Source of the DNA: the human T2T-CHM13v2.0 reference genome, Homo sapiens | Assembly: GCF_009914755.1 (NCBI RefSeq) | Contig: NC_060927.1 | Length of the DNA: 64,000 nt | Reading direction: 5' to 3' (one strand) | In this document: positions 1 to 64,000 of the stretch, one piece after another | Layout: every line of letters starts with the position of its first letter | Numbering within the stretch: the first letter of the stretch is position 1 | Notes under the pieces: generated by a model | The model's database searches: none | What the model was told of the DNA's origin: nothing | What the model saw: the letters and a program-made list of their open reading frames with translations, nothing else | Position numbers and translations under genes: made by a program

Positions 1-244
1 TGTTCTGAAGACCAAAACTGGTCAATACTTGTCCTCAGTTTCTCTGAAAACTGAATCATGCATCATGAGAATTCCCTTCTCTAGTAGGAGAGCTCTTCAA
101 AGCAATCATTTTCTTTATTAGCAAGTGTGGGTGTCTTCATAAACTTCTGGATTTGTTTCCAGGGTCTGGTTAACAAAGGATAGGATCTCATATGGCACTC
201 ATAGCAAATCTGAAATAGGTGGGGCTGACACTATCTGTTGTTTC

Positions 245-362
245 TATTTTGCAGATACTCATGAAACTGAGGCTCAGAGAGTGTGCATGACTTACGCAAG
301 CTCACACAGCTAAGTAACAATTATACTTGGATGAGATCTGGGTGTTCTGTTGTCCAGTCCAA
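245..362 (-). mobile_element. MIR SINE fragment
   Basis: Core 'ttttgcagat..gaaactgaggctcagagag..aagctcacacagctaagta' matches the reverse-complement MIR core. Confidence 0.7.
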
Positions 363-812
363 TATCACGTTGTACATTAAGACTTGAGTCATGCCAGTAT
401 CCCTATGATCATAGTCACACTTTTATCATCTAACCTCGAATCCTTAAACCTTAATATTCATTTCTCTTAGAAAAATAAAACATGGTAGAACTCAACTTCT
501 GTACTGAATACAATCTGACACCACTCTGAATAGAGAAGCTCCAGGAAGCCATTCTGGTGGGTGGCGAAAGGTCACAGGAGGTGCAGTGTTTGAAAAAGCA
601 ATACAGATTTCAACAATCAGGTTATTAAGCAAAAATTCTTAGATAAGCTTTCTAATCCTATCAAGGGCTTACTCCTATTCCCCACTCAGCTGGCAAAGTT
701 CAATTACATTGTAGGTCAAAATTAACACTGCAGGGGAAAGATTTTATTGTTTTGCTCTCATTCAGGCTAAGTATTTGACTCCTTGTGGATAGTAAGCATC
801 AGTGTTTCAAAA

Positions 813-852
813 GTGTGTGTGTGTAAGAGAGAGAGAGATGGAGAGAGAGAGA
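813..852. repeat. Compound (TG)n(AG)n microsatellite
   Basis: gtgtgtgtgtgtaagagagagagagatggagagagagaga. Confidence 0.9.
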
Positions 853-2374
853 ATATCTGTACTGTTTTCAAGTCCTGGCTATTATATAGTAAATTTTAAA
901 TGTCTTAAACTTGGTTAATCACTCTGATTGATATTTTGTGTTCCAGTTGTCAAAAAGAAAGAAAGAAAAAACAAAAACAAAGAAAAGGGGAGCAAAAATG
1001 GAAATATTTGAAAAAAGAGGGGCATATGAACATAGATACATGTATTATCTTTACAATGTTTATAGTATAGTTAATAAAGGAATTTTACCCACCTACATTG
1101 CTAATTTATTCCTGAACACTACTCCATGTACAAAGTAGGCAGGGTAAGTACACATATCAGCATTTTTTTAAAGATAAACAGAAACGCAGAATCAGATCTA
1201 GAGTCCTGTTTGGGAGCCTCTAGTTCATGTCATTTTTGCATGAATATTAGCCTTCCCTTACATAGTGTTCGCCAGTATAAGACGCCATTAAAAATGCTTT
1301 ATGTTGACTCACGTAATATATAGCTGTACCTACTCTGATTCAAAACACAACTGAACTTTATCAGTTTTATACAAACCATGTATTTAGTTTTATACAAACT
1401 GAAATAATCCATGGTAGGGAAGGAGTGTTAATTTAGGGGGAAAAAAGTGAACCATTGGCTATGGCTATATAAATAATACAATTTTCAATGGTTGTGCTGA
1501 ATTTGCACAACACTGAACACTTTTAAAAAAACTTTCTCACATGCAGTACCTTTCATTCTCACTGGAGTCCCATGAGGTGTCACTTTCCCCATTAGACATG
1601 GGGTAGCAGGAGCTGAGGCTCTGTGTTCTGGAACTAAGTCAAATTAGTGACGCATGCCCAGTTCTGCAGGTGGGTGGCAGATCTTGTGGGTGGTAGATGT
1701 TGGGGAAAATGGGAAAAGTAAGGACTGGAAAGTGGAGTGGCATGGAGAGGGAACCCTAGTGGGGCAGAAGGCTCAGATGACAAAGTCCTTTGAAGTGAGG
1801 TGAAGACTTGTCTGAGTAGTGGTGGGATTCATCCTTTTGCTTTGTGCTTTAGCCTTTAATGACATCCATCTCCCTCATCTTCCAGATTTATGCTCTTTCA
1901 TTATGAACCCATTATGTGCTCAAGAGACTGTGCACTGCAGATATTCTCCTCGCAGAGCCCTTGTAATTCTGCCTGCACCCATGTTCAGAATCCAATTGAG
2001 AAAAGAAGGCCAGTGGGGTGGGAGCTGGGGGACCAGCAGCCATTGTCTCCTGTGGCAGCCTGATGGGATAGATTTTTCACAGGGATGCACAGGCTGAAAC
2101 GTGTGTGTCCACTGAATTCATGGTGACAGCTCTGCTACCTCCATGACTGAGCACTGGGGTCATCCACCCAATTCAGTCCCTTAGTTGCCAGTGTCTTGGG
2201 GCAAGGTGAAGTCACAGAGTGTGGGCCAGGACTTAGGTTTCCAACTATCACTCAGCAAATATACCCAGCCTTATCATTTAATTTTTCACTCTAACAATTA
2301 CTTATCAAGCACTGAAAATCAACACCATGTCAAAAGCTGAATACGGGGGTAAACTTTCATTTATTTTGCAAATA

Positions 2375-2605
2375 CTTACACAACACTTACTACATGCTAT
2401 GCACTGGTTTAATTGCTTTATTATTAATACATAACTTAATCTTCACTCCAATAATAAGAGGCATATTATTATCTTCATTTCACAGATGAAAAAACTAAGA
2501 TACAGAAAAGTTAAGAAACTTGTTTGAGATCACACAGCTAGTGACATTTAGAGCTGGAATTTGAATCTATGCTGTATAGCTCCAGAGTGGATACTATTAA
2601 CCACC
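2375..2605 (-). mobile_element. MIR SINE, near full length
   Basis: 'ttattatcttcatttcacagatgaaaaaactaag..gatcacacagctagtgac..gagctggaatttgaatc' follows the MIR consensus. Confidence 0.8.
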
Positions 2606-3829
2606 GCCTTTCAAAATCTCTGCCTTAAGTATTTCATAGTCCAGAAAGTCAGACAAATAGTCATGGTAGATTATAATGATTATTGCAGTTGGGATATAGA
2701 CAAAGTACTGTAAAGAAGCCGAGTTTGAACAGTTGTACTGACTGCCTGGGTCCCTGCACTTTTCTGATCCTGGTACTTACTCTTCTTGGTCCCTCACACT
2801 CTATTCTCACTAGCTTCCTGCTGACCTTGTCCCATATCTGACCCAGAGACCAACTCTTATCACTGTAAGGGGGATTTATGGCTTCTTATGCCAGCAGTGC
2901 AGGACACTTGGCATCAAGACAGCCTGACGGCTCATCCTGTGTAGATCCATGCTCTCTAAATGGGTTCCTCCTGCCCAACTCTTCTGATCAAGCCCCATCT
3001 CATATAATTGGTCCAGAAATTACAGCCTCTGCCTTGGGTCCTGCTCAGACTCTCTGGAAAGTACACTGATCTCTCTCTGTTTGGGATGAACAAGAAGGGG
3101 ATCTGGCTGAAACATCTGAGTCTTCATCTAGGACCAGGGCTTATTGCACTCTTCAGACTACTTAAGTAGGTGGCTCCTTCCTTCCTCATTGCCTCAAGTG
3201 GGTTCCTCCAGTGCTTGGACATGAAGGCTGCCCTTCTCTGTGGAAGGGGGCCTCTTTCCAGTCAATGATAACTGGACATTTTCCCACTGGAATGTATAAA
3301 CAAGCTTTGAGGTCTCAAACTCCTTAGGACTAAAGCTCTGTCGTCTCTCTCCAACCCTTTCTCCAACTGTATATCTGAGGTCCCGGGACTTGCTGACTGA
3401 TGTCGCCACCATTGTCTGCCCATTTCAGACACCTGCCTTACCACTCTCCTTCCCCAAGTCACATGCCAGGACTGCCATCTGTCTCCATACCCTGCATATC
3501 CTATGGTCCATTTATCACAACCCTCTCATGTCCTCTGCAACTGTTTCTAGAAGATCACCCTGATGTCTCCTCCAGCAACTTCTGCAATTACAAGCAATTC
3601 ATCAGCAGTCTTCATGCTTGGACTGTTTATTTATATCAAATTCTAGCCATTGGCCTCACTTTATTTTTTTAGGTGTTTGATCTCAAGAAAATCAACCATT
3701 TCTGACACTCAAGACACTGGCATTTTCTCTTAGCTTTTTCTTCTGCATCCATAAAACAGAGGGCTCCATCATGTAATCAAAGGGAGCAAGAGGCAGAGGT
3801 TTCGTCCTAAGGCATCTGATAAATACATT

Positions 3830-3934
3830 TAATCTTTATTTTAGTGTTTTTAGATATGCTAGGCACTCTATTATATTTTTATTTTCACTTTCTTATCCAT
3901 CCTTACAAAACTCTTTTAAATTGGTAGTTATTAT
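3830..3934 (-). mobile_element. MIR SINE piece 1 (continues at 5297-5335, 16833-16858 and 17538-17590)
   Basis: The four pieces are collinear with the reverse MIR consensus: ..ggtagttattat | atatcaccattttacaaatgagaaac | gtcatagaggtaataattgatggagc | cagttctcaaacccaggtctgtctgattc. Confidence 0.75.
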
Positions 3935-4278
3935 TGTAACCACCCAAGGGGTTCTTCCTGCCCATTGCATAAAGAAAGACCACAGTATTATAGTAGAGAA
4001 AGAGTTTAATAGACACGAGGCATGCCACGCCACATGGGAGATGGAGTTCCTACTTAAATTATCTTGCCAGAAGCTCCTAGGTTAGAGGATCTTCAAAGGC
4101 AGTTTGAGGGAAGGGGTAGGGGTGGCTAGGTAACAGCTGCTTGCTGCTGATTGGTTGGAGTGGAGATAAAATCATGGGGCTCAAAGATGTCCTCCTGAAG
4201 ACTGAATCACTTCTGGGTGGGCCACAGGAGCTGGGTTGGCAGTTCAAGTGGAGCCATCGGGTCCAGGTGGAGCCATGG

Positions 4279-4907
4279 TATCAGAGTGTTCAAACCAAAG
4301 TGACTCCATCTTGAATAGGAGCTGGGTAAAATAAGACTGAGACCTACTGATCTGCTGTCTCAGGAGGTTAGGCATTCTTAGTCAGAGGATGAGATAGGAG
4401 GTCGGCACAAGATACAGTCACGAAGGCCTTCCTCATAAAAGAGGATGCGGCAAAGGAGCCAGCCAAAACCCTTTTAAACCAAGATGGTGTTGAAAGTGAC
4501 CATTGGTCCTCATTGCTCATTATATGCTAATTACAATACATTAGCATGCTAAAGGACACTCCCACCAGCACCACGACAGTTTATAAATGCCATGGCAACA
4601 TCAGGAAGTTACCCTGTATAGACTAAAAAGGAGAGGAACCCTCAGTTCCAGGAATTGCCCACTTCTTTACCAGGAAATTCATGAATAATCCACACCTTGT
4701 TTAGCATGTAATCAAGAAGTAACTAGAAGTATATTCAGTTGAGCAGTACATGCCACTGCTCTGCCTATGGAGTGGCCATTCTTTATTCCTTTACTTTCTT
4801 AATAAACTTGCTTTCACTTTACTCTATGGACTCACTCCAAACTCTTTCTTACATGAGGTCTAAGAACCCTGTCTTGGGGTCTGGATCGGGACTCCTTCCC
4901 AGTAACA
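4279..4907 (+). mobile_element. MER41B solo LTR (ERV1)
   Basis: tatcagag...gactccatcttgaatagg...aataaacttgctttcac...ggtctggatcgggactccttcccagtaaca; perfect TSD ATGG (4275-4278 / 4908-4911). Confidence 0.9.
4646..4654. promoter_or_regulatory. GAS/STAT motif TTCCAGGAA inside MER41B
   Basis: TTC-N3-GAA at the position of the first of the tandem MER41B STAT1 sites; the second site is degenerate (ttaccaggaa). Confidence 0.6.
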
Positions 4908-5610
4908 ATGGGTATCAGACGTGCAAAAACCTCAAAAGATATCTCAATAGTCCAATCTACAATAGGGGTGTTATTTGCAGGAGTAATTGGGGAATTTGCA
5001 TATTTTATAACCTCTGGAATAATGGCTAACAATCTTATGTCAATTATGCCTGCACCTTTACAGGACTCAGGTTCCTCTCCGCCCCACAGCCTGATGGCCT
5101 CGCATTAGCTTTATAAAAGTGGTTGAGTTTTGCGGCAAGGCCTATTATCATTTAAACGATAGCCTACATGTCTTCCAAAGTTAGCTCAGCCCAACAGCCC
5201 AGGAATAATTAAGGGAATGGCAAGAAGGTGGGGGGTGACATTTCATCTTATTGTTATAATTTTCTAACTGATATAATTTTTGCAAAGCCAGTTTCAATAT
5301 CACCATTTTACAAATGAGAAACTTAGGAGTAAAGCATTTAAAGGTTTAAAAGTATATTTTAAAGGAGCTCAATGGTTAAAAGTCACCTTTATTAAAAGGT
5401 TAACATCCAAGATGTGTGTGTGTTTGTGTGTGTATGTGCATGTTTGTATTTAAAAGGCCTTCATGTCTTCATGTTTTTGTTTGTTTTTCTCTCTTAGGAC
5501 CTTGTCTTATTTTGAGCAAAAGTTTCTTTTTCTTCTCTGTTGACTGAATTTGGTTTTCACCTGATTTTTTGACTAAAACAGTTATTGCAACAGAGGCTAC
5601 TTTTGTGTTT

Positions 5611-5681
5611 GTAAGCCTTTATTTATATGACAAAATGTAATGACCCACCAAACACATGCCTACCATATAGTCAAACCCAGC
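5611..5681 (+). pseudogene. Micro-NUMT: mitochondrial ATP6 3' end / COX3 5' start
   Basis: Reads VSLYLYDKM* overlapping (TAATG) MTHQTHAYHMVKPS in the mitochondrial code; human mtDNA (recalled) reads VSLYLHDNT* / MTHQSHAYHMVKPS. Confidence 0.85.
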
Positions 5682-5726
5682 TTTTTTTTTTCTCTAAATT
5701 AAAGAGAAATAATTTAAGGAAGAGTG

Positions 5727-6139
5727 TTTCATGCGCGTCGGTGTGAAGAGACCACCAAACAGGCTTTGTGTGAGCAATAAAGCTGTTTATTTCACCTGGG
5801 TGCAGGCGGGCTGAGCCCGAAAAGAGAGTCAGCGAAGGGAGATAGGGGTGGGGCTATTTTATAGGATTTCAGTAGGTAAAGGAAAATTACAGTCGAAAGG
5901 GGATTGTTCTCTGGTGGGCAGAGTGGGGGTCACAAGGTACTCAGTGGGGGAGCTTTTGAGCCAGGATGAGCCAGGAGAAGGAATTTCACAAGACAATGTC
6001 ATCAGTTAAGGCAGGAACAGGCCATTTTCACTTCTTTTGTGGTGGAATGTCAGCAGTTAAGGCAGGAACCGGCCATCTGGATGTGTACCTGCAGGTCACA
6101 GGGGATATGATGGCTTAGCTTGGGCTCAGAGGCCTGACA
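5727..6139 (-). mobile_element. HERV-H 3' LTR (LTR7)
   Basis: Reverse strand TGTCAGGCCTCTGAGCCCAAGCTAAGCC...GCGCATGAAA; preceded by PPT AGAAGACAGGAA (6140-6151). Confidence 0.95.
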
Positions 6140-6149
6140 TTCCTGTCTT

Positions 6150-6740
6150 CTTATATTAATAAGAAAAATAAAATGAAATAGTGGTAAAGTGTTGAGGTGG
6201 CGAAAATTTTGGGGGGTGGTATGGAGAGATAATGGGTGATGTTTCTCAGGGCTGCTTCGAGCGGGATTGGGGCGGCGTGGGAACTTAGAATGGGAGAGAT
6301 TAAGCTGAAGGAAGATTTTGTGGTAAGAGGTGATATTGTGGGGTTGTTAGAAGAAACATTTGTCATTTAGAATTATTGGTGATGGCCTGGATACAGTTTT
6401 GTATGAATTGAAAACTAAATGGAATAAGGAGAAAAACAGGTATAAAAGGTCTAAATATTGGGACGACTCGGGACATCTGATTAGAGAGTGCCTGAGGAGA
6501 TTCAGCATAGTCCTGCCAGCAAAGATTATTTATTTACTTCAAGAGTTAAGAGTGGTAGTTTGAGGATAGCACCAGGTGATATCAGCTGTGATGGCTTGGA
6601 GAAACAGTGTAAACAGGCAGTGTAAACAAGAGCAGGGCATGTATGAGTAGTTGAGAACGGTGAATAGGAGTATGACTAGACAGAAGATAGTAGGGATGAC
6701 AAGTTTTTTTGGGGGCACAGTCTAAGTTGGTCTGGTGTCT
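6150..6740 (-). pseudogene. env: HERV-H env remnant (largely deleted) and 3' UTR
   Basis: Reverse translation near 6320-6420 gives FQFIQNCIQAITNNSK*QMFLLTTPQYHLLPQ, resembling the HERV-H Env TM C-terminus. Confidence 0.75.
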
Positions 6741-6749
6741 GGAATGAGA

Positions 6750-7650
6750 CTGGGGCCTAATAAAAAGGAGCGTCTATACAGGAGCTCAAATGGGCTGTAC
6801 CTTGTAGCATTCTGACGACAGGTCTGACTTCTGAGAAGGGAAAGTGGTAAAAGTATTGTCCAGTCCTTTTTAAGTTGGTGGCTGAGCTTGGTGAGGTGTG
6901 TTTTTAAAAGACCTTTAGTCCATTCTACTTTTCCTGAAGATGGAGGACCGTAAGGGATATAAAAGTTTCACTGAATACTAAGAGCCTGAAAAACTGCTTG
7001 GCTGATTTGACTAATAAAGTCTGGTCTGTTATCAGACTGTATAGAGGTGAGAAGGCTAAACTGAGGAATCATGTCTGACAGAAGGGAAGAAATGACTGCA
7101 GTGGACTTCTCAGACCCTGTAGGAAAGGCCTCTACCTATCCAGTGAAAGTGTCTACCTAGACTAAGAGGTATTTTAGTTATTTGACTCAGGGCATGTTGA
7201 GTAAAGCTAATTTGCCAGTCCTGGGTGGGGGCAAAACCTCGAGCTTGATGTGTAGGGAAGGGAGGGGGCTTGAATAATCCCTGAGGAGTAGTAGAATAGC
7301 AGATGGAACACTGAGAAGTTATTTCCTTGAGGATAGATTTCCACGATGGAAAGGAAATGAGAGGTTCTAAGAGGCGGGCTAGTGGCTTGTACCATAGCAT
7401 AGCCTGCCTTTGCTGGTGTGTGGCGATTAGGCCTGGTGGAACTGCCATCAATAAATCAAGCGTGATCAGGGTGAGGAACAGGAAAGAAGGAAATATGGGG
7501 AAATGGGGTGAATGTCAGGTGGATCAGAGAGATACAGTCATGGGGGTCAGGTGTGGTATCAGGAATAATGTGGGAGGCCGGATTGAAGTCTGGGCCAGGA
7601 ACAATGGTAATTGTGGGACTTAACAAAGAGTGAGTACAGCTGAAGGAGCC
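6750..7650 (-). pseudogene. pol: HERV-H pol RNase H/integrase remnant
   Basis: ORF 7110-7451 contains ITSQCSICYSTTPQG (CxxC of integrase HHCC) and QDWQI; frameshifted and deleted. Confidence 0.8.
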
Positions 7651-7989
7651 AGGGAGCAGAAAGTATATGCGTCAGGTATGAGGAAGAAAATAGATTTTGG
7701 AAGTTATGAGAAATGTAGAGAGTAAGTTGAGCATCGTTTGTGATTTTGAGGACCTCTAAAAGTATTAGGGCAGCAGCGGCAGCTGCATGGAGACATGAGG
7801 GCTAGGCTAAAACAGTAAGGTCAAGTTGTTTGGACAGAAAGGCTACAGGGTGTGGTCCTGGCTCTTGTGTAAGAATTCTGACCACGCTAACCATGCCTAG
7901 GAAGGAAAGGAGTTGTTGTTTTGTAAGGGATTGAGGTTTGGGAGATTAATCGGACATGATCAGCAGGGAAAGCACGTGTGTTTTTATGA

Positions 7990-8512
7990 GAATTATGCCG
8001 AGATAGGTAACAGATGAGGATGAAATTTGGGCTTGACTGAAGTAATGGGGGCTGTCTGTGAAGCCTTGCGGCAGTACAGCCCGGGTGACTTGCTGAGCCT
8101 AATGGGTGTCAGGGTCAGTCCAAGTGAAAGCAAAGAGAGGCTGGTATGAGGGGTGCAGGGGAATAGTGAAAAAAGCATCTTTAAGATCAAGCACGGAATA
8201 GTGAGTTGTGGAGGAAGGTATTGAGGACAAAAGAGTGTACGGGTTGGGCACCACAGGATGGATAGGCAAAACAATTTGGTTGATAAGGCTCAGATCCTGA
8301 ACTAATCTGTAAGACTTGTCCGGTTTTTGGACAGGTAAAATGGGGGAATTGTAAGGAGAGTTTACAGGCTTTAAAAGGCCATGCTGTAGCAGGCAAGTGA
8401 TAACAGGCTTTAATCCTTTCAAAGCATGCTGTGGGATGGGATATTGGCATTGAGCAGAGTAAGGGTGATTAGGTTTTAATGAGATGGTAAGGGGTGCATG
8501 ATCGGTCGCCAA
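7990..8512 (-). pseudogene. pol: HERV-H pol reverse-transcriptase remnant
   Basis: SPYNSPILPVQKPDKSYRLVQDL..VPNPYTLL..YSVLDLKDAFFTIPLHP..FAFTWTDP, then frameshift to LPQGFTDSPHYF; YxDD region deleted. Confidence 0.93.
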
Positions 8513-8559
8513 GGAGGGAGTAGACGTATCTTATACTTGTGGGTTAAGGTGGGGGAATA

Positions 8560-8889
8560 CAAGAGGAGGATGCAAAGGAGGCTTTGGATTGGGAAGAAGG
8601 GCAGCAATGAGATGTAGCTGTAATCCAGGAATAGTCAGGGAAGCAGATAATTTAGTTGAAGTGTCTCGGCCTAATAAGGGAACTGGGCAGGTGGGGATAA
8701 CTAAAAGGAGTGCTTAAAAGAGTATTGTCTAAATTGGCACCAGAGTTGGGGAGTTTTAAGAAGTTTAGAAGCCTGTCTGTCAATACCCACAACAGTTATG
8801 GAGGCAAAGGAAACAGGCCCTTGAAAATAAGGTAATGTGGAGTGAGTAGCCTTGGTATTGATTAAGAAGGGGACAGACTTACCCTCCAC
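8560..8889 (-). pseudogene. pro: HERV-H protease remnant
   Basis: FLINTKATHSTL (degenerate DTGA active site) ..ITVVGID..KTPQLWCQ. Confidence 0.8.
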
Positions 8890-8969
8890 TGTGAGAGTTA
8901 CCTGAAGCTCAGCGTCCGTGATGGTCTAGGGGGCTTCCGAGGTGATTGGGCAGCGTCAGTCTTCAGCTG

Positions 8970-10120
8970 CTAAGCCAAGAAGATCTGGGAAGCAGTCAGA
9001 GAGCCTTGGGCCAGAGTTCCAGGAGCTCTGGGAGTGGCTGCCAGGTGAGTTGAACAGTCTGATTTCCAGTGGGGTCCGGCACAGATGGGACACAGCTTAG
9101 GAGGAATCCTGGGCTGCAGGCATTCCTTGGCCTGGTGGCCAGATTTCTGGCACTTGTAGCAAGCTCCTGGGGGAGGAGGTTCTGGAGGAACGCCTGGCCA
9201 CTGCGGTTCAGGCGTTTGGAAGTTCTTGTGTGCTGGAGGTGTGGCTGGGGTTTGTCTCACAGTGGAGGCAAGGAATTGCAACTCTTTTCTATTATTGTAC
9301 ACCTTGAAGGCGAGGTTAATTAAATCCTGTTGTGGGGTTTGAGGGCTGGAATTTAATTTTTGGAGTTTTATTTAATGTCGGGAGCAGATTGGGTAATAAA
9401 ATGTATTTTGAGAATAAGATGGCCTTTTGACCTTTCAGGGTCTAGGGCTGTAAAGTATCTCAGGGTTGCTGCCAAATGAGTCATGAACTGGGCTGGGTTT
9501 TTCATATTTGATGAAAGAGCCTAAACGCTCACTGATTTGGGAGAGGTCTGATAAAGAAAAAGGAGCATTAACCTTGACTATGCCTTTAGCTTCAGCCACC
9601 TTTTTAAGAGTAAATTGCTGGGCAGGTGAGGGCTAGTCACGGAACGAAACTGTAAGCCGGACGGGGTGTGAGGAGGGGAGGTGATAAAAGGATTATAGGG
9701 TGGAGGAACAGGGGCTGAGGAAGAATTGGGACTTAGCTTGGCCTGGTGACAAGCAGCCTGAGGAGGAGGGGAAAGATCAGATGGGTCTGTAGAAAAGGAA
9801 GACTGGAAAGACTCAGCGACGCTTGGGGTTGGGACTAAGGGGACAGGTGGGAGGGAAAGAAGGAGGATTTGGTAGGAATTGCATTGGGAACAGAGACTAG
9901 AGAGGGACTGATGTGTAAAAGAACACCTGGACATCAGGCACCTCAGATCATTTGCCCATTTTATGACAAGAATTATTTAGATCTTGTAGGATGGAAAAAT
10001 TGAAAGTGCCATTTTCTGGCTATTTGGAACTACTGTCAAGTTTGTATTGGGGTCAAGCGGCATTGCAGAAGAAAATAAGATGCTTAGATTTTAGGTCAGG
10101 TGAGAGTTGAAGAGGTTTTA
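8970..10120 (-). pseudogene. gag: HERV-H gag remnant (proline-rich region and NC with two zinc knuckles)
   Basis: PPPY late-domain motif in ORF 9578-9934; CYKCQKSGHQAKEC and CPICAGPHWKSDC in ORF 8970-9302. Confidence 0.88.
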
Positions 10121-10199
10121 AGTTCTTAAGAACACAAGCTAAGGGAGAAGAAGGAGGAATGGAGGGTGGAAGTTTGCCCATAGTGAAGGAGGCAAGCCC

Positions 10200-10590
10200 A
10201 GAGAAAAGAGAGAGACATGGAGGGAAGGGGTTTGGGGGTTCTTACCCTCCAGAAAAGTGGGAAAGGGGTTGGGACACAGAGATACAAGGTCAGGGCATGG
10301 AAATAAGGGATTGGGGCACAGAGATAAGAGGTCAGTGCACAGAAATAAGGGATTGGGGTACAAAGATGTAAGAGGTTGGGGCATGGAAATAAGGGATTGG
10401 GGCACAGAGATACGAGGTTGGGGTACTTGCCCCTCCTCTAGAAAAGTGGGACTTGCCACTAAAAGTGAAGGAGAAGGGGTTGGGGGTTTCTTGTCCCCCA
10501 GAAAGGCAGAGAAGGGGTACAGACATGGAGAGAAGGGGTTGGGGTACTTGCCCCTACCCCAGAAAAGCAGGACTTGCCGCTAAGGGTGAA
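10200..10590. repeat. G-rich imperfect tandem repeats of the HERV-H 5' leader
   Basis: Repeated ggaaataagggattggggcacagagata and aggggttggggtacttgcccct..agaaaag..ggacttgcc units. Confidence 0.8.
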
Positions 10591-10867
10591 GGACCAAGGC
10601 AGGCATCCCTGCGTGGTCTGACACCTCTGAAACCTGGGTGAATAATCAGAGCAGTGTCCCTGCAATGATTAAACACCAAGGGAAGGCTGCCTTCCCTAGT
10701 CCGTGACCGGCGCTGGGGTTTTGGGTCCACGGATAAAACGTGTCTCCTTTGTCTCTACCAGAAAATGAAAGGAATTGAAATTAAAAGAAGGGAGAGATTG
10801 AAGAGTGGAAAGGAGAAAGTGGTTGAGGGACAGTGAGAGAGGTTGGAGAAGAGAGTAAAAAGAGGCC

Positions 10868-10876
10868 GCTTACCAG
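10868..10876 (-). promoter_or_regulatory. HERV-H major splice donor (CTG|GTAAGC)
   Basis: Reverse strand AAATCTG/GTAAGCGG ~145 nt downstream of the 5' LTR. Confidence 0.7.
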
Positions 10877-10999
10877 ATTTGAAATTGATGAGATGTTTCT
10901 TGGGCTGGTTGGTCTGAGGACCTGAGGTCATAGGTGGATCTTTCTCATGGAGCAAAGAGCAGGAGGACAGGGGATTGATCTCCCAAGGGAGGTCCCCCG

Positions 11000-11017
11000 A
11001 TCCGAGTCATGGCACCA
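11000..11017 (-). other. Primer binding site, tRNA-His
   Basis: TGGTGCCATGACTCGGAT next to the 5' LTR (one mismatch to TGGTGCCGTGACTCGGAT). Confidence 0.92.
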
Positions 11018-11019
11018 AA

Positions 11020-11428
11020 TTTCATGCACGTCTGTGTGAAGAGACCACCAAACAGGCTTTGTGTGAGCAGTAAAGCTGTTTATTTCACCTGGGTGCAGGT
11101 GGGCTGAGTCCGAAAAGAGTCAGTGAAGGGAGACAGGGGTGGGGCCATTTTATAAGATTTGGGTAGGTAAAGGAAAATTATAGTCAAAGGGGGGGTTGTT
11201 CTCTGGCGGGCAGAGTGGGGGTCACAAGGTACTCAGTGGGGGAGCTTTTGAGCCAGGATGAGCCAGGAGAAGGAATTTCACAAGACAGTGTCATCAGTTA
11301 AGGCAGGAACAGGCCATTTTCACTTCTTTTGTGGTAGAATGTCAGCAGTTAAGGCAGGAACTGCCCATCTGGATGTGTACATGCAGGTCACAGGGGATAT
11401 GGCTTAGCTTGGGCTCAGAGGGCTGACA
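11020..11428 (-). promoter_or_regulatory. HERV-H 5' LTR (LTR7) promoter/enhancer
   Basis: Direct repeat of 5727-6139; TATAAAA box, CCCCACCCC KLF-type motif, ACAAAAGA (11325-11332). Confidence 0.93.
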
Positions 11429-12344
11429 GAGTGTAGTTTAGACACTTAGAAATGTCTTTGTTTAAAGAAAAACTTTTTAAATGCACTGTAAAAACATCAC
11501 ATGGTCTAGCCTCATAATTATTCTCCCTTTTTGGAGACCCAGGATTCAGTGTGGGCTCTGCCCACAGCTCAGAGACCCAGTTTTGTTTTTTTTTTTTAAA
11601 GGTAGTTTCTACCAAAATAAGATTGGTCTCCTTATACAATTCTTTGAAAAATTTCTATAATTTTATATTTGATTTGGCATCAATCTTAGTCTTCTTCTAG
11701 CACCACCAGACTTTTTCTCTGTGAATCTTGAGATGGAAATTTTGCCATCTGATTTTTCATCTAAGAGTTACTTCCTTCAATATACAGATTTAGCGCTATT
11801 TAGCTGACAACTGCCAGAGTAAGGAAACAGGTTATCAAGGGTTTGCAAGTCTAAGATAGGAAAAAAAAGGAAGTCTTAGAAATCTGTAAGATACGCTTCT
11901 ATTGGCATGTCTAATACATCTATGTATTTATGTGTTGTATACATGCGTCACTACTGAAAATATAGAAAGAGTTCTAATTAATTGGCTTAAGAAAATAAAA
12001 GCACTTGACTTGAATGGTTTATCAGGAAAAAAAGAAAAGACTAGTTAAATGCTTTTTCAAGTTTATGTAACTTAAGTAAAATCTTTAATAAATAAGCTAG
12101 CTTTAAAATTATTGGTAATGTTAGAAATGTCTTAAGAATTGCCAGCATACATTTTTGTTTGCATTTATTGATCAAGCAATTTCATACTTATCCCTTCCAA
12201 ATACTACAAGGTGTCAAAATGTGGCATGGGGTAACAAAACTATAAACCCAACCCCAAACAGAATGATTTTTGCTTATGTAATTTTTAAGAAATAAGACAC
12301 TGATACAGGTTTAATGAAAATAGCTGCATCTTAAATTTAGTAAG

Positions 12345-12590
12345 ATTACCATAACTTCTCATCCCATGGCTTTAGACAGTCTAGTCCACAGGCAGTAAGG
12401 AGGTTTGTTTTGGGAAACAACTGTTACCATCTTTGTTTCAAAGCTAAACTATAAACTAAGTTCCTCCTAAATTTAGTTTGGCCTATGCCCAGGAATGAAC
12501 AAGGACAGCTTGGAGGTTAAAAGCAAGACAGATTCAGCTAGGCCAAATCTTTTTCACTGCCTCAGTTATAATTTTGCAATGGCAGTTTCA
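12345..12590 (-). mobile_element. LTR8-like segment in inverted orientation inside the MER4 internal region
   Basis: Reverse strand TGAAACTGCCATTGCAAAATTATAACTGAGGCAGTGAAAAAGAT..AAGCTGTCCTTGTTCATTCCTGGGCATAGG resembles the LTR8 5' end. Confidence 0.65.
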
Positions 12591-12871
12591 TAACTTTAAA
12601 TTATGACTATCGTAGTTTTCATAAATAATCTAGGTAAACAATTAAAATAACAATTAGGTAAACGTAATGGGATAAACACTTGTAGACTAACTTTTCATAA
12701 TTTAGAATATAAAGTTATATTAAATTAAATAATAGATATTTCATTATTTGGGTATTTTCCAATAAATATATGTTGTTGGAAAACATTCTTGCTAAAAAAA
12801 ATAGTGTGTCCTCTGTCCTTTTTAAGAAAAGGCGAACAAGTTTGTCTAATTCAAAGCTTATTTAAAGGTTA

Positions 12872-13432
<561 letters not shown>

Positions 13433-16384
13433 TTAAAAAACCCAAAACTTTTATATGATCAAGTTGTTTATAATTAAAGGGAAATTATAATGCTCTTTCT
13501 AGAGATTTGGCTTGATGCAAAAAAAACCACTTATACACTAAGTTATTGATTAGAACAATGACATTTTCTTAAGAGGTTGATTCACTCTTAATAAATTATA
13601 AGAGATTTTAATTCTTTTTTTAACCCAAAGTTTAACTTTTGTTGCATCTTGCTGTTTCTCTCCCCTTTTAAAAGGTACATTTTCTTAAAGGTCTAAGGGA
13701 AATGTTTTCTTCCAACATAATATTCTGTGCACTGTGGAAGATATTTTCTTTTGCCTTTTGGTAACTTGTGTAATGGATTTTATGTTTTATCAAAATAATT
13801 AGTATGCCATTATTATTAACTTTGTTTTGCTTCCCAGGAAAAAACTGAAATTTAATTTTTTTAAAAAATTAAGTTTATTATATTCATGTATCTTCCTGTA
13901 TGTGCTTTTAAAGTCCTTGTGACATTGAGTTACAGGACTTTGACTCCTGGATCTAAAACGGCCACCAAGTCCGGCTAAATCTTAAACACTGACAGCCCTG
14001 TAATAGATGGCACATAAAATTAACTGCATTACTGAGACCCAGGGCCAGAAATTAAATCTATTCAGCTCTTCAAGGCCCAGGGACTATTTCAGTAGAGGTG
14101 GGCATGTGAGATTGTAAGGGCCAACTTTAAAAGATAAAAATAAGTTCAGTTTCTCTATAAATTAATCATTAATGTCAAAGGCACACTGATGCAAGACCAG
14201 CATATGGGCCCCTGTGTCAGATTAACAAGGTTTTCTTGAGGCATTAACTGATTCCTTAATAATGGTTATAAAGGTTATAAAAGGCTTCTGGAAGTTATAT
14301 CTTATGGTAAAGATTTAAATGTTATAGATTGTTTATACATTTTGAAAAACAAATTTAATTGGCTTCATACTGTTTTTATTAGGGCTTATTGTTTGGGAAA
14401 TTAAATCTCCTCTCTAAAAGAATAAAGGTTTTGCCTGTTTTTGAAATCTTTGAGTTATTACTTTGGTTAAAAGAATGACTTATTTTACAATGACTTGTGA
14501 TCCTATTTTGTGATATCAAGTGTTTTAAACCTTTGATATTTGACAAACTTTTCAAAATCAAATTATAAATTATGTCTTTTTCTGACTTAATTAATCCTCT
14601 AAGATATTAGTTTCCCTAAAGTCCAAAAATGACATAATTTTGACATTTAGTAGTACAAAAATTATATAGGAAGCATTATCAAATATAAAATGGTGTTTGG
14701 TTTTCTTTGTTAATTTGTATAAATACGTTGTTGATATGTATTCTAAAATTTTGGGACACTCCTGTAATTCTGATATGACTTTACCAGTAATAATGATAAT
14801 TGTTAAAATTATTGTCTGCCACAGAGGTAACAAATTTCCTTGTCAATTTTGTCTTTGACTATGGGTTCCCTAAAACTTTTTGTCATCCTTGGACAATGGT
14901 TGTGTTGTTTTGGTCCTCTTTGGAAGGTGGTTTTATAATCATCTATAAAACTATAACAGGTGCTCTCGAATGCAGGTTTCTGATAACTTTGGAGACTGTG
15001 ACATCAGAATAAAGGAAAAACTTTCAGGACTCATGCATAGAGTGCTAAAATGTTCATGAATATCAACCAGAACAGGAATTAACTGCATGGACTGAACTAA
15101 TCTTTTTGACTTTTTGCTTAAAATGTTGCTGATCATTTGTTTTGTTTTTCAGAGTCTTGAAATTTTTCTTCTGAGCTATTGACAGTTTTGGCAATTTAGT
15201 ATACTCTTATGAACAAAATTTGGAGCACATTTGTTTCTCTCTACCTGATTTCTCCAGAATTTGGAAACTATTTGTGAGTATTCTTAATTTATGGCAATCC
15301 AGTTATTTGCATAAGTGCAACAAGAATTTGTTTTCATTTGTAACAGGACACAATTGGAGAAATTTGTTATTTTACCAAGGCTTTGACTGGAATGGTGTGT
15401 TGTCCTTTAAGGAATCAAACTTGACTCATGGAACCAAAAAAGTCCTTGGGAAAACTGGCCTCATAGTTTACACAGTCCCTCTACAGGGTTTCTGACCTAT
15501 GGTAAGTAAAGAATGTCATTTTCAGAAAGGCCCAGGAGCCCCAAATTTATCTTGGAACCTCAAGAGGAGGGGAAATTCACCCAACTCATAGGTATTTGAT
15601 GGTACAAGTCCATGGTTGGGTTCAGCTTTAAAAGTCTTATCTGAGATTCCTTCTATAGTAAAAACTTCCATCAAAGCCAAATTTTAAAAACATATGTGAA
15701 AAATAATTATTCTTGCTGCACTTTATACAAATAATCTGACCAAATATAATAAAGCAAATCAGTCCTACCATGATTTGTCTTTAGTAAAAATGGAAAACTG
15801 GAGAGAGAAAAATTATGTTTCAAAAACTATTGTACACTTGTTGTTAGATTTGAGTCTTTCCTAATGTTTTTCAATTTTTATTATTTTCTACAGTTTGGGC
15901 TAAATTATAATTTTTCCTGGCTACAAGTTTTCAAAATAATATTTTTAATTTTTTTCTTCTTTCTTTTCCTTTTCCCCCCATTTTTGTCCTAATTTGAAAT
16001 CACTGAAAACAAAGCTGTGTTTTCTTAAAACCCTGTGAACTGAAGCCAGACACCTTAAACTTCAGAAGAAAATAACAGCAACCTATTTACATACATAAGC
16101 CACTTTCATATCTGCCTACTAATGTATGGACTTCAGAGTAATGTGACCTATATCAATTTTCCAGGATCCTTCTTTTGTTTGTTGTTGTTTTTCTCCTTTC
16201 CTCCCCCTCCTTTCTCTTCATAGGACATGAGACTTCACAATCTGCTAAAAATGAGCTTTCAGGAGCTACCCATCTAGAAATAAACTGTCCTAGCCATGAG
16301 AGATCAGATGAAACCTGAGACCAGAAACTAATTTCCTTCTAAAATGCTTTCTCCAAAAGATTTTTTAAAAGAAAAGAGGGGAAA

Positions 16385-16832
16385 TGTGACAGGAAAATCT
16401 TGGGGCCACGAAATTACTAAGCTAATGGAAAAAGTCAAGCTGGGAACTGCTCAGGGCAAATCTGCCTCCCTTTGTATTCAAAGTCATCCCTCTGCTCACT
16501 GAGATAAATGCATATCCGGTTGCCTCCTTTGGGAAATCTTATCAGAAACTCAAAATAATGCAATTATTTGCCTGTTGCCTACCTGTGACTTGGAAGCCCC
16601 CTCCCTGCTTCGGGTTGTCCTCATCTTTCTGGAGGGAATCAATGTACTTCTTACATATATTGATTGATGTCTCATGTCTTCCTAAAATATGTAAGACCAA
16701 GCTGTGCCCTGACCACCTTGGGCACATGTTGTCAGGACTTCCTGAGGCTGTGTTACAGGTGCACATCTTCAACCTTGGCAAAATAAACTTTATAAATTAA
16801 CTGAGACCTCTCTCAAATTTTGGGGTTTCACA
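16385..16832 (+). mobile_element. MER4A1 LTR (3' LTR of the MER4 provirus)
   Basis: tgtgacaggaaaatcttgggg..aagtcaagctgggaactgc..ggcaaaataaacttt..ggggtttcaca; directly follows the PPT. Confidence 0.88.
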
Positions 16833-16858
16833 GTCATAGAGGTAATAATTGATGGAGC

Positions 16859-17537
16859 TATAACTGCTTGAGGGGTTCTTCCTGCCCAATGCATAAAGAA
16901 AGACCATGGCATTGTGGTAGAGAAAGAGTTTAATAGGCACAAGGCCAGCCACACCACATGGGAGATGGAGTTCCTACTCAAATCATCTCATCAGAAGCTC
17001 ATAGGTTAGGCGACTTTCAAAGGCAGTTTGAGGGAAAAGGTGGGGGTGGCCAGGTAACAGGTGCTTGCTGCTGATTGGCTGGGTAGAGATAAAATCATAG
17101 GGAGTCTAAGTTGTCCTTCTGAATTGCTTTGCTTCTGGGCACAGGAGGGGGTTGGAGCCATGGATTTCAGACATACAAAAAAACCTGGAAAGATATCTCA
17201 AAAGGCCAATCTATAATAGTGGTTTTATTTTCAGGAATAATTGGGGAAGTTACATATCTTATAACCTCCGGAATAATGGCTGGCCTTCATTTATGTCTGT
17301 GCCTTAGCAGGACTCAGGCCCCTCTCCTCCCCCAAGTATGGAGGCCTCCCATTAGCTTTACAAAAGCAGTTGAGTTTTGGGCAAGGCCTATTATCATTTA
17401 CACTGTCGCCTAAATGTCTTCCAAAGTTAGCCCAGCAGCCCAGAAATAATTAAGGGAAAGGCAAGGGGTGGGGAGAGTTGGCTTAGCTTACTGTTATAAT
17501 TTTTCTCACTGATATAATTTTTGCAAAGACAGTTTCA
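16859..17537 (-). mobile_element. Second MER50/LTR8-like solo LTR
   Basis: Homologous to 3935-5296 without the MER41B; perfect TSD GAGC (16855-16858 / 17538-17541). Confidence 0.85.
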
Positions 17538-18408
17538 GAGCCAGTTCTCAAACCCAGGTCTGTCTGATTCAAGCTGTGTTCTAAACACCAATGTTCTAAC
17601 CATTTTATTTCTTTCTGAGCCTCAATTTCTTTACTGTAAAATGAGGCAGTGCAACAGATCATAGGACTTCACAAGTCTTTTTCAGCTCTGGAAGAATATG
17701 AATCCAACAGTGCAGATTGGAGTTTAGGATGGAGCTTGTCTTCCTTGCCTTCTGCTCTTTCTGATTCTCTCTGGAGAGAAAGGAGCTCTGTCTTCAAGTT
17801 GGAAGGATTGTCTTATGAAGGAGTGAGCTGGATCAGTCTCTGAGCCCTGAAGAAACAGATGCTAAATGAAAATTATATTCAGTTCCACAACAACTCTCTA
17901 ACATGCAAAACACTTAGTGTCCTATATGTATTGTGAGTCTAATAATTTTTAGGAGCAAATAAAGAGTTTAAAACTTGGGAAACTTACCACCAGGTGTAAT
18001 CTGAAGACATGCCTACATCTAACTTAGAGGCTAACTCTGATGTGGAGTTAAGCTGAATTTTTGAGGCTGCCATGGCCAATGAACCAAAAAATATGTATAT
18101 ATCTTAGAGTGGGAAGGACTTGAGAGATCACATTGCCCATCACCTTCATTTTATATATGAGTGAACTGAGGCCAAGAGAGGGTCAAGAGTTGTGTGGTGA
18201 CCCAGACATAGAATACTGCCCTGAGCTATTATAGCAACCCTGTGTAACAATTAGAAAATTTTAACTACAACAAGCTTAATGATCCATGGGTTTTCTTGAA
18301 GTGTATTTCACACAAAAGGAGGAATATCTGAAATCTGAACTGCAATACCACCAGCTTCCCCAAGAAGATTTAAGCAGTCTTTTCTGCCACACTGACTGGA
18401 TACACCTC

Positions 18409-18790
18409 TGATATGGTTTGGATTTGTTTCCCTGCCCAAATTGCAATTGAATTATAATCTCCAATGTTGGAGAAGGGGTCTGTTGGGAGGTGATGGGATC
18501 ATGGGGGTGGATTTCCCCCATGCTATTCTCATGATAGTGAGTGAGTTCTCATGACATTTGGTTTTCAGAAGAGTGTAGCACCTCCCCCTTGGCTGTCTTC
18601 CTCCTGTTCCATCCATGTAAGACATGCCTACTTCCCCTTCACCTTCTGCCATGATTGTAAGTTTCCTGAGGCCTCCCCAGCCATGGTTCTCGTATAGCCT
18701 CCAGACCCATGAGCCAATTAAACCTCTTTTTATTATAAATTACCCAGTCTCAAGTAGTTCTTTATAGCAACACAAGAACAGACTAATGCA
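18409..18790 (+). mobile_element. MST (MaLR) solo LTR, MSTA-like
   Basis: tgatatggtttgg...ccaattaaacctc...gactaatgca; TSD acctc/atctc. Confidence 0.88.
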
Positions 18791-21449
18791 ATCTCCCATT
18801 TGAGTGCTGTTCATCTCAGACATTATTTCAGATGGCACTATAGTTCTTTGCAATCTCAGCCTATGATGCTGTTATTATCTATACTTTTAAGAATATATTT
18901 AGCAGTGTTAAACTTGCTGAAGTTGCTCAGCTCCATCCAATAAAAGGATTGACCAAGAGCAAATTAGCATTTCATTAACTATTTTAAATATAATACTAAC
19001 TTATTGAGCAATGATGACAGGATGTCTCAGAAATGGTAATACATTGAATTGCCCTTCAAATTCAGATTCTCCCATGCTTATGAGAAAATTACAAAAGGGA
19101 GATGTGGGCTGAGAAAGCAAAGATATTTCATCTTCATCATAGAAGAGGCGTATCTTAAAAGCAATGAGAATGATTTGTTTGCATGGCAATTTTCAGAGTA
19201 GAGTTCCAGAAAAAAGTTGCAAAAGAGTCAGAATCACTCTCTCAAAGCCAGATTATGGGTAGACTCTTTTGAGATCCCATGCCAAGGACCTTGAGAGAAA
19301 CTGATGGTGGAAGGGACAGAATCAGGCCACTCTGGGAGTTTACCTGACTTGCAAGCTGACTGAATGTGGTGGCTGTCAGTTCAAACTGCATGGTCTAGAT
19401 GAATGTGAGAACTCAACTCATATGAGCTGGTAGAGCCAGAATACAAAGTTCCACCTGAGTTGTGGGGCATGAATCAGGAGCACCCAGGCAATGGTGATGT
19501 TGACTCAGGTACTTGCAACAACATGGTGACACAGTCCAGATGAACAGCTTGTTTGAGCAGGACCCCAGGACCAACTGGAGGGAAATAGGGTGGGCAGGAG
19601 AAAAAGGATCTAGTAACCCAAGAGGAGGAGAATGTCCAGACCCAGAGTGTGGAGGCCTAGTCACAGTGGCTAGTATATATAAACATTACAGACTCAGCAG
19701 GAAATTATGGTATCAAAGTGTGTTTATATTGACTGGGCAAGCATAGCTAGAAGCAAGTAAAGATTGTAGCTTGAGTGAGGGAGCATGCTGGAAAAGAGTT
19801 CACCTAGGCATAGTGAATAGCATGTCAAAGAAGGTGAATTATTCTAGATCTCCCCTGAAGGATGTGCCAGATCTCTAGGATTGACTCAGGAAAGAAGGGG
19901 AGCAGGGCCGTAATGCCTATACCACAACAAGGCCAGGAAGGTGGGGACTGGAGCTCATATTTTAAAGGTCTCTGCTCATCTGCAGTTGTATCATCATAGA
20001 AGGGCATGTGGTTAATCTCCAGCAGAGAGAGAATGTGAGTGCCATTCTTCTGACTTGATGTCTCTTTCCATCCTCCTTTTTTGGGTGACCTGTTAGATGC
20101 TCTGAGAAACTCACCTCTGCCAAAGTAAAAATGGCATCAATCAGGTCAATGTGTTGCCCTTGCTAGGTAACATATTTGTATGTAATAAGGACTTATCCAA
20201 GGTCACAGAAATGTAGTTTCTAACCCCAAGATCCGTATATTTTTCTGATGTAACTGTTGGGCTTTGATGCACAGCTGATAAGGAAAAAAATATATTGGGG
20301 GAATGGGCATGAGAATTTTCTGTATCAAGGATTTGTTGTCAATCAGTGGTACATTCTTTACAAAGGTTGTTCTGATTTAAAAAGTAGCCATCATAAACAC
20401 CTTTTACATTTTCTAAAACTTGAATATTTCTAAAGTATATGCAGTTCCATGATGACAACTTAGAGTACATTTTAGTATCTCCATGTTACTGATACAAAAT
20501 AAGGCTTTAGACAATAGAAGTCATTTGTCTACAGTTACGTCAGAAGAGTTTGAGCTAGGGCTTGCTCTTATGTCTTCGGAGTTCCAGACACTGGGCTTGG
20601 CACCATTCAATGCAGTCTCTCCATCCAGTGCTAGATGGAATGGATCTAAGGCTTTTAGGAATATCTATCTTTTGCCATCCATAAAGAGAAGCCCATTCTT
20701 GTTTTGGAATCCTGAAAACCCCAAGCCTCACATAAGAGCCATTACTGCTCCTGATTTCTTGCTTTCCTACTATGATGAAGCTGAAGGATTGCTTTCTCTT
20801 CAGCTGAAAGATTATCTCCCCTCTTCCATCCCCTTTCTGCCTTGGGTCTGAGGAGTACCATTGTCCTATAGATGTTAGACAGCTGTGGCCTTGCACCCTA
20901 GAGGGATCCAAACTTTCCAGTAAGTCTATTCACTGTAGACTGGAAATTGTGCTGAACAGCTCAGCAGGGAGCAAAGATATTATTATTATTTTCCACTGTC
21001 TGATTCGTGTAGCATTCATTAGATGATTATAGCTGTTGGGATTTGATGGATGGAGTAGTCTATCTTGTCACTATATTTCTGAGCTGGTCTGTAGCTACTC
21101 AATAATTACCACGCAGCAAAGTGGGGGCACGTTCAAGAATGCTAATGAATTATCAGTTTTCTTTAAGCCTCATTAGATTTCTTGATAGCAAAACCTCCCA
21201 TTGACAAGATCTCATCTAATATGATTTTCCAAAGTCCCTTATTGCTTGTCAGACACAAGACTATCTCTGCTTGCATGAAGTAGTTTTAAAACCACACTAA
21301 TTTCCTGCTATTACATTGTCCCAAGTATTTGTTTTTGTTACACTTTTTTTGTGTGTGCATCTGTGGTGTGTGTCTGTGTGTTGTGGAAGTGAGAGGGGGT
21401 AGACTGAGGTCTCTGGAGAAAGCAAAACAAACACAATACTGAATTATAG

Positions 21450-21731
<282 letters not shown>

Positions 21732-21829
21732 CTCGTTGGAAATTATTTTACACTTATCTTGCCTTTCATACCTAAATCTGCTTTTCTCTGATAGTAAATG
21801 GGAAAAGGAAAGCAATCCACTCAATTCTT

Positions 21830-22980
<1,151 letters not shown>

Positions 22981-23129
22981 GTGAATAAGTCTAGTACAAC
23001 TCCTTTCTTTTTAATGTGGAGAAACTGAGGCCCAAAACTGGAAGTGAATTGTCAAAAACTATAAAAAGGAAAGGCTTGGTCCCCTGATCCTGGTTTTATG
23101 ATCTTTCCAGCGTATCAAGCTGCATCTCA

Positions 23130-23342
23130 AAGTGGTTCTCAACTATGGGTGATTTTGCCCTTTAGGGACACTTAGCAATGTCTGGAGAGATTTTCAGTTT
23201 TTCCAACTGGGGAGGGGTTGTACTGGCATCTAGTTGGTAGAACACAGGGATGCTTCTAAACATTCCACAACGCACAGGACAATCCCCACGACAAAGAAGT
23301 ATCTACTGATAGTGTCAACAGGGCTGAGGTTGAAAACCCCTG
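23130..23342. mobile_element. MER20 DNA transposon (hAT-Charlie, non-autonomous)
   Basis: agtggttctcaa...gcaatgtctggagag...tactggcatctag...gaggttgaaaacccctg; TIR-like ends. Confidence 0.8.
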
Positions 23343-23347
23343 GTCTG

Positions 23348-23749
<402 letters not shown>

Positions 23750-24879
23750 TCAGTTTCCCTACATGAAGTGTGCAACGGCCTTCCATTCAGGGAGGATGCT
23801 GTCTTAGGCCACAAGGTTCATCTTTTCCCTCTCTAAAGTAAGCCCTCCAACAACTCATTGGCACAGGACATGCCACTAAGTTGACATTCAATTAATATCA
23901 GTTATGACATTTGTTAAAGAAACTAGTGGTGCAGACTTTTCTTTTTGCTCTTTTATATTCTACTAATCTTTTAAAGTTGTAAATTTCACCATTTCCAGAC
24001 AGCCTTTCTTGAGTTGCAGGCAGAGTTCATCTCCCTCTTACACCGTATTCTCTTAGCACTTAATTTATATTCGTTAAAATACCAATGCAAGCCCAAGAAT
24101 TCCTCATTTTCCCCTTACTCCTGCTCTCTGAGTTACTTGAGGACAGGCACGGAGTCTTGGCAGAGCACTGGGCACAGCGTGGGTGCCCACTACATCCTGG
24201 AGGGAGGACACATATCTGATAGGCTGCATATCTACTTAACGTGACAATAGAGAAAAACTTGCAAAATGAACACTATAAGACAAACGGAAAGATTTATCTC
24301 TTTCATAGCAGCCAAAGAAAGTTTGGAGGCAGCATGTTAATTGACATGTCTTTTTAGAATATTGCTTCTCTTTTGTGGGTAAACATAGGCATTCATTAGG
24401 CAGGCAAGTGGAGCCAGCTTTCCATCAAAGTGGGAACAGCTGGAATGAGTGATTATCTCTAACTTGGTGACGAGGGTCCCAGGAACAGAAGGAACAGTGT
24501 GGTCTCTGCAAATCCCTAAGCCAATGACAAGGATGGGGACAGGCATGCTGCAGGCTGTATTATCAGCACCCTAAACGGAGATAAGGAAAGCAAAGTATCA
24601 GCCTTACACTGCATTCCCGGGAAGCGCTGGCTTGCCTTAAGCCTGGCATGCTATTTCACTCAATGCAGCTGTAAACAAGCAAGCTTAGAAATGAATGATA
24701 GAGTTACTTTTAAAAATAAAATATGAAACAAAAGCATTCTTTTTTTTTTTTTCCACTGTGGGCAAAGCAATGGAAGTGCCTTCTCAAGAAAAGCAATTTA
24801 AATGGACCAATTCCTTCCATATCAGCCTAAATTACCTTTTTAAAACACAAGACACTGAACTCAGGAAAGCCTTTGGAAA

Positions 24880-25470
24880 TATTGGCTTGTCTCCCTTTAT
24901 GGATGAGGAGACTGAGATCTGGAGAGGAGAAAGGACTTGCCCAAAATCACATAGTTCACCAACAAAAAAGCTGGAATTTAGAACTGAGTTTCCTGCCTCC
25001 TGAGTCCACTATGTAGTATGTGATGTGGAGAGGGGAGAAAGTCAGTTGACCATAAATCTCAATACCTGGGCTCCAGAGCTCATTTTATCAAATGACAAAC
25101 TATGGGGCTTTTGGGAAGCCATTTGCTTTTGCTTCACCTTCCCCAGCCATGAAATAATAGGTTTAGACTAAATGAACTACAAGGTTCTTCCCAGTTCCAA
25201 AGTTGTATAATTATGACTTCAGTGTATCCTGATACTAATTTAATAATAAATAAATAAAAGTTATGGAGTGCATACTATATATCAAACAGTCTGATAACCA
25301 TATTTTTATGTAATATCTCATTTAATCTCTGCAATTCTGTAAAGTAGGCATGTTTACTTTACAGTAAACATGTGGGAAAGCTGGGACTCAGGTTAAGTAA
25401 CTGGCTCAGGATCACACAATTGGTATATGCTGACAGTGGAGTCTCAACATATACCTTTTCTGACTTCAGA
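24880..25470. mobile_element. Cluster of MIR fragments
   Basis: MIR cores at ~24895 (gatgaggagactgag..acttgcccaaaatcac), ~25140-25200 and ~25310-25470. Confidence 0.65.
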
Positions 25471-26226
25471 AATGGAAATTTTAAGGTTGACAAATGTTCA
25501 AATATGAGTTCTATCCACTTCTTCTGGAGACTGGGAACTCGCACCCTCTCCACAGAGATCACTCCCATTTGGAACATTCTGATTGGAGTAAAACTTGCCT
25601 CTCTGTAGCTTGTACCCATTGATCCAGTGATACTTTAAGACCACCAGAAGAAGTCTAACACATTCTATAAAGTAGTTCTTTAGGTAGGGGTGGATTGCTT
25701 ACATGACCATTATTCTGCACCTTCTCTAAGTTAAGGTTCCCAATTATCTCCCTGTTTCTCCATTTAGATCTGTGTAAACTCCCTCACTACCCAAGCAAAA
25801 TGCCTCTGCCCACACTCCAACATCTATAATGCTTTCAACTTAGAGCATGATTACTGATAAAATGCCCCATGATTGGAAAGAGTGTGGGAGTGAAGATGAT
25901 TTCAGGGCAAATTTGAGCAGAGAAACTTTTCTTTTGGGCCATAACAGTCACAGAGATCTAATTGCCTTCCCACCTTAATGTTTTAAAAAGAGCAAAATAA
26001 ACCTCAGAGAGCAAATGATAAAGATCAAAGTAGGGGTCAATGAAATAGATAACAGAAATACATAGAGAAAATGACTGATTTGAGAAGATTACAAAATATT
26101 GATATATCTCTAGTCGCGCTAATTAGGAAAAGAAAAAGAATACAGAAATGACCAATAAAGAATAAAAGAAAGGGCATCAATATAAATTCTATATACATTA
26201 AAATGATAAAAAATATTATGAGTAAC

Positions 26227-27724
26227 TGATACAGTTTGGCTGTGCCCCCTCCCAAATCCCAACTCACATCGTATTTCCCAGAATTCCCACGTTTTGTGGG
26301 AGGGACCTAGTGGGAGGTAATTGAATCATGGGAGCTGATCTTTCCCATGCTAGTCTGGTGATAGTGAATAAGTCTCATGAGATCTGATGGGTTTATCAGG
26401 GGTTTCTGCTTTTGCTTCTTCCTCATTTTCTCTTTCTCCTGCCATGTAAGAAGTGCCTTTTGCCTCCTGCCATGATTCTGAGGCCTCCCCAGCCATGTGG
26501 AACTGTAAGTCCAATTAAACCTCTTTTTGTTCCAAGTTTCAGGTATGTCTTCATCAGCAGCGTGAAAACGAACTAATACAGTAAATTGGTACCAGTAGAG
26601 TGGGAGTTGCTGAAAAGATACCTGAAAATGTGGAAGCAACTTTGGAACTGGGTGACATGCAGAGGTTGCAACAGTTTGGAGGGCTCAGAAGAATACAGGA
26701 AAATGTGGGAAAGTTTGGAACTTCCTAGAGACTTGTTGAATGGCTTTGCCCAAAATGTTGATAGCGATATGGACAATAAGATCCAGGCTGAGGTGGTCTC
26801 AGGTGAAGAGGAACTTGCTGGGAAATGGAGCAAAGGTGACTCTTGTGATGTTTTAGCAAAGAGACTGGCGGCATTTTGCCCCTGCCCTAGGGATTTGTGG
26901 AACTTTGAACTCAAGAGAGATGATTTAGGGTATCTGGCAGAAAAAATTTCTAAGCAGCAAGCATTCAAGAGGTGACTTGGGTACTGTTAAAGGCATTCAG
27001 CTTTAAAAGGGAAACAGAGCATAAAAGTTCAGAAAATTTGCAACCTGACCATGTGATAGAAAAGAAAACACCATTTTCTGGGGAGAAATTCAAGCCAGCT
27101 GGAGAAATTTGCATAAGTAGCAAGGAGCCTAATGTTAATCCCCAAGATTAACATTAATATCTCTACCTCCATTGTATCTGGAAAGTAACTAGCTTGCTTT
27201 TGATTTTGTAGGCTCGTAGGCAGAAAGAACTTGTATTGTTTCAGATGAGACAATGGACTGGACTTTTGAGTTAATGCTGAAATGAGTTAGGACTTTGGGG
27301 GACTATTGGGAAGGCATGATTGGTTTTAAAATGTGAGGACATGAGATTTGGGAGGGGCCAGGTGTGGAATGATATGTTTTGGCTGTGACCCCATCCAAAT
27401 TTCAACTTGAATTGTATTTCCCAGAATTCCCACATCTTGTGGGACGGACCCAGTGGGAAGTAATTGAATCATGGGAGCCAGTCTTTCCCATGCTATTCTC
27501 CTGATAGTGAATAAGTCTCACGAGATCTGATGGGTTTATCAGGAGTTTCCGCTTTTACTTTTCCCTCATTTTTCTCTTGCTGCCACCATGTAAGAAGTGT
27601 CTTTCACCTCCCACTATGATTGTGAGGCCTCCCCAGCCATGTGTAACTGTAAGTCCAATGAAACCTCTTTTTGTTCACAGTTTCAGGTATGTCTTTATCA
27701 GCAGCATGAAAATGAACTAATACA
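26227..27724 (+). mobile_element. THE1A MaLR element: LTR 26227-26580, deleted internal 26581-27369, LTR 27370-27724
   Basis: Two ~355-bp LTRs (tgata..actaataca), internal starts gtaaattggtaccag; TSD gtaac/gcaac. Confidence 0.92.
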
Positions 27725-28819
27725 GCAACTTTATACCAGTAAATGTTACATTCTGTTTGAAATAGACAAATACCTTGAAAGACACAAACTACTAAAGTGC
27801 ACACACACACACACACAAAAGATAACCTGGATATCTCTATATTTATTAAGGAAATTAAATAATTAATAATCTTCCAAAAAAAGAAATCACCAAGCCCAGA
27901 TGGTTTCTCAGGTTGATTCTACAAAGAATTGGAGGAAGAAATGATACTAATTCTCCACAATCTCTTTCAAAAATGGTAGCAGAAGGGGTACTTTCTGACT
28001 CATTTTATGAGGCCAGGATTGCCCTTAATACTTAAATCAGACCAAAATATTGCATAAATAGGAAACTATAAACATTCCTCCTAAGCCTACACACAAAAAT
28101 TCTCAACAAAATTTTAGCAAATTAAATTTAACAATACAAAAATAAGTTAACATTTTATGATTAAGTGAGGTTTATTTCAGTAATATGTTTCTTTTGACAT
28201 TTGAAAATCAATCAATGGAATTTTCTATATTAATAGACTATGATCATCTCATTAGAGACAGAAGAGGCATTGACCAAATTCAATGTCTATTTGTGATAAA
28301 AGTGCCAAGAAATCTAGAAATAGAAGAAAACTTGTTCAATCTTATAAAGAGATTTATGAAAAACTTATACCTAACATCATACTTGATAGTGACAGGATTA
28401 ATTCCTTTCTTCTGCAATTGAGGAAAAAGGCAAAAACATCTGTTTGCAAAGCTTTTATTTAGCATTGTATTGGAAGTCCCAGCCACTGCAATAAGATAAG
28501 AAAATTTCCAAACTTATTGGATAAGAAGAAAATAAGCTGTCTTTATTGGCAGATGGCATAAAGTCTTTGGAAAAAATCCCAAGGAGTCTCTAAAACAACT
28601 TAGGACCAATAAGTGAGTTTATCAGGTTTGTAGGATAAACACATAAAAAATCATTTTATTTCCATAAAAGCAATAGACAATTATAAAAATAACTGAAAAA
28701 CAACTTTTCCAATAACATCAAAAATATTAAGTAATGAAGGATAAATTTGACAAATAATGTGCAAGGCTTATACACTGAAAACTATAAAACATTATTGAGA
28801 CATATTTAAAAATATCTAA

Positions 28820-29243
<424 letters not shown>

Positions 29244-29856
29244 AACTGTAAGTATTATTCATACTTCTGTACATTGTCAAGCTGATCCCAAAATCTGGAA
29301 GATAATTTAAAACTCTTAAAATAGCCAAAGCAAATTTGAAAAGCAAGAACAAAATTTCAGAACTTGTGCTACATGATTTCAGAACTTATTATAAATCTAC
29401 AATAATCAAGAAAATGTGGGATAGGCATAAAGTTAGAGAAACCTACTAATGGAACAAGATGGAGTACAGAAGTAAATCCACATATAGATACATGGTCAAC
29501 TGGTTTTTGACAAAAGTGTAAAGGAAATTAAATGGGGAAAATGGAAGTCTTTTCAACATATTGTTCTGGCACAATTTGATAGCCAAGTGTAAAAAAAAAA
29601 AAGAAATTAACCTCAAATCTTATAACACACCATATACAAAAATTAACTTACATGGAATATATACCTGATTGCAAGAAATAAAACTATAAGACATTTGGAA
29701 GAAAACAGAGGGAAAAATCTTAGTGACCTTAAGTTATCCCATATTTTCTTAAATAGGACACTAAAAGTGTAAAGTATAAGATTTAAAAATTAATAAATTG
29801 AATTTATCAAAATTTTGAAAGCGTGCTCTTCAGAGGTTACTGGTAAGAAAATAAAA

Positions 29857-32800
29857 GCTGGAAGATGGTGGATAGGAGGCAGGGCTAACATGCATCTTTC
29901 ACTTGGATGGATAGAACAGTTTGTGGAGAGTCACACTGTGAACTTTTATTTCAAGAATCACCACAGGAATGCACCAGGAAAACCAAAAGAATAAACGAAG
30001 CCTTTGAAACAAGCAGCAGCACACCACTGCAAACTCCATGAGACAGGCAAAAAACTGTGAGTCCCCAAAGTGTGAGGGGGGAGCCCTGCCTCTGAACACA
30101 CTTCCTCACTAGGGAATCTGCAAATCTAGATCAGAGGAGAAGGATTTAACCTTACTTAAAGCTTGAAAAGATTTAGGGAGCCATGCAAAATTTAAAAGTA
30201 GAAGCAGCAGCAGGAAGAGCTTTGTAGGCATTCCCAGTCTCCAGCTCAAGCCCAGGGAAGCCGTCCCTGACTATATCTGACTGTATCTCACAGAGGCCCT
30301 CAGGGAAGGCAGCCGGTAGAATTAGGGAGGGGCCCAGATGAAAGAAGCTTCCAAGTGAATTTTGTGATAATTTCTAGTGGGCATGAACTTCCTTGAGCAG
30401 AATCTTGGGGGTGAACAGGGACTGCTGCAGATCCAAGTGCAGGAGCCACAGCCATTATGAGCAGATGGGGAGGAGTGTGTCACGAAAGCCGCGCTTGCTT
30501 TCTCGATGGGGAAGCTTATAGCCTGGGGCAGGTCTGATTTCTGCTTGCAGGCTGCCTGGATTCCAACTCAGCACTGTTAGTGGGGCACTGTGGGAGTGAG
30601 ACTGGCCTCGACAACTGCATGGGAGTTGAGTGAGGCCTATCATTACCTGCTATCCCTCACTTCCCTGGTGACCCATATGACACAGCAGAGGCAGCCATAC
30701 TTCCCTCTGGAACATAACACCGTTGGCCTGAGAACCACCCCCATGCTCCACAGTGGCCACAGCAAGCCCTGCCCAAGGAGAGTATGAGCTCAGACCCACC
30801 TAACCCTGTCCCCACCCGATGGCTTTTCTCTATCCACCCTAGTAGCTGAACAAAAAACTATAGCTCTTGGGAGCTTTATGGCCCTGCCGAGTGCCTGAGA
30901 AGCCAGAATACCTCCCCTGGCCAACTTAGGGCAAGCTTAAATCCCACTGCTAATACCACAACTGGTGCTGCCTTGAAAGAACCACCTCCTGGCTGGAGGC
31001 CAAACAACTCAGGCCATTATAGCAACTCATGACAGAATGATCCTGCTCTCAGGAAAGAGAAAACAATAGTTAATTCCACCACCTGCAGCATTCTAGTTAA
31101 CTAGAGGTCCTGAGTTTGTCCACATGCCAACTTCACTGCTAGCATAACCAGCATTTGAGAAAGCCAGCACACTAAACCTCTCTACAACCAAAGAATCTCA
31201 TCACTCCTCTGATGCCTCCTCCAGAGCAGGTGCTGGTATCCACAGCTGGGAGAGCTGAAAAATGATCACATCACTGAACTCTTTGTGGACATTCATCAGC
31301 AGCAGTCTGGAGCCCCATAGCCCCACTGGGTGACTAGTCTCAGAAAAGCAATAATAATCACTGCAGTCCAACTCTCAGGGAGCCCCATCTCTAGAGGAAG
31401 GGGGAGAGCACCACATCAAGGGATCACCCCATGGGACAAAAGAATCTGAACAGCAGGCCTTGAATTCCACATCCTTCCACTGGTGGGTAGTTTCTCACAG
31501 AAGAGATACAATTGCAGTGCTGGGCACAGTAGGGAAAGTCTGCACCTCTACACCAACAGGCAGGCTGCCTCTGTGATTGTGAAGGGCCTTGGAGAAGGGG
31601 TCCTTCTTCCCTACTGCCACTCCACCACAAATGCAGCTGGGGCTTCCCCCACAAGAATGCAGTGTGGAGGCACCTGTAGGCAGCATTTCTGGAACAATCC
31701 AGGCTGAGTGGAGCCCCACAGGAGGAGCACCCCCCCAGATTCAGGCCTATACAAGCGGCAGTGTCACAATTCCTTCCTACTTGGAACTCAACATTCCTAT
31801 AGATTAAAAGAGGTGCCTGTCTCATCTGAAGAGCTGCAACACTAGGACAGGAGTGAGGCTTTGAGGTGAAGAGCTTTCCTGCTGACCTGGCAAGAGAGCT
31901 GAGGTAGCTCCCACTCTTCACCAAGGTAAAACCTCAGCTCGTCTAATTGAGAGTGCCCCCAGTTACTCATCAAGGCTTGGACCTTGGCCCACCACTGGGT
32001 ATTATATCTTCCCACCTGCCTTAGCCACACCTGGAGCCTAACCAGGCTTACCTCTCCTATTGACCTGAAGCCTGAATCATCAAATCAGTAAATAAAACAC
32101 TGGGAAAAATTAAATAAACAAATAAATTGTACACCACTAGGGAACGAGATAAGTTTCAAGAGATCCCTGCCATTTCAACTTGAGAGGAGACGTCGAACTC
32201 ACCCACACACCAAGAATATAACTACTACAACCAACATTGGGGAAAACCAGCACACAAAGACTCTCTATAACTAAGGAACTCATACAGAGTCTTTACCCCT
32301 ACAAGCACCAAGAATCAAATTAGACTATAATAAACATTGAAGTCTGATTCTTAAGAGGAAAACACAAAAAAGAAAAGAAAATTAAATCTACAAAACACAG
32401 TCCAATCAAAAAAGAATTCAAGAACAATTTGAATAAATTGTCTACAGAAATGAGAAGGAACCAGAAAAGTAGTTCTGGTAACATGAAAAACATAGTTCTA
32501 TAACACCCCCAAAAGATCACACTAGCTCTCTAGCAATGGATTTAAACCAGGAAGAAACCTCTGAATTGCCATATAAAGAATTCAGAAGGTTAAATATTAA
32601 GCTACTCAACGAGATATCAGAGAAAGGTGAAAACCAACTTAAAGAAATTAAAAAAAATACAGGATACGGATGCATAATATTGAAGAAAAATAGATATCAT
32701 TAGAAAAACAATCACAACTTCTGGAAATGAAAGAAACATTTAGGGAAATACAAAATGCAATGGAAAATTTCAACAATAGGCTAGAACAAGTCGAAGAAAG

Positions 32801-35482
32801 AGCTTCAGAGCTCAGAGACAAGCCTTTCAAATTAACCCAATTAGACAGAGACAAACAAAAAAGAATAATAAAAAAGTAAACAAAGCTCTCAAGAAAGCTG
32901 GGATTATGTTAAATGACCAAACGTAAGAATAATTGGTGTTCCTGAGGAAGAAGAGACATCTAAAACTTTAGAAAACTTATTTGAGGGAATAATTGAGGAC
33001 GACTTCCCTGGCCTTTGTCTTTTTCAGGCAAACAAATGCTGAGAGAATTCTCCACTACCAAGCTTAGTTTTTCAGACAAATGATGCTGAGATAATAGTGG
33101 GGGACTTCAATACACCACTGACAGCACTAGTCAGGTCATCAAGACAGAAAGTCAACAAAACTACTATTAACACTTTTATGCACACAAACTAAAAAAATGG
33201 AGAGATGGATAAATTCTTGGAAACATACAACCCTCCTATATTAAATCAGGAAGAAATAGAAACTCTGAACAGACCAATAACAATTAGCAAGATTGAGACA
33301 GTAATAAAAAAATCGCCAACAACAAAAAAAATCCAGGACCAGATGGATTCACAGCTGCATTCTAGTAGATATTCAAAGAATTGGTACCAATCCTACTGAA
33401 ACAATTCCAAAAGATAGAGAAAGACAGAATCCTTCGAAATCATTCTGTGAAGCCAGTATCACATTAATACCAAAATCAGAAAAGGATATAACAAAAAGAG
33501 AAAACTATAGACCAACATCCCTGATGAACATAGATGCAAAAATCAAATAAATACTAGCTAACCAAATCCAACAGCATATCAAAATATCAAAAAGATAATC
33601 CACCATGAACAAATGGCTTTCATACAAAGGATGCACGGATGGTTTAACATACGCAAGTTGATGCATGTGATACACCACATAAGCAGAATTAAAAACAAAA
33701 ACCACGTGATCATCTCAACAGACACAGAAAAAGCATTTGACAAAATCCAGCATCCCTATATGATTAAAACCCTCAGCAAAATTGGCATAGAAGGGACATA
33801 GCTTAAGGTAGTAAAAGACATATATTACAAGCCCACAGCCAACATTATACTGAATGGGAAAAAGTTGAAAGCATTCCACCTGAGAAGTAGAACAAGACAA
33901 GGATGCCCACTTTCATTACTTCTATTCAACGTAGTCCTGGAAATTCTAGCCAGAGCAATCAGGCAGAAGAAAGAAATGAAGGGCATCCAAGTCAATAAAG
34001 AGGAAGTCAAACTGTCGCTGTTCATTGATGATATGATTGTATACCTAGAAAACCCTAAAGACTCATCTGAAAAGCTTCTAGATCTGATAAATGAATTCAA
34101 TAATGTTTCAGAACACAAAGTCAATGTACAAAAATCAGTAGCACTGCTACATACCAACAATGACCAGGCTGAGAATCAAATCAAGAACTTAACCCCCTTT
34201 ACAATTGCTGCAAAAAACAAAACAAACAAACAAACAAAAACTTAGGAATATACCTAACCAAGGAGATAAAAGACATCTACAAGGAAAACTACAAAAAGCT
34301 GCTGAAAGCAATCATAGATGACGTGAACAAATGGAAACACATCCCATGCTCATGGATTGATAGAATCAATATTGTGAAAATGACCATACTGCCAAAATAA
34401 ATCTACAAATTCAATGCAATTCCCATCAAAATACTATCATCATTCTTTGCAGAACTAAAAAAAAAATTCTAAAATTTATATGGAACCCCCCCACCAAAAA
34501 AAAGCCTGCATAGCCAAAGCAAGACTAAGCAAAAAGAGCAAATTGGGAGGCATCACATTACCTGACTTCAAACTATACTACGAGACTATCCTTACCTAAA
34601 CAGCATGGTTCTGGTATAAAAATAAGCATGCAGACCAATGGAACAGAATAGAGAACCCAGAAATAAAGCCAAAGATTTATACCCAACTGATCATTGACAA
34701 AGCATTCAAAAACATGAAGTAGGGAAAGAACACCTACTCATTATCAAGGAAATACAAATTAAAACCACAATTCAGTATACCACCTAACTCCTGCAAGAAT
34801 GGCCATAATTTAAAAAATCAAAAAATAATAATTGTTGGCATCGATGTGGTGAAAAGAGAACACCTTTACACTGCTGGTGGGAATGTAAACTAGTACAACC
34901 ACTGTAGAAAACAGTATGGAGATTCCTTAAAGGACTGAAAGTACTTCTACCATTCGACTCAGCAATCTCACTGCTGGTTATCTACCCAAAGGAAAAGAAG
35001 TCATTATATGAAAAAGACACTTGCACACACAAGTTTATAGCAGCACAATTCACAAGTGATAAAATATGGAACCAACCTAAATGCCCATCAACTAACAAGT
35101 GAATAAAGAAAATGTCGTATATGTACATCATGCAATACTATAAAAGGAACAAAATAATGGCTTTTGTAGCAACTTCGATGAAGTTAGAGACCACTTTCTA
35201 AGCTAAGTAACTCAGGAGTGGAAAACCAAATATCGTATGTTCCCACTTATAAGTGGGAGTTAAGCTATGAGGATGCAAAGGCATAAGAATGGTATAATGG
35301 ACTTTGAGGACTCGAGGGGAAGGATGGGAGGGTAGAGATAAAATATTACACATTGGGTACAGTGTGTACTGCTCGGGTCATGGGTGCACCGAAAACTCAG
35401 AAATCACCACTAAAGAACTTATTCATGTAACCAAAAACCACCTGTTTCCCCAAAACCTACTGAAATAAAAAAATAAAATAAT
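29857..35482 (+). mobile_element. L1PB-type LINE with 5' UTR and 3' end present but multiple internal deletions
   Basis: 5' aagatggtggatagg..; ORF1 remnant ~32480-33015; ORF2 fragments (MDKFLETYN.., [30 protein letters not shown]); L1PB-type 3' UTR and A-rich tail. Confidence 0.88.
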
Positions 35483-36430
35483 ATCTAAGTTGCAGATTTG
35501 GGAGAAAATATTTGCATAATATATATCTAACAAAGGACTTTTATCCAGAATAAAGAATTGTTACAACTGTAAAATGAGAAGACAAGGAACATAATTTGTT
35601 TAAATGGGCAAATGATTTCAACTGGCACTTTACCAAAGAAGACACATAGATGGCATACAAAAAAAAGCTGAACATTATGAGTTATTAGTGAAATGCAAAT
35701 TGAACCGAAATGGGATACAACTACACTTTGACTAGAATGGCCAAAATTTAAAAATATGATGAAACAAAATGATAATTCCAAATGTTAACATGAAGTGGAG
35801 AAATTAGAACTCTCAAATACTACTGGTTTGAATATATAAAGTGGTACAACGATTTTGGAAAACAGTTTGGCACTTTCTTAAAAAGTTGAACATTCTTTTA
35901 CCATACAATCCAGCTATTCCATTCCTAAGTAAATATTTTTCCAAGAGCTATGAAAACATACATTCATAGAAAAGTTGCACTTAAATAATTATGGCAGCAC
36001 TATTTTTATCAGCCAAAAATTGAAGTCCACTGAATGTCTATCAATGGCTTAATGTAAACAAATTGTGGTAAATCCATAAAATGGAACAGTATTTGGCAAC
36101 AAGATTATTGATTGATGGATAAAGTTGAAAGTAATTATACTAAGTCCAAGAAGCCAGACAAAAAAGTACAATTATATGATTCCATTGTATAAAATTCTAG
36201 ACAATGCAAACTAATCTACAGTGACAGAAAGCAATTCAATGTTTTCCTGGTGAAAGAGAGATAAATATTTTACCAAATGGCATGAGAAGACTTTCTGGGT
36301 TAATGGAAATCTTTTTCATCTTAATTGTGGCATGGTTACAGGGTCTATACATATTACAACATTTGTCCAATTTTGTACAGTAAATATATACAGTTTATCA
36401 TACATATTTATCCCTTAATAAAATTGTAAA
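35483..36430 (+). mobile_element. 3' end of the old L1M element split by the L1PB insertion
   Basis: gggagaaaatatttgca.. continues the ORF2 text broken at 29856; L1M-type 3' UTR ending ttaataaaattg. Confidence 0.75.
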
Positions 36431-36933
36431 TGCCTTTATAAAACAAACAAAAGAAGGAAGGAAGGGAGACAAATTTTTGGCAGGGGGCTAGACAGAATTC
36501 TCAGTGAGAAAGGCATATAAGAAAGATATTGAGGAATTGGTGGAAAGAGAATTCAAGAAAAAGCAATGATATATTAAAAAGGGCTTTGAATCAATAGCAT
36601 TGTGTCGACCTTTTTTTAAATCCTGGGTTCATTCGGATTAGCTTTATGGAAGAGGTAATCTGAGAAGAGGCTTAAGCTGTGGTTTTAGAGTATGAGCTGC
36701 AATATGACACATGATGCTGTGCAGAGTACAAGAAAAAAGAATATTAAATCACAGGCTTAAAAGTGTCACCTTGTCACATTCTCTACCTCCAAGCAAGGTT
36801 TATTTCAGAGGCATTTGGAGAAGACAGTGTTCCACAGCCCATTTCTCTAAAATGTGTTCATAATATCAGGAACTATCCAGCCATCTATCCAGGAGCTTTG
36901 GATTGATCTTTGATTCCTATCTCTTCTCACCCC

Positions 36934-37386
36934 TGTGGCAGCCATGGAAGAGACCCTTCCAGATCTTCCCTCAAGAGAAGTCTGCGGCAAGGAGTGCAGT
37001 TAGCTGACAGCCTACACCTGTAGCACCTTTTCATCCATCACAACATTTGAGCTGAGGTCATTCTCTTTCCTGTAGCACCTACTCAATGAATGAGCCTCAC
37101 CATTTTTGTCCAATGAAGGATTCCTTGCCTGACATTCCTTGGATCAGAGCTCTCCAATAAGTTGGTCAAATCTCAGAGCTTCACCAAAATCTGAGGCTCT
37201 TCCTATCTAATCAACCTTCCTTTCTCCTCTCCTTTCACAGATATCAGACCTACCTCATGGTCTAAAGACTTTTCCTACCCCTTTCTGTTCCCTCTGTTTT
37301 GTCTTTCATAGACATTACCGCTAATGAATCTGTTGCACTTCTAACTCTGTCTTATCCATCCACTTTCTAGAGGACTTGAACTGACA
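36934..37386 (+). mobile_element. ERVL solo LTR, LTR16-like, inserted in L2
   Basis: tgtggcagccatgg..cagatcttccctcaagagaa..agttagctgacagcc ... aactgaca. Confidence 0.65.
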
Positions 37387-39129
37387 TGCACATTCTTCAT
37401 TCCTTCATTCCAAGTTCTATTGAGTCTATCCTCAAACTCTTTCTTGAAGTTGTTTCCTCTTCCCCAATTTCACTGCCACTGCCTTAGGTGAGGCTGTTCT
37501 AGTTTCATTGTTCAAGAGCTTGACATAAAAAAAGGTCAGACATGGAACTTGAATTCCAGTGCTAGTTTTACCCTAGGGAACAGAGTGGTTGCCTGTGTGG
37601 CCTGAATATCTGAAAAAGATGGCTACATACCCTTAAGAACAGAATCCACTCTGATAAATAACTGGCATCTAATATTCCATGCTCAAAGTTTACCTTATTT
37701 CTTTTCCTCCTGAAATGAGAAAAGGTTAATCACAGTCTCTGTTCTTCTTTATAAAGATTCAGAGAGACTGGTGAAAATCTCATTGGAAAGAGCTGTGAGC
37801 TCCGTAGAAGCTCTGATAAATTTCTACTATGGATAAAAATGCTGACCTGTGACTATTCCCACATGTGCCTTTCAATTTGATTCCAAATAAGAGCTGACTG
37901 CTTTCCTCTGATGTTTAAAGCCTTCTAATCTTGTCTCTCAATACCCTCTCTCATCCGACATATGTTCCAGCCAAATGAAACTGCTTGCTTATCCCAAAGC
38001 ACAGTTTGTGCTGTTTCACTTCAGTAATTTGACGCATTCTCTTTTCTCTGTCTGGAATCCCCTTGCCTCTTACTTCCAAAGCTGCTTGTACAAATTCTAC
38101 TAATCATTTAAAGCCTGTGTGAAATATGATATCTCCAAAGAATCCTCAGTTACTCTCTCTCTCTGCCACCATCTCACAGTAATTTTTCTAGTGTATTTTT
38201 CATGGTACTCAATGCTTTCCACCATGTCTTGTGTTTATCAGATACCTGTCTCATACTACCTACTAGGTAATAAGCTCCTTGCCCATCTCTCACCCCTACC
38301 CTTCCTGGGCCTGTACCTGAAGGCTGCTCAATACCTCGATTCTAATGGGTACATTGTTTTCACAAGTGGTGACGGGTTCCCTTGTGTTCCATGCATTCTC
38401 ATAGGGTTTCTCATTGAGATCATAGGTCAGCCTGGCAAGGCTGCTGGTGGGGCTCTAGGCAGCTTTGCCAGGAAACTGAGTATTTTCCTGAGCACAGCCT
38501 ATTGTGAGTCTTTCATTGTTAGCACAGTTCTCTGGTGAAACTGGATAAAAGCATAAATAAGTAGAAGTTCTTCAAGGCTTCTCATGAGGAGATGGATGGC
38601 CATCATTACTAAAGCAGACTACCTTGCCTCCAGTGTCTGAGCAGTTTCAGAACGAGTTGCTGCACCCGGGGAAGAACATTGATATTAGTAATTTCTATGC
38701 CACTCCTAAGATCCACTCCATTCTGTGTCCCCTCATTCTGATTCTCAGTTACCCTAAGGGCTCTCGGGCACCCACCTCTTCCTCTTGAAAGTCACATTTG
38801 AAATGTGGACAGAGTCCTCAGACATTTCTCTAAGAGCCTTGCAGTGGTCCCAGCCTTGCCAAGGGGTTCTCTGCTCTGTGTACCCAATACCAACTTTGGT
38901 GAACATGTCCCCAGGTCTGTAAACATTCAGCAATGAACACATACTGTAGTATATCATGTGTCAAGAACAGAGCTGTGCATACAGAAATAAATAATACCGA
39001 GATCCTGCCCTCATTCAGTAAGCCCAAGTGGTCTTTATTTTTAGGAGACAAATTATTTTCAGGTTCAAACATTTATGACCTCCTTGGAGGTCAATTCTCA
39101 CTTTAAAGTTGAATTCAAAAGCAGTTTTT

Positions 39130-39415
39130 TTTGGTTGTTTTATTTTATTTTTTGAGATGGAGTCTTACTCTGCCATCCAGGCTGGAGTCCAGTGACGCAG
39201 TCTCGACTCACTGGAGCCTCAACTTCAGGCAATCCTCCCATCGCAGCCTCCTGAGTAGCTGGGACTACACATGCCTGGCTAGTTTTTGTATTTTTAGTAG
39301 AGTTGGAGTTTCGCCATGTTGCCCAGGCTGCTTTCCAACTCCTGGGCTCAAGTGATCTGCCTGCCTCAGCCTCCCAAAGTGCTGGGATTACAGGTGTGAG
39401 CCACCATGCCTGGCC
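39130..39415 (-). mobile_element. AluJ SINE with small deletions
   Basis: TSD caaaagcagttttt (39116-39129 / 39418-39431). Confidence 0.88.
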
Positions 39416-40474
39416 CCCAAAAGCAGTTTTTGCTGAGGCAAAACAAACTTCCTTGATTCAGATAATCAACTCTGTCCACCATATCCATCAATTACTCTCA
39501 CCCATCATCAGACAAGCATTTCACAAAAGCTGTGGTATAGATCATCAGCTTAACTCAGTGTGTAATCAGATAGATGAGTCAACACACACATAAGGAGGAA
39601 AGTCGTTCTCTCACACGGTCTTCCATGCAATGTAGAAATTCTTTAGCTTTCTCAGGTAATAAAGACTGCTGAGAACAGAAAGTTCTGGAGGGCAGTTCAC
39701 AGATCCCCCAGGCTGATCATCACTTGGATAGCAATTTTCTCAGGTGCAGATAATTAGCTCTAGCTGAAAAGGCAAAAGTGTGTCCCCCAGCAAGCAGGAA
39801 CAAACCTAGTATTTGTCTTAATTTGCAAAAGGTTTCTAATAGTGACATTTTTAATTGCCAGACCAAATATCTAGCAGCTGCCACCAGCCCAGGTCCTGAG
39901 GCTGGAATGCAGCCTGACTATTAATTTCCTGAAAGCCTAGCAAAACAAAGTTGTGTGCCAGATTCTCCAGAAAAGTCTCCTCTTTCAGTAACAAATCTTC
40001 CTCGGGCTTCCAAACCTCTTCCCAAGGTCTCAGTGAAGATAAAGGAAACATAAAAGCATCACCGTGGATCCTATCACAGCACTGTTGAAAGACCTATCAC
40101 TGCCTGCCACTAGAGAGCCAAAGTTTCATCTTGTCAAGAGTTCAAATGCCCTGGGATTTTCCATTCTTCTTATCTGTCATTGTGAAGACATGCACCCATT
40201 CATTAGTAAGTTACTTCTTACTTTTAAAGAGTTAAAAAACTTAGAGCCTTTTGGCTCTGCAGAATGAGTCTGAGCCCTGAGATCAGTCAAGAGACCTGCT
40301 TGTTGGGCTTTATTGTAATATTAACTCGTTGTTTTTCCTGGAGAAAGTTATTCTCTTTGAAACAGTGCATTCACCTAACACTCAGGGATAATAACATCCA
40401 CCCTGCCTATTGAAGCTCTGTGACACTCAAATGTTATAATACATCAGAATAAATTTGATAAAAGTAAAAAATCA

Positions 40475-41068
<594 letters not shown>

Positions 41069-41215
41069 ACACGGTATAAATGTCAAAATAGAGCTGATGG
41101 TTAATCTGCTTAATGTGGTATGTTGTTTATGTAGACCAAAAGACACAAACGTTTATTATAGCTTTGTTAAATAGCAAAAGAAAAAAATTATGTTGGGTTA
41201 AGAATCAGCAAGCCT

Positions 41216-41510
41216 GGACAGGTGCAGTGGCTCATACCTGTAATCCTAGAACTTTGGAAAGCCAACGCTGGCAGATTGCTTGAGCTCAGGAGTTCGAGAC
41301 CAGCCTGGACAACATGGTCAAACCTCATCTGTACAAAAATACAAAAATTAGCCAGACATGGTGGTGTGCACCGGTAGTCCCAGCTACTTTGGAGGCTGAG
41401 GTAGTAGTATTGCTTGAGCCCAGGGGGTCAAGACTGCAGTAAGCCAAGATTGTGCCACTGTACTCCACCCTGGGTGACAGAGCAAGACCTTGTCTCAAAA
41501 AAAAAAAAAA
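41216..41510 (+). mobile_element. AluJ SINE
   Basis: Full dimer; imperfect TSD aatcagcaagcct / aatcagtgagctt. Confidence 0.88.
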
Positions 41511-41803
41511 TCAGTGAGCTTGTAGATTGGACCATATTTGAGTTTTAGCACACTGGCGGGTACACAAAAGACAGTAAGTTTTTGTTGAATAAAATCCTGT
41601 GATGGGATGCCATTTGGTTATCAGCTCAAATTCTGTCTCTGCTTTAGCCTCTGAAAGGCATCTTGGGATAGAGAAAAGTGCTTACACCCCCCTGCAAGGC
41701 ATTGCTAACAGGGAACTTTACTGTCAAGAAGCCATGCACCTGGACATTAAAGCTCAGTGAAAGAAACCAAGAAGTCCAGGCATGTTTAAGGAGTTTATTT
41801 GGG

Positions 41804-42136
41804 TGTATTAGTCCATTCTCACACTGTTATAAAGATGCTACCTGAGACTGTGTAATTTATGAAGAAAAGAGGTTTAATTGACTCACAGTTCTAAATGGCT
41901 GGGAGGATCTCAGCATACTAACAATCATGGCAGAAGTGAAGGGGAAACAAGACACACCTTCACATGGCAGCAGGAGAGAGAGAGTGCGAAGTGGGAAATG
42001 CCACACTTTTGAACCGTCAGATCTCATGAGAACTCACTCACTATCACAAGAACAGCAAGGGGAAATCTGCCCCCACCAGGCCCCTCCCCTGACACATGGG
42101 GATTATAATTTGACATGAGATTTGGGTGGGGACACC
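41804..42136 (-). mobile_element. MST/THE1-type MaLR LTR (one end truncated)
   Basis: tgtattagtccattctc..ggtttaattgactcacagttc..gagatttgggtggggacac. Confidence 0.82.
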
Positions 42137-42149
42137 CACCTTCTTAAAG

Positions 42150-43323
42150 GTGTTGGGGAAATATAATTAAAAACAAAATCGCCTCTCAATCCAGATAACA
42201 ATTCCACAGAAATAGAAGAGAAAGAAAACACTTTTTATTATTGAACAAGCATTCAACCAGAATGTGATGGACATCGCAGGCAGTTTGCTAAAGGACTGCA
42301 AAGACGGAAAGAAAGCTCATCCCCCTATATAGTCAAGCACACACAACCCATTACATACACATGGTCAAGATAAACTATCATTATTTCTCAAGTAAGAAAA
42401 CTTGACAGGACCTTTTGTCACACATGGTTCATTCTAACTTTACCATGGTCATTGAGAAGACCACCTGCGTTGTCTAATTGGCTTTATCTGAAGAAGAAAC
42501 CACACTTCCTATATCTTTATGACAAGAGGTAGTTTTGCAGATTGTAAGAAAGTCTCCACTGAAATTAGGCTCTTACCCTCCCACAGGAACTGGGAGATAG
42601 GGGAGCTAACTCCCTCTATGCCACCTTGAGGTTACAGAAAGAATAGGGGCTCAGAGCATGGAAAAAAACTCATTATGGTGGTAAACCAGTTTATGGTGGC
42701 AAGATAGGTGTTTTGTTTTGTTTTGTTTGAGACAGGGTCTCACTCTGTTGCCCAGGCTGGAGTGCAGTGGTGCAATCTCAGCTCACCACAACCTCTGGCC
42801 TGTGGGCTCAAGTGACCCTCCCATCTCAGCCTCCTGAGTAGCTGGGACCACAGGTACATGCCACCACACCTGGCTAATTTTTCTATTTTTAGTATAGATG
42901 GGGTCTTGCCATGTTGCTCAGGCTGGAAGATAGGTGTTTGGTTTTTTTATTTTTATTTTTTAAATTTCAACTTGCAACATAGTTTGTGGGAGGAAGAGAA
43001 AAGGAGGCCTGACTAACAAAGGTGGTCTTATTATACAGATTAATCCTCAAAGGTAGCAGCACCGAGAGAGAATAGACAGTAAATGTTTCTTTACCATCTC
43101 TTAACCGGACTCTCAGTTAATTTCTCCTAAGTCCAGACTAGGGGGGTGCTTCCAAGAAAGTTTGTTGTATCTGCTGTTGACTTCACTTTATCTCTTCTAC
43201 AGGTGTAGATCTCCTGACAAAAGACAGCTTTGCAGGACTACTTCTGTCTGCAGGCCCTATGAACAGCCATCTCAAAATATATCAAAAGTATATTTTGGGA
43301 TGAAATATTTTGGTTCCCTTCAC
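42150..43323 (-). mobile_element. ERV1 LTR fragments (unassigned LTR ~42150-42620; MER39-like ~42620-43323)
   Basis: Reverse start TGTGAAGGGAACCAAAATATTTCATCCCAAAATATAC; homologous to 48832-49363. Confidence 0.6.
42714..42926 (-). mobile_element. 5'-truncated AluJ
   Basis: Perfect TSD aagataggtgttt (42701-42713 / 42927-42939). Confidence 0.88.
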
Positions 43324-43454
43324 AATACACTTTCTCCTTCCTGTGTGCCACTTGGATTCACAGCGAGAAAATTCTATATTTTCACATGTAGTTATCTCTC
43401 ACCCAGTGTATAGGCATCCTGGGAAACAGGATGAGGCAGTGTAAAGTAGTACTT

Positions 43455-43710
43455 CTAGGGTGACCAAGGTCCCAGTTTGCCTGAGACTATCCAGTTTTAG
43501 CACTGACTTTCCCCAGATCCATTCTATTAGAATCTTCATATTAACAGGATCCCCAGAGTTCATTAAGCCCATTAAAATTTGAGAAACTGTTGTAGGGTGA
43601 ACAATTACCTTGGTTTGCTCTGGACTGTAGGGGAATCTTGTTAATATGCAGATTCTAATAGAATGGGTCTGGGATAGGGCCACATTTTGAGCAGCAAGGA
43701 TTTAAACTAC
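43455..43710. mobile_element. hAT DNA-transposon fragments (MER81-like then MER5-like)
   Basis: tagggtgaccaaggtcccagtttgcctgagact; atgcagattct..gggtctgggatagggccacattttgag. Confidence 0.55.
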
Positions 43711-44179
43711 AACATCTGTGTTTTGTTTTCTTTTGTTTTCCCCAGATGTCTATGTTCCTTCTCTTTGGGGCCTACTACTGAGTAGGAGCCTCCTTGCTAG
43801 ATTTTATGTAACAGTGAGTTTTCTGTATTCCATGAGCCCGTTGTCCATCACTGCAATTTAGCTTTTTCCAGAATCTCCTCCAACCTGTCAGATATACCAT
43901 TTGCAATCCCTGGTAGTAGGCATTGCTGATTTCCCACTCAACATCCATCTCTTACGTCTTTCCTCCTACAGAGACTGTGAGATGAATAAAAATGGATCCT
44001 AGAGGTTTTTAGATACCGTGTTTGCTAGTCCTTATCTCTGTAAGTTAGTTAAGAGCAGAGACTATTACTCATCCCTGATGCTGACAACATGAAGCATAAT
44101 TCCCTGCTTAGAGTAGTCATTCCATAAATGCTTGTTGGCCCCTCTTCTGGTCTCACTTTCCACTCCTAAAACATTATTA

Positions 44180-44324
<145 letters not shown>

Positions 44325-44925
44325 TAATTAGTGTTTGGAATCTTCTAGAAAGTAGAAAAATGATATTAGCAAAGGCATCTAGAAGTTGTAGGGACATGGA
44401 ATTTAGAACTAATATTGACAGTGGCTGTGTATATCCACGGGCTACATATTTACCATAAGCCATTATTGTTTGTCTTAAACAGCAAATGCCTTTTAGGTAC
44501 ATGGCATTATGACATGTATTCACTTATTGAGGTTAACCCCCCAAAATAGCTTGTAGGGTAAATACGTCAGTAGACATTGAAAAGATAGTGTTAACCTAGG
44601 AGAGTGATCGTCTTTCTTGTAAGGGTTTTTACAAAAATTTGGTGGCAGGTCCACCAGAGGTTGATGAAAAAGAAGAGATGGGTTAGATCTGTGGACACAG
44701 GTGCAGCAGACACAAAAGTGGCTGGCTTGAGAGCAGCCAACAAGCACATCCTCACCACAAACAGTGGACTGGAAAAACAGTAGAACAGCAATTTACAAAC
44801 ATGCATATGGTAGACAATTTCCTTCAAACAAGCGGCAAGCAAATTAAAACTGTGTTATGGCAAGATAAACTGCATTTTATTTTTCCTTAATGATGTCTTT
44901 GCAGAGAGGGAAAAAAGTGAAGAGG

Positions 44926-45250
44926 TGTTTTGTTTGTTTGTTTGTTTGTTTGTTTGTTTTAGATAGAGTTTTGTTCCTGTTGCTCAGGCTGGAGTGCAGT
45001 GCAGTGGCACGACCTTGGCTCACTGCAACTTCCGCCTCCCATGTTCAAGCGATTCTCCATTCTTCTGCCTCAGCCTCCTGAGTAGCTGGGACAGGCGCCC
45101 ACCACCATGCCCGGCTAATTTTGTATTTTTAGTAAAGACTGGGTTTCTCCATGTTGGTCAGGTTAGTCTCAAACTCTCGACCTCAGGTGATACGCCCTCC
45201 CCGGCCTCCCAAAGTGCTAGGATTACAGGCGTGAGCCACTGCGCCCGGCC
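44926..45250 (-). mobile_element. AluS (Sp/Sq-like) with (TTTG)n tail
   Basis: Full reverse dimer; imperfect TSD gaagaggtgttt / gaagagggtttt. Confidence 0.9.
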
Positions 45251-45599
45251 AAGAAGAGGGTTTTAAGGGAAAGGTTGAGGACCAACCTTTGGTAAAATAG
45301 ATGTTTAGATAAACCTCTCATGGTATAACCCACCTAAAATTCAATGTATGGATGAGATTGGAAAGTAAAGAAGGCCAGACGTGAAAGACGGTGTGGATCT
45401 TCCGGGACAGTTTTGTCATTGTGTGACCTCTCACCATGGGTGACCTAAGATTGGGCTCCTAACTGGAGCCAAAGCTGGAGCCTGAGCAGAGTGGGGACTG
45501 GGGTTGCAGACGACCACACAAACCTAAATTCTCCGATGGGGAAGATCTCCACAACTTGCAGAGGGAAGTAATGGACAACAGGCTTGATTCTGGGTAGAG

Positions 45600-48190
45600 C
45601 AGAAAATACAGAAAAGAAAACAAAAGTTTCTTCTCACAATTCCTAAACCTGGGCAGTGTTCAAATGAGTTGGAGGCCTGAGTTTACCCTACCATGTGGCA
45701 CCAAAAAAATCCAAGCCAAAAACTGAGTTTAAAGTGTGGTCCTAGGGTGACAGGGCCTCTTGATGGCTAGAAGGAGCAAATACAAGTCTTCTGAAGAAAA
45801 GCATTTTAAACTCAGGCAGCAAAGAATTTCTACACAGAATCCTCAAGGAAAATGACCTCACATGCAGAAAGCACTGTCCACATGGGTTAGTTTATATGGG
45901 AATTAGCAAAACCAACAAGCTCCCACGTCTTATCCATGAGAATGGCAGATATTAGAGTTACCGGAAACAGAATATAAAATAGATATCATTAAAATTCCTA
46001 AAGTAAAAAAAGCGTAATTAAAATAAGAAAAGTAAAGATTATGAAGTTTGACCAGGTGGAATTGAAGATCTTAATTATGAATTTTATTTATTAAAAATAT
46101 AAAATTGGCATTAGAAGATTAATGGATGGGTTAAATAGTGTATTAGGCACAGCAGAAGGAAGAGTTACTAAACTGTAAGACAGACTTGATGAAGTGATAG
46201 AAAGAATAGAGAGGCAAAAAAATTAACATTTAAAAAAATGTAGACACACAGAGGCTGGAGTACATGTCTCTAATGTACTTAGCAGAATTTCAAGAGAATG
46301 GATAGAATGGAAGACAGAAAATATTTGAGAGGGTAATGGCTGAAATTTTCTGGAATTAATAAGGACTTAGATTCAGAAAGCCTAATAAATCCCAAGCAGA
46401 ATAAATGAAAAGAAATTCACACTGAAACACACTGTAGAGAAACTGTAGAACACAAACAAATCTTAAAAGCAGTTGAGAAAAAAATATTACCTACAAAACT
46501 GGTAATTTACTTTTCAACTGCAACAGTTGAAATCAGAAGACATGTCTTCAAAGTACTGAGAGAAAATAATTGTCAAAATAATTTTGTATGTGTAACGACA
46601 TCATCCATCAAGAACAATTGAGAAATAGAGACATTTTCAACAAACAAAAACTGAATTTACTTCCAGCAAACTCTCATAGAAGAAAATCTAGGTAATGTTC
46701 TTCAGAGAAAAAAAAAAAAAGAATCCCAGAATTAAGTTCTGAGAAATGAAAGGAATACCAAACAAAGTGTAGACTTGTGTGGCTAAAACTAAACAGATAT
46801 TGACTGTAAAAGAAATTAACAATGTCGTTCAATTTGTAGTGTTAAAAAAAATCAAGACAAAACTCATATCTTAAACAGCAATGGCATGTAAAGTAAACAG
46901 GGTGATTGCCTCAGGCCATTTCACTTTCCTTTTGTTGTTCAGAAGACAAATATGCTAAGACCATTTACTTTGGACAATATTATGTTAAATGGACATGTAA
47001 AATTTTAAGGGTAGCTGGAATAGTGGAATGTAAAACTCCTAAACTGGTGGAGGAAAATAAGTTGAATGGAGTGGGAACCAGGGACACAATCAATCCAAAA
47101 CATGAAAAAAGAATTAAAAGAAACAGTAAAAAGAAGAACAAATGGAAATTATGAAACAAGATGAAAGAAATCAACGTTATTGAACCCCCAAATTTAGGTT
47201 CATGTACCTGATACATGGTAAGCCAAACACTGGCAGATCAGCGCTCAGGAGCAGAGAAAGGTTTGTTTGATTTGGCCAAAGTGAGAAGGCAGGAGAAGCA
47301 GTCTTTCAAATCTGATCTGCCTTTCAACATAACTGAAGGCTTTTATGAGTAAGATAGGGATACGGGAAATGGGACCCCCTGATGACCAAAGTTGTTTGCA
47401 TCCCTTGGACTCTAGATTTCATCGGTCCTGATTAAATTTCTGGATGCTATCAAGGAGGTCTGCATGACCTAAGGATCGTTGTTCTTGTAAAGAAAAACAA
47501 GTTCATCAATCTTGTGGGCAGCGCAAGGAGTCAGAATATGAAGTTAATCAATGACCAGTGACTACCCTCTACCAATGTGACTACGTGCAAGCAATCATGC
47601 ATGGAGGAAGAAGAGGGCAAGGAAAAAGGAAAATAAGTAAAACAAACATCTTATGACCTTTATAATAAAAGCTCAGTTGCATTAACTTACACATATCAGT
47701 TATCACAATCAATGAGAGTGAAATAAACTCCAGTTAGAAGACAGGAATATTCAGAGTGGATTTAAAAGCAAACTTACAAACTTAGCTATATGGTGTTTAC
47801 AAAAGACATAACTAAAACACAAAGGCATAAAGACATTAAAATAAGCAGATGGAAAAATAAATTCTAGGGAAATGTCAAAACGGTAGACTTTATATTAAAA
47901 GTATTGCCAGAGATAAAGAGGTTTCTTAAATATTTTGAAAACTACAGATCTCCACAAAGATAATTCTGACCTTTTAAGCATTGAAAAACATGTATTCAAC
48001 ATCCAGCAACAGGAAAGTACTTGTTTTTGATCTCACATAGAATCTTGCAGAAAATTGGCCTCATGTTAGACCAGAGAGGTCTCAATACAATTCTCATGAG
48101 TTTTTGGGTTACATTCTCTGATCACAGTGCAAATAAGTTTGACATCTATATTAAGAAAGTGGATTTTTGGAAGCAGAAATTCTTCTAACA
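45600..48190 (+). mobile_element. Old L1M 5' region (ORF1 and start of ORF2 remnants), interrupted by an unassigned LTR at ~47177-47680
   Basis: aatatttgagagggtaatggctgaaatttt..agattcagaaagcc..cccaagcagaataaat (ORF1-like); endonuclease-like text from ~47690. Confidence 0.65.
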
Positions 48191-48195
48191 ACATG

Positions 48196-49363
48196 TGTAA
48201 GGGCTAAGAGAAAATGTCCCCTTCACCCTAAGATTCACTGAAAAATCAGCTGAAAAGAGGCAGATTAATAGAAGTGTAAACCAAACATCTTTGGAGAAAT
48301 ATTTCAACCTTTAAAGGAGAAACGGTGGATATTGGGAAGGAGGAAGAAATTTTTAAAGGTATGGGTAGGTAAGAGACAAATGGTTGTGTTCTTTTGAGTC
48401 TTTGATCAGGCTTTTATTGAATACACAATTTTCCTGTGAGTGGGGGTAGAGGAATAGTCACTTCCGCCTTAGTCTGGCTCAGTGAATCTGCTTTTTTACA
48501 TCATAGGAATCAATCAGATGCCCTTTTGTCTCAGGTGAGCAGAGAGATGACTTAGAGTTCTGTCTTTTGTCCCACACCTGTGAAGATAAGCTATCAATTT
48601 ACATTGTCAGGGTAAAATTCAACAGAACCATTTTAGGGTAAAGATTTGAGGCCCACAAGGAATTTTCTAGTGGGCAAATTGTGACGGAGGTATGTAGCTT
48701 TTTACAATCTTTACACCTATCTTATTTAGGAATGGGAGGCATAATGGGAGGTTTGCCCCACACAATTCCCAGCTCCACTTTTCCCTTTGACTTAGTGATT
48801 TTGGGGTGCTGAGACTTATTTTCCTTTCACAGGATAAATGGCATACAAATTTATTAACATGCAAAGAGGGGAAATCAGTGATTATCCCAGTCTCCCAGTG
48901 GGGTACAGAAGCTTATAAACCATCTTGAGGCTACAGATAGAATGGGGACTCAGTGCATGGCCAAAAACAGGTTATGGTGGAAAATCAGGTTATGGTTTGG
49001 CAGTACAGGTTATGAGAGAGAAAGACAGAGACAGAGAGAAAGAGAGAGAGAGAGAGGTGAGAGAGAGGCTTGGCTAGCAAAGGTGGTCTTCTTACGGAGA
49101 TAGAACCTTGCAGGTAGCAGCGATGGTAAGCGTTTCTTTCAGAATTTTAAAGGTTTCAGACTCTAAATTAATTTTTTTTTACCTGGACAAGGGAGGGCTC
49201 CAAAGAAAGCCCAGCTGCATCAGTGCAGATTGTCTACAGGTGCAAATCTCCACCACAGAAGACAGCTTTGCAGGGCTACTGCTGTTTGCTGGCCCTCTGA
49301 AGGGTCATCTCAAAATATGTCAAAGAAGTATGTTTGGGGGTGAAATATTTTTATTTCATCCAC
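48196..49363 (-). mobile_element. MER39-like ERV1 LTR interrupted by a MER4 LTR
   Basis: TG..CA termini; homologous to 42620-43323. Confidence 0.65.
48275..48831 (-). mobile_element. MER4-family solo LTR
   Basis: Reverse start TGTGAAAGGAAAATAAGTCTCAGCACCCCAAAATCACTAAGTCAAAGGGAAAAGT, homologous to the start of 16385-16832. Confidence 0.8.
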
Positions 49364-49799
49364 ACATGTATTTCAAATCTTTATTTTAGGTTTTGCTGAT
49401 TGGCAATTTTGATAAATTTATATCTCATCATTTTCTGGAACACTCTGCTTTATGTTTTATTTTCTTGAACCAAAATATTTGGTTGAAGCGTCAGTGTTTC
49501 ATAAATTGATTCTCAAGTGCCATATAGCATGCGTATGTGCACACTCACTCTTTGGTTGTTTGATAGAATTCAATTTTAAAAAGAAGCTAAATTCAAAAAA
49601 TCGGTTTTTAGTGTTAGCCTGGGCATAAAGGACTCTGTCAATAATTAAAATCCATTTTTAAAAAGCCTCAACCAAAAAAAAACTTTTATGTAATTATGTT
49701 TTAAGTATCAGTAGTGTATTGATTATGGTAATTTAAAAAACCTATGGTTATTAATCATTATGACAGAGTTATTTTGCTTTTTAAAAAAACTTTATTGAC

Positions 49800-50524
49800 T
49801 TAACAGGAAGAGGCTGAGATACAAAATATAATTTAAAGAGTTTCACTTTGGGAGGCCGAGGAGGGCAGATCACAAGGTCAGGAGTTCAAAACCAGCCTGG
49901 CCAACATGGTGAAACCCCGGCTCTACTAAAAATACAAAACTTAGCTGGGCATGGTGGCACATGCCTGTAATTCCAGCTACTTAGGAGGCTGAGGCAGAAG
50001 AATTGCTTGAACGGACACCTGGGAGGTGAAGGTTACAGTGAACCAAGATCGCACCACTGCACTCCAGCTCCAGCCTGGGCTACAGAGTGAGACTCCATAT
50101 CAAAAAAAAAAAAAAAAAAAAAAAAAGTTAAAGAGTGTACTTGAGCCAAAATAAGGACAGCTGCCCTGACGACTCAGATCTAAATAACCTTGGATGTGAA
50201 GAATGTTTTGCCTTTGTAACAAGTGGGTTTTAAAAGGGAAAAATGGAGTGGGTTGATACAAAGTTATTTGTCAGGAATTCTCATTGGTTTACAGAAATAA
50301 CAATGATTAGTGATCGGCTATATACATTGTTAAGCTACAAGGTTATAGTGGATTAGTGTCTGTGTGGCATTATTAGGTTAATTTATATTCATGGCAATAG
50401 CAAGCAGTCAAGAGATGAATATGTAGCTCAAGTGGGAGGCAGGATGTGATTGTTTTAATGACTCTCTGGGCCTGATCATTTAAAAGCTTTGCATTCCTTG
50501 GATAAAATTTCTTTTCTTTTCTCA
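49800..50524 (-). mobile_element. Unassigned ERV1-like solo LTR interrupted by an Alu
   Basis: Reverse start TGAGAAAAAGAAAAGAAATTTTATCCAAGGAATGC; collinear across the Alu TSD ttaaagagt. Confidence 0.5.
49844..50126 (+). mobile_element. 5'-truncated AluS (Sg-like) with long poly(A)
   Basis: Starts cactttgggaggccgag; ~25-nt A tail; TSD ttaaagagt. Confidence 0.9.
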
Positions 50525-52163
50525 GTTTGGGCTTGGGATATCCCAAGATGGTTCAGATGATCTCAAAGGACATAAATGTAACTTAATTTTAAGTAATTTT
50601 CATAGAAATTATAATATATAGAATTAATTTAGAAAAGATAGGATTCATAAGTCTGGTTATAATAAAAATGTAATTATTAAAAACTCCATTAAGGCAGACA
50701 CCAAGCCTTTTTTTTTTTTTTTTACCACTTTCATAGTAACCAGCACATAGTAGATATTCAACAATTTTTTTTTGAATGAAAATAAAGATAATGTGAATGC
50801 AGGTTGATAACTGAATGGTTAAAAAGCCAGAAATAAAAAGCCTGCATCTAATGTGAAGAAAAAGGCACTCATAGTCATCATTTTATTTCACTCCATCAAC
50901 CTCTATTGAGTGCGTACTATGTGCCAAAAATTGTTCTAGATGTTGTGTGATATATTTGTGAATAACAGGCTTGATTCTTAGCAGCGTAGACCTTACTGTC
51001 TGTTTAGGGGGATACAACTTGGAAATAGAAGGTTGATCAGGAGTATCCAAGCTCCTAAACAGTGTGATAAGGAATGGGGAACTCAGCTCATCTTTTTCTG
51101 TAGACATTTTAAAATGGAGCTTTGATTTTACCAAAAATTTGACCACTTATGATCATTCTTTAATATTCACAGTTGACACAATATCCATCATCCTATTTGA
51201 AGCAGAAAGACCAAGTATTATCATTAATTTACAAACAAGAAAAATGAAGTCCACAGTGGGTAAATTATACAATTAGAACACAGGTTTCCTGAATCCAAGT
51301 TATTGGAGATAAAGGAGATTTAGCCTTCTTTTTATTGGGTTTTGGTGTTCATTTTTAGCAAATACTTGAATAAAAAGAATAATCACAATCTCCTTTTTGG
51401 TCATGTTCAAAATATCAAACTATGTGTTTTTAGCAAATACTAGTTCTGGGTGAACGTTCGAAATTTTCACTTTTTGTTTAAGCATTCGTTATTAGCTCTA
51501 GAGATACAATCAGAAGGTCCTCAGTTATAGGAGCAGGAGTCCTTGGAAACAACGCTGGTTGGACATTATATTAGTCGACTGCAAACATCGTGAAGCTAAA
51601 CTTTTTATTATTTATCTCATGTTCCTAGTGTCCTGCACTTAGTCCTCACAGATGAAAACGGGGTCAGCAATAAGAGCTGTCAGTCCTCCATGCCTTTCTG
51701 ACTGCCACTCCCTTAGCCCAAGCCCTTGTGACCTTGCAGCTTAAATTATTTTCCAAAAGCAATTCTGTCATTCTTTGGCTCAGAAACTTAGTTCAGACTG
51801 CTATAGCAAAACCACCATAGACTGGGTGACTTGAACAGCAAACATTTATTTCTCAGGTTTGAAGCCTGGGAAGTCCAATATCAAGGTGCTGGCAGATCTG
51901 GTGTCTGGTGAGGGCACTCTTCCTAGTTTGTAGATAGCCATCTCTCATTGTATCCTCAGGTGGCAGAGGGCAGAGAGGGAAAGAGGAGGCACTCATGTGT
52001 CTTCTTATGAGGGCACTAATCCAATTCAAGAGGGCCCCACACTCATTATCTAATTTCTTCCCAAAGGCCCCACCTCTTAATATCACAACACTAGAGGTTA
52101 GGATTTCAACATGTGAATTTTGAAGGGACATGTATTAGGGTTCTCTAGAGGAACAGAACTAAT

Positions 52164-54328
52164 GGGGGAGGTTCCAAGATGGCCGAATAGGAACAGCTCC
52201 AGTCTACAGCTCCCAGGGTGAGCAATGCAGAAGACAGGTGATTTCTGTATTTCCAACTGAGGTACCAGATTCATCTCACTGGGGCTTGTTGGACAGTGGA
52301 TGCAGCACACTGAGCAGGGCTGGGCGTCACCTCACCTGGGAAGTGCAAGGGGTTGGGGGAATTCCCTTTCCTAGCCAAGGGAAACCATGACAGATTGTAC
52401 CTGGAAAATAGGGACACTCCCACCCTAATACTGTGCTTTTCCAATGGGCTTAGCAAATGGCACACCAGGAGATTATATCCTGCGCCTGGCTCAGAGGGTC
52501 CCACACCCACAGATCCTCACTCACTGCTAGCACAGCAGTCTGAGATCGAACTGCAAGGCAGCAGCGAGGCTGGGGGAGGGGCGTCCGCCATTGCTGAGGC
52601 TTGAGTAGGTAAACAAAGTGGCTGGGAAGCTTGAACTGGGTGGAGCCCACTGCAGCTCAAGGAGGCCTGACTGCCTGCCTCTGTAGACTCCCCCTCTGGG
52701 GGCAGGGCATAGCCAAACAAAAGGCAGCAGAAACTCCTGCAGACTTAAATGTCCCTGTCTGACAGCTTTGAAAAGAGTAGTGGTTCTCCCAGCATGGAGT
52801 TTGAGAGCTGAGAACGGACAGACTGCCTCCTCAAGTGGGTCCGTGACCCCTGAGTAGCCTAACTGGGAGACACCTCCCAGTAGGGGCCGACTGACACCTC
52901 ATACAGCCGGGTGCCCCTCTGAGAGGAAGCTTCCAAAGGAAGGATCAGGCAGCAACATCTGCCATTCTGCAATATTTCCTGTTCTGCAGCCTCCGCTGGT
53001 GATACCCAGGCAAACAGGGTCTGGAGTGGACCTCTAGCAAACTCCAACAGACCTGCAGCTGAGGGTCCTGACTGTTAGAAGGAAAACTAACAAACCGAAA
53101 GGACATCCACACCAAAACCCCATCTGTATGTCACCATCATCAAAAACCAAAGGTAGATAAAAACACAAAGATGGGGAGAAACCAGAGCAGAAAAGTTGAA
53201 AATTCTAAAAATCAGAGCACCTCTTCTCCTCCAAAGGAACACAGCTCCTTGCCAGCAATGGAACAAAGCTGGATGGAGAATGACTTTGATGAGTTGAGAG
53301 AAGAAGGCTTCAGATGATCAGTAATAACAAACTTCTCCGAGCTCAAGGAGGATGTTCGAACCCATCGCAAAGAAGCTAAAAACCTAGAAAAAAGATTAGA
53401 CGAATGGCTAACTAGAATAAGCAGTGTAGGGAAGTCCTTAAATGACCTGACGGAGCTGAAAACCATGGCACGAGAACTACGTGACACATGCACAAGCTGC
53501 AGTAGCTGATTTGATCAAGTGGAAGAAAGGGTATCAGTGATTGAAGATCAAATGAATGAAATGAAGCGAGAAGAGAAGTTTAGAGAAAAAAGAGTAAAAA
53601 GAAACAAACAAAGCCTCCAAGAAATATGGGACTATGTGAAAAGACCAAATCTATGTCTGATTGGTGTACCTGAAAGTGACGGGGAGAATGGAACCCAGCT
53701 GGAAAACACTCTTCAGGATATTATCCAGGAGAACTTCCCCAACCTAGCAAGGCAGGCCAACATTCAAATTCAGGAAATACAGAGAACACCACAAAGATAC
53801 TCCTTGAGAAGAGCAACTCCAAGACACATAATTGTCAGATTCACCAAAGTTGAAATGAAGGAAAAAATATTAAGGGCAGCCAGAGAGAAAGGTCGGGTTA
53901 CCCACAAAGGGAAGCCCATCAGACTAACAGTGGATCTCTTGGCAGAAACTCTACAAGCCAGAAGAGAGTGGGGGCCAATATTCAACACTCTTAAAGAAAA
54001 GAATTTTCAAGCCAGGATTTCATATCCAGCCAAATTAAGCTTCATAAGTGTAGGAGAAATAAAATCCTTTACAGACAAACAAATGCTGAGAGATTTTGTC
54101 ACTACCAGGCCTGCCTTACAAGAGCTCCTGAAGGAAGCACTAGACATGGAAAGCAAAAACCAGTACCAGCCAGTGCAAAAACATGCCAAATTGTAAAGAC
54201 CATCTATGCTAGGAAGAAACTGCATCAACTAATGAGCAAAATAACCAGCTAACATCATAATGACAGGATCAAATTCACACATAACAATATTAACCTTAAA
54301 TGTAAATGGGCTAAATGTTCCAATTAAA
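52164..54328 (+). mobile_element. L1PA (about PA5-PA6) 5' UTR + ORF1 + first ~70 nt of ORF2; 3'-truncated with TSD
   Basis: Starts gggggaggttccaagatggccgaatagg; ends ..ccaattaaa; TSD agaggaacagaactaa (52147-52162) / agaggagcagaactaa (54329-54344). Confidence 0.93.
53171..54196 (+). pseudogene. L1 ORF1p, full-length frame with two premature TGA stops
   Basis: MGRNQSRK...EIWDYVKRPNL...ARREWGPIF...YPAKLSF...HAKL*; TGA at 53315-53317 and 53507-53509; no frameshift. Confidence 0.92.
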
Positions 54329-55571
54329 AGAGGAGCAGAACTAACTGTATATATAGAGAGGAACTATAAATAGGGGAGTTTATTAAGTATTAACTTGCAT
54401 GATCACAACGTCCCACAATAGGCTGTCTGCAAGCTGAGGAATAAGGAGAGCCAGTCCGAGTTCCAAAACTAAAGAACTTGGAGTCTGATGTTTGAGGGCA
54501 GGAAGCATCCAGCATGGGAGAAAGATGTAGGCTGGGAGGCTAAGACAGTCTCTCTTTTTCACGTTTTTCTGCCTGCTCTATATTCGCTGGCAGCTGATTA
54601 GATTGTGCTCACCAGATTAAGGGTGGATCTGCCTACCCCAGCCCACTGACTCAAATGTTCATGTCTTTTGGCAACAGCCTCACAAACACACCCAGGATCA
54701 ATACTTTGTATTCTTCAATCCAGTTGAGTGGGCACTCAGTACTAAACATCACAGGACGCAAGCATATAGTCTAAAACAGGAGCCTTAGGAGACTCTCGTA
54801 CCTACTAAACATTGACCGAATGCTTCAGTCTACCATTCAATGCTTTTTATAACCCTTTAGCAGTTCACTATGTTCTGCTCATCTCTCTTTCCCTCATTCA
54901 ATGCCTCTCCTGGTGTCATTAACATCCTGGTCTCCAACCACATTCACTGTTATCACAAGATACTTGGTTTTTGTACAGTCCCATGTCTTTGCTCAAGCAG
55001 TTTCTTCTCTCTGGAACACTCTCCCCTGCCATTATATGTTGTTGAAATTTAACATATTCTTAACAATCTCAGCTAAAATCCAAACTGTCTTTGGATCCTC
55101 GACTTATAATGAATTTCCTTTCCTCATGCCCCAACCACAAGCCCCTAGTTTGCATTGCCTCCATAAGACTTACCCCACTCTACTTTGCACCAGCATTACT
55201 GGGCTATATATCAAGAGTTTAGAGATGGCTTGCATGCAGGGCCAATGTCTCATCTATGTCCACACTAGTTCAGTTTCTTGTCACACAGTAGATGTTTTAT
55301 AAATGTTTCCTGAATTCCCAGAATTAATAAATTATGCCACTTAAGGTAACCAGAAACACCAGTGCCCACCTCTATATAGCTAAATTGACCCTGATAAAGT
55401 GTCCTCCACTGAAAAATGAATGCATTGACACAGAGAAGTGACATCATTGTGACAATCACAAAGCAAGTGACAATGTAACATGTACCTGACATCTATTTTT
55501 AAAAATGAAGAAGACTCAGAAATTTGAGGCAGGCACTGGAAATTAAAACTGGCTGTTCAATATTACTAGAA

Positions 55572-55686
55572 TGATCCCACTGTGCCACTGTCATTAGTAC
55601 TAATACCCACTAGTGATCCCACTATACCACTGTCATTAGTACTAATACCACTGTCACTGTGGTGGTATTACCACTGTCATTAGTAC
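55572..55686. repeat. Complex short direct/inverted repeat patchwork
   Basis: ccactgtcattagtac x3, 36-bp unit x2, palindrome attagtactaat x2, inverted piece tggtatta. Confidence 0.85.
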
Positions 55687-56869
55687 CCGGTGACTAATTG
55701 GCACAGCCAGGGAGTAAAAGTTTTTTCACTTCTGTACTTGTTTTTCTTCATTTTGCAGGGTTAATTTGTGTCTAGCTCTCCTAAACTTTTATCTTGCTGG
55801 CTTTCAGGCTTCCAAATTCAAAAAAAATATTGAATTGCTCCTGACATCTAGCTGGCTTGATCTGGAATGCATGCATAATTTAAGCTGATTGAATATTTTG
55901 CCACATTAGAGTGGAAAATATCTATATCCCCAAAGCAGTAAAAGAAACTGACAAGTTCAAATACCACTTGGCATCACCTTCCATGATTTTCACCAGGTAA
56001 CTAAGGCCATCTAGGAGGCTGAAATCAAAGTTTGCCTTTAGCTACGGGATTCACTCCTGAGTACCCAAGGCCGAGAAAGAGAAGACTCTGTCTTTAGCTG
56101 ATGCAAGGTTTCCTTCCTTGGATGCAAGATAAAATAAACACATTCCTTAGATTATTTTGCTTTTTTCTTTTTAAAATATGCTTTTTGAATTGATTTCCAT
56201 TTTAACCAAAGAAAATGAATTTGGAAAGTGCTTTCACTCATAGGATTTACTTAAATTGTAAGTATATAAAAAAAGGACAGTCTTAAAACCCTCAAAATTT
56301 GTTAGAAATGAACAACTAATGAGACAGTCAAGTCACTCAGGGTGATAGACGTCCTTGGCTTCCCCTCCTCACTCCAGCCTCCTGTGACTCTGTGTCACCC
56401 GCATCCCCATATGGCATGGAACGTGCTCCCTCTCCCTTCACGTGGGTCACGTTGTGCACATGGCATGAATCCTGAGAGTATGAAGAGGTGGCGCCTTTCA
56501 GAGTCACAATCATAGCAATGCAACTGTAGAACTGACAGAGTGAAGGAGCCAATCTACCAGAAGTGATGCAGTAAACTAGAAAATGAGGACACAGAGGCAG
56601 ATGAGCCCCCAGCACTGCCTGGAGGAAGAGAGGCAGAGGATGGGAGATACCAGTACTCTGGGTTGTTCCTGTGGTAAGGTAGGGACATTTCCTCAGGCCT
56701 CATTTAGCCAGAGCATAATTCTTAGGGCTCTCAATTTCTTTGTTTTCTTTCCATGCTCATCAATAACAATTCTGATCTTACTTCTGAGATACCTTGATAC
56801 TAGAAAATGAGGGTAGAAGAATGGGTATTCTGGCCCCTGGGAAGAGATAGCTTCAATAAAAAATATGGG

Positions 56870-57360
56870 TCAGCTGTTTTATTCAGCAAATTTGTTGAAC
56901 ACTTACCAAGTGTCATGGACTCGCTAAGGGCTGGGGATTCAGCAGGAAAATAAGACAAAGAGCATCCTTTCATGGAGTGTATATTCTCTAAGAAGGAGAT
57001 GGACAGTAACATATGAACAAGTAAACAAAATTAGTTTAAATAATGATGACCTCTTTAGAAAAAGTTTTATGGGCAGGTTCACAGAAAGTGAGTGGATGGG
57101 GAAGGGTAACTGTAGATGGAGTCTTCTGGAAAGGCTTCCTGGAGATGGTGATATTTGAGTTGAGACCTGAATGACAAGAAGGAGGCAACCATGTGAAGAA
57201 CCAAATTCTAGACAAAAGGATTATCAAGAGCCAAGGCCTAGAGGCAGGAATGAGTGGACAGTCAGGAAGAAAAAGAAGGCCTGTGTGCTTGGACCACAGT
57301 GAGTATACGGGTGAGCAGTATGAGGTGAGGTTGGAGAAATCCAAATCAGAGAGCCTCTAT
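56870..57360 (-). mobile_element. L2 LINE 3' region
   Basis: attcagcaaatttgttgaacacttac..ctggggattcagcag..tttgagttgagacctgaatgacaagaagg. Confidence 0.75.
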
Positions 57361-57539
57361 GGATGCCAAGAAAATAGTTTGGGGACCTGAGAAATGGGGG
57401 ACCAACCAGACCTCGAGATAAATTGGATTAAGATGGATGTTTCCCTTAAGAATTTCCTTCAGTAGCAAGTGCTAGGCAATAATCCTCATTCATCATATCT
57501 CTTCTCCCAAGAAAACCCTTCTGTTCTCTGGACTGCCAT

Positions 57540-57870
57540 GACAATTGTCCTAACACACTCTGTTAGTTAATGCCCAGGAGTTTTGCACATACTGTTCTTT
57601 TGCTCAGAATATCGTTCCTCAGATGTCTGCCTGAAGAAGTCTTAAGTTCACCCTTCCAAATTCAAATAAAATATCTCCTCTCTCCTGTAAATATCCTAAT
57701 CAAAGGATGGTCCTACAGAAGTCTGTGTACCTCTATTATAACATCTTTCAAATTGTGTTGTGTTTGTCTCTCTCTATCCTTAGACTATGAGTCTCACGGA
57801 AGGTAGAATACATTCTTATTCATCTTTGCATCCTCTATGCCTAACAAAGCAGGAGCTCAAGAAATGCTAG
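57540..57870 (+). mobile_element. L2 LINE 3' fragment followed by a (GGAA/GGGA)n tract to ~57928
   Basis: ttagactatgagtctc..cttattcatctttgcatcc..tgcctaaca..gagctcaagaaatg. Confidence 0.6.
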
Positions 57871-58646
57871 GAAGGAAGGAAGGAAGGGAGGGAGGGACGG
57901 AGGGAGAGAGGGAGGGAGAAAGGGAAGGATTCAACTTCAAAATGTATGAGTAGTTCATCTCAAAGATATTTGTAGTTAAAAAAAAAGAGGGAAATAAATG
58001 CATCAGAAAGGATATTTTTGTAACTAAAAAAAGTGATATTCATCTGAGAAATTATTATTCTGCCTTCCTAAGACCACCAAGGAATATAAAATCCCTCCCA
58101 CACTTCTTTACAGAGGTATTTGCATGTGAGTCAGTTCCCGTCAATCCCAAATTACATAGATCTGTACAGTAGCAATTAGGTTTATAAACTGCTGGAGGGG
58201 AAGAGTGACAGCTGTTAAACTGTGGCGGAAACAAAAAACCTCTGCGCAAGGATTAAACTGACTAGTTACAGAGAGACTGACAATCTGCAAGGCACTTCCA
58301 GGAAGCAATCTTTCTGATGCAAATTATCAGAGGATGCAGAAATGAAATAGGAAGCCCATCTAACTATCATGTTTCACTTTTGTGATGAGGGTGGCAACAG
58401 AAGTGGGCAAAGGGCAGAGGACATCTAGCCCAGTCTGCAAGAGTTCTGGGAGTCTAGGCAGATACTGGATGATAGTCATATTGACTATCTCAGCCATCTC
58501 TCAAATTTGGCAGAAAATTTAAAACTATTCAGGAGCTTAAAAAAACAAACAAACAGTAGTGCCTGGACTCCACCCCATGCCACTTAAATAAGAATTTCCA
58601 AAGATGGGGATATAGAACCAAAAGTTTTCACAAGCTCCCCAGGTGA

Positions 58647-58920
<274 letters not shown>

Positions 58921-59729
58921 TTACTCAGCACTATTCATAAAGCCTTTCCACGTAACGTCGACTTATTTAATATGGCCTATAAAGAGAGGTAAAACCGAGG
59001 CTCCCGGATAGGAAGGAAACTCGCCCGAGGCCATGCAGCTAGTGGTAAGATTCAAGAGTGTGCCTGCAGACTTCAGGTTCGTGGTGTATTCAGGAAGGCA
59101 GGCTAGTTCAGGAAACTCCTGGGGACTATGTCTTGCAGACAAATTTGTCTATGGTGATTCTGGTCTCCCTTTTATGCTCTTTCTTCCTGATTAACATTCC
59201 TCTTTTCTCCATAGCTTTCCCTCCTACGTGCCTTGCATTCCTGGGTGCCTATTCTTGCTCCCATTCCTGCTGGGATGATCTATCTGATTGGTGACTAACC
59301 ACTCAGTGGGAATTCATTTTGTGGGCAGCCTTCCTATGGAAAAATGTTCTCTTTAAAAGAACATTGGCAAAGGAGACTAAATGCCAACAATTGGTGAATT
59401 TGGGTAAAGAGTGTATGGGAGTTTCTTGCATTATTGCTGAAACTTTTCTTAATTTTGACGTATCAAAATAAAGAGTTATAAGAGGAAGAAGGAGGAAGAG
59501 GAGAGAGAGGAGGAGGAGAAGGAGAAGGAAGGGAAAGGGGAAAAAATACTGGCAGTATTTAGTGTAGATTAAATAGCCTTGGACAATGAACGCATGGCCT
59601 AAAGCCATGGAGGCCTGAATCTGTTCCAGACTCAACCTCCACCCTGCTATTCTGAGACCCTGGGAAGGCCGCCCTCTATTCTGGATTTGATTGTCCTGGT
59701 GGTAAAATGAGGGGACTAGTGTAGATCAT

Positions 59730-60015
59730 CCTTGTTCTGTGTATTTTTTGCTGCATGAAACCATTCCAAAATTTAGTTGCTTAAAACAGAAATTTCTTAT
59801 TACTTCTCATGGTTCTCTGCACTGATAGGCTCAGCCTGGAGAGTCTCACATGAAGTTCTCTGGAGTTATAGTCAGAGAGAAGCTGGGTTTGGTATCACCT
59901 AGCCAAATGGGGTGGACATCCAAGACAGTTCACTCACACAGCTGGCAGATGATCCTGGCCATTGGCTGGGAGCCCACATGGAATTGCTGACCCAGATTAC
60001 CCATGCTTTAGCTGT
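59730..60015 (-). mobile_element. Old MLT1-type MaLR LTR fragment
   Basis: ccaaaatttagttgcttaaaac..tctcatggttct..tcactcacacagctggcag..ctggccattggctgggag. Confidence 0.6.
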
Positions 60016-60431
60016 CTTACAGACACAACGATGCTTGCCTCAATTAGGACTTTTTTTTTTAAGGATATGAGTCTTTTGTAAACTAGATGTCTACACTCCC
60101 ATGAATGTTGTCATTGCTGTTGTTTATATTATTCTGACCACTGGCAGTTACCACCTTGTTAACTGCTATCTGGTGGGTTGTCTAGATGCTTCTCGTGGCC
60201 ACTCCCCTCTGTTAGAGTCTTTTCCTTTCCGCCCTCCACCCGCAGGGCAGCTGCCTAGAAATCTGAGTGTAGGCAATAAGGGATAACTGCTTAGAAAACA
60301 TTATGTGGCGTTTGCACATATAAAAACTGGTTGTTTTCAAACACCAGTCACTGTCATACGGCTACGTAGGTGTACCACATTCACAAACACATCCTCCCTC
60401 ACGTTCTTTTGCTTAAAAGATGATTGGTGGG

Positions 60432-63740
<3,309 letters not shown>

Positions 63741-64000
63741 TATTGTTTTAATGGGGTTCAGGAATGGAGCAAAAGAATGTGTCCATTTCAACTCATCATT
63801 TTTACCCAGTGTTCCCTAAGGAAGATGTCTTGAATTGGGAAGACTGTGGGCAAGAAGAGAAGGTTTCAGATTGCAATGTTTCTTCTAGCTTGAAGGGATT
63901 GGATTTTGAAAGTAAATGCATATTTCAATTTGCTTTTCCCATTTGTGAACCTTGAAACACGATTCAAGACACCACATTATTATCACTCTCACACCTGTCA

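What the first reader, a model, noticed from the sequence alone, without database searches (positions are those of the whole stretch)
5611..5681. 71-bp mitochondrial micro-NUMT (ATP6/COX3 junction) hidden inside an ERV, 45 bp from the HERV-H integration site
Seen: gtaagcctttatttatatgacaaaatgTAATGacccaccaaacacatgcctaccatatagtcaaacccagc encodes VSLYLYDKM* and MTHQTHAYHMVKPS with the TAATG stop/start overlap typical of mammalian ATP6/COX3. Against my recalled human mtDNA (~m.9178-9248) I count about 12 mismatches in 71 nt, which suggests an old primate mtDNA. It interrupts MER4 internal sequence, so it post-dates that ERV. Short, repeat-masked NUMTs are easily missed by catalogues.
Basis: partly seen in the sequence, partly recalled or inferred. 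Interest (0 to 1): 0.8.

Follow-up and report, generated by a model that had tools for sequence, protein, structure and literature searches.

The report
Known 71-bp mitochondrial fragment in ERV
This is a real but long-catalogued 71-base piece of old mitochondrial DNA that was patched into a chromosome break inside an ancient retrovirus remnant; it is an inert fossil and an ordinary one.

Summary
Window 5611-5681 reads as quoted and, under the vertebrate mitochondrial code, gives an ATP6-type end (VSLYLYDKM*) overlapping a COX3 start (MTHQTHAYHMVKPS) in TAATG. It is a genuine NUMT. It matches 17 other NUMTs in the same genome at 82-92% identity.

It is not new. It is in the 2012 hg19 list. It is also numt_596 (CHM13 chr3:190283611-190283681, "fixed", present in GRCh38) in a 2026 pangenome catalogue.

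Context:
- It lies in a locus-specific 103-bp insertion in the non-coding internal part of a 5'-truncated LTR element, "R" (3' LTR at 16385-16832). The MER4 name could not be checked.
- 10 of 10 other R copies lack the insertion, so this was break-repair capture, not retroviral capture.
Positions 5682-5715 look copied from R's own sequence at 12941-12979, with a 17/17 exact core.
- The break site TTTTT/AAG took an Alu in another R copy.
- A minus-strand HERV-H-type provirus (5727-11428, target-site duplication GAGTG) sits 8-11 bp beyond the insertion.

Interest is low.

The parts
5341..5610 (+). Left part of the host repeat R, the non-coding internal region of a 5'-truncated LTR element
   Evidence: Matches 10 of 10 fetched R copies at 76-94% identity. 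All matches stop at 5610-5615. In the other copies the sequence runs straight on into the bases found at window 5719 onward.
5611..5681 (+). The NUMT (chrM 9177-9247/9248): last 9 codons plus stop of ATP6, overlapping the first 14 codons of COX3
   Evidence: sequence and translations. (17 genomic NUMT relatives; homology ends sharply at both edges). (the aligned relative L021 carries ATP-synt_A followed by COX3). (catalogue rows).
5682..5715 (+). Filler co-inserted with the NUMT: T10 plus AT-rich bases, probably copied from R's own sequence at 12941-12979
   Evidence: Gapped local alignment of 5683-5715 to 12941-12979, with an exact 17/17 core at 5699-5715 = 12963-12979. 0 of 500 shuffles and 0 of 7,200 local 22-mers reach a 15-base match. 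No other match in the assembly.
5716..5726 (+). R resumes (AAGGAAGAGTG). The last 5 bases, GAGTG (5722-5726), are the left target-site duplication of the provirus.
   Evidence: other copies read ...tttttaag GAAGAGTGTAG.....
5727..11428 (-). HERV-H-type provirus: LTRs at 5727-6138 and 11020-11428, with the 5-bp duplication GAGTG repeated at 11429-11433
   Evidence: LTR pair 93.2% identical over 413 aligned columns. tRNA-His-type primer-binding motif at 11000-11017 on the minus strand, 17 of 18 (motif recalled). RVT_1 at 8102-8530 and a Gag zinc knuckle at 8973-9371, both on the minus strand. Ends read. The family name rests on recall of the LTR7 termini.
11434..12979 (+). R internal region continues. 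Positions 12941-12979 are the putative donor of the filler.
   Evidence: 8 copies align from 11428-11436 onward. (the donor stretch is R's own sequence in L011, L039 and L040).
12980..13266 (+). Alu insertion in R, with a 15-16-bp target-site duplication (12965-12979/80 and 13267-13281/82)
   Evidence: sequence. (many Alu-type matches). The name 'Alu' is from recall.
13282..16384 (+). Remainder of the R internal region
   Evidence: 15199-16830 aligns to L037, and 16177-16814 to L036.
16385..16832 (+). 3' LTR of R (starts TGTG, ends CACA)
   Evidence: 75% identical to L034 6607-7088. In that copy this stretch lies about 1 kb upstream of the part homologous to window 5359, so it is a 5' LTR there.

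Best explanation
Window 5611-5681 is a fixed, old nuclear copy of mitochondrial DNA (a NUMT). It is a 71-bp fragment across the ATP6/COX3 gene junction. It was used as patch DNA when a chromosomal break inside an already resident LTR-retroelement remnant (R) was rejoined by end joining.

The break lay in or next to the T-run of TTTTT/AAG. The repair product is a 103-bp insertion made of two parts: the mtDNA fragment, followed by about 34 nt that look like a copy of R's own sequence 1.5 kb downstream (proximal templated filler).

Little or no target sequence was lost, at most 2 nt depending on where the junctions are placed. The fragment has no function: it carries 9 + 14 codons with no promoter context, and has since decayed neutrally. 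A HERV-H-type provirus later or earlier integrated independently 8-11 bp to the right.

Shown: mitochondrial origin, locus-specificity, host-repeat context, catalogue status. Inferred: end-joining capture, templated origin of the filler, a single event, and age.
For: 1. Mitochondrial origin.
- The 71 nt align without gaps to the junction in L021. There the upstream frame is ATP-synt_A ending at the stop, and the downstream 262-codon frame is open under table 2. That frame scores 402 bits to Pfam COX3 and 535 bits to human COX3 chain 9i6f_C.
- The window's 14 COX3 residues match 13 of the 14 N-terminal residues of the human chain printed.
- Catalogues give chrM 9177-9247/8 at exactly these bases.

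2. Locus-specific insertion into R.
- 10 of 10 other R copies read through the site without it.
- In one search, 23 matches cover only the R flank and 17 cover only the NUMT. None covers both.

3. R resumes at 5716-5726 and again after the provirus at 11434.

4. Filler.
- Exact 17-mer plus T-run alignment to 12941-12979.
- Nulls: 0 of 500 shuffles and 0 of 7,200 local 22-mers.
- Three other R copies differ at 1-3 of the 17 bases.

5. The break site is cleavable. Copy L013 carries an Alu with duplicated flanks inserted at the same T-run.

6. Fit to the literature.
- NUMTs enter by end joining, with microhomology or blunt junctions and few deletions. 10 of 90 cases had a second insertion of more than 5 nt at a junction (PMC2567098, passages read).
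- Duplications from donors less than 5 km... less than 5 kb away bear double-strand-break repair hallmarks, including 1-68-nt fillers (PMC2671141, abstract and section 7).
- TTTTAA is enriched in NUMT flanks (PMC3467031, passages).
Against: - No mitochondrial genome was available (24 contigs, no chrM). The identity figure to mtDNA (83.1%) is therefore the catalogue's, not mine.
- No outgroup genome was available. No orthologous empty site was seen, and the empty-site argument rests on paralogous copies.
- The left junction is ambiguous. The mtDNA fragment starts GTAAG and R reads TTAAG at the break, so three placements of the junctions fit equally well (0-4 nt of microhomology, 0-2 nt lost, or a 5-nt duplication).
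- The filler match is short and AT-rich. Its alignment to the donor needs three gaps (6 nt) and two mismatches. Chance, or a second later event, cannot be excluded.
- I tested the filler against mtDNA only through NUMT proxies covering ATP6-COX3 plus or minus about 1.5 kb (best E 0.72), not against a whole mitogenome.
Confidence: 0.9

Rival explanations
1. The mtDNA fragment was picked up by the retroelement (retroviral or retrotransposon capture) and spread with it.
For: It lies inside the internal region of an LTR element.
Against: 10 of 10 other copies of R lack it. Among the 40 non-self matches, none joins the R flank to the NUMT. The same 71 nt elsewhere in the genome always sit inside longer NUMTs with mitochondrial flanks.
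Confidence: 0.01
2. The insert is RNA-derived: a polyadenylated mitochondrial or other transcript reverse-transcribed by L1 at its TTTTT/AAG target, with the T10 run as the tail.
For: A 10-nt T-run abuts the NUMT. The target is an L1-endonuclease-type site, and another R copy took an Alu there.
Against: The T-run follows the sense strand of ATP6/COX3. On the other strand the A-run therefore precedes the antisense mt sequence and cannot be its 3' tail. For target-primed reverse transcription the T-run should abut the left R flank, but the NUMT lies between them. The donor stretch in R has its own T9 run at 12941-12949, which accounts for the T10. PMC3467031 found no correspondence between NUMT ends and mitochondrial poly-A sites.
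Confidence: 0.03
3. NUMT capture and filler are two separate events: a small local duplication or insertion at the site, before or after the mtDNA capture.
For: Hazkani-Covo and Covo class junction insertions of more than 5 nt as 'two events in one fusion point' (10 of 90). Nothing in one genome orders the two pieces.
Against: Two independent insertions at the same phosphodiester bond, without any intervening target base, is less parsimonious than one complex repair.
Confidence: 0.15
4. The nearness of the provirus is causal: a break made during HERV-H integration, or an aborted integration, was what captured the mtDNA.
For: The right junction of the insert (5715/5718) is only 3-6 bp from the provirus's 5-bp target duplication (5722-5726).
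Against: The provirus has a clean 5-bp duplication made of R sequence and intact LTR ends, so it was a normal integration that needs no extra repair. The insertion site has its own explanation as an L1-endonuclease-type T-run. By my rough count (recalled element numbers), a handful-of-bp neighbour pair somewhere in the genome is not very improbable once many windows are scanned.
Confidence: 0.04
5. Chance resemblance of AT-rich repeat sequence to mtDNA.
For: The first 27 nt are T-rich and carry 9 of the 12 differences from human mtDNA that I count from memory.
Against: E 3.5e-21 in a whole-genome search. There are only 3 differences from the majority of eight old NUMTs over 71 nt. The flanks are R, but the 71 nt are absent from R.
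Confidence: 0.005

Closest known systems
HSA_NumtS_169 (RHNumtS.2, Simone et al. 2011, PMC3228558; hg19 list in Calabrese et al. 2012, PMC3314570) = numt_596.chrM:9177-9248 (PMC13179385, Supplementary Data 3)
   Same: It is this very object: chr3, + strand, 71 bp, mt 9177-9247/8, 83.1% identity. Coordinates are hg18 188666663-188666733, hg19 187183969-187184039 and CHM13 190283611-190283681, which equals window 5611-5681. It is classed 'reference, fixed, present in GRCh38'.
   Different: Nothing differs. The rows I saw give no repeat context, junction anatomy or filler.
NUMT insertion by non-homologous end joining (Hazkani-Covo and Covo 2008, PMC2567098)
   Same: mtDNA acts as patch DNA at a break. 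One junction has possible short or imperfect microhomology and the other is blunt. Target loss is 0-2 nt. An extra insertion of more than 5 nt sits at one junction, a class seen in 10 of their 90 cases.
   Different: Their cases are human- or chimpanzee-specific with orthologous empty sites. This one is old, and its empty site is inferred from paralogous repeat copies.
Repair-mediated duplications of proximal DNA (Pace, Sen, Batzer, Feschotte 2009, PMC2671141)
   Same: The filler appears copied from a donor less than 5 kb away on the same strand (1.5 kb if the provirus was not yet there, 7.2 kb if it was). Those authors also detected their events as interruptions of repeats.
   Different: Their pipeline required insertions of at least 50 bp. 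This copy is about 34 nt, imperfect, and joined to a NUMT.
L1-endonuclease-nick hypothesis for NUMT insertion (Tsuji et al. 2012, PMC3467031)
   Same: The target is TTTTT/AAG, which contains the TTTTAA consensus. An independent R copy has an Alu inserted at the same T-run.
   Different: That paper offers the idea as speculation. It also reports that NUMTs straddled by retrotransposons are rare (10 of 557), and this one is so straddled.

Membership tests
NUMT (nuclear mitochondrial DNA segment) | Significant sequence similarity to mitochondrial DNA | tested here: met
   Indirectly: 17 NUMT relatives at 82-92% identity, and an ungapped alignment to L021, whose flanks are ATP-synt_A and COX3. Directly only through catalogues: 83.1% over 71 bp. 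No chrM was available to me.
NUMT (nuclear mitochondrial DNA segment) | Colinear with the mitochondrial gene order and readable in the mitochondrial code | tested here: met
   ATP6-type end, TAATG overlap and COX3 start under table 2. 13 of 14 residues equal the human COX3 N-terminus printed.
NUMT (nuclear mitochondrial DNA segment) | Embedded in nuclear sequence, with an empty site lacking it | tested here: met
   Both flanks are the nuclear repeat R. 10 of 10 paralogous copies are 'empty'. The orthologous empty site in another primate was not testable.
   No Dfam, Repbase or RepeatMasker was available. The LTR at 16385-16832 looks MER4-like to my memory only.
   A 448-bp 3' LTR at 16385-16832. 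Its homologue lies 5' of the internal region in copy L034. The window copy lacks the 5' LTR and about 1 kb.
   0 of 44 open-frame fragments of at least 40 aa from 5341-5615 and 11428-16832 hit a retroviral Pfam family at E <= 1. 5 of the 49 fragments listed were left out, all overlapping the Alu. Old or non-autonomous elements may show none.
HERV-H provirus | Paired LTRs, short target-site duplication, tRNA-His primer-binding site, gamma-type gag-pol order | tested here: met
   LTR pair 93.2% over 413 columns. GAGTG duplication. 17 of 18 match to the recalled His primer-binding motif beside the 5' LTR. zf-CCHC then RVT_1 on the minus strand. Likeness to the LTR7 consensus is from recall only.
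Repair-mediated duplication (Pace et al. 2009) | Insertion of at least 50 bp copied from a donor less than 5 kb away, interrupting a repeat | tested here: not met
   The donor is 1.5 kb away (provirus removed) and a repeat is interrupted, but the copy is only about 34 nt. It works like one but falls below their size criterion.

The most novel reading that the evidence does not exclude
The 103-bp insert records one complex repair of an L1-endonuclease-type nick or break (TTTTT/AAG) inside an ERV remnant. That repair both captured a 71-bp mtDNA fragment and primed about 34 nt of synthesis on the same element 1.5 kb downstream. It would be a natural, fixed example linking L1-endonuclease breaks, NUMT capture and templated (SDSA or polymerase-theta-like) filler synthesis in the primate germ line. 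It would also imply, from the donor-distance rule of under 5 kb, that the event preceded the HERV-H integration 8-11 bp away.
Probability: 0.3. Interest if true: 0.3.

Novelty: already known. Interest (0 to 1): 0.1.

Why it matters
It matters little. The NUMT has been in public catalogues since 2011 and is classed as fixed, so it is neither a discovery nor a gap in the catalogues. Its practical relevance is the usual one: a short mtDNA look-alike that can attract short reads or primers aimed at m.9177-9248.

The modest added value of this report is the anatomy of the junction:
- a NUMT inside a retroelement, a class reported as rare (10 of 557 in PMC3467031);
- an L1-endonuclease-type target that took an Alu in a sister copy;
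- a filler that seems copied from 1.5 kb away.

This is one anecdotal data point for existing models of NUMT insertion, not a new kind of thing.

Tried and rejected
- **Retroviral capture.** Rejected: 10 of 10 other R copies are empty, and no spanning match appears.
- **Fragment of a larger NUMT split by later insertions.** Rejected: R sequence abuts both sides of the insert. BLAST of 5500-5800 against 21 NUMT loci found nothing beyond 5608-5681 better than E 0.72.
- **Filler as a second mtDNA piece.** Not supported, but tested only against NUMT proxies for the ATP6-COX3 neighbourhood, not a whole mitogenome.
- **Filler elsewhere in the genome.** Only a self match. The tool skips simple and very common words.
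- **T10 as a poly-A tail.** Rejected on orientation and because the donor has its own T9.
- **Naming R.**
  - Pfam on 44 open-frame fragments gave no retroviral domain.
I then used open fragments by reference.
- **T2T NUMT list of PMC10671835.** The stored supplement is cut and shows only accession lists. '190283' was not found in what is held, so that catalogue could not be checked.
- **Chimpanzee orthologue in PMC3314570 file 2.** I searched six mt start coordinates guessed from a recalled numbering offset and got 0 hits. This is uninformative, and the rhesus file was not searched.
- **Supplementary Data 8-9 of PMC13179385 (primate sharing).** These were not reached. File 2 is cut, and 'numt_596' occurs only in Data 3. 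They may hold the age of this NUMT.
- **Ordering the NUMT and the provirus.** Not possible from one genome. Rough clocks overlap: the NUMT has 2 private changes in 71 nt, and the LTR pair has 22 mismatches plus 6 gap columns in 413.

Full report
**Observation**

Under the vertebrate mitochondrial code, 5611-5640 gives VSLYLYDKM* and 5640-5681 gives MTHQTHAYHMVKPS. The stop and start share one A (TAATG, 5638-5642).

**Is it mitochondrial?**

The assembly held for this window has 24 contigs and no mitochondrial chromosome, so I used two indirect routes.

The first route was a DNA search of the whole assembly with 5560-5740. It listed 41 matches including self:
- 17 cover only 5608/5611-5681, at 82-92% identity (best E 3.5e-21).
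- 23 cover only 5560-5610/5615.
- None covers both.

A Pfam COX3 search of the assembly found 128 matches. By my comparison of the two tables, 15 of the 17 DNA matches lie directly beside one of these.

The most intact copy is L021 on contig 17. Its 262-codon frame is open under table 2, scores 402 bits to Pfam COX3 and scores 535 bits to human COX3 chains 9i6f_C/5z62_C. The frame just upstream is ATP-synt_A running to its stop. The window's 71 nt align to that junction without a gap. In every NUMT relative the homology continues on both sides with mitochondrial sequence. In the window it stops dead at 5611 and 5681.

The second route was the published catalogues:
- RHNumtS.2 lists HSA_NumtS_169 (HSP r_87): chr3 +, mt 9177-9247, 71 bp, hg18 188666663-188666733, 83.1% identity. 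It is marked validated by 'HAPMAP' and not by PCR (PMC3228558, supplementary files 1 and 3).
- The hg19 list gives 187183969-187184039 (PMC3314570, file 1).
- A 2026 pangenome study lists numt_596.chrM:9177-9248 at CHM13 chr3:190283611-190283681. This is window 5611-5681 to the base. It is classed as reference, fixed (allele frequency at least 95% by their definition) and present in GRCh38 (PMC13179385, Supplementary Data 3 row 458 and main-text passages).

So the observation and the NUMT reading are right, and the suggestion that catalogues miss it is wrong.

**Source lineage**

Over the 71 nt the window differs as follows:
- at 5-10 positions from eight old NUMTs (L002-L010, L023);
- at 3 positions from their majority;
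- at 14 positions from L021 (11 transitions, 3 transversions);
- at 17-18 positions from two others.

Only two positions are private to the window against all 11 relatives. These are 5634 and 5636, the latter a CpG-to-TpG change. COX3 residue 5 is Thr in the window and Ser in the human protein.

The fragment therefore came from an older mitochondrial lineage, and most of its distance from modern human mtDNA is mitochondrial change after the transfer. With recalled neutral rates of about 1-2 x 10^-9 per site per year, 2-3 nuclear changes in 71 nt suggest very roughly 10-40 million years. This is inference with a very wide error.

**Context**

The left flank 5341-5610/5615 belongs to a dispersed repeat, here called R. 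In 10 of 10 fetched copies the sequence ...gggtttttaag runs straight into GAAGAGTGTAGTTTAGACAC....

In the window, GAAGAGTG is at 5719-5726 and TAGTTTAGACAC follows at 11434. R therefore carries two insertions here:
- a 103-bp insertion containing the NUMT;
- 8-11 bp further on, a 5.7-kb provirus on the minus strand (5727-11428) flanked by the duplication GAGTG (5722-5726 and 11429-11433).

The provirus has:
- LTRs 93.2% alike, with 22 mismatches and 6 gap columns in 413;
- a tRNA-His-type primer-binding motif (17 of 18; motif recalled) two bases inside the 5' LTR;
- a Gag zinc knuckle followed by RVT_1 on the minus strand.

The names HERV-H and LTR7 rest on my recall of the LTR ends.

R continues to 16832, interrupted by an Alu at 12980-13266 with a 15-16-bp duplication. 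It ends in a 448-bp LTR (TGTG...CACA, 16385-16832). The homologue of this LTR lies upstream of the internal region in copy L034.

R is thus an LTR retroelement whose window copy has lost its 5' LTR and about 1 kb. None of 44 open-frame fragments hit a retroviral Pfam domain. I cannot confirm or reject the name MER4-int, because no repeat library is at hand.

**The '45 bp'**

Positions 5682-5718 are not R at that position.
- The 17-mer at 5699-5715 recurs exactly at 12963-12979, 1.5 kb downstream in R once the provirus is discounted.
- A local alignment extends this to 5683-5715 against 12941-12979, with the T-runs matching. It has 31 identities, two mismatches and three gaps totalling 6 nt.
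- That stretch is R's own sequence. Copies L011, L039 and L040 have it with 3, 1 and 1 differences in the 17-mer.
- Controls: 0 of 500 shuffles of the 22-nt core reach 15 bases (maximum 13). 0 of 7,200 22-mers of the locus itself have a 15-base exact match within 2.1 kb.
- The filler has no other match in the assembly.

I read the filler as proximal templated DNA laid down in the same repair. This is the kind of event Pace et al. describe for donors under 5 kb away, with fillers of 1-68 nt (PMC2671141, abstract and section 7). It falls below their 50-bp cut-off.

Hazkani-Covo and Covo found that NUMTs enter by end joining with microhomology or blunt junctions and few deletions. In 10 of their 90 cases a further insertion of more than 5 nt sat at one junction (PMC2567098, passages).

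**The break site**

The mtDNA piece starts GTAAG and R reads TTAAG there, so the junctions can be drawn three ways:
- a clean 103-bp insertion between GGGTTT and TTAAGG with nothing lost;
- a 4-nt TAAG overlap on the left with a 5-nt duplication on the right;
- a break exactly at TTTTT/AAGG with two T lost on the left and the whole 17-mer templated.

I cannot choose between them.

The site contains the L1-endonuclease consensus TTTTAA. In copy L013 an Alu with duplicated flanks sits at the same T-run, so this sequence has been cut by that enzyme at least once.

Tsuji et al. report TTTTAA enriched in NUMT flanks (P about 0.0014). They speculate that L1-endonuclease nicks seed NUMT insertions, and they find NUMTs straddled by retrotransposons rare, 10 of 557 (PMC3467031, passages).

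**What is not shown**

- The order of the NUMT and the provirus is unknown.
- The age on the primate tree is unknown.
- Whether the NUMT and filler were one event is not established.
- The family name of R is unverified.

All four need other primate genomes or a repeat library. The supplementary tables that may give primate sharing (PMC13179385 Data 8-9) and the T2T list of PMC10671835 were cut in storage and could not be read.

**Verdict**

This is a real, correctly read, already catalogued, fixed micro-NUMT. It is an inert fossil of a break repair inside an old ERV remnant. Interest is low.

Noticed in passing
window 5683-6520: The RefSeq 'enhancer' feature in the hub's table starts 2 bases after the NUMT. 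It covers the filler plus the 3' LTR of the minus-strand provirus. The activity is most likely that of the LTR, and the NUMT itself lies outside the feature.
   Followed up: no
window 5701-5715, 12965-12979, 13267-13281: The same 15-mer occurs three times in the window: in the filler beside the NUMT, and as both copies of the target-site duplication of the Alu at 12980-13266. So the filler's exact match ends within one base of where that Alu later or earlier entered the donor. No explanation is offered beyond both processes favouring T-run/A junctions.
   Followed up: partly
L013 1548-1880 (G000 contig 2): Another copy of repeat R carries a minus-orientation Alu, with duplicated flanks, at the same TTTTT/AAG site where the window copy took the NUMT.
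   Followed up: yes
window 5558/5559 versus L012, L013, L014, L017, L018, L019: Six of ten R copies have about 210 extra bases between the positions homologous to 5558 and 5559. The window copy and four others lack them. This may be a subfamily indel or an old insertion; it was not examined.
   Followed up: no
window 5300-5340 and 5409-5440: Just left of R's truncated start is a stretch that looks to me (recall) like a MIR core. Inside R there is a short GT-rich microsatellite.
   Followed up: no
G000 contigs 13, 14, 15, 21, 22 (short arms): Many near-identical COX3 fragments (model positions 59-197 and 213-257, 4 TGA each) are spread over acrocentric short arms and pericentromeres. This fits NUMT copies amplified by segmental duplication, as the catalogues also report.
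   Followed up: no
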